Assembly (NCBI GenBank): GCA_051599415.1
Contig: AP039690.1
Span: 186,001 to 250,000, forward strand
Direction of reading: 5' to 3'
Origin: Savitreella phatthalungensis
Taxonomy: Eukaryota
Length of the DNA: 64,000 nt
In this document: one piece after another, positions 1 to 64,000 of the stretch
Position numbering within the stretch: position 1 is the stretch's first letter
Layout of the letters: each line of letters starts with the position of its first letter
Made by a program: the position numbers and the translations under genes
Notes under the pieces: generated by a model
Told to the model about the DNA's origin: nothing
Seen by the model: only the letters and a program-made list of their open reading frames with translations
Database searches by the model: none

Positions 1-1
1 G

Positions 2-1951
2 TCCAGGGTAGTGTCCACATATCTCAGCCTGCGAGAGAATCCAAGGGCATTGCAGGAGCAATACAGAGGTGTAAAGGTGTCAGTCGAACACGCCCTATTC
101 GTGCGTAACCTGATGCAGATCAGCAGAGATGTGGAGATTGAGGGTAGTGACAGGACGAGAGCTGTCGTTGAAGCATTCGTCGAGACGGTTGAGCAGGACA
201 TTCTTGCTCAATTTGAGCAGGCACGCGAGGAAGAAGATCTCGCCGGTATGGCGCACTGCGCGCGTGTCATGTACGAATACAATGGAGGCAGCAGCGTCCA
301 CAGAGCATTCGTGAACCAGCATCGCTTCTTCATGCGTAATATGGAGGCAGATGAGCAGCTTGGCAGCAATGAAAACTGGCAAGTCTTGCCAGATCCTGAT
401 GCTGAGATCCCGGCACTCGAGCCCTCGGTAATCGTCCTTTTCCGAGAGGTAAAACGCGTCTGCAAGAACGAGTTCCCTCTCATCAACCGCATCTTTCCTC
501 AGCCAGCGACAGTTAAGGCGATCTTCCTAGAGCGTATCTTTGCGCAGCTCATTCAGCAGCGCCTCGAAGAGCTCCTCCATTTTGCAGAGAACCAGTCAAC
601 ACTAGCCTACTTGCGGACGTTACAGACTTCGCACGAGGTCGTTGGCGCGCTCGTGGACTCCATCAAAGGACTATCACCTCAGGAGACTGGCAACGACGAG
701 GATGACGCTGACGCACAGACAGTATCGAACGTGCTGGATGTCGCCTCGGCCGATCTATTTGTACCGTATCTCGAGTCCGGCGGCGGCGGTGCTGGACGGT
801 ACATGGACAAGGAAAAGAAATCGCTTGCCGAGTTGTATTCCTCCGTGCTGTACAAATTCACGCGCTTCCATCAGCGCAGCAGCGCAGGCGGCGGCCGTGG
901 CAAGAACACCGCCGCTTCGTACCTCGATCGCGTGCTGACCAAGGAAGGCAAAGTCGGAAATTTGATGCGACTAGCCGGTATTGAGCGGAAAGGTAGCACA
1001 GTCCGTGCGGAAGACCTCGAGGAAGTCGACATCACAGAGGCAGATGGTATACTCCGGCCGGAGATCGTTAAGCGCATGCTCCGTTGGCATGCTGAGGCTG
1101 TCGGACGCGCGATGGAGCTTGGATCACCATCAGATGTGCCGAAGGACGGGGCGACCTTGATGCAGACGCTCATTGACTATGTCGCCACAGAGTACCTCGA
1201 GGTCTGGCTGGACAGATGTCTTGACGACGTCCCTTCTCCCGGAGAACTCCGACAGGAACCGACGCTGACGTGGTTCGGCGGTCTACGCGACAGTACACGA
1301 ATCGCGAAGCTGCTTTTCAGCTATATCGATCTAGTCATCGTCCCGATGGCCGGCGCAAACCTGTCGGTAAAGCGCGAGATCACAGCCCGGGTGACCAGTA
1401 CGACTAAGCGCATCAACGGGCGTATCAGTGCGGTCATTTCTCGCTCCGCTGATCTAATCCTGTCTTGGATCAACCAGCTTCTCGCAAGGCAAAAGCGCAG
1501 CGACTTTATCCCACAGGACGAGATCGACCTGTCACAAATGCAGACTCCTGTGGGAACATCCGTCGCTGCATTCCTTGCACGAGTTGGACAAGCTGCCAAG
1601 GATGGCTTACTGCCGGACTCATTCCTGGCGGATGTCGGCGTGCGCATCCAGCTTACTATGCTAGAGCACTTCCGCAGGTACCAGGTAAACGCAACAGGAG
1701 GTCTGCTTCTTGCTAAGGACATCTCACAGTACCAACGCGCTGTGGATCTGTGGGGAATCCCAGCACTTCAACCGCGCTTCCAACTACTCTGTGACATCGG
1801 CAGCATCTTTATCGTCAAGCCAGACGTTCTACGTGCCCTGGTCTCCGACGGAGAGCTCGCCGGGATCTCTCCCAGGCTACTCTTGCCGTACCTCCAATGC
1901 AGAGAGGACTATACAAGCGAGAGCATTGCCAATGTCTTACGCAGAGGCTAA
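2..1951 (+). CDS. SEC10: Exocyst complex component Sec10 (5' truncated by window edge)
   Basis: Frame open from the window start to TAA at 1949-1951. Helical protein with Sec10-like segments (FVNQHRFF, FLERIFAQLIQQRLE, LARQKRSDFIP, VNATGGLLLAKDISQY). Confidence 0.9.
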   Translation, partial: SRVVSTYLSLRENPRALQEQYRGVKVSVEHALFVRNLMQISRDVEIEGSDRTRAVVEAFVETVEQDILAQFEQAREEEDLAGMAHCARVMYEYNGGSSVHRAFVNQHRFFMRNMEADEQLGSNENWQVLPDPDAEIPALEPSVIVLFREVKRVCKNEFPLINRIFPQPATVKAIFLERIFAQLIQQRLEELLHFAENQSTLAYLRTLQTSHEVVGALVDSIKGLSPQETGNDEDDADAQTVSNVLDVASADLFVPYLESGGGGAGRYMDKEKKSLAELYSSVLYKFTRFHQRSSAGGGRGKNTAASYLDRVLTKEGKVGNLMRLAGIERKGSTVRAEDLEEVDITEADGILRPEIVKRMLRWHAEAVGRAMELGSPSDVPKDGATLMQTLIDYVATEYLEVWLDRCLDDVPSPGELRQEPTLTWFGGLRDSTRIAKLLFSYIDLVIVPMAGANLSVKREITARVTSTTKRINGRISAVISRSADLILSWINQLLARQKRSDFIPQDEIDLSQMQTPVGTSVAAFLARVGQAAKDGLLPDSFLADVGVRIQLTMLEHFRRYQVNATGGLLLAKDISQYQRAVDLWGIPALQPRFQLLCDIGSIFIVKPDVLRALVSDGELAGISPRLLLPYLQCREDYTSESIANVLRRG

Positions 1952-2294
1952 ATGGAGGTTTCCTCGCCAACTAGCTAGCAATGTATCACAATATCAACCG
2001 AGCATGTCCTTCTTCTGACTCTGCCTCCAGCTTGGACTGATTCTGGCTCATCCATGAACAAACCACCTTGAGCGTCGTGCGTGCATGTGCAAGTGAGTTA
2101 TCACCGCGCCACAAATTTTTTTATTTCACTCAGATGCAACACGCTCAATCACGCACGCACGGTCACCACACTAAACCCGAACACGTCGCAGAAGCCGCAA
2201 CGACAGTCAGCTCACAAAGAAGCAAGACGACCATTCACCTAGCCGTGTTCACGCTTAATAGCATCTCAAGAGGAAGTATCACAGATCCGCAGTC

Positions 2295-3095
2295 ATGGTG
2301 TCGGTATTTGTACCGATCCTGTACCTTGCGGTGCTGATCACTTCTCTCGCGACGTTCTCGTACTACTACCGGAAACGCCGGCTGGCGTTGGAGAGCGGTG
2401 TGCAGATGGAGCGGTGGTTTCCTCCTCACCACGCTCGGGATATCTACTTTTCGTTGCTGGCATCGATCGGGGACGAGGTCGATGCTGAGAAGGCTGAGGT
2501 CGCGTCGTTGTCGGCGCAGGAGCAGCTGCAGCGGCAGCAGACTCGGACAACCCCGTCCAAGACGCAGCTCCTCAAATCAGCACTCCTCCTCAGAGCGTAC
2601 GAGGACATCAAGCGACTCAACGAGCTCAACATCCGAAAGGGAGCACTCCACAACCTCGTCCAGCGCGGAGGGTGCAGCGACGATCTGTGGCGGAGGATGC
2701 TGGTGGTCGAGGACGAGATGAAGCAGGAGTTGTTGGATGTGGTGACCGAGGCAGGTGCGATTCAGGAAGGATGGGGTCAGATCATCTTTGCCACCGCAAA
2801 CGAGATGCAGCTCAACAACGATGTGCGCGAGCGGCTTGAGGGGTTGGTTCCGCTTGCCGTCAAGACCAGGCAGGAGTTCGTGGACGGCGCAGAGGCAAGG
2901 GAGGCAAGGCAGAAGAAGGCTGCCGCTCGCAAGGCAGCAAGGCAGGCCGCCGAAAGGGAGGGAAAGCAGGTCGAGCTCGAGCGTGCTCAGAAACAGGCAG
3001 ATAAGGTCGCAGAAGAGTTGATTGCTGAGGCCGCACAGACGCAGACTACATCGGCAAAGGGGTCTCCTGGGTCAGCGAAGAAGCGGCGGAAGTAA
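2295..3095 (+). CDS. SEC66: Sec62/63 translocon subunit Sec66
   Basis: N-terminal TM (VPILYLAVLITSLATFSYYYRKR), then WFPPHHARDIYFSL and LLKSALLLRA motifs, and a C-terminal coiled coil. Confidence 0.85.
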   Translation: MVSVFVPILYLAVLITSLATFSYYYRKRRLALESGVQMERWFPPHHARDIYFSLLASIGDEVDAEKAEVASLSAQEQLQRQQTRTTPSKTQLLKSALLLRAYEDIKRLNELNIRKGALHNLVQRGGCSDDLWRRMLVVEDEMKQELLDVVTEAGAIQEGWGQIIFATANEMQLNNDVRERLEGLVPLAVKTRQEFVDGAEAREARQKKAAARKAARQAAEREGKQVELERAQKQADKVAEELIAEAAQTQTTSAKGSPGSAKKRRK

Positions 3096-3201
3096 AGTGT
3101 TCCTGGGAGCAGGACACTCATAGTCAAACACAGGATAAACAAGTTGAAAAGTCATGCATGTCGTCATTAAGTGTTACGTGGGTTGTTGTGTGTACAGTGG
3201 A

Positions 3202-4458
<1,257 letters not shown>

Positions 4459-4685
4459 TCAACCACATGCACTGATGATGTCGCCTACACACACACGCAC
4501 AACAGTATATCCCCATACCTCCGCACTCTCATACCCTTTGATAACACCGGACTCTACTGTATAAGACAGGCTTTCTACTCATTGGCGCCTTCGCAGGCAT
4601 TCTCAGTCAGCTGTCAATCAAGCGCCAAAGGCTCAGGGATCTGGGCTGATTGCACGCGTGAGAGCAGAGACTAGAGCATTCGGTT

Positions 4686-6093
4686 ATGGCGACGAGCGAC
4701 TGGCCGACAGGGTCTCCGCCGACGAGCCGTGCTGATCTGGGCGAGCCTACAGGTCCACAGGATCCGACGTATCAGGTCCATAGAGCGGAAGAGGCTCCTG
4801 ACTTCAGCGCTCACCCTGCACTCCGGCCTCGGAACTCGTACGATGAGCGGACGAAGCTGGTGTGTACGGTGACGCAGCCTGTGAAAGAAGGGTGCTTCGT
4901 CACGGGACGCATACATGTCATATTTGGTGACGACGAGGTCTTCGCTTCCTGTTTTCCAGAAAGCCGAGTTCGCTGTCAGGAGGAGGTACAATGATTTCTG
5001 CTTTCTACATGCGACATTGGTACATGAGTACGCGGCCTGTATTGTGCCGCCGCTGCCGGACAAGCACGCCGCAAGCGCTTACATCAAGGTCGGCGGCAGA
5101 TTCGATGCTGACTTTGTGGGCCGGAGATGCCACTCCCTGGAGAGGTTCCTGTCACGGTGCGCGCTACACCCGGAGATCAAGCACTCGAAGGATCTCCACG
5201 TCTTCCTCGAGAGTGGCGACTGGAATGCGTACGTCAGAACACGGGCTGCTCAGACGAAGCGGACTGGCGCTGCGAGCACGAGCTCAGTTGGTGCAGATGA
5301 CGGCGTGATGGAAGGTCTGAAGGATTCGCTCATGTCTGCCTTCACGAAATCTGGCAAGGCGGAGCGGAAGTTTGTGGATGTGCGAGACCGCTCAGACAAG
5401 CTTGCCAAGGATCTCGCGCAGATCGAGAGACTTGTCGGGAAGATCGTGCGGCGGGAAGTGGACGTCGAGAATGACGCAGTGGAGATGGCCAAGCAGTTTG
5501 CTCGGCTGGGAGAGTACGAGCCAGCGCTCGAGGCTGAATTCACCTCATTCTCAAAGGCGCTTGCCGACACAGCAGCACACCTCCGCACGCTACGGGATCA
5601 CACAGATGCCGCATATCTGACATCCCTCCACGATCAGTCGGCCTTCAACGTCGCCCTCAAGCAGCTGCTCAAGGCGCGCGATCAGAAGCAGTCTGACTTT
5701 GAGGCACTGTCGGAGTACCAGGACAGGACAGTAGTCGAGCGTGATCAGGTGGCAAGTGGATACAACACGTCTTCGCTGTTGCAGCAGAAGGTCGATAATC
5801 TCCGGGGCTTGAACCACGAGTCACAGCGACGTGACAAGCTGCGCAAGCTCGAGGCGCAGGCCAGCCGACTGCAGGAAGAGACTGATAAGGCGCGAACGCA
5901 GAGTGACGCTTTTGATGAGGCGGTGGTGAGAGAGTGTGCTGTCTTCGAAGAGGCTAGAGCTGAAGAGATGCGCGCGAGCATGAGGCAATTCGCCAGAGCC
6001 AACGCCGACTTCTACCGCACCATCATCGATGATTGGCAAGTCGTCCTTGCTCGAGGCACCCAACCAACGACGACCAACGTCACGTCGACCTAG
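4686..6093 (+). CDS. SNX4: Sorting nexin-4 / Atg24 (PX-BAR) with an apparent +1 frameshift near 4890
   Basis: PX motifs (SYLVTT, VRRRYNDF, VPPLPDKH, LERFL) plus a BAR region in ORF 4915-6093. The first PX strand (LVCTVTQPVKE) lies in the upstream frame starting at ATG 4686. Confidence 0.9.
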
Positions 6094-6099
6094 CTGACA

Positions 6100-7518
6100 T
6101 CACAATACCAGCATGTCGATCGGTCCTCCATCTGCGTCGTAAGCAGTCCATGTGATGGAGAGATGCTCCCGAGCAGCTCCGTGTCCTGGAAGTCGTTCTT
6201 CGGCAGGGTCTGTATCGTCATAGACGCTGTGCTGGATGTCGAGGATGGCGTAGTGGTATCTGACGACGGTCTTGACAGCATGTGGCATACCGAGGATGCG
6301 CCACGAGGCTTCATTCCCGTCCCGCGCGTTCTCTTCCTCGCCCACACACGTAGCAAGATCCCCCTCTGTAGACCAATCGCAGACCCTGTCGTAATCGAGC
6401 GTGCCGCCACCACCGCCGACGGTGATGTAGTGCGTGTCGGCGAGGGAGAGCCGCTGGTAGTTGTGCTGGTGTCCGGAGACGACGAGGTCTGCAGGCTTGA
6501 AGTGTCGGACGTCCGTCGTCGGGTCGGAGGGCACGCTCCACAGCGGCATGTACTCCTCCCGGACGTGTCTATTCCACTCCCGTTCGCCACCGTCCACCCA
6601 TGACACAGGGTCCCAGTATTCGATGAAGGGCGACATGTGTGTGAGGACGATCCGGCGGTGGGCTTTCCGGGCGTCCGGAGAGTCGAATGCTGCAGCGATG
6701 TGGGCGCGCTGGCTGTGGGTGTCTGGCGTCTGTGCGTTGACGATGAGGACGAAGAGGCGGCCGCCAGCGAGGGTGAACGAGCCGTACGACTTGGCGGGCG
6801 AGTATAGACTCGGTGTGTCGTGGTTACCAGCGAGAAGGACGATCGGCGAGCTCAGCAGCCCGGCCCAAGCAATCGGGTTCCAGAAATCGGTCGACCATGC
6901 ACGCGAGTCATCCGCCTGCTGCACGGCGTCACCGAGATGGACCAGCAGCGCGGGTCTCCAGGACCGCAAAGAGTGTAAGAGCTTGGTGAACTGCGTCGCT
7001 GCAAACTGATTGTCTCCTACGAGAGCGATGCGGACGCCGTAGTGGCCAGGCTCGTTGACGATGCTGGCAGGCAGGGGCACGCTGATGTGATACTCACTGC
7101 TCTGCCAATTGGGCGTGATAATACGTAGAGTGAGGCCCTGAGCATCGCTATGGAGCTCAAGCGGACACCTGTAGACAATCGCCTGAGTTTCCGGATCAAT
7201 GCTGGACGAGCACGCCCTATCCTCAGCTGATTGTACTCCATAAGTCCTAAATCTGATCCCTGCTTCTGGAGGTAATTTGGACTTGACCCTGAACTCGAAC
7301 ACCACTTCGTAGGAGTCCTGCCCTACGAGTTGAAGCATCGGCTGCTTGCTCAATATGCTTGCAAGACCGATGGCGGCGAACGTATCGTGCATCGCCCATC
7401 GGAAGTGCCATGTGCGGACAAGGAGGAAGGATTTGGCACCGGAAGCCCTGTTCAGACAGACGATCAGGAAGAAGATGATTGCCGCGACCAGAACCGCGCG
7501 CTTGCGAATACGCGGCAT
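6100..7518 (-). CDS. Membrane-anchored/secreted calcineurin-like metallophosphoesterase
   Basis: N-terminal signal anchor. Metal motifs GDNQ, HLGDAVQ, GNHD, VLTH, SGHQH, plus ITVGGGG. Confidence 0.85.
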   Translation of the reverse strand: MPRIRKRAVLVAAIIFFLIVCLNRASGAKSFLLVRTWHFRWAMHDTFAAIGLASILSKQPMLQLVGQDSYEVVFEFRVKSKLPPEAGIRFRTYGVQSAEDRACSSSIDPETQAIVYRCPLELHSDAQGLTLRIITPNWQSSEYHISVPLPASIVNEPGHYGVRIALVGDNQFAATQFTKLLHSLRSWRPALLVHLGDAVQQADDSRAWSTDFWNPIAWAGLLSSPIVLLAGNHDTPSLYSPAKSYGSFTLAGGRLFVLIVNAQTPDTHSQRAHIAAAFDSPDARKAHRRIVLTHMSPFIEYWDPVSWVDGGEREWNRHVREEYMPLWSVPSDPTTDVRHFKPADLVVSGHQHNYQRLSLADTHYITVGGGGGTLDYDRVCDWSTEGDLATCVGEEENARDGNEASWRILGMPHAVKTVVRYHYAILDIQHSVYDDTDPAEERLPGHGAAREHLSITWTAYDADGGPIDMLVL

Positions 7519-7809
7519 AATTATAGCAATCCTAATGATCCGTCATCACTGGCAGAAATCTAACGAAGACACCATCCTTGAGTATCGATGTAGGCTGTAT
7601 ACTTCAGAGGTAAGTTTATGTGTGTCTGGCGTCGATGCTTCTGCATGTGACATGTGACATATGTTTGTGAGGCGTAAACTTGCCTTTACGCCACGAAGAT
7701 AAACAATTGTAATCATCCACTTCCACGCACACTCTCACAGACACCTCTGACAGAGAGCCGTCTGGTGCTTATCATGGCTAATTTCGGCCGAGGGTAGTAG
7801 GAGTAGAGA

Positions 7810-8433
7810 ATGGAGGTGGCGCGCCATGGATATCGATACGCTTCGCAGTACTGTGAGGAGAACATTTACCACTTGGCGAACGACTTGCTGACAATGGATG
7901 GAGATGTGGATGCATCTGTCGTGTTCATCAGTAATCGGCTTCGCAGGGTTCCATTTTTCTCGACTGTCAAGCATGCAACGACGCCTGATCGACCGCTGAT
8001 CTGGGACTACCATGTGATCCTGGTGACCCATTCAGAGTGCGGTGTTGCGCAAGTGTTTGACTTCGATGCCAGCACGGTGTTTCCTACACCATGGCAAGTG
8101 TACAGGTCGGTAGTCTTACGAACGCACCTGCCGCTGCTGGAAGACTTCAGACGAATGTACAGGGTGATCCCTGCGCGGAGGTTTCTGGAGACTTTTGCGT
8201 CAGACAGGTCGCATATGCTGGATCCGTGTGGAGACGGCACATACTTTGCGCCGATTCCAAATTGGCCGCTGATCCGAGGGACTTTGTCAGTCTCCCTCAT
8301 GACGCTGCATGCGCTGATTCAGATCCCGTCGTTCGACACTTCTGACGACAGTGCACTGGGACGTGTCATGACGGAGGACGAATTTGTCAAGTGGATGAGC
8401 GAGCATGGTGAAGGGAGACGCTTGAACGGGTGA
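7810..8433 (+). CDS. NTAQ1: Protein N-terminal glutamine amidohydrolase (WDYHV family)
   Basis: YCEENIY (catalytic Cys), IWDYHVI, FDFD and FASDRSHM signature motifs. Confidence 0.92.
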   Translation: MEVARHGYRYASQYCEENIYHLANDLLTMDGDVDASVVFISNRLRRVPFFSTVKHATTPDRPLIWDYHVILVTHSECGVAQVFDFDASTVFPTPWQVYRSVVLRTHLPLLEDFRRMYRVIPARRFLETFASDRSHMLDPCGDGTYFAPIPNWPLIRGTLSVSLMTLHALIQIPSFDTSDDSALGRVMTEDEFVKWMSEHGEGRRLNG

Positions 8434-8549
8434 CCTTCCACGTGCTTGGATGTGATGTCCGTCTGTTTGAGGACACGCTATGAGATAACATCCCGCTCTT
8501 CCGACAAACGTTATCAGACCCCAACAGATTCGAGCGTTACAGTTGCAGG

Positions 8550-8870
8550 ATGAGCAGGAAGTGGACAGACGACATGGAGAAGCGGATGCTGGTGAGCGCG
8601 CTGTGCCAGGTGACTGGTGGTGGTGGTGCTGGCTTGGAGGTGGATTTTGACAAGATTGCTGCTGAGCTGGACGGCAAGTTTACTCCTTCTGCCTGCAGGT
8701 TTCAGCTCTGGAAACTGCGGAGCAAGTGGCGATCGACACAGGCTTCTGGCACTACAGACTCCCCAAACAATCATGCAGGTGCCCGTCATCAGGCCTTACC
8801 GTCCCCGCCCAAGAAACGTAAGCAAAACGCGCCTCCGCCGACAATGGACGCAGATGACAGCGAATATTGA
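8550..8870 (+). CDS. Small Myb/SANT-like nuclear protein, paralog A (106 aa)
   Basis: KWTDDMEKRML...DFDKIAAELDGKFTPSACRFQLWKLR, NLS PKKRK, acidic end. Similar to the two adjacent ORFs. Confidence 0.75.
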   Translation: MSRKWTDDMEKRMLVSALCQVTGGGGAGLEVDFDKIAAELDGKFTPSACRFQLWKLRSKWRSTQASGTTDSPNNHAGARHQALPSPPKKRKQNAPPPTMDADDSEY

Positions 8871-8926
8871 GAACTTTGAATGCTGTCATTCACGTCCCGT
8901 ACCTTCTTTCGAATCGTTGTCTAAGG

Positions 8927-9313
8927 CTACTCGCTACTACTGTCGGCGTAATTGATTTCGACATCAGCTGATTCAGAGTCGTCAGCGGCATCGTCTTGAT
9001 TGCTGTGTTTGGGGCGTCTTGACTTGTTTGAGGGTGAGCCTGCACCGTTGTTTGTGGTCTTGCGCTTTCGCGGGGATGGCTGTGGTGATTGCTGCTTCGA
9101 CTGTGCATCGAGTCCAGGCTGTAGTGCTGATTTGAGCTTGTTGAACTGCTGGAGGCACCCGCTCGGGGAAGCTCGTCCGACCGCGGCAGCGACGAATTCC
9201 CATGAGACACCAGACTGCACAGCTGTCCTTCCCCCGACGGACTGTATCGACATCAACATTGCAAGTAGAAGCTTCACGCGCTCTTCAGCCGTCCAGGGCT
9301 TATCTGCACCCAT
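8927..9313 (-). CDS. Small Myb/SANT-like nuclear protein, paralog B (128 aa)
   Basis: PWTAEERVKLLL...SWEFVAAAVGRASPSGCLQQFNKLK, NLS PRKRK, acidic tail. Confidence 0.75.
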   Translation of the reverse strand: MGADKPWTAEERVKLLLAMLMSIQSVGGRTAVQSGVSWEFVAAAVGRASPSGCLQQFNKLKSALQPGLDAQSKQQSPQPSPRKRKTTNNGAGSPSNKSRRPKHSNQDDAADDSESADVEINYADSSSE

Positions 9314-9567
9314 CGACAGAACTGGCCAGGTGGCAAATTTTCAAATGAGAGTGGTACGACGATGAAGGATGGATAATCTTATGCGAGATCGTGATGAGCG
9401 GTTGGATGCTGAGGGGGATGATCGCCTGTCATCCATTTACTTCTCAAACAAGAGGGAAGCGGTTGGCGTGGGGGAGGCCTCAGGAATGTGGATCGACCGA
9501 TGGCTGGGAGGGTCCATGCTAATTTGAAACTACTAAGAGGATGGGAGTAACGTAAGCGCTTAATCTG

Positions 9568-9981
9568 CTACGAAGAGTCACCTTCATCATCTGCTTCAGC
9601 CTCATCTGGGGAGGGCTCCTCTTCTGCTTCTTCTTCCTCTTCCTCTTCAGTCTCGTATTCGTCTTGCTTGCTTTTTCTGCGGCGACGTTGCTGCTGTGAT
9701 TGCTGCTGTTGCTTCTTGACCGGTGAGAAGGTGAGAGTTGAAGTCTTGCGCTTGCGTGGTGTCGATTGTGCTGCATCCGCTGTTGATGATGAGGTAGAAG
9801 AGCCTGTAGCGAGTGCTCCTGCAGCTTTTCTGAGTATTGCGTAACGATGGGTCAGCGCTTTCGGCGTAAATTCAGGACCTAGCGTAGCAGCAGCCGCTAC
9901 CAAATCTGCCTTAACATTAGCGTTGTGGATGACGATGAGAAGAAACCTCTTGTCCAGCTCATCTGTCCACTTGACTGGCAT
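9568..9981 (-). CDS. Small Myb/SANT-like nuclear protein, paralog C (137 aa)
   Basis: KWTDELDKRFLL...DLVAAAATLGPEFTPKALTHRYAILRK, NLS PRKRK, poly-Glu tail. Confidence 0.75.
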   Translation of the reverse strand: MPVKWTDELDKRFLLIVIHNANVKADLVAAAATLGPEFTPKALTHRYAILRKAAGALATGSSTSSSTADAAQSTPRKRKTSTLTFSPVKKQQQQSQQQRRRRKSKQDEYETEEEEEEEAEEEPSPDEAEADDEGDSS

Positions 9982-10268
9982 GTCGACTTAGGGGTATGAT
10001 GGATGAGAGCCGGGCTGGGTTGTGAAATGTCTGGGATTTGGGCGGGTGGACGGGGGTCAAGTATGGGAGCAACAAGGGTGGATGTACCACGATGGATCAC
10101 GAGACGAGGGAACAACGATGGAGACAGTCTGACCTTAGATTGACTATCGCGTGGGAGAGTATGGCTGAAGGTGGTGTCGGTAGCAAGGATGAATGGAAGC
10201 CATGCGATGCCATTGGGAGATACAAAAGTGAGGTCAGGCGGGCGGCAGCCGGATTGTTAGGAACGAAC

Positions 10269-12365
10269 TCACTGAAGCTCGACATAGTTTGCAGGGAACA
10301 GCCCTTCTTCTCCAGCTGAGTTCCGGCCCTGCCACCAGCCTTCATCAAGCTGCTCGATGTGAGTGATGGTATCTCCCTCAGCGAACGAAATCTCCCCTTC
10401 TTCTGCAGCATCATAGCCATACTGTGCAATCGCTGTCTGGCCAGCAGATGCAGAAGACGCAGCGTGTGCAGGCGCGGCGCCGGCTGCTGCTGTTGCTACA
10501 GGTGCAGGCGCCGGGGTAGACGCTTCTTCTCCCTCGATCAGCTCAACGTAATTGGCTGGGAAAAGACCTTCGTTGCCTGCGCTGTCGCGTCCTTGCCACC
10601 AGCCTTCATCGACTTCCTCGATATGGGTGATCAGGGCTCCATCTTGGAGTGAGAGCTCGTTGTCTTCCTGAGCCTCGTAGTCATACACCACACGCGCAGT
10701 CTTGCCTTGCCCACCAGCAGCTGTGCCAACAACAGAAGTGGACGTATTTGCGCGAGATGGCTCGGAAGGTCGGCTTGTAGCAGGCGAGGCGCCTCCTCCA
10801 AGCTGCTTCTCCAGTTGAGCTTTGAATGCGTTCTGAGGTTGAGCTGGAGTCGCTTCCGGTTCTGGCTCCTCCTCCTCTTGTGCTTCGGGTTCGGGCTCGG
10901 GCTCTGGCTCTGACTCCGGCTCAGGTTCAGGCTGAGCAGGACGTGCAGCGCTTGGACGCGTTCCCATTGGTGGCGGCGGCGGTTGTGCCCTCTCTTCTGG
11001 GGCTACTGGCTCTGTGGCTGGAGGCGGCACTGGCGCTCTCGGAGTGATGGTGGTCGCGGCTAATCGCTGCTGCACGCTCTTGATGGGTTGTGATTCGTCC
11101 GCTTCGTCATCATCTTCATCGTCGGGCTCATCGGCGCGTGCGGGCGCTGGGGCACGAGGTACAGGAGCAGGTGCTGGGGTGTCGTCGTCGTCGTCCTTGA
11201 CAGGGCCATCTGAGCCATAGACAGTCGCCTTGACTGGTGCCTCGACTGGTTGTGCGTCAGGAATGGTCTCACCACGCTCTCGAGCTTTCCGCTCTGCCCA
11301 CAGCTGCGCAGGTGTTTTGCCACCTTCAGATCCGAAGTTCTTTGACAGCCCTCCGACGGCCTTGCTCGAGCTCGTTCCAGCCGAGCCGGGGATTGAGTAT
11401 GAGAGAGGTTTTGTGCCTGCTGCTGCTGCACTTGCTCCGAAACGCGATGCGAGTGGGTTAGTCTTCTTGGCAGAAGACGGTGCTGATGTGGCCGGAGAGG
11501 AGGCGTTGGAAGACTGCTGGAATGCTATCATGCGATCCTTGAGTGACCCTGTCTCTGGTACTTGTGCAGGCTCGTAGTTTGTTCCAGAACGCTCGTTGGT
11601 GGTCTTGCTGGCAGGTCCAGAGGAGACTGTCTGGGATGCTTGTGCTCGCAGGGCTGCAATGTCTGGTGTGCCGATCGGCTGGTAGCTCGACTTGACAGGC
11701 TCGTCTACTGACCGAGCTGTTGAAGCTGGTGCGGAGGTCTTTGGTGCAGCTGGTGCCCAGTCGTCTGCTTTCTTCGCAGCGAATGTGGAAGGCTTTGTAG
11801 CTGTGTTGGCTGGCTTGGGGGCTTGTGTGCCTGCACCAGAAGGAAGTCGAGGCTCTGTCTTTGCGAGTGTGTTGCGTGACTTGAGCTGCGCGACGAGTGA
11901 ATTTGTGGTCTTTGGAGCGGTGGCTGGAGCGGCAGAACCGACTCGTGAACTTCCGCCAGAGTATTTTGCGCCGGAAGAGTCTTCGACCTTACGAAGGATA
12001 GCCTCAGGCGTGACATCTTCATCCGAGCGTGCTGTGATCTGGACATGGTAGCCTTGGAGTTGTCGAGCGATGCTGGCAAAGTGCTGCTGGAATGAGGACT
12101 TGCGTGCAGCACCTTCGCCGCAATAGCCAACGAGGACAAGCTTCGGAAGTCCGGAGGATGGGTCCTTGACTCGGAGGAATGCATACTGGATTTTGCCATC
12201 ACTGAATTCGTCCGCTAGCTCTATCAGGTCATCTCCTTGCGCTTGGACTTTGATGGCGTCTGCATCATAAGAGAAGACTGCCCATGCTGTGTCATTACCG
12301 TCCGAGGCTCTACGAATTTGATCGTAAGCTGATTGAACATCAGCGCCAATCGATAGCGCAGACAT
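10269..12365 (-). CDS. ABP1: Actin-binding protein Abp1/App1 (drebrin-like: ADF-H plus two SH3 domains)
   Basis: N-terminal ADF-H (FSDGKIQYAFLRVKDPSSGLPKLVLVGYCGEG), Pro-rich linker, two SH3 domains (DEGWWQG...GLFPANYVEL). Start ATG 12365. Confidence 0.9.
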   Translation of the reverse strand: MSALSIGADVQSAYDQIRRASDGNDTAWAVFSYDADAIKVQAQGDDLIELADEFSDGKIQYAFLRVKDPSSGLPKLVLVGYCGEGAARKSSFQQHFASIARQLQGYHVQITARSDEDVTPEAILRKVEDSSGAKYSGGSSRVGSAAPATAPKTTNSLVAQLKSRNTLAKTEPRLPSGAGTQAPKPANTATKPSTFAAKKADDWAPAAPKTSAPASTARSVDEPVKSSYQPIGTPDIAALRAQASQTVSSGPASKTTNERSGTNYEPAQVPETGSLKDRMIAFQQSSNASSPATSAPSSAKKTNPLASRFGASAAAAGTKPLSYSIPGSAGTSSSKAVGGLSKNFGSEGGKTPAQLWAERKARERGETIPDAQPVEAPVKATVYGSDGPVKDDDDDTPAPAPVPRAPAPARADEPDDEDDDEADESQPIKSVQQRLAATTITPRAPVPPPATEPVAPEERAQPPPPPMGTRPSAARPAQPEPEPESEPEPEPEPEAQEEEEPEPEATPAQPQNAFKAQLEKQLGGGASPATSRPSEPSRANTSTSVVGTAAGGQGKTARVVYDYEAQEDNELSLQDGALITHIEEVDEGWWQGRDSAGNEGLFPANYVELIEGEEASTPAPAPVATAAAGAAPAHAASSASAGQTAIAQYGYDAAEEGEISFAEGDTITHIEQLDEGWWQGRNSAGEEGLFPANYVELQ

Positions 12366-12843
12366 TCTTTTCACTTCTCCTTCTTCGTTCACTCCTTCTT
12401 CTACTTGACTAATAGTCTAGATGGAGAGATCTAGAGCTTGACTGGGGTTGCGTGGTTGTCGCTGATGTTGGTTGTGTAACCTGTATGTACGTGGGTGACG
12501 TGCTGAACATTGCATTGAGTAATGTGGGTAAGAAGAAAGAATATCTTGGCGTTGACAGTTATTGATCAAATCCAGAACCAAATCAGGATGACGACAACCG
12601 CCTTGGCGTCAACTTGACATATAGACTACGCTACTCATAGATGGACATGTACGTCGTCACAGGTAAGGAAAAGGTTGCAGACAAGGTAGTGTGGATGCTG
12701 TGTTGCCCGAATGCTCATTACTATTAGTCGAAGCCTTTCGCCGTGTCCGAGTCTCTGTGACAGGTTTGAAAGTATTCTTTTGTTGAAGTGAAAAGGTGTG
12801 TCAACGTCTACCGACTCGCTCGCGCCGGCTTGCTCTTACTGAC

Positions 12844-13998
12844 TTACCGAGCGAGTTCGCCAGCGACGTCGAGGAAGCTCTCGAAGTCGATAGAGATGAC
12901 ACCGTCTAGATCGGTGTCGAATCTCTTGAAGAGGTCGGTTGTGAGTTTGAGATGTGCTGCTGAGCGGATGAACCCTTGGAAGTCGCATTCCTTGACCGCC
13001 TGGACGTCCTGCTTTCTGAAAAGTCCTTGAAGGTAGCGCGGAGAGAGTCGATAGCCCATCGCTGTGATGGCTGATGCAAACTCGTGCGGACCTAGGACGC
13101 CGGTGGTAAAGGAGGCTGACTGTTGGACGGCTAGGGACGAAGAGGATGCTTGGCTTGAGGGGTTCTGCGCGAATGAGGTGAAGGTGGACTGCCAGTCGCC
13201 TAGGTGTCGGTATAGTCTGCGGAACCCATCGACGCCGAGTTTCCCATCCCGCCTGTACTGTGTGGCTCCTGGCCCGCCGCCGGAATCATCATCATCAAAA
13301 GCTCGACATAGAACACTACACGTCTCTCCATCTAAACGCCACTCCCGCAACGCGACGGCAGAAAGCTCACGCGGTGTGATCCGACCTGATCCATCCGAAT
13401 CAGACGCCGCGAATAAATCTGCTAGTGGGTCTGCGGCTGACGTCTGTCGTTGCATGCTGGCATGGTGCTGCTGCTGCTGCTGCTGTGACGGAGGTATCGG
13501 CGATGATGCGTGACGGGAGCCAGTGGGCATGGGACGCTGCTCGAATGGTGAAGTCGCTGGTACAGGGCTCATTCTCTGCAAATTACCTGGTTGCCTGCGT
13601 ATATCTCCTACACCGCCATCGTACGACCGCCGCTGATTCTGGATCAGCTGCTGCTGGTGTGATTGCTGTTGATGATAGTATCCTTGTGGATAGTGGCCTG
13701 TGGATGAGGATGAGCGCTGCTGTGCTGGAGGCTGTGAATAGTGCTGCTGCTGCTGTTGCTGCCGTGGCTGTAGCTGCTGTTGCTGTTGTTGATGATACTG
13801 ACGCTGCTGAGCTTGTGCTGCAGCCTGCGCTTGCGCTTGAGCATGTGCACGCGCTTGCGCTTGTGCTTGCGCTTGTGCCTGCGCTTGCCGTTGCGCCGGC
13901 GTCAACGACTGCTGGACGCGCATCGTCTCGTAATCCCTGGGCGATGGAAATGCCGGCAGATCGCCTCCTCTTGGCGGTGCAGCCTTGGACTTTGCCAT
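12844..13998 (-). CDS. Penta-EF-hand (peflin/Pef1-like) calcium-binding protein with Q/A-rich N-terminus
   Basis: EF-hand loops DSDGSGRITPRE and DTDLDGVISIDFE, plus AITAMGYRLSP typical of the PEF family. Low-complexity QA/Q N-terminus. Confidence 0.75.
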   Translation of the reverse strand: MAKSKAAPPRGGDLPAFPSPRDYETMRVQQSLTPAQRQAQAQAQAQAQARAHAQAQAQAAAQAQQRQYHQQQQQQLQPRQQQQQQHYSQPPAQQRSSSSTGHYPQGYYHQQQSHQQQLIQNQRRSYDGGVGDIRRQPGNLQRMSPVPATSPFEQRPMPTGSRHASSPIPPSQQQQQQHHASMQRQTSAADPLADLFAASDSDGSGRITPRELSAVALREWRLDGETCSVLCRAFDDDDSGGGPGATQYRRDGKLGVDGFRRLYRHLGDWQSTFTSFAQNPSSQASSSSLAVQQSASFTTGVLGPHEFASAITAMGYRLSPRYLQGLFRKQDVQAVKECDFQGFIRSAAHLKLTTDLFKRFDTDLDGVISIDFESFLDVAGELAR

Positions 13999-14287
13999 GA
14001 CTACGATGCGCTAGATCCGATGCTGACCTGGTGGGCTGTTGTGATACGTTGCTCAATTGAGCTCTTGAAAGGTATGGGTTGCCGGATTTTATCCAGTCCG
14101 ACGTCATGTACATATACAAAGGTTAATTAAGATTAAATTGTATGCAGATCTGCGGAGAACGACCTTCAGCAGCGCGCATGTCGAGCGTGCGGTAGTCAAC
14201 AAAACGTTCGAAGCCTGCTACTACCTGTTCGCCGCCCGGCACAAGTCTACATCCTTGGAACTTTGACATTCTCTGAAGGTATTTGGC

Positions 14288-14639
14288 ATGTCCTGTGAAT
14301 TGGTCTTCACAGTGCCGAGATCTTACCTGGATCGATGCCGTAGAGCAGTGTTTGACGCTGGAGTTGGGGTGGTAGTTGAGTACAAGGAACGCAGCTTTGT
14401 GATGGCTGGCCAGGAATACTTTCTGTAAGTTGGCAGACAGTTGGCATTGCCAGTTGGCGTAGTGGGGTGAGCATGGTGCTGACTAGTGGCTAGACCAAGC
14501 ATGGGGAGCGAGCTGAAGAAGTGCGCGTCGAGATCTCGATCCTGCAATCCGCGCTAGCGGACGCTGTGACAGCACTGTGCAAAGCGCAGCCCATGAGACG
14601 CCTGCAATCGACGTATACACATTGCTGTCGCTGTCGTAG
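14288..14639 (+). pseudogene. Frameshifted YqfO/NIF3-insert-like (PII/GlnB-like fold) small protein gene with one intron
   Basis: Exon 1 (14288-14424) reads MSCELVFTVPRSYLDRCRRAVFDAGVG...SFVMAGQEYF. Intron 14425-14493 is GTAAGT..GCTGAC..TAG. Downstream EEVRVEI...AVTALCKAQP and HETPAIDVY lie in incompatible frames. Confidence 0.65.
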
Positions 14640-14672
14640 TGCGTCCGAGTAGGAAATTTTTGAAGGGATCAA

Positions 14673-15539
14673 TTATTCGTGGCCACCGGTGTAGACACTA
14701 GGTCGCTCGCTCTCGGTTGAGTTTCTGGCGGATCCTGGAGCAAGTGCACGAACTGAGCAGTTGGTGTCGAGACTGCGTCGCCTGCGCGGACCCTTTGATG
14801 AGGAAGCCAAGGTGAGCGTACTCGCATTGTCAGCCGCGCCGAAACTCCCGCCGCCACTTACACCGCCTCCCAGTATGCCCATCCGGCCTGACAGAATGCT
14901 CGCAGGTCCGTTCGCACCTGTGCTGCCAGCGAGATGTGTTGTCGGCTGCGTCTCTGCCGTGCGCGTGGTGAAGATGCTTGGAATCGGCGACTCCTTCGAC
15001 GATCGCACGGACGGCGGGGAGGTCGGCGTCGTGTGGATGATCGGCGCGGTACCTGTCGTTTCTGCTGTTGTGGCTGTATTGAGTGGTGGTTCGATGTCAG
15101 GATCGTCATGCCGGTGCGAGGTTGCGATGGCTGGAGGAGTTGGGAATCGAGGTGCCTGTGCTGCACGCGGCGTCTGTGCTGCCGATGTGATGTCTGTTGC
15201 GGTCAGATCTCCTTCAATCTCGTGCTCTTCGTCGAGTGCGCTATCATTGCCAGCTGCTACGTCGACATCCAAGACTGCTTGGTTGGAGGCGATGGATGGC
15301 ACACGTGTGCTGATGGTAGGTCTGAGTGAGGATGTCTCTGGCGGAAGTGAAGCTGCATCCTCCCGAATGCCTAGTACTGGTATGTCATGAGAGGCTGAGT
15401 GTTGTGGAACTGTGAGGCTTGCGCCATCAGCTGAATCGCTTTCTTTGGGTCGCCTGTACAAACGTTGTAGCCAAGAGAATGGCTTTCTCTGTTGTTGTTG
15501 GGATCCAGGTGATCTTCTGACTCCTGCGACTTCTGCCAT
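14673..15539 (-). CDS. Uncharacterised Ser/Thr/Pro-rich fungal protein
   Basis: 288-aa ORF from ATG 15539. Mostly disordered, with a motif-like C-terminal block DNASTLTLASSSKGPRRRRSLDTNCSVRALAP. Confidence 0.7.
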   Translation of the reverse strand: MAEVAGVRRSPGSQQQQRKPFSWLQRLYRRPKESDSADGASLTVPQHSASHDIPVLGIREDAASLPPETSSLRPTISTRVPSIASNQAVLDVDVAAGNDSALDEEHEIEGDLTATDITSAAQTPRAAQAPRFPTPPAIATSHRHDDPDIEPPLNTATTAETTGTAPIIHTTPTSPPSVRSSKESPIPSIFTTRTAETQPTTHLAGSTGANGPASILSGRMGILGGGVSGGGSFGAADNASTLTLASSSKGPRRRRSLDTNCSVRALAPGSARNSTESERPSVYTGGHE

Positions 15540-16070
15540 GGAATTGTCGACGAAGTAGACAACAGCTTGTTTGAGGTGGTGCAATGGGAGAAAGTAGAGA
15601 GTCCTGACTTGACTTGCAGAGGCGGATCTGAGAAGGACTAAGGTTGACAGCTGGTATGTCTCCTTGTACTAGGGTTACGTGCGAGTCTATATGTTTTTGT
15701 GGAAGGGAGACAGAGAGTAGTTCTAGTAGATCACCTAGGCTGCAAATGTAGAGTGAGGATGATCAATCGACTGATCTGATTGACAACATATTCATTTGAT
15801 CAATCATCATCAAAATCACTTCGGAAGCTTCTTACTCGATGTACCACCGCACTATAGCTCCGTCCACGAGCATAGTTACAGTCATACACACATTGGTTCG
15901 GAGCTAGTCGCTACTGCTGCTCTTGCTGCTGTAACTAGTTAGGGCGTTTCAGCAGAGTGTGGATTGTAGATGATGGGCAGGTATGGTCATTTGCATCAGA
16001 CGATCACGTCACTGGACTATCATCATAACAAGTCATGTCATGTCATTCTATAGCGCGTCAGACCGTGAGT

Positions 16071-16346
16071 CTATAGTTGTTGTGCTGATTTAATCTCTCT
16101 GCCGGTATTGGCGATACGCTGCTGGACTTGATCGATCGACAGCGTGGCCTGGTCATCGACGGTGACGGTGACTGTCTGTTGCTCTAGGGAGATATCGTGT
16201 CCGGAGACGCCGGATGTGCGCGAGAGTACTTTGGAGATGGCGTTGCTACAGGCGCCGCACGCCATATCGCTGTGAGATCAGTGGGCTGAGCGAGGGCAGG
16301 TCTGGTAAGGCGCTACTTACACATTGTATCTGTACGTGGCCGGCAT
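16071..16346 (-). CDS. ATX1: Copper chaperone Atx1 (HMA domain), 2 exons, 74 aa
   Basis: Exon 1 16346-16321 (MPATYRYNV), 51-nt intron 16320-16270 (GTAAGT..CTGAT..CACAG), exon 2 16269-16071 giving the DMACGAC MxCxxC motif. Confidence 0.9.
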
Positions 16347-16639
16347 ACTGTAGTAGTGTAGCGAAGCCTTTGAGTCGGACTTTACGACAACTGTGGACGC
16401 TGCTACGATGTCCCTTGGTGTATATATGCAGAGAGCGAGCTGCTAGTGCTGCTTTAGTACTGCTGCTGCTCAGTCTGTGTGAGAAGTGTAGCAAATGAGT
16501 TGTACTCCCAGTGTGTGTACTCCCAGTGTGTACACTCCGTGTGTGTGTGCTTGCAGACTGAGTGTTGTGACAGTGGATGTGTATGAAGTTCAGATCTAGG
16601 GTATCATATTCCGTAAATTCCCATCAGCGAGATATCTGC

Positions 16640-16733
16640 GCCACTTTAGTTCAGTGGTTTAGAATTTCTCACTCGTAATTTTCTGCGGAGATACGATATG
16701 AGGAGGTCGTCGGTTCGATTCCGGCAAGTGGCT
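16640..16733 (+). tRNA. tRNA-Thr(CGT) with ~20-nt intron
   Basis: Acceptor GCCACTT/AAGTGGC, D-arm GTTCAGTGGTTTAGAAT, anticodon CGT at 16674-16676, intron ~16678-16697 (contains TACGA complementary to the anticodon loop), T-arm GTCGG-TTCGATT-CCGGC. Confidence 0.92.
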
Positions 16734-16737
16734 CTCG

Positions 16738-16747
16738 TTTTTTTTTT
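16738..16747 (+). terminator. RNA polymerase III oligo-T terminator
   Basis: T10 run 4 nt after the tRNA 3' end. Confidence 0.8.
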
Positions 16748-16839
16748 CTCCCTTTTGCCTCATAAGGGAAGAAGTCTGCAATGACTCGGTGAGGATTGTC
16801 TTCATGGTCATTGGATTCGTTTCCTACTCGTTCGTATCT

Positions 16840-17068
16840 TTACTTGCGAGCTTCATGCTCGCTTCTACTCGTACTGGTCCCTACGACATCCTGGTTCTCT
16901 ACTACCAGCGGATCTCGTGCACCTCCACCAGCTCCACCTCCAGCTCGCTCACCGTATCCGTCAAACATCCCTGAACGGGAGAGCTCTCCGTGTGCCTTGA
17001 ACAATGCGTTTGCGAGAATCCTGGCATGATCCATGACTGACAAGGACGTCTTGGACGTACCGTTCGTT

Positions 17069-17106
<38 letters not shown>

Positions 17107-19119
17107 CTGGTGCTGGTGGTTGTTGGCTTGGTGTTGGAGTGCTGGTGTGTGAGTGGATGGTGGTGGGATGTCGAATTTGCCTAGGACGGGCGCTGCTCCT
17201 TGGGTGCTGGCGGCTGTTGTCGAGGCAGGAGCAGGTGCTGCTGACAGGCTGGTCGATTTCGCGCGGGCGGCATCTAGACGAGCGCGAGCGAGCGCCTGCG
17301 CCTGCTCCACCGCAAGCGCTTTTGCTCGAGCTTTGGCAGCGGCAATACCAGATCCATTCGTCGAGCCTTTCGGTCTGCCTGGTCCAGGTCGCCTTGCTGG
17401 AGTGGAAGCCGCAGTTGGCACATTAACAGCTGCTGCTTTTGCTGCTGCTGCTGCTGCTGGTGGTTGCCCTGCCTTGTTGCCTGTACCATTTGCTTTTGTG
17501 CTGGTAAGGGTTGTGGAGGAAGGAGGATGAGATACGTTGCTCAGCGAGGGTAACTGATAGGCAGGCTTCTGAGGAAGCGCCGCAGCATAGCCAGTCGCAG
17601 TCCTTGCCGCTTCCTGCTGTGCTCTCACCTTGGTCGAATTCTTGTTCATGCTGCCTACCGGACGACCACGCTTCTTTTTTTGATGCTGTAAATTCGTAGG
17701 CTGCAGCGGATCGTGCTGGTCCTCGGATGTCCGGCTTTGAGTGGGGAGCTGATGCTGCAGCTGTTGCTGCGATTGCAAGGGAGGGTGAGCGCTTGGATTT
17801 GTTTGCGTGGAGATGGGCACGCGCGAACCTGTCGACTTGTTTGTGGAGCTCAGGGCTTTTGCCTGACGAGCGTGCAGAGCGGCGTTCGAGCTGCTCGTGG
17901 CGACCATGGACTGCAGCTGAGCCTGGACGCTTGCGAATGTGGGCGGCATGAGTGGCATGCCCGCCGTGAAACTCGCTGACTTGGGCATCGCCCCGCCTGT
18001 CGTTGGTAGCATGTCTGCGAATGTCGGCGGGGAGCTGCGCATGAGCGCCGCATGGTCGGCTGCATTGCGCGGGGGCGATGATGCCGGGTTGCCCATCAGC
18101 ACGCGGCGTCGCTTTGTTCTGCCGGCCTGCGCAGAATTGGCAGGCGAGGTCATGGGTGCTCGTTGTAAATCAGAGGGCTCACGCTTGAGCATGGAGGTGG
18201 AGTCGTCCATGGACGCTCGTCGGCCCTTCCGAGCTGCTGCGCTGCCGGACGAGGCGAGGCCACCAGCCATTGAATTGGTGGACGATGCGTCTTTGCCATA
18301 GTTCGCATTGGTCGCGCGGGCGGCGACGAGCTTGAGGAACTCTGCCTTGCGTGCACTGTACTCTGCTTTCGATAACGTCGCGTCCCATCCACTGCACTCG
18401 ATCCCGAGCCGCGCGCACGAGGAGCACGTCGGCTGCACTTCGTCGCACTTGACTTTGCGAAACTTGCAATTGACGCAGCCTGTCTTGGTCCGCTTGAAGG
18501 ATGTCTTCTGTCGCGCAGAGGACTGCGAACCATTTGTTCCCATTACAGGCGCAGGTCCGTGGCCAGAGGATGAGCCGTTGTCGCTGCCGGTGCCAGGGGT
18601 TGTCGATCGTCCGAGACTCGCAGCTAGACTGACGGAGCTTGAGAAGGCAGAGTTGAGTGCGGCGCCGGGTGTTGTGCTGGCGTATGCTGCAAGGAAGTCC
18701 GGAGTTTCAGGCGCCGGAGAACCCGTTTGTGCGGTAGCGCGCAGAAGCGCCTCAATCTGCTGGAGTTCTTCGGTCGTCGCGGCGACCGCGCCTTCGGCCT
18801 TGACTTCCGGTAGGAGCGCTTCTAATCCAGGCATCAGCGCCTCGAGCGCTGGGTCTATCACGCCGCAGATGGGCATCTTGCTTGGTGAGTACTTGCGCGG
18901 CGATATCCTTACTTTGTTGCCATGTGTCCGGGCCGTCAGTGGCTTGGATGGTGTTCGCGATGACGGTGTCTTCGACGGAGCTGTTGTGCAGGATGTTGTA
19001 TGTGCTTGTGTGTCGCCTTGTCGGCCACTTGATTGACCTTGATCTGGAGGTCGCGCGTCATGGACGCCTGGAGGCGCGCTAGACATGGCGCCTGAAGTAT
19101 TGCTTGGAGCTTGACTCAT
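16840..19119 (-). CDS. Zn(II)2Cys6 transcription factor with AT-hook motifs
   Basis: RTKTGCVNCKFRKVKCDEVQPTCSSCARLGIEC cluster. AT-hooks KKRGRPVGS and PGRPKGS. PolyQ/polyA tracts. Confidence 0.85.
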
Positions 19120-19534
19120 GTTGTGACCATGACCATAGACGCGTCAGCTCTTCATTCAATCTTAGCTCCAGCCAAGGACGCTGATTCCGGACGAGATATA
19201 AAGGCTTGAGCTCGGACTCTCTGAGATTCCGTGGTCAAGATTTTAGACGCGTTTCTGTCTGTGTATCTAATTTGGCTTTACTCCAAAACACGCATCAAAA
19301 CGCATCATCACTCATCGATCACGAGACCACGAGCACGAGGACGCGCACGAGCAAGAGCAAGAGCTGCGTTTTTACCTCCTAAGATCAACGCATGGTCCTA
19401 AAGGATGGACGTTGATCACGATGACAAGGACAAGAAGTAACGTAAATGATAACAGTTTTTATTCTGGTCTCTCAGAGTTTAGTGCTGTCTAGGTGGAGTG
19501 TGTGTGCATCGTCAGCCCTACTCTTTTTGTGAGC

Positions 19535-21202
19535 TTAGAAGGACGAGATGAAGTCTGTAGCGACCTGGCGGAGCTTAGACTCGGAGTCCTTGGACAGCTG
19601 TCCCTCCTTGCTGATGGTGTCGATGAGGGCAGACTCGTTGGAGCTGAGGTGGGCAAGGAACTTGCGCTCGAACTCTCCGATACGGTCGAGGGCGATCTTG
19701 TCAAGCAGACCGTTAACACCGCAGAAGATGAGAGGCACCTGCTGCTCGACAGTCATGGGCGAGTACTGGGGCTGCTTGAGGAGCTCAGTCAGACGCTCAC
19801 CACGGGCGAGGGTGGCCTTGGTTCCGGCGTCAAGGTCGGAACCGAACTGGGCGAAGGAAGCGACCTCACGGTACTGAGCCAAGAAGAGCTTGAGGGAACC
19901 GGCGACCTGCTTCATGGTCTTGACCTGAGCGGCAGAGCCGACACGGGAGACGGAAAGACCGACGTTGATGGCCGGGCGGATACCCTTGAAGAAGAGTTCG
20001 GCCTCGAGGAAGATCTGTCCGTCGGTGATGGAAATGACGTTGGTTGGAATGTAAGCAGACACGTCACCACCCTGTGTCTCGATGACAGGCAGAGCAGTGA
20101 GAGAACCTCCACCCTGAGTGTCGTTCATCTTAGCTGCGCGCTCGAGCAGACGGGAGTGGAGGTAGAAGACATCTCCGGGGTAAGCCTCACGACCGGGCGG
20201 GCGACGGAGGAGGAGGGACATCTGACGGTAGGCGACGGCCTGCTTGGACAAGTCGTCGTAGATCATGAGGGCGTGGCGGCCGTTGTCACGGAACCACTCT
20301 CCCATGGCACAGGCAGAGAAAGGAGCGATGTACTGGAGTGGTGCAGCCTCGGAAGCGGTAGCTGCGACGATGATGGAGTACTTCAGGGCATCGTTCTCCT
20401 CAAGTGTCTGGACGAGCTGGGCGACGGTGGACCGCTTCTGTCCGATGGCGACGTAGACACAGTAGAGCTTCTTCTTCTCGTCGGAGGTGTTGTTGATGGC
20501 CTTCTGGTTGAGGATGGTGTCGAGGGCGACGGCGGTCTTGCCGGTCTGACGGTCACCGATGATGAGCTCACGCTGTCCACGTCCGATAGGCACCATAGCA
20601 TCGACGGCCTTGAGACCAGTCTGCATGGGCTCGTTCACGGAGCGACGGGGAAGAATTCCGGGAGCCTTGAGCTGGGCACGGCGGCGCTCGTCTGACTTGA
20701 TAGGACCCTTTCCATCGATCGGGTTGCCGAGAGCGTCGACGACACGTCCGAGCAGGCCGAGACCGACTGGGACGTCGACAATCTGACCGGTACGCTTGAC
20801 AGTCTCACCTTCCTTGACGAGACGATCGTTACCGAAAAGGACGACACCGACGACGGAAGGCTCGAGGTTGAGAGCCATTCCCTTGACACCGGATGCGAAC
20901 TCGACAAGCTCCTCAGCCTGGACATTTGAGAGGCCGTGGACACGAGCGATACCGTCACCGACAGTGAGGACACGGCCAGTCTCTGCAAGGTCTGCAGCAA
21001 AGTCGGATCCCTTGATACGCTCCTCGAGGATGGATGAGACCTCGGTTGGCTGGGCACGAGCCTCTGCGTAGTTACGACGCTGGTTTGCAGCGGAGAAGGC
21101 GACGGCGGAGTTGCGTGATGCGGAGGCAACGGCAGCCGAACGCCTTGAGACGTTACGGGCTGCCTGCCTGGCGAGGTTGCCACGGAGGACAGAGAGGACC
21201 AT
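19535..21202 (-). CDS. ATP1: Mitochondrial F1 ATP synthase alpha subunit
   Basis: Presequence, GDGIARV, Walker [31 protein letters not shown]. Intronless. Confidence 0.99.
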
Positions 21203-21479
21203 GGTTGTGTGGAAGACTTTGGTAAAAAGACTTGTAAAGAACTTGAAAGAGCAAGTTCGAGGATCTTGATGACTACTGGTGATTGGGGTGAGTGGATGGG
21301 AGGACGAGCAGTAGGAATGAGCGTGACACGGTGAGTGTGAGCTAGGGATTGACCAGGGTCGTAACCCAGAGAGTGAGGAAGTGACTACCTGGAGGAGGAT
21401 ACGCCGTGCTCCGGTCTGTCGCTCGCTCGCTGGTTCGTTCGATCGATCGCTCCGTTGGTGGAAGTGTTCGCTGGTTGCC

Positions 21480-21530
21480 TGTGTGTGTGTGTGCGTGTCT
21501 GCCTGCCTGCCTGCCTACCTGCCTGCCTGG
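21480..21530. repeat. (TG)n followed by (GCCT)n microsatellites upstream of ATP1
   Basis: tgtgtgtgtgtgtg...ctgcctgcctgcctgcctacctgcctgcc. Confidence 0.8.
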
Positions 21531-22442
21531 CTCCCTACCTGGTTGGCTGCGATTGAATAGGAATCGATCCGAGAATTAGGGCGAGGAGTAAGAACTGGTT
21601 CACTAAAGCAATAGTATCAGCAATATTCTCTAATGAATTGTAGAATTGATATTATACATTTGAGAAGAATTCACTCGGCTCTTCTGCTTTGAGCGCAATT
21701 AGATTTGAGAAATTCGTGACCCTTCGGGTGCATCTTTCCACCGGTCTTTGCTAGATCGATTACAATTTCTAACAAATTCTGGTGACGATCGGGTGAGAAG
21801 GAACTGTCAATACGATAATTTATACATTCATACAGATTACTCCGGTATATTATATAATTCTGCAAATTGAGAATGAATTGGATCTATCCAGCTGGTATAA
21901 AACTTTATTCCGCCGCACGGAATTCAACATATCTGATCCGGTGCATATATATCTCACAGATTTTATAGATACTAGTATCGGACCTGATGAATATTGGGCA
22001 ATTTGATGAGGTAGAATTTAGTTTTATGGAATTCCGGCCATATAGTCAGCCGACTCATCCCGATCGTCATCTCCAGCACGTGCATTCTGAATTCTGTGGA
22101 GCCTCCATCTAGCTTAACACAAGTCGTTGACCCAAATGGTGACCCACACATGCACCCGCTCAACTGTATTAAGATCCGACATCGAATATTTAAGTAACTA
22201 CGCAGATGCATGAGACTGACAGGCTCAACATTCAGCTGCTGTAGTGTACTGCATATTGAACACTCGATCGGTCGTCCTATCCTCTATCTTCACTATGTTC
22301 CTCGACAAGATTCAATAGATCCGCGAATTCCGAAACTCCAAGTAAGCATGCGCACAGATATAGATAGATGTAGTGACAGTGCACGGTATACGGACACATA
22401 CGGCCAGAGCTGACGCCTATGCAGCCAGTCAGCTAGATATCC

Positions 22443-22463
22443 ATATATATATATATATATATA
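22443..22463. repeat. (AT)n microsatellite
   Basis: About 10 perfect AT units. Confidence 0.9.
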
Positions 22464-22826
22464 CATGGGCCTCCGAGATCGAAGCGCGTCTGTCAGAATT
22501 CCACGTAAAGAGTGACGCTACACGTGCATCTCGTCTACCGCCACCTTGCAACAACATGCAGTATATCCATCCGGAAGTCGATTCGTTGATCTCAAGTCCC
22601 TCACAAATGCCGTAGTCACACACCGAAAAGTTCTGAAAAACTACCATGTACGCCACTAGTACATACATACACATACTGACAGCATCAATCCCAGCTTGAC
22701 AGCTTGCTTTTGTTGATTTGACTTGTACGCTGTGTGCCATCCTTGAACCTGCACGTTGCATCATTGTCATTTCTTCGTATCTATACACTCATATCTCCTG
22801 CTGAACTGGCCTCCTCGAGCGCAGGG

Positions 22827-23814
22827 CTAGTCAAACTTGAGCCAGCCATTCGACACACCAGCCTTGAAGATCAACTTGCCAAGCCAATGGTACTCGTGCA
22901 CTTCTTCAAAAAGTCTCTCAAATCTGCTCGTGTCCTGGACGAGCAGCGCCTGCATGATCCTGATGTAAGCACTCGCCAGGCGCTCATACCGACCGATGAC
23001 GCGCTCTTCTGCGTAGCCATCGAGCTCTGCAAGCCGCTCACACAGCGTTTCGAAAATCATCCGCGACTCCTCATTCCGTCCACTGGCCATCTCAGCAACC
23101 ATCGACATCAGCAACTCCATCATCTCATCCTCATCCACCTCCTTTGACTTTTGCCACGCCATCACGATGTCTTCGATTTCGTCGACGAGTGATATGCATC
23201 GCTTGTACATCACTTTCGGAGGAATATCGTGCCTGAGTCGTGTATCGTGAAGAAACGCCGCAACAGCCTGTCGGTGACTCACCGCGTCTCGCTCAGTCCT
23301 GAGTACGTTGACAAATTCATCACAGACTTGTTCCCATCGATCGACGCCTGTTGTTGAGTCCCCGGACGCTTTCAGATCCAGCAGCAAATCTAGCAGGTAC
23401 TCCGACTTGATACTCACGCTGCTCAGCCGCGGGATCTCATACGGCTTTACGTAGTTGGTTGCTGTAGAGTGAGTCTTTGCAGGCGCTGTGGAATCGGTTG
23501 ATTGTGGCTTGGCGCACTCGGCCCGGTGCAGAACGGCGCGGAGTCTCGTGTTTTTTCGCTGCTCTTCTTGCAAGCGCTTCTTCCAGAACTCGATTCCGTC
23601 AAAGTAAAACTTCTGCTCGTTTGACGATCCTGACGATTGTCCATACGGTGGCACATTGGTGATTGACTCCCGCAGTAATTCGACGTACGTCTGTGGTGTC
23701 ATAGCGCGCGGTATCGACCGAGCTAGCGCAATAGCCTGCATCAATCAGGTCAGCATCAATACGTCGACTGAAAACGGGACATACGAGGACCTGCTCGTCA
23801 TCAGAAGATGCCAT
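22827..23814 (-). CDS. Putative Mei4/Rec24-like meiotic double-strand-break protein, 2 exons, 312 aa
   Basis: Exon 1 23814-23785 (MASSDDEQVL), 49-nt intron GTATGT..GCTGAC..GCAG, exon 2 23735-22827. N-terminus LAIALARSIP...TYVELLR...FWKKRLQEE..RLR resembles MEI4 signature motifs. Confidence 0.6.
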
Positions 23815-24100
23815 GACCTAGATGTCAATCATGAGTGCCACCATCAGTGCTGTTCCTTTCTCAAATCAGTGTGAGATCGGAATTCAAAAGCCAGTCGTGC
23901 ATTCACTAAGATCTTTGACCCTGTTGAATCACGTGTTTGTTTTTCATTCAGGAACTTTGAGCTAACCGATCGATCGGGATAGTGATCAATCGATCAGGCT
24001 CTTTAGGTACAGTGTAATAATAGGTCTTCATAAGGGTTACAAGCACAGGCACAGGTCAAGTGGCACAAGACCGCAGACGTCGAGTGATCAGTTGTCGAGA

Positions 24101-25138
24101 ATGCTTCGTCAAATCAAGCCAAAGAATGCGCGGTCGAAGCGTGTACAGGACGACAAGAGTCCGAAGCTTGTGGAGAATGCGAAGACGGCAATCTTTGTGC
24201 AGACGTCGACCTGCAACGAGCTCACCCGGTCGATTCTCTTAGACCTGGCGACGCTCAAGAAGCCAGACTCTCTTTCATTCAACCGGCGAAAGGACAACCA
24301 GGTCCTTCCATTCGAGGACGCCTCGTCAATCGAGTTCTTTGCAGAGAAGAACGATGCCAGCATCGTCGTCCTCGGATCACACTCGAAGAAGCGGCCACAT
24401 AACATCGTGTTTGCTCGGACGTTTGACTACAAGCTGCTGGACATGCTAGAGGTTGGTGTGGAAGGTGAAAAGGTGAAGCTGTTGCGGGATTTCCCCATGG
24501 TCAAGTCGAATGTGGGTGTGCGGCCGCTGATGTGTTTCTGCGGCCCCTTGTTTGAGTCGCACGAGCCGTTCCGCCAGCTCAAGTCGTTCATGCTCGATCT
24601 GTACCGCGGTAGGGAGATCAAGACGATCGATGCGGTTGCGCTCCAGCACGTTCTGGTGTTTTCACATGGCGAGAGCGCTGGGGACTCGTCCATGACACCG
24701 GCAGTCCACATGCGCGGGTATTTGATCCGCGCACATCGGACGGGTAATGGCAAGTTGCCGAGGGTCGAGTTGGACGAGATGGGCCCGTCGATCGACTTGC
24801 GCGTCAGGCGCGGTCAGCCTGCAGAGGAAGGGTTGTGGAAGGACGCGATGCGGAGACCGACAAAGCAGCAGCCCAAGACGAAGAAGAACGTCGACACGGA
24901 TGCAGTCGGCGACAAGGTCGCAACTGTTCACGTTGGCAGGCAAGATCTCGCTGGTCTCCAGACTCGGAAATTCAAGGGTCTCAAACGGGGTAGATCGGAT
25001 GCGGATGATGACGAGGATGATGTCGTCGACGATGACGAGGGAAGTCTCGCTGGCGGACAGTACAGTTCAGGCGAGGACGAGGACGACGATGACGATGATG
25101 ATGAGGAAGATTCACCACCTGCAAAACGTCGCGCATAA
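24101..25138 (+). CDS. RPF2: Ribosome biogenesis factor Rpf2 (Brix domain)
   Basis: MLRQIKPKNARSKR, PFEDASSIEFFAEKNDAS, HSKKRPHN, PRVELDEMGP. Acidic tail. Confidence 0.95.
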   Translation: MLRQIKPKNARSKRVQDDKSPKLVENAKTAIFVQTSTCNELTRSILLDLATLKKPDSLSFNRRKDNQVLPFEDASSIEFFAEKNDASIVVLGSHSKKRPHNIVFARTFDYKLLDMLEVGVEGEKVKLLRDFPMVKSNVGVRPLMCFCGPLFESHEPFRQLKSFMLDLYRGREIKTIDAVALQHVLVFSHGESAGDSSMTPAVHMRGYLIRAHRTGNGKLPRVELDEMGPSIDLRVRRGQPAEEGLWKDAMRRPTKQQPKTKKNVDTDAVGDKVATVHVGRQDLAGLQTRKFKGLKRGRSDADDDEDDVVDDDEGSLAGGQYSSGEDEDDDDDDDEEDSPPAKRRA

Positions 25139-25210
25139 GTCACGGTATCATTCTACGATCACGATCACGATCACATACACCTCTTTTGTACATTATGCAT
25201 TGCGTCATTA

Positions 25211-27763
25211 TCAACGTTGTGACCCTGACGACGACTCTCGCTTCACTAGACCTGGCCCTTTTCCTGCTCTGCCAACGCTCTTGCCTGTGGACATTGTCGA
25301 TGCGGTACTCGAAGCTCTGACGAGTTTGGGTGTCGGTTCCGGCTTAATGTAGGAGACACCGGATGTCTGCGCGAGATTCGGGACTTCATGCTTGACACCT
25401 TTATTTTTGCCGTCGATGTCATTGGGTGATTGTTCTCGGACGTGGCAGAGCTCGACGCGGATGCCGCATAGGGACATCTGATCGAGCCAGGCGAGTTGGG
25501 TCTCCGAGAGCCTGTCTCCGGGACCTTTGACCTCGACAAACATCGCCTCGGCTTCCGGGTGATGGTCGGACGCAGGACGCCATAGACACAAGTCACCGAC
25601 ACCGCCGACGCGGTGACCGTACTCTTCCGCAAACAGTCGCATAATCCGAGACAGCGGTGTCGCACCAAGACATTCCACTAGTGCAAGCAGATCCGCCAGA
25701 GCGTAGTCCCACTGTAGGCCGACACACCAGGTCTTGCGCTCACGATGGGCCGCATCGACCTGCGAGAGAATGTGCGGTGCAGCCCCGTTGTCGATCTCTG
25801 CAAGTCGATGGTGGATGTGTGATGCGCGAGCTGGGAAGAAGGCATCGGTGGCGAGGTCGAGCGGTGCTGTCTGGAAGGGTGTCTGAAAGACGCCGTGCAC
25901 GGGGAGAAAGAGAATGTCGAAGAAGAGCATCGCGAACAAGGTGGTGACGATTGAATTTTCCGAATGAAAACCTAGGTAGCCTTGTTCCTGGTAGGCTTCA
26001 AGAGCCAAGCGCTCCACAGAGCATTCTTCCCCGGAATGCCTCGATCGCCATACGGAGTGCTTCCCGACAAGCCGGTCGTCCAGTCGCTCTCCATAGACGT
26101 AGCTTTCCTTTGCCCTGCGCAGGGCGACGTGACTAAAGTTGTGCCGCTCTCGAACTGGCAGGCGTAGGTCTCGCTCAATGCGCACGATGCGACGTTGGAG
26201 CACGTCGTGATGGATTTGGTGAGTGTCCGGATCTCTTAGGGCGGTCATACAAGTTTCCAGGGCGACTCGCTTAGAATTACGTCTGTCGCGCTCAGAGCCG
26301 CCGTTGTGCATGCTCGGGTTGTAGTGCTGCTCGATCAGAGCTTTTCGATCATACCACTCCCCTCGTCGGCCCAGGCGATAGACTTTCTGAGCCAGGAGTG
26401 TCGACAAAAGCTCATGCTCGCGCGCGTATTCGTGGCGGCGGGCAAGGACTGCAGCCGCCTTGAAGATCAATCGCGTCCAGATCCATGGCGCCGTGAATCG
26501 TCGCGAGTAGTAGGTAGAGCTCGTCTGAGGATTTGTCTCGATGGCTTCCTGTTCCGAGATGACTGCCGCCTGCCAGCGTTCGTACACGAGCTCAAAGACC
26601 TCCATAACTCGACAGAGCCCTTCTTCTGTCGTATGCATCTCCATGATGAAGTCGACCTCCGCCTTGAGCTTCAGTGCAGCTTCGTACTCGATCAGATCCT
26701 CACGCGAGCGGAAGACGTCCGCTTGCCGATCGACGTCATACTCTGGGAAGTTGCGCTTCGAGATACGCGCGAGGATAAGCGTGGTCAAGGACTTCTCGTC
26801 GTACTCTGCACTGCGATAAAATACCAGGTGCAGGCGATGAAATAGCTCGACAGGTATTTCAGAGAGCCTGATAAGTGGCCCCAGGATAGCTCTGACGCGT
26901 AGCGTCACCTCTGCAGTCTTGTTCCTCAGTTGACCACCTTGGCTATTGCTGACATTCGAATTGCTGGTCTTCGTGAACGCAGCCGCGATTCCAAGTTGGC
27001 TGTTGCCGACGCTCAGTAATCCTTCTACGAGCTTGTCTTTCGTGGCAGCTGTGCTCCTGAAGTTAAGCTCTTTGGCGAGCATTCTGAGCTCGTCAACAGA
27101 AAGGTGTCGAGCGAGTTCATCGAGTGTGAGGTCATCATCGGTGTCCATGAGTCTGCATGCAGACAGCAATGCACAAGCACGGGATACATCACTGATGTCC
27201 GACTCATATCCAATGCGTTCTTGCCGGAACCATGCACCGCGCTTACGCAAGAACAACCTGACGTAGAGGTATCGGGCCTCGTAGCTGCACGCGCGGTAGG
27301 TCGACAAGATCTTGTGCTCGTCACTGTTGAAGAGAAAGGCCTCGTGCTCGAGCACAGTATCGAGAGCAAGCTCAAACGCGCGCGTATATAGACTGTCCTG
27401 AGCGCGTTTCGCTTGACGATCCAGGTGTGGAGCTCGACGCGGCGACAGTGTGACATCAAAACCAATCCGAGCAATGTTACCCGGTGTCAGCTCGGTCTCG
27501 ATAGCCATTTCACGGGTCGAGCCAGGGACCGGCGGAGATGGCGTCCGCTGTCCATCACGATCTACTCCGGAAGCAGGACGGAAGCGTTGCTGTGGCGTGA
27601 CAGGTTCATTCTTTCTAAGACCATCTTCGGGAAGTGGCTCTGTCACTGGTCGTGTAGTCGATGCCGGCGAGGCTGTCCTGCGTCTTTTGAAAGGTCGATT
27701 GTCCGGGGTCGTTGGACAAGGAACCTGGGAGCCTTCATAAGGCTCGAAGGCTGGTTGAAGCAT
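25211..27763 (-). CDS. FAN1: Fanconi-associated nuclease 1 (VRR-NUC)
   Basis: LYVRLFLRK, RRGEWYDRKALI, SVERLAL, FQTAPLDL, and VRR-NUC GGVGDLCLW...FVEVKGPGDRLSETQ. Confidence 0.92.
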   Translation of the reverse strand: MLQPAFEPYEGSQVPCPTTPDNRPFKRRRTASPASTTRPVTEPLPEDGLRKNEPVTPQQRFRPASGVDRDGQRTPSPPVPGSTREMAIETELTPGNIARIGFDVTLSPRRAPHLDRQAKRAQDSLYTRAFELALDTVLEHEAFLFNSDEHKILSTYRACSYEARYLYVRLFLRKRGAWFRQERIGYESDISDVSRACALLSACRLMDTDDDLTLDELARHLSVDELRMLAKELNFRSTAATKDKLVEGLLSVGNSQLGIAAAFTKTSNSNVSNSQGGQLRNKTAEVTLRVRAILGPLIRLSEIPVELFHRLHLVFYRSAEYDEKSLTTLILARISKRNFPEYDVDRQADVFRSREDLIEYEAALKLKAEVDFIMEMHTTEEGLCRVMEVFELVYERWQAAVISEQEAIETNPQTSSTYYSRRFTAPWIWTRLIFKAAAVLARRHEYAREHELLSTLLAQKVYRLGRRGEWYDRKALIEQHYNPSMHNGGSERDRRNSKRVALETCMTALRDPDTHQIHHDVLQRRIVRIERDLRLPVRERHNFSHVALRRAKESYVYGERLDDRLVGKHSVWRSRHSGEECSVERLALEAYQEQGYLGFHSENSIVTTLFAMLFFDILFLPVHGVFQTPFQTAPLDLATDAFFPARASHIHHRLAEIDNGAAPHILSQVDAAHRERKTWCVGLQWDYALADLLALVECLGATPLSRIMRLFAEEYGHRVGGVGDLCLWRPASDHHPEAEAMFVEVKGPGDRLSETQLAWLDQMSLCGIRVELCHVREQSPNDIDGKNKGVKHEVPNLAQTSGVSYIKPEPTPKLVRASSTASTMSTGKSVGRAGKGPGLVKRESSSGSQR

Positions 27764-28054
27764 GTCTCGAGCATATTCTCACCTTCCTCTCTGAATGTCT
27801 TGACTTCGTTATAATCTGTATTGTGAGCTCACGTCATTGTCATCGAGCTCTTTCGTTGTGCATTCGTTCTGATCTGGGATGTGATGGTCTCGTGCATTAG
27901 GTTGCGTAGCGTTACAGTATGCTGTGACGGTGCCTACTCCACACAAAAATGCACGAGCCATATACACCATGATACTCTGTCACTACCGTACAGGACAAGG
28001 CCAGCAAATCGCAAGGACGCTGATAGATACGCCGGCCACGGAGTATTTGAAGGC

Positions 28055-29767
28055 ATGGAAGGTACAGAGCATGGTTCAGACAGGTACAGCAGACCTGCTG
28101 GTCGTGGAGACATCCGCGATGAGCCTGAAAACTACAGATCGACGAGGGATGTGCGGGACTCGAATGACAGATACGGTGATCGGAGTTATCGTGGCGATCG
28201 GGACCGCGACAGGGATGGTTACAGAGACAGACGCTCACGGTACGAGGATGACAGACGGCATTATGATAGACGCGACGATCGCAGAGATGATCGGCGTGAT
28301 GACCGACGCGGTGGAGACTACTCCAGAGATGACAGACGTGTAGATTCTCGCAGAGACGACCGACGTGATGATCGAAGAAATGATCGTAGGGACGGTCGCA
28401 GCAGGGACGATCGTCGAGGCTTTGAAGATCGTGACTATCGTCGGCCGTCTGCTCGCGGGGGAGATATCCGGGACGATTTCGATCAACGGAGTAGCGGACG
28501 GAGAGACGAGGCTAGGGAGAGATCGCTGTCTCCCGTTCGGCCGCGCGAGCCTACGCCGGATCTGACGGAAGTGATACCAATTTTGGAGCGTAAGCGCAAG
28601 AGGACTCTGTGGGACGTGCGCCCGCCGGGATTCGATGGTGTGTCTGCAGAGCAGGCGAAGATGTCCGGCCTGTTCGCGCTACCAGGTCAGCCTCGTGCAG
28701 GTACAGCCGATCCAGAAAAATTGCGAGCGTTTGCGGAGAAGGCGAACCAGGTGATGGAACGACCGCCTGAGCTGCTACCCTCTGCGTCGCGCCAAGCTCG
28801 CAGACTGTTCGTGGACCGGCTGCCACCGCTCACAGAAGAGTCTGCTTTGATCGCATTCTTCAACGACCTGCTATACAACACAAATGTCTCGGCGGATCCA
28901 ACAAAACCTGCTTGTTTGTCTGCAAATATTAACCGTGAGCGAGGGTATGCAATTGTGACACTCCGGAGCTCAGAGGAAGCGACATTTGCAATAGCTTACA
29001 ATGGTACGGTCTGGGAAGGTTCGGCGCTTGAGATGCGCAGGCCAGATGATTACATTGTGCCAGAAGCACGCGCGGAGGATGCGCCTATCGATGGCACTGC
29101 GAACGAGGAAGGCGTGGTGAGCGGCAGGTTGCAAGACACACCGGACAAAGTCCTTGTCACGGGCTTGCCACTCGCACTTGGCGAGCAGGAATGCACCGAG
29201 TTACTTTCGAGTGTGGGAGAGCTCAAGTACGTCCAGCTTGTGCGGGATGTGTCGAGCGGTGACTCGCGCGGGGTGGCGTTTTGCCAGTGGAAGGATGCTT
29301 CAACGACGGATGCTATGTGTGACGGACTGAACGGTCTCGAGCTCGGCGACAACCGACTGCGTGTTGTTCGCGCGTGCCAAGGCCGGACCCAGGCGGCGAT
29401 GCAGGACACGTCAGTGCAGGCAATGTCAGATCTTGCGGGTACAGGACAGGACACCCCGAGTTCACGCGTCTTGTTGCTGCTGAATCTCGTCAGTGGCGAC
29501 GAAATAGGAGACAAATTCGAGCACGCCGACATTTGCGACAATGTGCGAACGGAATGTGAAAAGTACGGTCGTGTACGGGATCTCAAGGTGCCTCAGCCAA
29601 CAGGTGGATCCAGGGTAAACTTGGGCGTTGGCAAGGTCTATGTCCGGTTCGAGCGAGAGGACGATGCTTTGGAGGCCCTTACACGCCTAGCAGGTCGCAG
29701 ATTCGCCGACAGGACTGTCTTGACAAGCCTGTACCCTGAGGACAACTATGAGGTGGAAGCATTCTGA
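28055..29767 (+). CDS. U2 snRNP auxiliary factor large subunit (U2AF65/Prp2/Mud2)
   Basis: RD-rich N-terminus, WDVRPPGF ULM, two RRMs and a C-terminal UHM (GVGKVYVRF...LAGRRFADRTV). Start ATG 28055. Confidence 0.93.
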   Translation: MEGTEHGSDRYSRPAGRGDIRDEPENYRSTRDVRDSNDRYGDRSYRGDRDRDRDGYRDRRSRYEDDRRHYDRRDDRRDDRRDDRRGGDYSRDDRRVDSRRDDRRDDRRNDRRDGRSRDDRRGFEDRDYRRPSARGGDIRDDFDQRSSGRRDEARERSLSPVRPREPTPDLTEVIPILERKRKRTLWDVRPPGFDGVSAEQAKMSGLFALPGQPRAGTADPEKLRAFAEKANQVMERPPELLPSASRQARRLFVDRLPPLTEESALIAFFNDLLYNTNVSADPTKPACLSANINRERGYAIVTLRSSEEATFAIAYNGTVWEGSALEMRRPDDYIVPEARAEDAPIDGTANEEGVVSGRLQDTPDKVLVTGLPLALGEQECTELLSSVGELKYVQLVRDVSSGDSRGVAFCQWKDASTTDAMCDGLNGLELGDNRLRVVRACQGRTQAAMQDTSVQAMSDLAGTGQDTPSSRVLLLLNLVSGDEIGDKFEHADICDNVRTECEKYGRVRDLKVPQPTGGSRVNLGVGKVYVRFEREDDALEALTRLAGRRFADRTVLTSLYPEDNYEVEAF

Positions 29768-31715
29768 CCAGTAGACAATGCGGCAGGTAGAATAGCTCTA
29801 TCAATTATTTGTAGAGATGACAGAATGGAAGGGACAAAAAAGAAGATCATAAACATCATTGACGAAATGGTCTCGGCGAGCATGTCTCAGAAGAACGGCA
29901 CACATCCGGGAAACACGGCGACAAGGAGGTCTTTGGGAAATGACGAGGTTATTGTGAAGGACGTCATTCGATACTGACTCGTCTGCCAAAGGAAGGCTGG
30001 CTAGACGCAAGCAATTCCGTCAGCATGCTGACACAATGAATTATAATTAATCCAATGTCTCAACCTGCCTCCCTGATTTCTCATTCCTTAAGCGATGTGT
30101 CTCTGACTGGTACCAAAGAGTCTATTCAGGGCAACTGATCTATGCGCAGAGTGTTTCGATCTATTTAGAGTGAATCCATGATCTCCTGCACTGCAGTAAC
30201 CTGAGCAGTATCGGCTTGTGGGAAAGCAGTATGAGTTGCACAGTATTTTCTCTGTGCTAATTTATATCCTTTCCAGAGCGATCTCCTGACTAGCAAGTAG
30301 ATTTGGTGCTTGCGTTCAGCCAGTTTCCACTGTGAATATATACCTTCGTAGCTCCTATTCGCTCCACTGGAGTATACCTCACCTATATACAGATCACGAA
30401 TTTACATCTTACCAGATTCACTGAATCCAGATTTGAAGGCAGCATAAAGCCAATCAAATTTCTGCGCAGAAAGGCTATGTGAGAATAGGAAAGAGAAAAG
30501 GCAATGAAAGGTAGGAAAGAGGAATAAAATCTTTGAAGGGAATATGGGAGCGCCAAGTCAGGTTTGAGTGTTTTTCAGGTGGAATATCTTAGCTTGACTC
30601 TGATTCGATCCAGATTACAACAATTTGTTATTCACAGCATTCAGGAGAGCTTGCCGCGGCTGGATTCAAATTGTCCCATGTGATGACTAGATTTTATCTC
30701 ACCTTCCAAGTACACCTCTTTGAGCCCTGGCACTGAGAGTGTCTGCCTTTCCGTACGGCAGGACAACGCTATACCCGTGTCATGCTGCTGTGATACATCA
30801 CCATCGACCTGCATTACACCCGTCTCATGGGTCTTCGTGTGTCGACAGGTTATACAGTAAGAATTGAGTCTTGCTCCACATTGTCTAATTGGCAATACAG
30901 ATCTCTGGAGAACTGCATAGTCGACCAATCGTTGGTAGATCTTGTTGGAGCTTTCATCTGGTGACAATCGATGCCCCCGAGATGTGCAGCTCAGCAGCGC
31001 GCCGCACGTATCGTATTCAGTTCAGCTAATAATCTTCAAGTTCTGTGTGATAGGGTCGGAGTTGCATGTCATTGATCACAGAAGTAAGACACGCAGGCCT
31101 AAGGGACCGCAGCGCGTCTCAGGTAGCCGTTGCTCGTCGACCTTGATCTCGACCGACGCGATATGTCTCAAATGTATATATACAGTACCCAGGATCAGTA
31201 ACAGATATCAGAACATGAAATTACATTTGGATTCGCTACCCGTGATCTCGGTCAAGTTGAAACCACAAAGCACGGCAAATTTGCATGGCTTTGAATGCCG
31301 ATTGAGGGGATTCTGCTATCAACGAGAGCGAAGTGGCGCCGCAGAGACATTGAATAGCTAGCTCTCTAACCTACTCGGGACCTCTTTCCCCTTATTCTCT
31401 CCGGCTCATTGACCCGAATGAATATGTTCTAGTAGTGCTATTGACTCCGGTTGGTCCCCACAGCTGAGCCGTGCGCCTGTCCAAGCCAGCAAGCTTAGCC
31501 TGTAACGTCTGAAAGTCCGTATGGTCCTCAGACCAGGCGCGAGTCACAGGTAATATTGCTCGCGGGCGTCGAGGAAAGGAGGGTTAGAATAGCATGAACA
31601 GTGTGTAGCCCTGTAACCGTTGTGTGTAGTGGATTGCCATGGTCGAGTATATGAAGACGGACTTCGCCGCTCTTTGTCGCCACGAATCGAACTGCTCCTA
31701 TAAATTAGACACAGT

Positions 31716-32681
31716 ATGATGCTCGCAGTCGCGCTTCTAGGCGCCGTGGCCGCATCCCCTGTGCCAGAGCTTGAGACACGTGCGTACGGAGGCTTTGGCA
31801 CACTGCAGAACCTCTTCTTCTTCGGCGACTCCTACACTGCCTCTGGCTTCAATGTCAGCGGCAAGCAGCCTTCAGCCAGCAATCCGCTTGGCAATCCTAG
31901 TCCTCCGGTGACTAGCAGTGCGAACGGTGTCTGGTCAACCTTGCTCGGAACAGCTTCGGGCTACACCATCCCGACCTTTGATCTGGCATGGTATGGCGCA
32001 ACGGTCGACCCTACCATCTCGCCACCATACACACCGAGCGTCCACACCATCAAACAGCAGGTTCAGCAAGACTGGAAGCCCAACTATACGGGAAAGAAGC
32101 AGACATGGAACCCCGATACCACAGGTTTCTTCGTATGGGGCGGCCAGAACGACCTGAACGGTGCCATTCTCGCTAGCGATCGCGTCAATATGACGGCCGC
32201 TGAGCTGACGATGAATCAGACTTGGACGGCGTACAAGAATCTGCTTGACGAGATGTACAACGCCGGCGCGCGAAACTTCATCGTGCTCGGCCTCAGCGCC
32301 GTCGAGACAGTTCCGGAGCTTTACGGTCTCTCCGATGATCTGAGACAGTGGATCATCGCTCAGCGCGGCGCCTGGTGGGCAAGGCTCTCAGACTGGTACT
32401 GGAACAGGTATAAGTACTGGCCCGGCGCAGCTGTCGCCATCTACGATCCAGCTGCAGCGCAGGTCTCCTTGTTGAACAACTCAACGCGCCTCGCCCAGCT
32501 GGGTATCACGCAGAGCCAGGGATTCTGTCAACAGTACTGGTCGGTCAACAACGCCCCACAGGGCTACTCCGACCCCGCTTGCCCCGTACCGCTCAGCCAG
32601 TACTTCTGGCTCAACAATCTCCACCCAACGCAGGTCATGCACCGCGTCTGGGCAGATGAGGTCAAGGCACGCATCTCATAA
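31716..32681 (+). CDS. Secreted SGNH/GDSL esterase (CE16-like acetylesterase)
   Basis: Signal peptide, FFGDSYT, LAWYGAT, GQND, YFWLNNLHPT. Confidence 0.88.
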   Translation: MMLAVALLGAVAASPVPELETRAYGGFGTLQNLFFFGDSYTASGFNVSGKQPSASNPLGNPSPPVTSSANGVWSTLLGTASGYTIPTFDLAWYGATVDPTISPPYTPSVHTIKQQVQQDWKPNYTGKKQTWNPDTTGFFVWGGQNDLNGAILASDRVNMTAAELTMNQTWTAYKNLLDEMYNAGARNFIVLGLSAVETVPELYGLSDDLRQWIIAQRGAWWARLSDWYWNRYKYWPGAAVAIYDPAAAQVSLLNNSTRLAQLGITQSQGFCQQYWSVNNAPQGYSDPACPVPLSQYFWLNNLHPTQVMHRVWADEVKARIS

Positions 32682-32996
32682 ATCGCCCGGGCCCGGCGAG
32701 TTTCACGTCAAAAGACGTCTGTAGATTAGATTTGGCTTATAATGACCTTTTCGAAAGTGCTACTCGTGCATTCATGAGTGAGAACAGGCTGCATTCGTTG
32801 TCTCGAGGTGGGGTTCAAGTACGTGTTAATGTCTGCGTCAAGAATGATTTCGAAATCAACACGTGTTCGATCAAATATGCAGCACGACATCATGCTCGTG
32901 CCCGCCATAATGAGCATGTCTGTACGCACCTGCTTAAAGTAGACACGTACGCACGTATCGAGGATTCAGCCTTCCGCACTCCTCTCTTGCGCCAGC

Positions 32997-34769
32997 ATGA
33001 CCTGGTCGAAGCCGACAGTTCTAGCGCTGCTCTTGGCAGTGTGGCAGGTCGCTCATGCTCGCTCTTCTGTGCTGGAGGACATCCACGCGAAGCCATATTA
33101 TGATATTGATCTACACGACAGCCGCACAATATCGACCGCTCGAGCAGCCGCTCTCTACTCCGGCGATATTGTGGAAGAAGCTGACGAAGATGTCAGATAC
33201 AAGTACGTGCATGATGGCAAGCGCCGACTGCTCTGTCGAATACCCGTGGTCGCTCGCAACACGACAGTCCAAGGAGGTGGGAGTGACGCGGGGACAGCGA
33301 CTGATGATCGAGCTGGCTTAGAGAAGCTGCGGATCGAGCGGGAGCAAGAGGTGAAGAACGAGTCGTCGAGAGCCACTGAGCGTGGACTAGAGCTGCTTCG
33401 TGGTATGGAAGGCACATGTTTATACTGGATTGCCGGCTGGTGGACGTATCGCTTCTGCTACGATGATGGCATCACACAATTTCACGCACTCCCACCCAGT
33501 CCAGATCGGCCACTATTTCCGCCCGCAGAAGACCCATCTGCAGGTAGCTTTGATCTGGGCAGCAAAAGGAAGACACGAGTGGGCGATGGGAACGTGCCGA
33601 TTTCAGCTCAGCGATCTTTTGCGCTGTCTGGAGGTGTCGCTACCAGTGGGAGCAAGAGTCTAGTGGTCGAGTACGAGGGAGGTACGTATTGTCCAATCAC
33701 AAGCTCACAGCGCAAGACAGAAGTACAATTTAGGTGCTCGCCTGACACGAACGACCGCATCGGCCTCGTCAAGGAGGTTGCAACATGTCAATACCTGATG
33801 CTCATCCAGACGCCCAGATTGTGCAACGACTTAGCATTCACCACACAGAATGACGAAAAGTCCCACAAGGTCACATGCTCCCCCATCAGCGATGAACCAG
33901 GACTGCCCGAGATTGAGCAAACCGAGGACGTAATTCCGGCTGAGCCTGTGCTATCCGAGACAGAGATCTCGCCAGAGACAAGTGAAACTCCAATGCAAGG
34001 CGGAACAACGGACTCAGCGCAAGACAAGGCGGAGGACGCTATATTGCCGGCCCCTGAGAAGCCGAATGAGGGCAGCTCGGAAGAAGTAAACTCTCTTGGC
34101 CACACGGACTCCCCAGACGAAGCTCTCTCTGATGTCGCAGAAGCTGCTGATGTGGTTACAGAAAGATCTGGAGATCTGCCGACAGATGCGGCGGACCAAT
34201 CAGCATCTACCACTGAAGGCCGAAGTGAGCAAGAGATACACGAGCGGCAGTACGTAGCCATGCAGGATGATCTCGCCGCGAGACAGGCACGCGCTGCCGA
34301 AGAGCTTGTCGACGAACTTGCTGCCAAGCTTGATAAGGGAGTGCTGATGCTCGATGGCAAGCGTATCACGCGCAATGAGCCGTTCGAGTACGATTTCGAG
34401 CTACAAGACGAAGATGGTGAGATGCTTGGGCAGGCGGTTATCTCTGTTATTGATGGAGAGCTTGTCATTGAGCTCGTCGAGGCCTTTCACCCGGAGACCG
34501 GAGAGGAGACACTTGTCACGCTCGCAGACGAGCATCGAACCTATGATCATCGCGGACACGTCCACGATTCAAAGTTGGACAACAGACACGAGAATGACGA
34601 GTCAGCAGAGACTGAGGAGCAACGGAAAGAGAGAGCGGCTCAGGCGCTTGCTGATGCAGAGAAACTCAAGCGCATTCAGACTGAAGAACGTAAAAAAGCG
34701 CGAGCCAATATGCCACGTCAGCTGCGAGACTCGTTGCAGGACTTTGTCGGTGGACACGATGAATTGTAG
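32997..34769 (+). CDS. YOS9: ER lectin Yos9/OS-9 (MRH domain)
   Basis: Signal peptide, CLYWIAGWWTYRFCY..ITQFH, GTYC..RKTEVQFRC, VKEVATCQY, C-terminal HDEL. Confidence 0.92.
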   Translation: MTWSKPTVLALLLAVWQVAHARSSVLEDIHAKPYYDIDLHDSRTISTARAAALYSGDIVEEADEDVRYKYVHDGKRRLLCRIPVVARNTTVQGGGSDAGTATDDRAGLEKLRIEREQEVKNESSRATERGLELLRGMEGTCLYWIAGWWTYRFCYDDGITQFHALPPSPDRPLFPPAEDPSAGSFDLGSKRKTRVGDGNVPISAQRSFALSGGVATSGSKSLVVEYEGGTYCPITSSQRKTEVQFRCSPDTNDRIGLVKEVATCQYLMLIQTPRLCNDLAFTTQNDEKSHKVTCSPISDEPGLPEIEQTEDVIPAEPVLSETEISPETSETPMQGGTTDSAQDKAEDAILPAPEKPNEGSSEEVNSLGHTDSPDEALSDVAEAADVVTERSGDLPTDAADQSASTTEGRSEQEIHERQYVAMQDDLAARQARAAEELVDELAAKLDKGVLMLDGKRITRNEPFEYDFELQDEDGEMLGQAVISVIDGELVIELVEAFHPETGEETLVTLADEHRTYDHRGHVHDSKLDNRHENDESAETEEQRKERAAQALADAEKLKRIQTEERKKARANMPRQLRDSLQDFVGGHDEL

Positions 34770-35115
34770 ACTATGCTGTGTATGCTTATATGACCTTTAC
34801 TCCCACTGATGCTGCAAATACTACATTCGAACGTGTATTCGGCCATAAGCACACATGTCAGCAAGGGAGATGGTATATCTTTGCAATGAACCGATTTCGA
34901 ACGTCGCAGTTGGCCGAGCACCCGCGGGTGGGGCTTGAACATGTTTGGCCTTGACCAGATATCAGATCAAATTTCCACCTTTCTGATCCCAATGAGTAAC
35001 TCAGGGACGTGATTGTCAGTCTCACAAGCGCGTACAGCGATGCTTCAACAGTCGAGTCATCATTTTACAAGCTATAAGGACGGTGACTCTTCCGAGCAGG
35101 CATTTCTTGGAAGAC

Positions 35116-37377
35116 ATGTGCGGTGGATCCCGAGCTATCAATATCCGTGGAACGCCGACGACGACTCCACCGAATGAAGGCGAGGATTCTTTTGACAAGG
35201 AGGATCCATACTACGATTTCCACACAGAACGGAAGCACTTCGATGAGGCTCAGAAGCATGTCATTCATGCTTCTCCAGCTCTCTCTGCGCTGTCCTCATC
35301 CTTCCACGGACCTAGCTCTTTCAGCCTGAATGACCCGGTGTTGCACATGTCTCCAGGTCGCAAGCCTTCAGCCATAAACCATACGTCGTCTGGCGCTGGT
35401 CATAATATCGCAGAAGCAGCTGGTCGTCAGGCGCTATCGAAGGAAGGCGGCAGTGGTAACATGGAGATGTTGAACGGTGGTATGCCGATGCCGCTCTCGA
35501 CTGAGAATGAGGCACTCGAGGACGATGTGCTTGTGCCAGAGCTGCTAGCCATTTACAAAAGTGTCCAGCGATGTATTGATCTCCGGCACAAGTACCTCGC
35601 GCGCTCTCTCCAGCGCGACGGTGACAACCCGAAAGATGACCCAGAGCAATGGCAAGTGTATCCACCTGTACCACCTCCCGCATGGCAGCCTCCTCCGAGC
35701 AAGGATGGTAGACCGCAGCCATACGTCAAGCCTGTGGGCGACAGCATACCTGGTGAGGGTTTCAACCTCGATGAATGTCCTGTGCCAAAAGCCGATCCTC
35801 TCAACTTTGACATGGATGCCAACGGCGTCTATCAGGTGCTCGATGAGCGTGGTCAGGCTCTCGCTGACGTGCCGACCATTCGCGACTACTATCTTGATCT
35901 GGAGGCCATCCATGATGCGAGCAGCGAGGGACCCGCCAAATCCTTTGCCTTCAGACGGCTTCAATACCTCGAGGTCAAGTGGAATAGCTATATCCTGCTG
36001 AACGAATTCCAGGAGCTGGCAGATACCAAGAAGGTGCCTCATCGTGACTTCTACAATGTCCGAAAGGTTGACACGCACGTCCATCACTCAGCATGCATGA
36101 ATCAGAAGCATTTGCTGCGATTTATCAAAGCAAAGCTCAAGAAGTCGCCGGATGAGACCGTCATTTTCCGAGATGGAAAGTATCTCTCACTGGCGGAAGT
36201 GTTCGACTCGCTCAACTTGACTGCCTACGACCTCTCAATCGATACCTTGGATATGCATGCACACAAGGACTCGTTTCATCGCTTCGACAAGTTCAACCTC
36301 AAGTACAACCCAATTGGCGAATCGCGCCTGAGAACGGTCTTCTTGAAGACAGACAACGATATCTCAGGTCGATATCTGGCGGAAATCACGCGCGAGGTGT
36401 TTACAGATCTTGAGCAGTCCAAGTATCAGATGGCAGAGTACCGCATCTCAATCTACGGTCGCAGTGAGGACGAGTGGGACAAATTGGCTGCATGGGTGGT
36501 CGATCATAAGCTCTTCTCTCACAACGTCCGCTGGCTCATCCAGATACCGCGACTGTACAACATCTACAAGGATTCTGGGCTGGTCCAGGACTTCTCAGAC
36601 ATCATTCGTAATATTTTCAGGCCTCTGTTTGAGGTTACACGGGACCCGGCGTCTCATCCGAAGCTGCACGTCTTCCTCCAGCGCGTTGTCGGGTTCGACT
36701 CCGTGGACGATGAGTCAAAGCAGGAGCGCCGCATATATCGCAAATTCCCATTGCCAAAGGCATGGGATAACCGACAAAATCCGCCATATTCTTATTACAT
36801 CTACTACATGTACGCCAACATGGCCAGTCTGAATGCCTGGCGAGCACGTCGGCATTTCAACACCTTTGTGTTGAGACCACACTGCGGAGAGGCTGGCGAC
36901 ACAGACCACTTGGCTGCTGCTTTCTTGACGTCCCAAGCCATTTCTCACGGTATTCAGCTACGCAAAACGCCGTTCCTCCAGTACCTGTTCTACCTCGACC
37001 AGATCGGAATCGCAATGTCGCCACTCAGCAACAATGCCCTGTTCCTGACATACGATAAAAACCCATTCCCGACGTTCTTCAGACGTGGCTTGAACGTGAG
37101 TATCTCGACAGATGACCCACTCATGTTCCATCTCACCCGGGAGGCTCTGATCGAGGAGTACTCGATTGCCACACAGATCTACCGCCTGTCGTCCGTCGAC
37201 ACATGTGAGCTCGCGAAGAACAGCGTCAGGCAATCCGGTTTCGAGCTGGAGATCAAGAAGATCTGGCTCGGAGAGACCCTTGAAGCAATCGACAAGACAA
37301 ACGTGCCTCTTCCTCGTACACGGTTCAGGCAGCAAACGCTAGGCGAAGAGCTCGATCTGTGCTTCAAAAAACGATGA
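35116..37377 (+). CDS. AMD1: AMP deaminase
   Basis: [39 protein letters not shown]. Exact start codon uncertain. Confidence 0.96.
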
Positions 37378-37704
37378 ATCGAGAACGAGGACAATAGGAA
37401 GTTATAGATCTAGATCTCCTTTGGAACTTGTGAATGCCTTTAAGTAGATAGCTGTATATCATGATCTTATGAGCAATCTTCCCTATGTGTGAACCAAGAG
37501 ACTACATATACTTCGATACCGCATTCGCTCAGTGATTTTCAATCCGGCGTAATCGAGTCACGCGAGGTCGACCTGGTCAATTGAGCTCTGGTCGGGGTCA
37601 AAATATCGATCGGCCCCACAATTCCTGGCAGACCTGCCAACGACGTCATTGGTAAAGAGCCTTCAAAGGGTCACATCGTTCAACCCTCGGGCTGCGTGCG
37701 CACC

Positions 37705-38709
37705 ATGTTTAGGAGGGAGATCTTTCAAGCTGTCCGCTCTGTCAGAGCGCGGTCACTGCACTCATCACCTGTCGGATGCGCACGCGTGGACCCGCGGGCT
37801 CGACTGTACCAGGAGTTTGCGGCGCAAGCTCGGAATCCTTCATCACCATTACGGCGGTCGCCGTACCTGAAGTATGTGGGCGGCGCTGCACTGGTCGGCG
37901 GAGGCGTCTACTACGTCACACACCTCGAACACGTCGAGATCACAGGCAGGACAAGGTTTATGAACGTCGGCCCAGCAGGAGAAGCAGCAGCGTCAAAGCA
38001 AGGGTACGCGGAGATCATGCAGCAATTCGGTCGAAACGTCCTACCGGATTCCCATCCGGACGTGAAATTCGTCAAGCGCGTCACAGGCAGGTTGATTCGT
38101 GCAACTGGGCTGAAAGAGCTCGATTGGGAAGTGCATGTCATTCAAAGCGATATGGTCAATGCGTTTGTCATACCAGGCGGTAAGATCTTTGTGTTCTCTG
38201 GAATTCTACCAGTAGCGAAAGACGAAGATGGATTGGCTACCGTGCTCGGGCACGAGATTGGACACCAGGTGGCAAGACACGTGGCCGAGAAGATGTCGTT
38301 TGGTCCTATCTTGAGCTTGGTCAACATTGTTGTCATTTATGGATTGGCCACTGTTGGCCTCGACATTAACGCAGCCGCATGGTTGGGAGGAAATCTGACC
38401 ACGCTCGCACTCGATAACCCGTACTCGCGACACATGGAGACGGAAGCGGACTATATCGGGCTTTTACTGATGGCTCAGGCCTGCTTCGATCCGCATAAGA
38501 GTGTCGGCGTCTGGGAGAGAATGTCACAGGCAGCACAGGGCGCTCCACCCCAGTTTCTATCCACACATCCTTCGAACGAGAACCGGATTTTGAAGCTCAA
38601 AGGTTGGATGAGCGAGGCCGAGCAGGTGAAAGAAAAATCGGACTGTCGGCAGCAACTCCAGGGATTCATGAATAAGGTGAGGGAGCAGCAGTCGTTTGCT
38701 AAGTACTAG
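37705..38709 (+). CDS. OMA1: Mitochondrial M48 metalloprotease Oma1
   Basis: Presequence, NAFVIPGGKIFVFSG, HEIGH (HEXXH), ETEADYIG, FLSTHP. Confidence 0.93.
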   Translation: MFRREIFQAVRSVRARSLHSSPVGCARVDPRARLYQEFAAQARNPSSPLRRSPYLKYVGGAALVGGGVYYVTHLEHVEITGRTRFMNVGPAGEAAASKQGYAEIMQQFGRNVLPDSHPDVKFVKRVTGRLIRATGLKELDWEVHVIQSDMVNAFVIPGGKIFVFSGILPVAKDEDGLATVLGHEIGHQVARHVAEKMSFGPILSLVNIVVIYGLATVGLDINAAAWLGGNLTTLALDNPYSRHMETEADYIGLLLMAQACFDPHKSVGVWERMSQAAQGAPPQFLSTHPSNENRILKLKGWMSEAEQVKEKSDCRQQLQGFMNKVREQQSFAKY

Positions 38710-39438
38710 TGATGGCGAATCGGGTCAAAGGTAACAGGGCAAGTCCAGGCAAGGCACGGGAGGGGACAATGACAATGCACATCGCATGCTTGAGCAATGT
38801 ATTGAGTAAATTCTTGGTATACAGTATCGAGGCTAGACGGCGGATCGGATGCCTTGTGCAACGAGCAAGCAGTGATGGAAGTGATTGCTTGTCTGTTTGT
38901 GGCACGTGTCATGACCCATTATTCGATCGTACGTACGCACTTACATCTAGCCATACATGAAGACTGCTATAGTATACTGTCCTATATACATACAAAGAGT
39001 GGTTCCCAGTATATTAATGAGATGTCCGGTGGGTTGAAGGTGACGCTTCCGGTCTATCTCCATGAAATTGATCTCGAATTTTCTCCGCTCGATGAATCTG
39101 ACTTGTGTGAGATATCAGATCATCAATCTGGTTCAGGACTTGTACGTCGAATCTGAGATCTTACCTCGGAAATTTCCATCGCGTCTTATGCGTCTATAGC
39201 TAGCTTTCTCTATCTTAGGACATCAACTTTATCAGAATGTATCACACCTAAGCTTTATTTGTAATTCCAATGGACTCCCATACAGGATATTTGACTGCAC
39301 CTTATTTAGACAAACTTCACATATTGATTAATTGTCAGATTTGTAACCTTGCTAGTGCCGTCCACAAGGTACAAGAAAATAAAAAAAAGTTTGGAGAGGG
39401 AAGCAAGATCTCGAAAGAACGATCGATCGAGTTCTATA

Positions 39439-39499
39439 GCAAGTACGCAAGTAAGCAAGCAAGTACGCAAGCAAGTACGCAATTCACCATTGCAAGTAC
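39439..39499. repeat. GCAA/GCAAGTAC short tandem repeats upstream of YDJ1
   Basis: gcaagtacgcaagtaagcaagcaagtacgcaagcaagtacgcaa, plus one further gcaagtac copy. Confidence 0.7.
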
Positions 39500-39872
39500 C
39501 TGCTAGCTGGTCAGACAGAACTGAACGAATAAGTAAGCCTAATCGCATCTCATCTGACAACGGCAGCAGAACAGTATAGCAATACAGCCAAGCAAACAGC
39601 AAACAGCAAAGACTCAAGCAGGCAAGCAAGCACGGACCTGAAGGACAAATAACTTTAGCAATCAACCAGGCAACTTGCACTGACGACGTGGAGAGTTCCT
39701 ATCTCGTTCAGTAACGTCGACGAGGCACGAGACGCAAGCACGTAGCACGAACTATTCTCAGGGACCGATTATCCGCTTCGTGTCTGCACACTTAAATATT
39801 CTTCAGATCCAAGCACTTCTAGACCCACAAGCAAGACTACGTGCAAAGCAGCTCTAAGTAAGGCGCGGAATC

Positions 39873-41114
39873 ATGGTCCGCGACACAAAGTACTATGACG
39901 TACTCGAGGTCTCACCTACCGCGAGCGACAGCGAGCTGAAGAAGGCATACCGCAAGCTCGCTCTCAAGTACCACCCCGACAAGAACCCGGATGCAGGCGA
40001 CAAATTCAAGGAGATCTCACATGCCTACGAAGTGCTCGCAGATACGCAAAAGCGCCAACTTTACGACCAGTATGGAGAGGAGGGACTGTCCGGCGCAGGC
40101 GGCGGTCCTGGCGGTATGAATGCAGAGGACCTCTTCTCCCAGTTCTTCGGCGGCGGTGGTATGTTTGGAGGCGGTGGCGGTCCGTTTGGTGGTGGCGGCG
40201 GCCGTCCTCGCGGCCCACAGCGCGGCAAGGACCTCACGCATGCGCTCAAAGTCAACCTGGACGACCTGTATAAGGGGAAAGTCGCCAAACTGGCACTACA
40301 AAAGCACGTCCTCTGCAAATCCTGCGACGGTCGCGGCGGCAAGGAAGGTGCTGTCAAGCAGTGCACAGGATGTGACGGTACCGGTGTCAAGCTCATGATG
40401 CGTCAGATGGGACCAATGATTCAGAGATTCCAGCAGGTCTGCCCCGAGTGTAATGGTGATGGTGAGATCATGAAGGAGAAGGACCGTTGCAAGGAGTGCA
40501 AGGGCAAGAAGATCATCAACGAACGCAAGGTCCTCCAAGTCCACATCGACAAGGGTATGCAGGACGGACAGCGCATTACTTTCGCTGGCGAGGGAGATCA
40601 GGCACCAAACATCATTCCTGGAGACGTTGTCTTTGTCATCGAGCTCAAGGAACATGCACGATTCAAGCGTCGCAACGACGACCTGTTCTACGAGGCTCAC
40701 ATCGACCTCCTCACAGCCCTTGCGGGCGGCACGGTCCTGGTTGAACACCTGGACGACCGCTGGCTCGAGGTTCCCATCCCAGCCGGAGAGTCCCTACGGC
40801 CAGGTTCCCTACGTGTTGTCGAAGGTCAGGGCATGCCATCATACAGACACCATGACTTTGGAAACCTTTACATTCGCTTCGCTGTCGACTTCCCACCGAA
40901 GCTCTGGACAAGTCCGGAGCAGATTGCCCAGCTCGAGAACATCCTCCCTCCACGTCAGAAGAGCAAGCTGCCAAAGGGTGCTCACTCGGACAGTGTCGAG
41001 ATGCAGGAGGTCGACCCAATGCAGGAGGCTCGTGCTGAGGGTGCGGCCCGCAGTGGCGCTGAAGAGGACGACGAAGAAGGAGCACAACCGGGCGTTCAGT
41101 GTGCACAGTCTTAG
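39873..41114 (+). CDS. YDJ1: Type I Hsp40 co-chaperone Ydj1/Mas5
   Basis: J-domain HPD, G/F region, CxxCxGxG zinc repeats, C-terminal CaaX CAQS. Confidence 0.97.
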
Positions 41115-41486
41115 AAGCTGACAAATCTTCGATCGACACTTCGCCTGACCAGCATTCGCACTTTCCTTCTTTTCGCATCCTCATTCGTAGACTAGATTTG
41201 AGCGACCGCACGACCCAGACACAGATGCATCTTCATCTTACCTGAGACTTGACTGAGCTAAGAGTGTCTTCCGTGCTAAAGCCTGTGTCTTATCCGCCAG
41301 CATTCTGCTGATCACTATTTCGCGTCACATGTTTGCATGACTAGTCTGACAATCGAGCCTTGAGCCTCCATGACTTGCCGTGACAGCGAGTAGAAAGGAC
41401 GCTGTCGTCAAGACAACAGGTCGGAACGAGCTTCAATCGTCCTTACCGACCTTCATCTACCATCACTAGACATTCCTGCTACCATT

Positions 41487-43791
41487 ATGGCTTATCACGG
41501 ACGGATCGATCACAGTGGCAATGTGATTGACACTCAACTCGAGCAAGGACAGCCTGGATCCAAAACAAGAGATGACGTTCAGCTTGTCGTTGCCGACGAG
41601 TACGGTAACTTGCTCTCGATGATCTCCTTCCTCAATTATGGACCACGTCGTGGAAAGCAGCACGAGAGTGCTCAAGCACTTGTCCACACCCTGCCACGCA
41701 GCATGCTTGGTGTACGCGTTCTCCAGGCGTATCAGGAGCTCGGTGTCACGACACGCAGCACATTCTGCCCTATTGACAAACTCGACTCACTCGTCAGCGA
41801 CATGGGTAATCAAATTGCTTTCATCACAAGCATCGATCCTTTCTTACGTCCCGCTTCCTCGCCTCATCCACGTAACGAGAGTGTCTTCGACTTCAATGCC
41901 GCATCATCATCACGTGTGGGCTCTTCCAAGGACCCAAAGCAGGTCAAAGTGCAGACCATTGTACCACATGACAGACAGCACGCAGACCTGTCAGAATTTC
42001 TCGCGACGAGCTCCGACGATGCATCTGTGGTCGGTGAGTCAATGAGCGACGAAGAGGTTTATCGTCTTGTGGGAGACTTCTCACCCGCATCACTAGGACC
42101 TGGTGGATTTGGCGCTCGACTTGAGGACATTATTGCACGCGAGCGCCTTGGTAAAGGAAAGGCAAAGTCGGCAGATCCATGGCAGACAGCCCTCCAGCTA
42201 TTCGACCACCGCGAGTTCTGGTCAGCCTGGATCAACCGCATCCGTGCTACTTCAGAACAAGACAATCGATTCAAGCTATCCAAGGAAATCCAGTCGATCC
42301 ATCAGGCTGTTCTCGATGGTTTGCCCCGACCGGCTGATCACAGGATTGCGCACATTCGTCGGCCACGGAAACTCTTGTTGAACAAGATACAAAAGCTGGT
42401 GAGTAACTCCCGGTTTTGTGGGGTGTCCTTAGCTCACCGTCGCAGACTTTGAAACAGCGATTCGCGCTCATTTGCAGCCCGAGGCATGAAGTACATGTCG
42501 CGGACGTCATGCTCAGCGACCACGAAGTTGATGCCTTGAATCACGTGGGGACCCTGTCTCATCTGGAGAAGATTATCGCGCACGTCCGTACCAGCTTTGG
42601 AGAAAGCTATCCTCGTACACGTGGCAGCGTTCATTTCAAATTGGTAAGAGTCCTCGAATTAGCACGACCAGTATTGACATCCAGGTGACATGTCTCATCT
42701 TCCAACTCGTCTGCTACACTTATCTGCATGACGCTACAGAGACAACCAATCAGTCGCTGGCGATGCGATTGTCCAAAGCAAGTTTGACGCCTGCAGTTGT
42801 CCAGGCACAATCAAGCTCAGGGACCACGAGCGGAGTACCGCCGGCCGAAGGATGGCTTGCACCTGATCTGCCACGCGGGTCTGCCAAGACGATGACAAAC
42901 GCTGAGTCAAGGGCTGTCACACAACTGTTACAGCAAGGTCGTCAGCGTGCATCGTCCGTAAACGCCGCAAATGCCACACCTTCTGGAGAAACACTGCTAC
43001 CTCTGCGCGCAACTCAACAAGTCGATGGAGTCCTCGGTGAGCGTAGGCTGAGCACTCTCAATATCGCGGCGTCTGTTCAGCACGCTCAACTCGGGCACAA
43101 AGTGTCGGCAGAACGTCTCAGTCTGCTGCCGTCTCCGAGTAAGAGTCGCGTGAGTGCGCGCCAAACGGCATCACGCGAGACTCTCGGTGATGTCCCAGCT
43201 AGCTACACCACAGCCCCATCCACTCCTCAACAAGCACAGTATGCGCTCATACCTGCACCAATCAATACGCCTCGTCATCCGCCTGTCTCGCTGATCACTG
43301 CGGCCGAACAGCAACGTCGGACGTCACTAGAGCGTCGTCCCTCTAGCAAGACGGCTCACCCGCTACTAGTAGGAGAGCGTACTTCTGCCTCAGTGACGAA
43401 GCCGCAAACAACGCTGGCCATTGCAAGCGCTCACTCATCGCAAAACAATACGCCCCTGAAGCAGCAGCAGCAGCAACGAGACTACAATGGACATCTCGAT
43501 CATTCTTATCAGGCCGCGAAGCCGGTTGACATTCAACCCGAGCGTACGAAAGCAGGCAGCTTGCCACCCGCGGAGGTCTCAATGGCTGGTCACAGCGCTG
43601 CAGATACTCTCTCGTACTCTACTCAGCCTTCGACGTTGCGTGTTCTATCGACTAAAAGCGCTCGAGATGCTGCGCGAGCTATTAAGGCTCATCCGACGAC
43701 ATTCAGACCGATTCGCCGCACAACCGCGCCCGCGTCTATCGCGGCGCGGGACGCCAAAGTTGCGTCATTCATCAACTCCGGTGACTTCTGA
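41487..43791 (+). CDS. Uncharacterised protein, 3 exons, ~738 aa
   Basis: Exons 41487-42398, 42446-42643, 42685-43791 joined in phase 0 by introns GTGAGT..GCTCAC..GCAG (47 nt) and GTAAGA..TTGAC..CCAG (41 nt). This unites three ORFs of the track. Confidence 0.7.
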
Positions 43792-44067
43792 CAGTAGCTA
43801 TGAACGATCACGTTATTACTGAGGTGCTGGACACCAATGATGCTGTAGAAGAGCATTTCATGCGTTTACTGACTCAATTGAGACGTGTATGCTGATCACC
43901 TTTGAGTTGTCGTGTTTGTTGTGTTGACTGCTGCAACAACAACTCACGCACTGTCAATCACAAAAACATCAGCTGATGTAAATCATGCCAGATAGCTACA
44001 CGTCTCAAGCAGTACAGATCGAGCAGCTGTCACTGTCCGACGGTTGTCACCCACTCTTGACAATACC

Positions 44068-45558
44068 ATGCAAGCTCCTGAACAGCGCCTGAGCGCAAAT
44101 GACGCTCGTTCGGGTGGCTTCTACTCCGAGTCCCTGCGAACGAAGCACTTTGCCTCCCGACTCATGCCCACATGTCGATTTGACAACGGGCTCGACACAC
44201 AATCTCGCCCTGACACGCATCAAGAGCCCACGGTTATCCCTGACATCGATTCAGATGATGATTCAACCTATTGGGACGCTTCACTTCGCTTTGGGACTGC
44301 TATTGGAACTGGTTGGCGTCGTGATACGTCAGAGCGTGCCCATGTTGCTCTCGACGCGGAGCACGATCCGGAAGTCATCGCTGCAGCCCACACTCTCATG
44401 AGCATGCGTCATGATCACGGACCTCTCGACATTGAGAATCCAAATCGAGCTCTCATCAATCCTGCTCAACGGCACAATAACCTGGAATCAAAATCAAGCG
44501 CCCTGAGCTCTGTTCGGACAATCGCCACGCCCAGTATCCTGTCACGGAAATCTGACAGTCACAAGAATCCTTACTTGTACGAGGACGAGGATGAGGAACA
44601 ATCTGACTACTTCGACGAGACTTTGAAGTTCGGAACACGTCTTGGCGAACGCAGTCCCAGCAAAGCGGCCGCACAAAAGGCACCTGCCGATCACTTACCT
44701 GAGAAACTGATGACCGTTACTGCCGCTGATGTCGCAAAACTTCCCAACACGTACGTCAGTTCTGAATCGTCGTACGTACGCGCTGCGGCGCGAGCTCGAC
44801 CCCATGGCAAGCGCTCTTACAGTCATCGCGAGCTGAATTGGTGGTGGCGGTATGGTGGAGGCGCGATCGGCTCGCTGGAGAATGAGCCTCCAAAACTCAG
44901 CAACTTGCCCGTCGTATTTGATACGGAGGATGAGGTTGATGAAAATGAATTTGCCAATGACACTGACGACGTGTACCAGCAGCACCTCGCAGAACTCGAG
45001 TTCTTCACGGATTACCTGCTGCCATGTGAATGCACACACCGTCATCAACCGAATTTGGCGGCTGATTGTTTGCCACATTTCTGCGCCGTCTTGACCGAAT
45101 TGGACAATATGCGCATCACGGAGCACATGGTCCCCTCGTTGGCATCGATCGAACACTTTTGGCGGGCGTTCAATGAGAGCAGTAGGCTACCGGCCAATCT
45201 CGCGGCAGCAAGGCGGCTCAGTCAGCAAGCAAGAATCCTCTTGACTCTCGTAAGCGCTGGACACGTCTCTGAAGAGCTGCCCGTGCCGTCAAGTCCCGTT
45301 CAGTCAGGTCAGATTGACAGAGAGGATGACATTAACGATGTCGATGCCACCATTCGAGCATCGAAGGTTCAGCAGCAACAGCAGCAAAAGCACAAGCAGA
45401 AGGCCGCTCGAAATGTGCGACCGCCGAACCATAAACTTGGGCTAGATGTCTGCAATCGGTTGCGACTGCGGAATCATGCACGAACGATCAAGGCACTCAC
45501 TCAGGCTGTTTGTCTAAGAGCTGCATTGAGCGATCTCGAAGAACAACAAGCTTCTTGA
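44068..45558 (+). CDS. Uncharacterised protein with a duplicated acidic-aromatic motif
   Basis: 496-aa ORF from ATG 44068, no recognised domain, two copies of [DE]-rich-Y[WF]DxxL[RK]FGT. Confidence 0.7.
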   Translation: MQAPEQRLSANDARSGGFYSESLRTKHFASRLMPTCRFDNGLDTQSRPDTHQEPTVIPDIDSDDDSTYWDASLRFGTAIGTGWRRDTSERAHVALDAEHDPEVIAAAHTLMSMRHDHGPLDIENPNRALINPAQRHNNLESKSSALSSVRTIATPSILSRKSDSHKNPYLYEDEDEEQSDYFDETLKFGTRLGERSPSKAAAQKAPADHLPEKLMTVTAADVAKLPNTYVSSESSYVRAAARARPHGKRSYSHRELNWWWRYGGGAIGSLENEPPKLSNLPVVFDTEDEVDENEFANDTDDVYQQHLAELEFFTDYLLPCECTHRHQPNLAADCLPHFCAVLTELDNMRITEHMVPSLASIEHFWRAFNESSRLPANLAAARRLSQQARILLTLVSAGHVSEELPVPSSPVQSGQIDREDDINDVDATIRASKVQQQQQQKHKQKAARNVRPPNHKLGLDVCNRLRLRNHARTIKALTQAVCLRAALSDLEEQQAS

Positions 45559-46373
45559 AATTGTTGTGTGAAAGAGTAGGTACGCTAGTACGCTAATACA
45601 CAGCTGATGTCTTGGAGGTGATCGACTGTAGAATCTAAATATAGCCTTGAGAGTGTGTCATACACAAGCATATGACACACGTGCTTGGATGTGCCTCGCC
45701 GGATGGTTGGTTCAGTCAATTGCCTGCGACTTTGGGCTTTAGCAATCTTGTCATATGAGTAGATGGGGTGAATGGCTATACTGCATTCAGTCAGTAATCA
45801 TTTTGACGTCAGTATTCGAACCATCATCGCGAAATCCCGGGGGAGCATGAGAGTGAGATGTACTAGAGACCGCATTTCTAGCTATAATTTTAGTGGAGCT
45901 ATATAGCTTACATGAAAGAGACTACAATATCTCCAAGTTTGTGAGATTATCAAGTCAAATTCAATCGAATCAATATGTAGTATATAAATACTCTTAAGAT
46001 TTTGGATATGTTCTAGCTTACACGTGTTATCGACCGTGCATTCTCCTATTACGTCCTACCAATCCGTACGGATTCATTGCGTCATTGCAAATAATTAGAA
46101 CTGAACTGAGCTAAACTACCAATTCGCCCAACTGTCTCTCTCTCTCACCCACTCTCCACCTCTCTAGTGCTTCGTTTACTGCAATTGGCTGAATTTTAGA
46201 GCAGGGAGAACAATACGGGCGGGCTAGAACCCATAGTCGGCAAGCAGTTCCCTACCACGTCCACACGCACACAGACACACCGACATAGACACAGACACAC
46301 ACAGACGTACTGTCACAGACACCTCAAACCATTCTTCAACACCCGTCTAGCAATTCTATATCTCCCATCAGCC

Positions 46374-46762
46374 ATGGCATTCCGAACAATGATTGCACGC
46401 AGCACCTTCGCAGCTTCAGCACGTCGTACGCCTACACTGCTTGCCACCCGCGCCTACGCTACGCCGTCTCACCAGGCAGAGTCTGCTGCTCAGTCGAACG
46501 AGGCCGGCAAGAAGGAAGCTCAGAAGAGCGAGAAGCAGCTGAACGAGCAGCACAACACAGCCTCCGAGGCTGCAGTCAAGGGCGAAAAGCACAACAAGTC
46601 AATTGACCAGCTGCAGGCCGAGACTGCCAAGAAGGTAAGAGTTGTCACCAGGACTGGATTCGGTGCTATGTCATCATGATGTACGAGCAAACGCTCAACA
46701 TCCTAATCCACAACCTGACATTCGCTTGGAGAAAGAGACTAACCTCGTCACAGGCCAAGTAA
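46374..46762 (+). CDS. Small putative mitochondrial protein, 2 exons, 89 aa
   Basis: Arg/Thr/Ala-rich presequence ending RAY. Exon 1 46374-46634, intron 46635-46753 (GTAAGA..ACTAAC..CACAG), exon 2 GCC AAG TAA. Confidence 0.7.
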
Positions 46763-47392
46763 AAAGCATGCATAAGCTGCAGCAACAAACAATCTAACTG
46801 TCGTCATAAGTAGCAGCGTACAGTCACCGGTAATTTATGGCTCAAAAACGGTGTTGTTGCATGTCTCTCTTCCTTCGGAAATCATCCTATGAACTCTATT
46901 CACTTGATACACGTTGAACCGATGTTTGTGCCGACTTCTGCGGGTAGTACACGACTACCAGGGCAGCAACTCACTGCTCGTACTTGCTCGTCATGTGCAG
47001 TCGACACAACACTCTGACACAACACTCTCCGGCTCTCTTTTTGTCACAGTGCTTGCTTACACTGACCAGCCGCTCATTCGCTGACGTCAAAGATCAAACT
47101 CACATATGCTGCAACGGAAATAATCCAATTGATCAGTATCATATCTCCACATGACAATCCGGTCATGCATAATAATCATGCGTATAGTACACAGAGATGC
47201 GTGCCTGAAGACCTGTTTTATCTCCGACACGGACCACCGTGGGCTGTGCTGATTATTGTCGAACAGCCAGCTCAGTGGCACATTTGAAGGAGTGGCTGTA
47301 CAACTTGGTCCACGAGGTTTGTCGCATCGCCGAATCAGCCTGTCACGCACTCCTGCCAGGTCCACGCTAATCAACAGAGTCCGGGTCCATCG

Positions 47393-48832
47393 ATGAGCCA
47401 AACGCAAGCAAGCGCGCCATCGGCTGCAACAATATCGACGAGTCAGTATGCCGGAGACCCGTACGCTGCTGTTGCTGCGGCAAGCACCAATGCTCAAAAG
47501 CAGCAGCCACACCAGCACCAGCACCAGCACCAGCACCAGCACCAGCACCAGCACCAGCACCAGCGTAGAAATAGTGCCAGCAGGGGTAGTGTGCCCGGAG
47601 CTAATGGCACGATGACTCAGTATCAACGTCTTCAGCTCGCCAAGCACGAGTTCATGAAGAGCAAAGCCACGGGCAGTTTTGCGCCTTCCGCACCAGCAGT
47701 TCTCGGCACGCCAATCACTCCAACTGTAAGCAACACCATAAATGGACCTGCTACGGCATTGACGGAACGAGTGCCGGTTCGCGACTCTCCACGAAATGAG
47801 TTTGATCTATCGTCTCGCACGAACGCGAATGAAGCATCAGCGCCGGTGTCCATGCCATCAGTGCAACCTCAACGTCAATGGCAGGCGATGGAGGCTCCAG
47901 CAGAACGGCCACCAAAACGTCGAAACGATCGGACGGAAAGCAGATCTACTCGGCCTGACAAAAGACCTCGCCGTGACCGCGAGGCCGATGATCGGCCACC
48001 TGTGTCAGATGGGACTATTCAGGGCTTCTCGGGCCGTCTCGACACGCCTGAAGAGATTGCGGCTTGGATTGCTGCCCGGAAGCAGCGGTGGCCTACAGCT
48101 GCAAATGTGGAGAAACGTGAGCGTGAGAAGCTCGCATCTGATGCCCAGAGACTCGCTGAGAAGACCCTGCGACAGCATAAGGCGGCCAAACAGCGAGACC
48201 AGCAACAAAACGGCCGATTCTTGCGATACACCACTTCAACTTCTGGCACGGCCCAAAGTGAACGATCGGCGACCGGCAGCGCAGATGCCAGGCCCTACAA
48301 GACACGTCTGTGCAACTACTTCTTCCGACGTGGTTCATGCAGAAACGGCGACAATTGCAGCTTCTCCCATGGAGAGCCCGGGACTGGACCGAACAGCGCA
48401 GCTGCACAGGAAGCTCGTGCTGCACGCAAAGCTGCGCAGCCATCGGAAGGAGACGGACCGGCGATCACAGAGACTGAATGCGCGTCTACCACGGATGTAC
48501 CCACAACCACCGACAAACGCCCCAGGTCAAAGCCACAACCAACACGAATGCACGAGTCTTCGAAATGGCGCACTCGCGAGTCGCTCATGGATAGACTGAT
48601 GGAACGACAGGAGCAGGACGAAGCTGAAGCGGAGCGGCAGAAAGCAGAATTGGAAGCGCTCGGTCTGACTGCCGCTAATGACGAAGAGGAGACTGACTCA
48701 TCAGAATCAGAAACCACGACCTCTGATTCCGATAGCGATGTCTCATCGGATTCAAGCAGCAGCAGCTCCCCTGAAGAGGCACAAGTTCAGGTTGACAATA
48801 TGACAAACTTCGCCTTGACGAACACTACTTGA
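47393..48832 (+). CDS. NUFIP1/Rsa1-like box C/D snoRNP assembly factor with CCCH zinc finger
   Basis: LDTPEEIAAWIAARKQRWPT (NUFIP1/Rsa1 motif) and YKTRLCNYFFRRGSCRNGDNCSFSH (CCCH). Confidence 0.8.
   Translation: MSQTQASAPSAATISTSQYAGDPYAAVAAASTNAQKQQPHQHQHQHQHQHQHQHQHQRRNSASRGSVPGANGTMTQYQRLQLAKHEFMKSKATGSFAPSAPAVLGTPITPTVSNTINGPATALTERVPVRDSPRNEFDLSSRTNANEASAPVSMPSVQPQRQWQAMEAPAERPPKRRNDRTESRSTRPDKRPRRDREADDRPPVSDGTIQGFSGRLDTPEEIAAWIAARKQRWPTAANVEKREREKLASDAQRLAEKTLRQHKAAKQRDQQQNGRFLRYTTSTSGTAQSERSATGSADARPYKTRLCNYFFRRGSCRNGDNCSFSHGEPGTGPNSAAAQEARAARKAAQPSEGDGPAITETECASTTDVPTTTDKRPRSKPQPTRMHESSKWRTRESLMDRLMERQEQDEAEAERQKAELEALGLTAANDEEETDSSESETTTSDSDSDVSSDSSSSSSPEEAQVQVDNMTNFALTNTT
47510..47563 (+). 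repeat. (CACCAG)9 coding hexanucleotide repeat (His-Gln)9
   Basis: Nine perfect CACCAG units, in frame. Confidence 0.9.
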
Positions 48833-48937
48833 TGAAGAGAAATGATATATACGAGGTACGACTATCTCTCTGTACAGTGCGAGATGCCTAGCTATATTAC
48901 ATCGTGACACGGCTGTTTCATATCGTGACGACGGAGC

Positions 48938-49588
48938 TCAATCGGCGTAAGAAACGCGAGCGCGCTTGTGTGTCGATTTCGGAGTAGCGGCCTTTTGAGT
49001 GGAAGCGTCTGAATCGTCACTGTCGTCGTCTTCATCGTCGTCGTCATTGGCAGTGCCGTTACCGCCTGCCTTGTTGCTTGACACGGACGTCGCACGCGAT
49101 CTCGCGCCAACTCCAAGCCCCTTGCGCTTGCGCTGTAGCGCCTGCGCGAGCTTTCCGTGACTCAGTGCACTCCCCGACAGACCCCCGCCTCCAGCTCCAC
49201 CAGACAAAGAACCGCCAGCACCACCGTCCGGATGCGATGCAGAAGAGCCTGAGAAAATCCGATCTGCTTCGGCGACGTGGGATTTGCGCGTGTTGATCAA
49301 CCCTTTGAGATACCCTTCGAACCCACGAACGATGTTGCCACCTTGGCCGGTGTCCTCCAGGTACTGTGTCTCTAACCGGAAGATCTGCGATTCCAAGGTC
49401 GACAGATCCCGGTCAGCCTGGCGCTTCCGATCCAGCAGATCTTTCAGCTCTTTCTTCGCACCCTCATACCTCTTGGCCATAGACACGCGATCTTCCCCTG
49501 CAACGCTACCACCGTCATCTGCAGCATTAGACTTCGCAGGCGTCACTGGCGGATCGCTAGCAAGCTCCGGTCGCGCCACGGACGCCAT
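48938..49588 (-). CDS. EAF6: NuA4/NuA3 histone acetyltransferase subunit Eaf6
   Basis: LESQIFRLETQYLEDT..GNIVRGFEGY...DRIFSGSS. Confidence 0.93.
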   Translation of the reverse strand: MASVARPELASDPPVTPAKSNAADDGGSVAGEDRVSMAKRYEGAKKELKDLLDRKRQADRDLSTLESQIFRLETQYLEDTGQGGNIVRGFEGYLKGLINTRKSHVAEADRIFSGSSASHPDGGAGGSLSGGAGGGGLSGSALSHGKLAQALQRKRKGLGVGARSRATSVSSNKAGGNGTANDDDDEDDDSDDSDASTQKAATPKSTHKRARVSYAD

Positions 49589-50078
49589 AGCGATTCTGTA
49601 TCTTCAAGGCGTCACTCGAATCGAATAATGCCTCCGACAAAATGGAATCTGTTTTTTAGTGCGCGATCGCTCCTGATGTGAGACGCTGTGCCCAGCGATC
49701 AGCTTTTCACCGTCTACTGGAACCTTACAGCTCCTTTACAGCTGACTGTTCTATCGAGAGCCTGTCTGTCGACTGTCCCCAAGGATGGACTGCTATAGCC
49801 TTTACGAGTGAAGACTGTCTTCGTTGGATGCACGCTGAAGTTTTAGTCTGATCAAACGAAAATTGCGCACAGCTGGGCAGTGCATTGATCGGTCGCGTGA
49901 ATGTCTGGCCCATTGCCTTATACAGCACGTGCATGTGTACTTCCGCGGGCAAGATCATCCCATTGTTTACATCTATCACACCCAAGAAATTTACATCGTA
50001 TCTCATCTCCGTTCTTCACCTTCGTGGGCGGCTTGTATAAGAGTGGAACATGCGCCTTTAGCTTCTGCGTCCTAAGCC

Positions 50079-51008
50079 ATGTCGCTCGATGCTGGCAGGG
50101 CGGCAGCGGAGCTCGCGGCCTTTCTTGACAAACGACCTGCACCTGGTGAGTTAGAAGAACATCTAAGTGCATTAAAGCTTCACCTGATGAACGAGGGCAT
50201 GCCAGCTCAACCGGATGGCTCTTCCGAGGTTCGTGCGCTCGTCTGGAGCTTGCTGCTGGGTGTCTCCCCAATCGCTGTCGAAGAGTATTTGGATATGCTG
50301 CAACGCAGCGCTTCCCCGGCTTATCAGAAGATTCGAAATGACACATTTCGAACGCTTGCAAACGATCCACTGTTCAAGGCGCGGGTGTCCGAGGCTTCAC
50401 TCATCCGGGTCCTCAACTCATATGCCTGGCGTCTTCATGACAAGCGTGATCAAAATCCAGGACATGTGGGCTACGTTCAGGGGATGAACATTCTGGCTGC
50501 GCCTTTCCTGTACTGCTGCACGAGTGAAGTGCAGGCATACGCCCTGTACTCGGACTTTGTGGAGCGGCATGTCCCCACTTACGTTCGGCCTGATCTAGCC
50601 GGGGTCCACCTCGGTGTCAAGCTGGTCGATCGGTGTCTTGAGCAACTGGACGCTAAGCTATACCGACACCTACGATCACGCCGTTTGACCGCAGAGGTAT
50701 GGGCGTTCCCGTCGATCATGACGCTGAGCGCGTGCACCCCGCCACTACCAGAAGTGCTAGTGCTATGGGACTTCCTGCTTGCTTATGGAGTGCATATGAA
50801 CGTGCTTTGCGTGATCGCACAGATCATCTTAATACGCGAGCAGCTCATGCACTCGCAACAGCCCATGACACTGCTACGAAAGCTCCCACAGCTCAAGGGC
50901 AAACGCGTGGCGGAGATTGCTGTCAGCTTCGTTCCAAGCATTGGCAAAGAATTGTATGCTCTGCTCACACGACATACCTGGGACGAAAGCCTAATCGGAC
51001 AGCTGTAA
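50079..51008 (+). CDS. BUB2: Mitotic exit/septation GAP Bub2/Cdc16 (TBC domain)
   Basis: KIRNDTFRTL, YVQGMNILAAPF, AFPSIMTLSACTPPLPEVLVLWDFL. Confidence 0.93.
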   Translation: MSLDAGRAAAELAAFLDKRPAPGELEEHLSALKLHLMNEGMPAQPDGSSEVRALVWSLLLGVSPIAVEEYLDMLQRSASPAYQKIRNDTFRTLANDPLFKARVSEASLIRVLNSYAWRLHDKRDQNPGHVGYVQGMNILAAPFLYCCTSEVQAYALYSDFVERHVPTYVRPDLAGVHLGVKLVDRCLEQLDAKLYRHLRSRRLTAEVWAFPSIMTLSACTPPLPEVLVLWDFLLAYGVHMNVLCVIAQIILIREQLMHSQQPMTLLRKLPQLKGKRVAEIAVSFVPSIGKELYALLTRHTWDESLIGQL

Positions 51009-51791
51009 GCCTGGCAGCTTGTGGCAAAAACACCTGCGGGTATATGTAGACATAGCGAACGAATCTATTGATGATGACCATGTCCAGGACGGGTGTGTGG
51101 ACTTACAGCTTGCAAACTACTGGCCCGACCATCATGCACATCTCCCGTGCCCCGCACACTCCAATGCTATATGCCAATCGCATTCGTGACACACGTTCTA
51201 CTGTCCTACACCTTCAATTGATTGATTTGACGTAAGGTTGGAAAATCTGCTTTTGCTATCTGACCATTACAGTATACTCGATACTGCAGTATACTCAGAA
51301 CATGATCCAGCTTTCAGACTTCGGTTCACGTATACTATAGACCTAAACGTTGGAAGTCGACCGAGTGAACACCGTGCACGTGCAAATATTGTTACATCCA
51401 CCCAGCTGCGATGAGTGAGTGCATTTGCAAGTTGCCCGTGCATCAATCAAGGCATGCGCCACGCCAGAGATTTTTTATATTTGGCTGAGGCTTCACCTTT
51501 TCTAATTTTGACCGTGCGAAAAGATTTTACGAGCGATTATTGCTCATCCACAATGCACCTTGCTAGCCCATCCTCTTTCACTCCCATGCAACCATGGCAC
51601 AGCAACGGGGACACGAGCCGGAGACCAGTATGGCGAGCTACCTCAGCCAGAGCTATGCCGACCTTCCGAAGCACGACAGGGACGCACATCCATTCACAAG
51701 ATAGGTTCTGCACGACTCGAGGTTGTAAGGACAAACTTTGCGTCTGCTTTCACAAGCTTAAATCGATCAAAGTACTTCCCGCAACAAAATC

Positions 51792-52130
51792 ATGAAGGTT
51801 CTAGCAGCATACCTCCTCCTCCAGCAGGGCGGCAACGCCTCCCCTTCTGCTGAGGACATTCAGCAGCTCCTGTCGACCGTCGGCATTGAGGCCGAGGACT
51901 CGCGCATTCAGCAGCTTCTCGGCGAGCTCGAGGGCAAGGACATCAACGAGCTCATCCAGGAGGGTACCTCCAAGCTCGGCTCTGTCCCATCTGGTGGTGC
52001 CGGTGGTGCTGCTGCACCTGCCGCCGCTGCCGCCGGTGGTGCCGCACCTGCTGCTGAGGAGAAGGCAGAGGAGAAGGCTGAGGAGAAGGAGGAGTCCGAC
52101 GACGACATGGGCTTCGGACTCTTCGACTAA
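51792..52130 (+). CDS. RPP2: 60S acidic ribosomal protein P2
   Basis: [10 protein letters not shown]...[13 protein letters not shown]. Confidence 0.98.
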
Positions 52131-52677
52131 GCATCTTCGCACATGCAGAATACTCTCATTCGCAGGAATCAACTTCACGACGCACGTTTTTCTTGCACGA
52201 CACACAGCCGCTGTGCTTTTGGGTCATTCGCAACAAATCTTGTCATCGCCACGGTTACCCTACATGCCTGCAGCTTGAGTACGAAATGACATCCTCTATA
52301 CTCTATGAATATCTTCGTCTCAGCTCAATGCCACGCGCTTAGCCGATCGCTTGACCGTGTGCCTGCTTCAGCTGCATTCCCTTCTCACTCCAGCGACGTG
52401 TTTGTGACCCTGCGGCACGGATCCTTGCTGCTTTCACAACGTTGTCGTGCGTGTCGAGGTTACATTCGTGATAAGTATTCTCTGCTGTTTTCTGAAATCA
52501 CTGTGACACGTGCAGCAATGGAGCCACATGGTACTGATCATTCTGGAGCTGAAAACATACGTTGATACGTGAGCCGCCTTGATTTGGCATCGACTTACTT
52601 GGCGAACACGTCACTCATAGGTCTACTTGTCTTGCGCAATCGAGCAAGAAGCTTGAGGATCTCAGAATCGCAAACGA

Positions 52678-53481
52678 ATGGGTCGCTCAGCCAAGTACAA
52701 TCGAGTTTCGAGCGAAGATCCCAATCGCTTCAATTTTGAAGCGCGCCTCTCGAGCGAAACACCGAGACGCTATTCGGACGACAGCGCAACGCTTGCAGAT
52801 TCCGCCAGCGAGCGCGAGAAGAATACTACTGATGGCGACGATTTCGATGTCAGCGAAGACGAAATTGAAAGCTTAATGAATGAGGATCCGCTGCAGCATC
52901 CGCAAGCTAAGCAGCAGAAGCGACTAACGAAGAAGGATGCTAGACGTGCTGCTCGCAAAGCTCGGAAGCTGACTCGCCGGCTCGGCCGTCGTTGTACTTT
53001 CAAGCGTCATCTGATTGCAATCGCCTTCCTTCTCCTGGTCGGTCTCGGAGCCGCCCTGGCTTTTGTAAAACTTGGCAGCAAGAGCAGCGAGAGCGTTAAC
53101 GCTCAACCAGGTTCAGATGTGAGCGCAACATTGGACAATTTGGAGACCGTTCCAAGTCTCGCTGGCAATATCGATGTCAGTCCGGAAGACTTCGCAGACA
53201 TCAAGCCGTTCCCAATGTCACCAGTGCCGGTCGATGAATCAGGCATGGCCGTCAATGGCCCACCAGAGCTCTCGCCAGAAGCCGTGCAACAGGCACAGGA
53301 CATCCAGGGCGACATCGTGACGTCCCATTCCACGCTTTCTGCCTCGGACCGTCTGAAGGAGAGCTTCGGAGGTGCTGTCGATAATTTGCGTGATATGGCC
53401 GACGAGCTATGGGCATGGGTCGACGCCAAGTGGCGTGACATCTGGGCGAATTCGCCCACGTCCGGCCAACCCATCTACTGA
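52678..53481 (+). CDS. Uncharacterised single-pass (type II) membrane protein
   Basis: Acidic then basic cytosolic region, one TM (LIAIAFLLLVGLGAALAFV), acidic C-terminal region. Confidence 0.7.
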   Translation: MGRSAKYNRVSSEDPNRFNFEARLSSETPRRYSDDSATLADSASEREKNTTDGDDFDVSEDEIESLMNEDPLQHPQAKQQKRLTKKDARRAARKARKLTRRLGRRCTFKRHLIAIAFLLLVGLGAALAFVKLGSKSSESVNAQPGSDVSATLDNLETVPSLAGNIDVSPEDFADIKPFPMSPVPVDESGMAVNGPPELSPEAVQQAQDIQGDIVTSHSTLSASDRLKESFGGAVDNLRDMADELWAWVDAKWRDIWANSPTSGQPIY

Positions 53482-53824
53482 TCAAGACTCATGTGCTTCC
53501 TTCAACGTACCTTTTGCTCCTCTAACTTCTTTCTCGTAGCGTCTCAATGCAAAGTTCATGAATTTGCGAACAACTTGGAGTCGTGACCAGGGTGCTGTCC
53601 CAATCCTGTAATTATTGTACTTTGATCCTGCATCCGCAGCATGGAGCACTAATGCCGGAGACGAGACACAGAATCGCGATCAAATTTGAGGCAGAGATGA
53701 TTATGCGTCACCGGGCTTGACCCCAGAAATCGGCTTCTAGCGGGGAGATCGACGAAGAAACTCAAGCGAGGCTAAAAAGCCGACAGAATCGTGCCATACC
53801 AGCAGTGTGACCTCGACTAGCGTC

Positions 53825-55045
53825 ATGGTCAAGCCTGTGCACTTCCGAATTGCCACGGCGCTTCTCGCCGCTTTGCTGCCATTCCTCATCCCTCGCGTGC
53901 AGAATCTCATGAGCACGCTCGGCTTGAGACGCGAATTTGCGGCTCTTAACCTCGAGACCTGTAAACAGATCCACCACAATGTTCTTGCCGGCTGTGAAGA
54001 TCTGGCTCTGCACGTCTCTGGCTCGACCAGATTGCTTTACACTGCTTGTGCAGCCAATGTCGAGGAGCGCATTCCGTGGTTCCCAGCGATGGGCCATTTC
54101 AGCGATCCTGAACTTGGCTCCAGAATTCGAGACAAGCTCTTTGTGCTCGACCTAACGACAGACAAGTTGACTGAGCTCAAGACACCAAACTTCGTGTCGA
54201 CATTCGTGTCGCACGGAATCGATGTCATCCCGACAAAGAAGGATCCGACAGTCGTCGCAATCTATGCGATCAATCATACACCCAAGGGCAGCGTGGTTGA
54301 GAAGTTTTACCACAAGGTCGGTTCAGCAGAAGCTCGCCACCAAAAGACTTTCAGCTCCGCCGAATACATGTATTCGCCAAACGATTTGCACGTCTTTGAC
54401 GAATCGCGGGACGCTTTCTTCTACACGAACGACCACCTGTTCCTGAAAGGTATCCCTCGCCAGATCGAGACAATGCTGCAATTACCGACCACATCACTCG
54501 GCTTCCACGCTCAGGGCAATTTTAAGATCGCTGCGCGTCTCATCTCCAATGCGAACGGCGTGCAAGGAGACCGACGCGGCAATATGGTCGTCAACTCGGT
54601 ATTTTCGTATGCCAGCCTATACCAGTATCAGCCAGACGGTACGGTCAACGATGTTCAGGTGATCAAGGTCAAACACGGCATTGACAATCCATTTTGGTCT
54701 GCCGAGACCAAGGAAATCTTCTTTGCCGGCTTCCCTCGAGCAGGAGAACTGGAGGCATTCGCAAAGGACTTTGACCGCAAGACTGCTGCATCTGCAGTGT
54801 CCCGCGTCAAACTCGAGTCACTTTTGCCTTGGGCACCCACCACTGAGCCAGGCGAGATCAAGAAAGAGGACATTCCCAAGCCGCTCGTGGATGAGGTCTT
54901 CCTCGATCCCGGAACAGGCCTAGCCAACATGACGACTGCCGTTGCCCTTGACGCTCACAGAGATCAGCTTTACCTGACATCTGTCTTTGGCCGAGCTCTG
55001 GTCCGCTGCGACGGTTTCAGCAAGTGGCAAACTGTGCCGATCTGA
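53825..55045 (+). CDS. Paraoxonase/arylesterase-like six-bladed beta-propeller lactonase
   Basis: Signal anchor, GCEDL, HGIDV, AINH, SPNDL, FYTNDH, ANGV, IDN calcium-ligand motifs. Confidence 0.85.
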   Translation: MVKPVHFRIATALLAALLPFLIPRVQNLMSTLGLRREFAALNLETCKQIHHNVLAGCEDLALHVSGSTRLLYTACAANVEERIPWFPAMGHFSDPELGSRIRDKLFVLDLTTDKLTELKTPNFVSTFVSHGIDVIPTKKDPTVVAIYAINHTPKGSVVEKFYHKVGSAEARHQKTFSSAEYMYSPNDLHVFDESRDAFFYTNDHLFLKGIPRQIETMLQLPTTSLGFHAQGNFKIAARLISNANGVQGDRRGNMVVNSVFSYASLYQYQPDGTVNDVQVIKVKHGIDNPFWSAETKEIFFAGFPRAGELEAFAKDFDRKTAASAVSRVKLESLLPWAPTTEPGEIKKEDIPKPLVDEVFLDPGTGLANMTTAVALDAHRDQLYLTSVFGRALVRCDGFSKWQTVPI

Positions 55046-55623
55046 GGGATTGACATTGAATCAGACTTCCCGTCTCACTGATATACAAAGGTGGAGAGCT
55101 CGATACTCGACGGAAAGTATGAAATCTTTGTGCATCTTCATTGTTCAACTACTTCACCAAACATGAGAGTGCCCCGCTGGATCAAACGAAAGTTCCTGTA
55201 TAGGCTAGCATGAGTCAAGAAGTGTAGCGATATCTCTATGCATTGATATTGTCTTTAAAAAGTTTGTGTTACGAGAATGAGATGCACGTGACGCGGTCGC
55301 TCATTTGACCCGATGACAATCAAGCGTGGGAAGAAGATTGTGAATTTGGAGATTTGATTAAGAAAAATTCGAATTTATTAGCCAACACGGCACTAACTTT
55401 AATGATATGGATCAGTAATGCATTGGTGTCAGTAATCCCTGCCTGCGGCGCATTCGGGCCTGCTCGAACCACATTCGGGATCCATACACCAACCACAGTG
55501 TCCAGTGAGCGTAGGCAACGCCATAGGCCAGAACCACGGGGCAACCAGGCAACTAGCGGTCGAGCTATTGAAGGAATCCGCGCTACAAGATTGTCTGACG
55601 ATACACACACGACTTTTACAAGT

Positions 55624-56384
55624 ATGACGGGTAAGTTAGCAAGAAGCAGCGAGTAGTGCGTGAAGGATGGCGCTTCGTTAAGCTGGGTCTAGGGGGCGAC
55701 ATGCGGGCTTGTGAATGTTGCAACACCATGCTCGCAGCAGGGGCGGATGTGATTCGATCAGGCTTGGGCAGTTCGCTGCAGCTTCAGACTATCTTGTACA
55801 TCTGCCCCGTGTCGCACGCGATATCATTGCCATCAGGAACTATGAACTCGCGGTTGTCGGGCTCTGACCTGTAACATCTTTGCCGAAGATCCACACGCGC
55901 GACAATACGTTCTCCCACGCCTTTTCATTCGATACGATCGAGTCGACGGGCTCTCGCGCGACTTGACCCAGTCTTGACATCTCGCCTATAACCGACAGCA
56001 CTCCTTGCACGCTTTCACTTGAACCCATTTTCTTGAGTTCATGTTACTGACTATTCAATAGCAACAGAGCAGCACCGTCTCTACGTCAAGGGCAAGCACA
56101 TCTCATACCAGCGTGCAAAGCGCACGACGAACCCGAACGTTTCTCTCATCAAGATTGAGGGCTGCGACTCCCCAGCAGAGGCACAATTCTATCTCGGCAA
56201 GCGCGTAGCATTCGTCTACAAGGCCAAGCGGGAGGTGCGCGGCTCGCACATTCGTGTCATTTGGGGAAAGATTGCTCGCTCGCACGGCAACTCTGGCCTC
56301 GTTCGCGCTCGTTTCCGCAACAACCTGCCACCAAAGAGCTTTGGTGCATCCGTCCGCGTGATGCTCTACCCTTCGACTATCTAA
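55624..56384 (+). CDS. RPL33: 60S ribosomal protein eL33 (L35A), 2 exons
   Basis: Exon 1 ATGACGG (55624-55630), intron 55631-56061 (GTAAGT..TACTGAC..ATAG), exon 2 [17 protein letters not shown]...[12 protein letters not shown]...RVMLYPSTI. Absent from the ORF track. Confidence 0.95.
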
Positions 56385-57038
56385 ACGGCTTGGGAAGGTC
56401 GCCTGTTCCCCACTGCGCGACACTTCACTGTGCAGACGGCATTATGCATGGAAGATACGGGGAAGATACTGAGCAGCAATCTGCGACCATGCAGTCTCTC
56501 TGTCTCGGCCTTCCGAACACACCGCTAGATGTATTCCGCTTCTCGAGTAGGAGGCAATACTAGCAAGCTATGACAAACAATACATTTTCACTGGAAACGT
56601 TTTAGAAACGCGTGGCCCGTAGCATTGATCCTGATGAGGAATTGGGATCTCTCTCGACATCATTGATGGCAATCCTTGTTTGAATAGAGGGCTTAAAGGC
56701 AGGCCGTTTGTTGCTCGCTCCTAACTCGCTTGCTGACTCGGATGAGCCGTTACTCGGACTTGCAGGCAGTGATGTCGAGATGTATCTAGCAAGTGCAGTT
56801 TTGTCCTGAGCATGTATGTCGTTCAACCTGATCTACTCGATCGTTGAAACTGGGTTCAATTTACACAGGTCTCAGATAACTCTCGGTCGATCACATTATT
56901 GCAGCGTGATGGAGCCGGTGGGATCCATCTCACCTGGACGCTCTCCCTGTCAACCTGGTGGATTGCTGACCAAGACATTATAGATTCCGACGTCTACCTC
57001 TGCAAACGCTCCAGGTTGCCTTCCAGACTCGGGCCAGG

Positions 57039-59738
57039 ATGTGCACTTCTAGCTCACCAGACGAAGCAGTGCGCCTGCCAAGTAACGTCAAGCCAACACA
57101 CTACAATCTCCATCTCTACAATCTTGACTTGACAAAGTTCGAGTACGATGGAAAGGTCGAGATTGACCTGGACATCAGTGCAGACACGAACACGATCAAG
57201 CTCAATGCCATTGAAATCGATGTCAAAGTCGCCAGTTTCAGCACCTCTCAGCTCAAGACGGACACTGCAGCCGTAGCGACGGATATCAGCTATGACGAAA
57301 AGCAGGAGGAGGTCACGTTGACCTTCGGTGAAACTATCAAGGCTGGTTCGAAAGGCACGCTCGCCATCGTCTTCAGGGGCCTCATCAATCACAACATGCA
57401 CGGCTTCTATCGCTCCGAGTACACGGACGTTGGCTCGAGCGAAGTCAAGCACCAATTTTCGACGCAGTTCGAGTCCACCGACGCCCGCCGCGCATTTCCA
57501 TGCTTCGACGAGCCAGCTCTGAAGGCCACTTTCGACTTCTCCCTAACCTATCCTCGCGGCCTCATTGCCATTTCGAATATGCCCATCAAGCAGGTCGGGC
57601 CGGCTACTGTTGAGTCAAGCACGGCTGGTTCAGAGGGTAAGCTCGAATTGTCTGCAATCTCGGAGCCGCTCGAGAAGGCAGACTTTGAACGCTCGCCTGT
57701 AATGGCGACTTACCTGCTCGCTTGGGCTCTCGGCGAGTTCGAATACATCGAGTCTCAAACGAAAGTTTCTGAGCACCATGGTCAAAAGATCAAGGTCCGC
57801 GTGTACACGACCAAGGGTCGTAAGTCCGGCGGTCAGCTGGCACTTGATCACGCCTGCGACTTCCTCGATCTGTATGAGAAGACGTTCAAGATCGCGTATC
57901 CATTGCCGAAGCTGGACATGCTTGCGGTCCACGAGTTCAGCGCAGGTGCGATGGAGAACTGGGGTCTCGTCACTTATCGCAACGTGACTATTCTGTACGA
58001 AGAAGGGCGGACTGACGCGAAGTATAAGCGCGTCGTCAGCTACGTCGTCGCCCACGAACTCGCACACCAGTGGTTTGGCAATCTGGTCACTTTCGACTGG
58101 TGGCGGGACCTTTGGCTCAACGAGGGCTTCGCAACGTGGGTTGGATGGTATGCTGTTGATGCTCTTCATCCCGACTGGGATGTATGGTCGTATTTCACGA
58201 GCAGCGCACAACAGGTAGCCCTCGGGCTCGATTCTGTGCGCAGTAGCCACCCGGTCGAGGTTCCTGTGCGTAACGCACTCGACGTCGGCCAGATCTTCGA
58301 CCACATCTCTTACCTCAAGGGAGCATCTGTTATTCGCATGCTCGAGGGCTTCGTCGGCGCAGAGAAGTTCCTCGAGGGCGTCTCACAATATTTGCAGAAA
58401 TTTGCCTACGGAAATGCCACGACTCAGGATCTCTTCGAAAGCTTATCTAAAGTCGCTGGATTTGACGTCAATGCGCTCATTTCACCTTGGATTCTCAAAC
58501 AAGGCTACCCTGTGCTGACCGTCGCCGAGGAAATCGATGGCGTTGGTCTCAAGCAGGAGCGATATCTGTCAACCGGTGATGTGAAGACTGAGGAGGACGA
58601 GACAGTCTGGACGGTGCCAATCAATTTGAAGCTCGCAGACGGCACAACCGCTGCTCGCCTCGATAGCAAGCAGACAACGTTGCGTGGTGTTGACCTCGAA
58701 TACTACAAGATCAATCCGGATCAAACGGGCTTCTACCGTGTCAATTATCCGCCGGAGAGGTTGCAGAAATTCGGCCAGGTTGCTGCTACAAGCAAGGACA
58801 AGCTGGGAGCGACTGATAGAATTGGTCTGATTGGCGATGCTGCGTCATTGGCCATTTCTGGTCATGGCTCGACTGCTGCTCTGCTCAACTTCGTCTCAAA
58901 TCTCAGTGAAGAAGATTCGGCGCTCGTTTGGGAGGAGCTTGCGACTCGTGTCAGCACTATACGGTCCGTCTTCTCAGACCTCGGCGATGATGTCGCCAAC
59001 GGCTTGAAGGCTTTTGGCAGGTCCATCTACAGTAAAAAAGCCGCCGAGCTCGGATGGGACTATCCCGAAGGCGAATCTTATCTGACAGGTCAGATGCGCA
59101 CTCTGCTGATCGGCGTTGCAGGAGCCTGCGATGACCCTTCCATTGTGAAAGAGGCACGCCACCGTTTTGACCGTTATAAGAGCGGCGACAAGCAGGCCTT
59201 CCATCCGTCGCTGCTCAGCAAGGTCCTTGTCAATGTTCTTTCGCACGGTGGATCGGCCGATGACTTTGACTTCATAAAGTCTGTCGGTATTTCCAACACT
59301 GCGTCAGATGATGAGCTCGAAGCAGCTTTGCTTGCTATGGGTTCGACCCGTGATCCGAAACTCATCGACAGAGCACTTGACATTCTCCTCTCCACAGAGG
59401 TGAAGGCCCAAAATGTCCATTACCTAGTTGCTGCTCTCGCCATGAATCCGGCTGGACGCTGGCCACTGTGGGAGTTTGTGCAGCGCAATTGGAACCAGAT
59501 TCAAGCAGGTCCGCTCGGCAAGAATCAGATGACTTTCAGCCGGCTGGTCACGGCCGCAATTGCCTCGTTCAGCAGCTATAAAGCGGCGGACGAGATTGAC
59601 GCTTTCTTCAAGGACAAGGACACCTCTGCCTTCGATCGAAATCTTGCTCAGCAGCTGGACAAGATCCGCGGCAATGCCGCCTATGTTGAGCGCGATGGCG
59701 CCATCGTTAAGGAGTGGCTTCATGCTAAAGGCTTCTAG
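57039..59738 (+). CDS. APE2: M1 family alanine/arginine aminopeptidase (Ape2/Aap1-like)
   Basis: DARRAFPCFDEP, GAMENWG, HELAHQWFGN..WLNEGFA, ERAP1-like C-terminal region. Confidence 0.93.
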   Translation: MCTSSSPDEAVRLPSNVKPTHYNLHLYNLDLTKFEYDGKVEIDLDISADTNTIKLNAIEIDVKVASFSTSQLKTDTAAVATDISYDEKQEEVTLTFGETIKAGSKGTLAIVFRGLINHNMHGFYRSEYTDVGSSEVKHQFSTQFESTDARRAFPCFDEPALKATFDFSLTYPRGLIAISNMPIKQVGPATVESSTAGSEGKLELSAISEPLEKADFERSPVMATYLLAWALGEFEYIESQTKVSEHHGQKIKVRVYTTKGRKSGGQLALDHACDFLDLYEKTFKIAYPLPKLDMLAVHEFSAGAMENWGLVTYRNVTILYEEGRTDAKYKRVVSYVVAHELAHQWFGNLVTFDWWRDLWLNEGFATWVGWYAVDALHPDWDVWSYFTSSAQQVALGLDSVRSSHPVEVPVRNALDVGQIFDHISYLKGASVIRMLEGFVGAEKFLEGVSQYLQKFAYGNATTQDLFESLSKVAGFDVNALISPWILKQGYPVLTVAEEIDGVGLKQERYLSTGDVKTEEDETVWTVPINLKLADGTTAARLDSKQTTLRGVDLEYYKINPDQTGFYRVNYPPERLQKFGQVAATSKDKLGATDRIGLIGDAASLAISGHGSTAALLNFVSNLSEEDSALVWEELATRVSTIRSVFSDLGDDVANGLKAFGRSIYSKKAAELGWDYPEGESYLTGQMRTLLIGVAGACDDPSIVKEARHRFDRYKSGDKQAFHPSLLSKVLVNVLSHGGSADDFDFIKSVGISNTASDDELEAALLAMGSTRDPKLIDRALDILLSTEVKAQNVHYLVAALAMNPAGRWPLWEFVQRNWNQIQAGPLGKNQMTFSRLVTAAIASFSSYKAADEIDAFFKDKDTSAFDRNLAQQLDKIRGNAAYVERDGAIVKEWLHAKGF

Positions 59739-60040
59739 TTAGGCATATTCTTGTTAGCTCACCGACCTTGTCAAACATCTCAGTCCTAGTCTATGTCATC
59801 TCCGTGCATCTGTGAAATTTGCGAGCTGATACTGGCATGTCTCGACGATTTACATCCATATATTGAGGGGATTGTCTGCCTAAATGGAAACCTCGAGAGA
59901 CCCGTGACGCAGCTAAAAACGGCCCCACCTGAATCATTTGCTGCATGATTGAACCAGCCCTGGACAGGAATAGCTAAAAAGAGAGCCACAGAGGGCCATC
60001 GCCGCAAACCTACAGGACGTATGCTTAAAGCTTATAAGAT

Positions 60041-61876
60041 ATGCTGCTGCTCACTGCGCTGTGCGCATTGACATGTGCTGCGCAGCTGCCCGTGCTAGCT
60101 CGGGCGCGCACGACGGAACTCCCGGCGACGATCAGCATTGTGCACGTGAACGACATCCACGCGCACCTCGACGAATTTGATGAGTACGGTACAGACTGTG
60201 ATACAGCGCGTCGGGCGCTTGAGCGTCTTCCCCAAGATCATGGCGATTCGGACAAGCCAGCGAAGAGCGCAGGCCTGTTGTGCCAAGGCGGCTATGCGCG
60301 CATAGCGCATGCCATCGCACAAATACGGGAGCGGTATCCGGGCGAGGTCTTGCTGCTCAATGCTGGTGATGAAGCGCAGGGCACAATGTTCTATACGTAC
60401 TACAAGGGAGAAGTTGGTGCAAAGGTGCTCAATGCGCTCGACTTTGATGCTCTGACTGTTGGCAACCACGAGTTTGACGATGGCAGTGCGCATTTTACAC
60501 AATATCTGCGCAACTTGACTGCACCTGTCGTCGGAGCGAACGTCGTGCATGCAGCTGGAGGCAGTTTGTGGGAAGGCCTTGTCAGGTACCATCTTGTTGA
60601 GCGTCTTGGCGTCGCAGTAATCGGTCTCGTTACGCAGGATACACAGAAGTTGTCATCGCCAGGCAAAGAGGTTGCATTTCTGGATCCTGAAGCGGTCGTC
60701 CAGGATCTTGTGGACGAGGTACGCGGAAAGGGCTACAAGCGAGTCATCCTTTTGACGCATATTGGCTATGGTCTGGATCAGCAGATCGCGCGCGCTACAA
60801 ACGGCGTCAGCGCGATCGTAGGCGGTCATTCTCACACGTTCTTAGGTGACGTACCAGGCAGCGAAGGCCCATATCCGACGATTGTTCAAGACGCGAACGG
60901 CTTCGATGTGCCGGTCGTGACGACGGGTAAGTGGGGATTCAATCTTGGTCATCTTCGCGTCACATTCGACGCCGACGGCCATGTTGAGCATCACGAAGCT
61001 AAGATGCTGAGCTTGTCAAACAATTTACGACAAGATCATAAGCTTCAGCAGCAAATCAAAGCGTGGAAGCTCCCATTCCTCGAGTTTGCTCGGGAAGTCG
61101 TCGGTCGCGCCGCGGGGCCATTCTCGCAGACAGCGTGCCAGGTCACAGAGTGCTCTGTCGGCAATCTGGTGGCAGAGGCGATGTACGACGCTCATTCAAA
61201 CGCTGATGTGGCACTGATGAATGCTGGTGGCTTGCGCGCTGGCATCCCGAAGGGTAACATTACAAGAGGTGGCGTCTTGACAGTCTTGCCTTTCTCCTCG
61301 CGCCTGGTGGATTTGCAATTTTCAGGGTACAAGCTTCAACAGATCCTGGAGGGGATCGTCTCCTGGCAGAATGTTGTCACGGACCACGACATCACCTCGT
61401 TCGTTCAGGTGGCTGGAGTGCGCATTACTTACAAGTCTTCCAGACCGAAAGGAAAGCGTATCGAGCGCATTGACATTCGTGATCGCAGAACGGGTTCCTT
61501 CGCAGCTCTTGAAAGTGAGAACAACTACACAGTCTGTACGCTTGACTTCATGGCAGAAGGAGGCGACTTCTGGTGGCCGGAGGTGCCCGATTACGAGCGG
61601 GCCGAGACCGTCGATGACGCACTTATCAAATACCTTGCCAAGCTGCCAGACAACTTGGCAATTCCCGTATTAGACGGCAGAATCAAGGACACGACGCTTG
61701 TTGTCGGACACGTCAAGCAACATGCGGAGCACATACTGCATTGGTACGAGCGGATCGTCTTTGCAGTAATGTCGCTCTTCGGACCTTTCGGCTACACGGA
61801 CGCTCATGCGACCCAGCTGGTCGACAGATTCTCTGCGGGTTTGCTCGGTCACTTCGAGGGCGGCGACTTCAGATGA
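60041..61876 (+). CDS. Secreted 5'-nucleotidase/apyrase family protein
   Basis: Signal peptide, HVNDIHAH, NAGD, GNHEFD, LTHIGY, GGHSH, NAGGLR C-terminal domain. Confidence 0.92.
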   Translation: MLLLTALCALTCAAQLPVLARARTTELPATISIVHVNDIHAHLDEFDEYGTDCDTARRALERLPQDHGDSDKPAKSAGLLCQGGYARIAHAIAQIRERYPGEVLLLNAGDEAQGTMFYTYYKGEVGAKVLNALDFDALTVGNHEFDDGSAHFTQYLRNLTAPVVGANVVHAAGGSLWEGLVRYHLVERLGVAVIGLVTQDTQKLSSPGKEVAFLDPEAVVQDLVDEVRGKGYKRVILLTHIGYGLDQQIARATNGVSAIVGGHSHTFLGDVPGSEGPYPTIVQDANGFDVPVVTTGKWGFNLGHLRVTFDADGHVEHHEAKMLSLSNNLRQDHKLQQQIKAWKLPFLEFAREVVGRAAGPFSQTACQVTECSVGNLVAEAMYDAHSNADVALMNAGGLRAGIPKGNITRGGVLTVLPFSSRLVDLQFSGYKLQQILEGIVSWQNVVTDHDITSFVQVAGVRITYKSSRPKGKRIERIDIRDRRTGSFAALESENNYTVCTLDFMAEGGDFWWPEVPDYERAETVDDALIKYLAKLPDNLAIPVLDGRIKDTTLVVGHVKQHAEHILHWYERIVFAVMSLFGPFGYTDAHATQLVDRFSAGLLGHFEGGDFR

Positions 61877-61940
61877 AAATCACGGGATTAAAATGTGCAG
61901 ATAGACGCAGCATAGAACAGACGTTGCAATAATGATTCGT

Positions 61941-62336
61941 TCACTTACGCTCCAGGGGAGTGTCCCATTGTCCTGCAGGGGCAGGGTCCTCGAGCTCTTC
62001 CCATGCGCGCCAAACGAGCATCTTTTGGGCGAGAGAAAGCTCATCCTGAGCCTGTTTCAAGATCTCTTCCACTAAGCCAGCCTCGATCTGCTGCTCAATC
62101 TGCGAAAGATCTTCTGTCTTCTCGACCACGCTTTTCCGCTGGCGCGTAAGAGCTTCAGTCGCTCGTCTGTAAACGGATTCCTCGGGCATGCCACTCAGAG
62201 CTTCTAGTGTAGCATCGTACGCTTGCAGCAGTGAAGGTCGCGGGTTTGGATCGGCCTTGAGACCTGTGATTCCTGTCGTCGCGTGGCGCTTGATGGCGGC
62301 AGCGGTTGTGTTCAACAGCGTCCGCGATACTCTCAT
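61941..62336 (-). CDS. NDUFA5: Complex I accessory subunit NDUFA5 (B13 / 29.9 kDa)
   Basis: TGITGL..PRPSL..Y, PEESVYRRATEALTRQR, IEAGLVEE..QAQDEL, WEEL..P..GQW. Start ATG 62336. Confidence 0.92.
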   Translation of the reverse strand: MRVSRTLLNTTAAAIKRHATTGITGLKADPNPRPSLLQAYDATLEALSGMPEESVYRRATEALTRQRKSVVEKTEDLSQIEQQIEAGLVEEILKQAQDELSLAQKMLVWRAWEELEDPAPAGQWDTPLERK

Positions 62337-62757
62337 CTTATCCAATAGCGTCGATGCAGGTAACCAGAGAATGTCTCTAACTGACTTGCTGCGTTCAACG
62401 CTCTCGATTGTGGCTGTCGTTCTGATGCTAAGACTCTCATGTAGTCCTCTCCTTGATTGAACGATCGTTCGATCGTAATTTGTCTGAAATGCACGTGTGG
62501 ATACGAGATGACACGAATACACACGTGAACTCAGATTGAGCTTCCGTCACCGAACCCAAAAGGGAACTGACGAGATTTCCCCACATCCACCCGTAACATT
62601 GGCTTGATAAGCTGTCTACAGGCAGACTGCAAGTATCGCCATCGTCGACCTCTACACGAGTAGCGCCACTCGCCGGAGATATTGGCGAACCCATTGATAT
62701 CAAACGCACTCTGGGCGCATATCGGGCAATCATTATCATTCCGAATCTATCAAACGC

Positions 62758-63309
62758 ATGTCACGCTTCCTACAGGCTTGGCAGGTCGGGAAGCCTATCG
62801 ATGTTCACACATTCCCTCGACCGCCTCTTCTCGAGCGAGTTCCTTTTCGCCTGCAGATCCTGTGCTCGGGTGCCGATCCGGCAAATCCTAGGCCACAAGA
62901 TACGATCGCTGACACGAGGAACGCTTGGTGGGTGTTAGAAACACATCATCCACCCACTTACTATATACCGCCACGCGACATTAAATCGCGAATCTCTCCC
63001 ACGCCTGGTAATCGTGGTACTCATTGTGAGTGGAAAGGAGCTGCAACGTACTGGGACGTCTTTGCTGGCGATCAAGACGCGGCAATTCGCGGCAAAGCGT
63101 GGTCATATGAACAGCCGACGGCCAGTTTTATACCCATCGCTGGCCACTTGTCCTTCTATGCGACCGAAGGGACAAATACATGGGATTGTTATGTTGACGG
63201 CGAGAAGGTTCATCCGCAGCCGGGAGATTTTTACGGCGGGTGGATGTCATCGCGCATCGATGGTGGTAAGCAGGGCGTGAAGGGTCCTGCGGGCACCTGG
63301 GGCTGGTAA
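62758..63309 (+). CDS. DUF427 family protein
   Basis: FPRPPLLE, VLETHHPPTYYIP, CEWKGAATYW, PQPGDFYGGW, KGPAGTWGW. Confidence 0.85.
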   Translation: MSRFLQAWQVGKPIDVHTFPRPPLLERVPFRLQILCSGADPANPRPQDTIADTRNAWWVLETHHPPTYYIPPRDIKSRISPTPGNRGTHCEWKGAATYWDVFAGDQDAAIRGKAWSYEQPTASFIPIAGHLSFYATEGTNTWDCYVDGEKVHPQPGDFYGGWMSSRIDGGKQGVKGPAGTWGW

Positions 63310-63722
63310 GGTCACACTATATCATAGGCACGACGTGGGATTATTTTCACGCTCAGGAACTCATTGTGCTCACGCGTGGAAGGACATCTGTCACTGTCAA
63401 TTTCCTGGTGACAGGCTTCAATCTTGAAATGCAAGTTCGTGCCTACTTCGACCAGAGGCTTTGAACATGACGGCGGGCAACCTGAGCAACAGCAGAAACT
63501 ATGGAGCAAAGATGCATGACAGATATGTGCGCCTTAGTGCCCTGGCGCGGCCTCATTGCGGCAGGGTTGCTCCTGGGCATGGTGCTATTGGCATTGGATT
63601 TCTGCACACGCACTCGCTTCATAAGAGCGCACGTGGCCGACCGATCTCTAGACGTAGCTATGACGATGATGGTGCTGAGGATCCCATTCTCCATGCTCTG
63701 CGTCTGCATGGCGCATTGTCGT

Positions 63723-64000
63723 TTATCTGCGGACGAACGCTCGGCCTGTCGCAGTCTTTGCAGCACGTTCTTGGTTTTCCGGCTTTGCTCGATTCAGGAC
63801 CTTGAGGAATTCTGCCACACGCGCGCGCATGCGCTGATGCATATAAGCCTTTGAAGCCTTGATATGGAAGTGGAGCGTGTTGCGGAACATCTGAATATGC
63901 GAAATGCAGTGTTCGCGCTTCTCTGGGTTCGTTGCAAAGTGACGAGGAAATAGAACAAATGTGACATAGCCAATATTGTCATCAAGCCTGAGTCCAGGTA
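63723..64000 (-). CDS. ARC35: Arp2/3 complex subunit ARPC2 (Arc35/p34), 3' end only
   Basis: Manual minus-strand translation: [12 protein letters not shown]...[44 protein letters not shown], stop at 63725-63723. Confidence 0.93.

What the first reader, a model, noticed from the sequence alone, without database searches (positions are those of the whole stretch)
8550..9981. Cluster of three divergent small Myb/SANT-like paralogs sharing a CDK-site/NLS module and acidic tail
Seen: three intronless 106-137 aa ORFs packed into 1.4 kb (+,-,-) between NTAQ1 and ABP1. All share one architecture: an N-terminal W-T-x-[DE]...LL helix, a second helix (D/W..A...[LV]), a [ST]P-x-[AG] turn and a third helix ending L[RK]. 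Each then has an [ST]P site abutting a basic NLS (SPPKKRK, SPRKRK, TPRKRK) and a D/E-rich tail. Identity between them looks low, suggesting old duplication and retention. Established: three-helix Myb/SANT domains bind DNA or histone tails, and CDK sites beside an NLS often gate nuclear import. Inference: a co-located, uncharacterised set of small chromatin/DNA-binding factors that may act as hetero-oligomers or under cell-cycle control. This is my best candidate for an undescribed system in the window.
Basis: partly seen in the sequence, partly recalled or inferred. Interest (0 to 1): 0.75.

Follow-up and report, generated by a model that had tools for sequence, protein, structure and literature searches.

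The report
Three clustered small Myb-like fungal genes
Three neighbouring small genes in this fungal window encode divergent copies of a widespread but unstudied ascomycete family of small proteins with a Myb-like three-helix head, a conserved nuclear-targeting-type basic motif and a mostly acidic tail.

Summary
Three ORFs (A 8550-8870 +, 106 aa; B 8927-9313 -, 128 aa; C 9568-9981 -, 137 aa) lie between an N-terminal glutamine amidase gene and an ABP1-type gene. They are weakly but significantly alike (BLASTP E 2e-6, 8e-8, 0.013; 22-29% identity). In each, only the named frame has a positive codon score.

A profile of the three finds 54 proteins in 1.84 billion. Seven are genuine Myb-repeat proteins. 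Most of the rest are small proteins with the same layout, named only 'hypothetical' or 'Myb-like domain-containing' in Aspergillus, Peltaster, Sarea, Bisporella and Sclerotinia. Pfam PF22980 (Myb_DNA-bind_8) matches 17 of 42 aligned members, all below its cut-off, and none of A, B or C.

AlphaFold models of C and B give three-helix heads, and their nearest PDB folds are Myb/SANT domains, though not significantly. The [ST]P-x-[KR][KR] motif is in 36 of 42 members, against 1.4 expected.

So these are divergent new members of a catalogued, uncharacterised family. Nuclear DNA or chromatin binding is inferred. Hetero-oligomers, cell-cycle control and clustering in other fungi remain untested.

The parts
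8550..8870 (+). Gene A, 106 aa, intronless: small Myb-like protein, a divergent paralog
   Evidence: ORF. Family-only HMM E 7.5e-16. Only frame with a positive codon score, 0.156. The protein database holds it as a 98-aa model starting at Met9 (P0001).
8550..8729 (+). A residues 1-60: inferred three-helix Myb/SANT-like head, with a GGGGAG loop between helices 1 and 2
   Evidence: Aligned to the heads of C and B. Not modelled here.
8802..8822 (+). A residues 85-91, SPPKKRK: [ST]-P-x-[KR] site abutting a basic cluster
   Evidence: Sequence; motif count.
8927..9313 (-). Gene B, 128 aa, intronless: small Myb-like protein, the most divergent paralog
   Evidence: ORF. Family-only HMM E 1.6e-12. Codon score 0.193, the only positive frame. 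In the protein database as P0002. Weak PF00249 match, E 0.073.
9122..9313 (-). B residues 1-64: three-helix head with a 12-residue insertion between helices 1 and 2
   Evidence: AlphaFold model of residues 1-67: mean pLDDT 77; helices 9-25, 38-45 and 50-64, plus a short 32-35. Foldseek top matches are Myb/SANT domains, best E 0.28.
9059..9076 (-). B residues 80-85, SPRKRK motif
   Evidence: The DNA here is 72% identical over 36 nt to the matching stretch of C (D1).
8930..8995 (-). B residues 107-128: acidic and serine-rich tail
   Evidence: Net charge of the last 30 residues is -6.
9568..9981 (-). Gene C, 137 aa, intronless: the canonical family member of the three
   Evidence: ORF. Family-only HMM E 2e-29. 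47% identity to P0031 and P0051. Codon score 0.262. Not found in either protein library, so probably unannotated.
9802..9981 (-). C residues 1-60: three-helix Myb/SANT-like head
   Evidence: AlphaFold model: block pLDDT 85-96 over residues 1-60; helices 7-21, 27-34 and 40-58; the rest is without secondary structure.
9745..9762 (-). C residues 74-79, TPRKRK motif
9712..9726 (-). C residues 86-90, SPVKK: second [ST]P-basic motif, common in the family
9571..9663 (-). C residues 107-137: strongly acidic tail
   Evidence: Net charge of the last 30 residues is -19.

Best explanation
A, B and C are three real, separately transcribed, intronless genes produced by local duplication. Each encodes a small protein of a Pezizomycotina-wide family.

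The layout of each protein is:
- directly after the start Met, a single Myb/SANT-like three-helix domain of about 55-65 residues, homologous to Myb repeats and close to Pfam PF22980;
- a disordered Ser/Thr/Pro/Ala linker;
- a conserved [ST]-P-x-K/R-K/R-K/R motif, often with a second [ST]P-x-KK;
- a tail that is usually acidic.

Most likely mode of action (inferred, not shown): the basic motif serves as a classical monopartite nuclear import signal. Its neighbouring proline-directed Ser/Thr is a possible phosphorylation switch. In the nucleus the mildly basic head (pI about 9; helix 3 net +2 to +5) contacts DNA or nucleosomes. The acidic tail tunes that binding or binds histones, as in small architectural chromatin proteins.

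C is the conventional member. A and B are fast-diverged or older copies.
For: Shown:
- ORFs and paralogy.
- A coding signal only in the named frames.
- A and B are already in a predicted-protein database.
- The profile of the three alone finds 54 proteins at E <= 1e-3 in 1.84 billion. Seven are true Myb-repeat proteins (PF00249 E 1e-45 to 1e-79). In those alignments W5 of the family matches the first Myb Trp, and the helix-2 and helix-3 hydrophobic positions match the second and third.
- 39 small proteins share the layout.
- PF22980 gives sub-threshold matches in 17 of 42 members, PF00249 in 5 of 42 and PF13921 in 3 of 42.
- The nearest ESM-Atlas clusters for C and B are Ascomycota clusters in which PF22980 is on 25-40% of members.
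- Three-helix models for C (pLDDT 85-96 over residues 1-60) and B (mean 77).
- Foldseek top lists are dominated by Myb/SANT domains: DNAJC2 SANT prob 0.96, RAD Myb TM 0.67 at rmsd 1.8, c-Myb R1 TM 0.63.
- The motif is in 36 of 42 members, against a mean of 1.4 (max 6) in 2000 tail shuffles.
- The Pro of the motif and W5 are the only invariant columns.
- Domain pI is 8.7-9.7 in the three; the family median is 8.98.

Inferred from established knowledge: K-K/R-x-K/R is the classical NLS consensus and [ST]-P-x-[KR] the CDK consensus (recalled). CDK control of NLS modules is documented (PMC9385143; search listing and start of abstract seen only).
Against: - No experiment or expression data bears on any member.
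- None of A, B or C reaches a Pfam gathering score. B reaches 13.6 bits against 24.4 for PF00249, and there is no PF22980 hit even at E <= 10.
- No family member tested reaches PF22980's 27-bit cut-off; the best is 26.8.
- Foldseek E-values are all above 0.28, so none is significant.
- A's fold was not modelled.
- The retrieving profile contained the basic motif, so the 36 of 42 figure is inflated by selection.
- A has hardly any acidic tail.
- Single Myb/SANT domains can equally be protein- or histone-binding modules.
- C is absent from both protein libraries, so its status as an expressed gene has no outside support.
Confidence: 0.6

Rival explanations
1. The heads are SANT-type protein-interaction modules, not DNA binders. 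The small proteins would act as adaptors or as competitive 'small interfering' Myb proteins that titrate a partner of larger Myb factors, as plant RADIALIS does with DRIF.
For: Foldseek top hits include SANT domains of DNAJC2, SMARCC/BAF, Ada2-like and SMRT, and the RAD Myb domain (TM 0.67, rmsd 1.8). Size and single-repeat layout resemble RAD (PMC6278869 and PMC6838138; search listing and start of abstract seen only). Relatives with 2-3 repeats exist that could be the full-size counterparts (P0005, P0021, P0029, P0042, P0048).
Against: The heads are basic (pI 8.7-9.7), whereas histone-binding SANT domains are typically acidic (recalled). No partner is known. The Foldseek scores are not significant.
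Confidence: 0.2
2. The [ST]P-x-KRK motif, with the second [ST]P-x-KK, is mainly a minor-groove DNA-binding element of the SPKK / AT-hook type. The proteins would then be HMG-like architectural factors: a DNA-binding head, basic hooks and an acidic tail. Nuclear import would be a by-product.
For: 4 of 42 members carry a true AT-hook core directly after the motif, e.g. KRKRGRP. The best Atlas cluster for C is auto-named 'AT hook motif protein' (0.92). [quoted passage not shown] SPKK motifs as minor-groove binders and CDK targets in histone H1 are recalled.
Against: A, B and C have no R-G-R-P core (0 of 3). One or two short motifs give weak binding on their own. This reading does not exclude an NLS function.
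Confidence: 0.25
3. The three proteins assemble on DNA, or with each other, as a split three-repeat Myb (a hetero-oligomer). This would explain why three divergent copies stay adjacent.
For: Adjacency of three divergent copies. Relatives exist with three heads in one polypeptide (P0042 and P0048).
Against: Each of the three is a complete unit with its own motif and tail. They lie on both strands with separate upstream regions that share no word of 7 nt or more. A, B and C do not match repeats 1-3 of P0042 preferentially: P0042 is absent from the 11 non-self hits printed for each of A, B and C.
Confidence: 0.05
4. One or more of the ORFs is not a functional gene, being a chance ORF or a decaying duplicate. 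The candidates are C, which is missing from the protein libraries, and the divergent A and B.
For: C is absent from both protein libraries. A and B have only 25-37% identity to any relative. No close orthologs were found.
Against: All three keep an intact frame from the first ATG, plus the invariant Trp and the motif Pro. All three have a positive codon score in the named frame only. C is the best family match (2e-29).
Confidence: 0.05

Closest known systems
Pfam PF22980 (Myb_DNA-bind_8), an uncharacterised Myb-like domain family
   Same: It matches the same N-terminal 50 residues in 17 of 42 aligned family members (E 5.5e-6 to about 0.1). It is carried by 25-40% of members of the nearest ESM-Atlas clusters of C and B.
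   Different: A, B and C give no hit to it even at E <= 10. No relative tested reaches its 27-bit cut-off; the best is 26.8. The model covers only the head, not the conserved [ST]P-x-KRK motif or the tail. I could not read Pfam's own description. No paper mentions the family.
Canonical Myb/SANT repeats (Pfam PF00249, PF13921; c-Myb R1-R3, SANT of SMARCC, Ada2, DNAJC2)
   Same: A three-helix bundle with a conserved Trp in helix 1 and hydrophobic positions in helices 2 and 3 in the same register. Profile-to-sequence matches to true Myb-repeat proteins at E 3.7e-13 to 7e-4. They are the nearest PDB folds.
   Different: The second and third Trp are replaced by D[YWFL] and Y/F/I/L. The head is a single repeat placed at the very N-terminus. 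Scores are below the Pfam cut-offs. DNA binding is untested.
Plant small single-repeat MYBs (RADIALIS; recalled also CPC/TRY R3-MYBs)
   Same: Proteins of about 100 aa built around one Myb-like domain. The RAD Myb domain is among the best structural matches (2cjj, TM 0.67, rmsd 1.8). They are paralogs of multi-repeat proteins.
   Different: A different kingdom, with no detectable closer relationship than the Myb superfamily. RAD acts by competing for a partner (PMC6278869, start of abstract seen only). It is not known to carry the [ST]P-KRK motif and acidic tail seen here.
HMGA/HMGB-type architectural chromatin proteins
   Same: [quoted passage not shown] A few family members carry real AT-hook cores (4 of 42).
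   Different: No HMG box. A, B and C have no AT-hook core. The resemblance is in layout only.
CDK-regulated NLS modules (SV40 large-T 'TPPKKKRKV', yeast Swi5; recalled)
   Same: A [ST]-P-x-[KR] site fused to a K-K/R-x-K/R basic cluster. A's SPPKKRK is nearly the SV40 arrangement. The motif is conserved in position across the family.
   Different: Neither phosphorylation nor import was tested for any family member. The general principle is documented in PMC9385143 (start of abstract seen only).

Membership tests
Myb/SANT superfamily | Three-helix bundle of about 50 residues | tested here: met
   C: helices 7-21, 27-34 and 40-58, pLDDT 85-96. B: helices 9-25, 38-45 and 50-64, mean pLDDT 77. A was not modelled; it is inferred from alignment.
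Myb/SANT superfamily | Regularly spaced Trp/hydrophobic core residues in register with Myb repeats | tested here: met
   W5 is invariant in 42 of 42. HMM alignments to the Myb-repeat protein P0003 put W5 on the first Myb Trp and the helix-2 and helix-3 hydrophobics on the second and third. Only the first position is still Trp.
Myb/SANT superfamily | Significant sequence similarity to bona fide Myb repeats | tested here: met
   The profile of A, B and C alone hits 7 multi-repeat proteins at E 3.7e-13 to 7e-4 against 1.84 billion proteins. Those 7 score PF00249 E 1e-45 to 1e-79.
Myb/SANT superfamily | Pfam PF00249 / PF13921 gathering score | tested here: not met
   B: 13.6 bits against 24.4, and 12.8 against 22.9. 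A and C: no hit at E <= 10.
Myb/SANT superfamily | Significant structural match to solved Myb/SANT domains | tested here: inconclusive
   The top Foldseek hits are Myb/SANT (prob up to 0.96, TM up to 0.67), but the best E is 0.28 and none is <= 1e-3.
Myb/SANT superfamily | Binding to DNA (Myb) or histone tails (SANT) | not testable with these tools
   The only hint is a basic head (pI 8.7-9.7).
Pfam PF22980 Myb_DNA-bind_8 | Score at or above the 27-bit gathering cut-off | tested here: not met
   No hit for A, B or C at E <= 10. Relatives match in 17 of 42 below the cut-off, best 26.8 bits. The link is through relatives and Atlas clusters.
Small-protein family defined here (N-terminal head + [ST]P-x-KRK + tail) | Head starts within 8 residues of Met1 | tested here: met
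   A has W5, B has W7 and C has W5, as in the 39 relatives.
Small-protein family defined here (N-terminal head + [ST]P-x-KRK + tail) | [ST]P-x-[KR][KR] motif 15-30 residues after helix 3 | tested here: met
   3 of 3 in the window and 36 of 42 overall, against a shuffle mean of 1.4. Caveat: the retrieving profile contained the motif.
Small-protein family defined here (N-terminal head + [ST]P-x-KRK + tail) | Acidic C-terminal tail | tested here: inconclusive
   C is strong (-19 over the last 30 residues), B moderate (-6), and A has only DADDSEY (+1). It also varies among relatives.
CDK-gated classical NLS | [ST]-P-x-[KR] next to K-[KR]-x-[KR] | tested here: met
   SPPKKRK, SPRKRK and TPRKRK. This is a sequence consensus only.
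CDK-gated classical NLS | Phosphorylation-dependent nuclear import | not testable with these tools
AT-hook proteins | R-G-R-P core | tested here: not met
   0 of 3 window proteins; 4 of 42 family members.

The most novel reading that the evidence does not exclude
This Pezizomycotina-wide family is an unrecognised class of small chromatin architectural proteins: a Myb-like head, SPKK/NLS-type basic motifs under proline-directed kinase control, and an acidic tail. The window would preserve a three-gene module whose products act together on DNA like a split three-repeat Myb. Relatives with three heads in one chain (P0042, P0048) would be the fused form.
Probability: 0.07. Interest if true: 0.6.

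Novelty: new member of a known kind. Interest (0 to 1): 0.3.

Why it matters
These genes add three divergent members, one of them apparently unannotated, to a fungal Myb-like family that is catalogued only as 'hypothetical'. For that family I found no functional work. Two features are concrete handles for a first functional study: a nearly invariant [ST]P-x-KRK motif at a fixed distance from the head, and the existence of both one-head and multi-head forms. If the family proves to be abundant chromatin proteins of filamentous ascomycetes, that would be of moderate interest. As it stands, the finding is a sound annotation result, not a new system.

Tried and rejected
- Pfam on A, B and C at E <= 10: no family above its cut-off. 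C's hits to Rpc31 and RPA34.5 lie in the low-complexity tail and were disregarded.
- PDB sequence search with the three-protein profile: 0 hits at E <= 10.
- Foldseek with the full-length C model: diluted by the disordered tail, all E > 3. It was repeated with the head of B alone.
- Word-indexed protein search with the three-protein profile returned only the window's own A and B. With C residues 1-85 it returned nothing, not even C itself.
Names for P0003-P0054 are therefore lacking, except those that reappeared.
- Complex prediction on the three heads (A 1-62, B 1-67, C 1-60, partner C): verdict 'no answer', score 0.02 against a mark of 0.34. My alignments were not used and the partner's own fold was uncertain. 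This is neither for nor against binding.
- Shared promoter words: none of 7 nt or more is common to the three upstream regions. There are isolated CACGTG (upstream of A) and ACGCGA and CCAAT (upstream of C).
- Tree of 42 heads over 67 columns: 0 starred branches. Monophyly of A+B+C is not rejected (p-AU 0.66), so the age of the duplication is open.
- Literature: 0 papers for 'PF22980' and 0 for 'Myb_DNA-bind_8'. Two broader searches listed nothing on this family.
- dN/dS was not attempted: no close orthologs were found, and the paralogs are too diverged.
Full report
**1. What is there.**
The window carries three ATG-initiated ORFs at the stated place (table 1):
- A, 8550..8870 on +, 106 aa
- B, 8927..9313 on -, 128 aa
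- C, 9568..9981 on -, 137 aa

In each, the start is the first ATG of the stop-to-stop frame. The left neighbour (7810..8433 +) is an N-terminal glutamine amidase (PF09764, E 2.2e-44). The right neighbour (10269..12365 -) has a cofilin/ADF domain and two SH3 domains, the ABP1 layout.

Spacing is tight:
- 116 nt from the amidase stop to A's ATG
- 56 nt between the converging stops of A and B
- 254 nt from B's ATG to C's stop
- 287 nt from C's ATG to the ABP1 stop

The rest of the window is ordinary housekeeping sequence with long uninterrupted ORFs: Sec10, Sec66, an rRNA adenine dimethylase, a PX protein, an ATP synthase alpha/beta-family subunit, FAN1, AMP deaminase, DnaJ and others.

**2. Are they genes, and are they alike?**
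I derived a codon log-odds score from 18 long ORFs of the window. It is positive only in the named frame for each of the three (A 0.156, B 0.193, C 0.262; the other five frames are all negative). This is in the range of confirmed neighbours, 0.03-0.24.

Pairwise BLASTP gives A-B E 2e-6 (27% identity), A-C 8e-8 (29%) and B-C 0.013 (22%). A three-way alignment has M1, the helix-1 Trp, the Pro of [ST]P before helix 3 and P-x-KRK invariant.

Two stretches still show DNA-level similarity:
- the KWTD..KR.L coding part of A and C (78% over 32 nt, inverted because the genes are on opposite strands)
- the PRKRKT coding part of B and C (72% over 36 nt)

There is no fourth copy in the window.

A has ML where it wrote LL. 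A's 'acidic tail' is only the last eight residues.

**3. Relatives.**
I searched a profile of the three (head to motif, alignment A2) against 1.84 billion representative proteins. It found 54 at E <= 1e-3. They break down as follows:
- 2 are the window's own A and B.
- 7 are long proteins with 3-6 matched stretches each. Pfam confirms them as genuine Myb-repeat proteins (PF00249 E 1e-45 to 1e-79).
- 39 are small proteins (92-226 aa) with the same layout as A, B and C.
- 6 are longer models of the same kind.

By a head-only HMM, five of those six longer models carry two or three heads in one chain: P0005, P0021 and P0029 have two; P0042 and P0048 have three.

A word-indexed search with the 42-sequence alignment gave 19 hits. 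All are named 'hypothetical protein', 'uncharacterized protein' or 'Myb-like domain-containing protein'. They come from many Aspergillus species, Peltaster fructicola, Sarea resinae, Bisporella sp. and Sclerotinia nivalis. So the family spans several classes of Pezizomycotina.

C is a conventional member: 47% identity to P0031 and P0051 (E about 1e-20), and E 2e-29 against a family profile built without the window's proteins. A (7.5e-16) and B (1.6e-12) are clearly members but divergent, with best outside identities of 25-37%.

The head tree is unresolved, with 0 starred branches. A and B fall loosely with P0016, P0037, P0044 and P0047, while C sits in the main group. Yet a tree holding A+B+C together is not rejected (p-AU 0.66). 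I therefore cannot say whether the triplet is old.

**4. The head.**
Pfam gives nothing above its cut-offs for A, B or C. B has a weak PF00249 match (E 0.073).

Among the 42 aligned members, PF22980 (Myb_DNA-bind_8) matches 17, PF00249 matches 5 and PF13921 matches 3 at E <= 0.1. Every PF22980 score seen is below that model's 27-bit cut-off; the best is 26.8. The ESM-Atlas places C (0.92) and B (0.91) next to Ascomycota clusters that are auto-named 'AT hook motif protein', 'hypothetical protein' or 'Myb-like domain-containing protein'. PF22980 is on 25-40% of the members of those clusters.

The AlphaFold results are:
- C, folded with the family alignment, has three helices (7-21, 27-34, 40-58) at block pLDDT 85-96, followed by about 80 residues without structure.
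- B, residues 1-67, has helices 9-25, 38-45 and 50-64 at mean pLDDT 77. Its 12-residue insertion forms the loop.

Foldseek against the PDB gives no significant E-value (best 0.28). However, the list for B's head is almost entirely Myb/SANT domains: 1wgx, DNAJC2 SANT, CDC5L, SMARCC, RAD, c-Myb R1, Ada2-like, ZZZ3 and SMRT.

HMM alignments put the family's invariant Trp on the first Myb Trp. They put D[YWFL] of helix 2 and the Y/F/I/L of helix 3 on the second and third.

Taken together, homology to Myb/SANT repeats is well supported. Formal Pfam membership is not met.

**5. The motif and tail.**
[ST]P-x-[KR][KR] occurs downstream of the head in 36 of 42 members. When each tail is shuffled, the mean is 1.4 and the maximum 6 in 2000 trials. 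For the window's three it occurs in 3 of 3, against 0 of 2000. Its Pro is one of only two invariant columns. One caveat applies: the profile used for retrieval included the motif, which favours motif-bearing hits.

Many members have a second [ST]P-x-KK 10-25 residues later, as C does (SPVKK). Four of 42 continue into a true AT-hook core; A, B and C do not.

By consensus the motif is both a classical monopartite NLS and a full CDK site. Those consensus patterns are recalled. CDK control of NLS modules is documented in PMC9385143, of which I saw only the search listing and the start of the abstract.

The heads are mildly basic: pI 8.7-9.7, family median 8.98, helix 3 net +2 to +5. This fits a nucleic-acid-binding Myb better than an acidic SANT, a criterion I recall rather than tested.

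**6. How it most likely works.**
Shown:
- three paralogous coding genes of a widespread small-protein family
- a Myb-type three-helix head
- a conserved [ST]P-basic motif

Inferred:
- nuclear import through that motif
- possible phosphorylation of the adjoining Ser/Thr
- contact of the head with DNA or nucleosomes
- modulation by the acidic tail

The rivals are:
- a SANT-type or RADIALIS-like competitor role
- the basic motifs acting mainly as minor-groove hooks in an HMG-like architectural protein
- a hetero-oligomeric or 'split three-repeat' module
- decay of one or more copies

These are set out with their evidence in the Rival explanations section. The first two are compatible with much of the main reading.

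**7. Novelty.**
The kind, a Myb-like domain protein, is known. The domain is partly catalogued in Pfam. The family itself is unstudied, as far as four literature searches show.

What is new here:
- two very divergent members
- one apparently unannotated member (C)
- a corrected start for A
- the recognition of the fixed [ST]P-x-KRK motif
- the tight triplet arrangement

**8. Verdict.**
Novelty: new member of a known kind. Interest: 0.3.

Noticed in passing
window 8550-8576: The protein database holds gene A as a 98-aa model that starts at Met9 (P0001). The first in-frame ATG at 8550 adds MSRKWTDD, which contains the Trp that is invariant in all 42 family members. The true start is therefore very probably 8550.
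   Followed up: yes
window 9568-9981 (-): Gene C is the best family match of the three. Yet it was not returned by either protein library, not even as a self-hit. It is probably missing from the source genome's annotation.
   Followed up: partly
proteins P0005, P0021, P0029, P0042, P0048: Some relatives carry two or three heads in one predicted chain. In P0005 the two helix-1 Trp residues are 52 residues apart, the spacing of canonical Myb repeats. P0042 and P0048 look like alternative models of one three-head gene with introns inside the heads. I could not tell whether these are true multi-repeat proteins or merged tandem genes.
   Followed up: partly
window 8439-8444: A palindromic CACGTG E-box lies 5 nt after the glutamine-amidase stop codon and about 105 nt upstream of A's ATG. 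The whole promoter and 5' UTR of A must fit in 116 nt, which also holds the neighbour's 3' end.
   Followed up: no
window 8871-8926: A and B converge with only 56 nt between their stop codons, so their 3' UTRs must overlap or be very short.
   Followed up: no
window 9369-9527 (+): A 52-aa ORF in the B-C intergenic region has a mildly positive codon score (0.115). It has no family match and is probably chance.
   Followed up: no
window 14673-15539, 22827-23741, 41487-42452, 42763-43791, 44068-45558, 52678-53481: Six ORFs of 267-496 aa have no Pfam match at E <= 1e-5. They were not examined further.
   Followed up: no
A and B heads (A residues 20-30, B residues 22-37): A and B share a Gly-rich insertion between helices 1 and 2 that C lacks. 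A similar G-x-G loop occurs in the Myb repeats of the top long hits (P0003, P0004, P0026, P0050), which may be why those scored best.
   Followed up: partly
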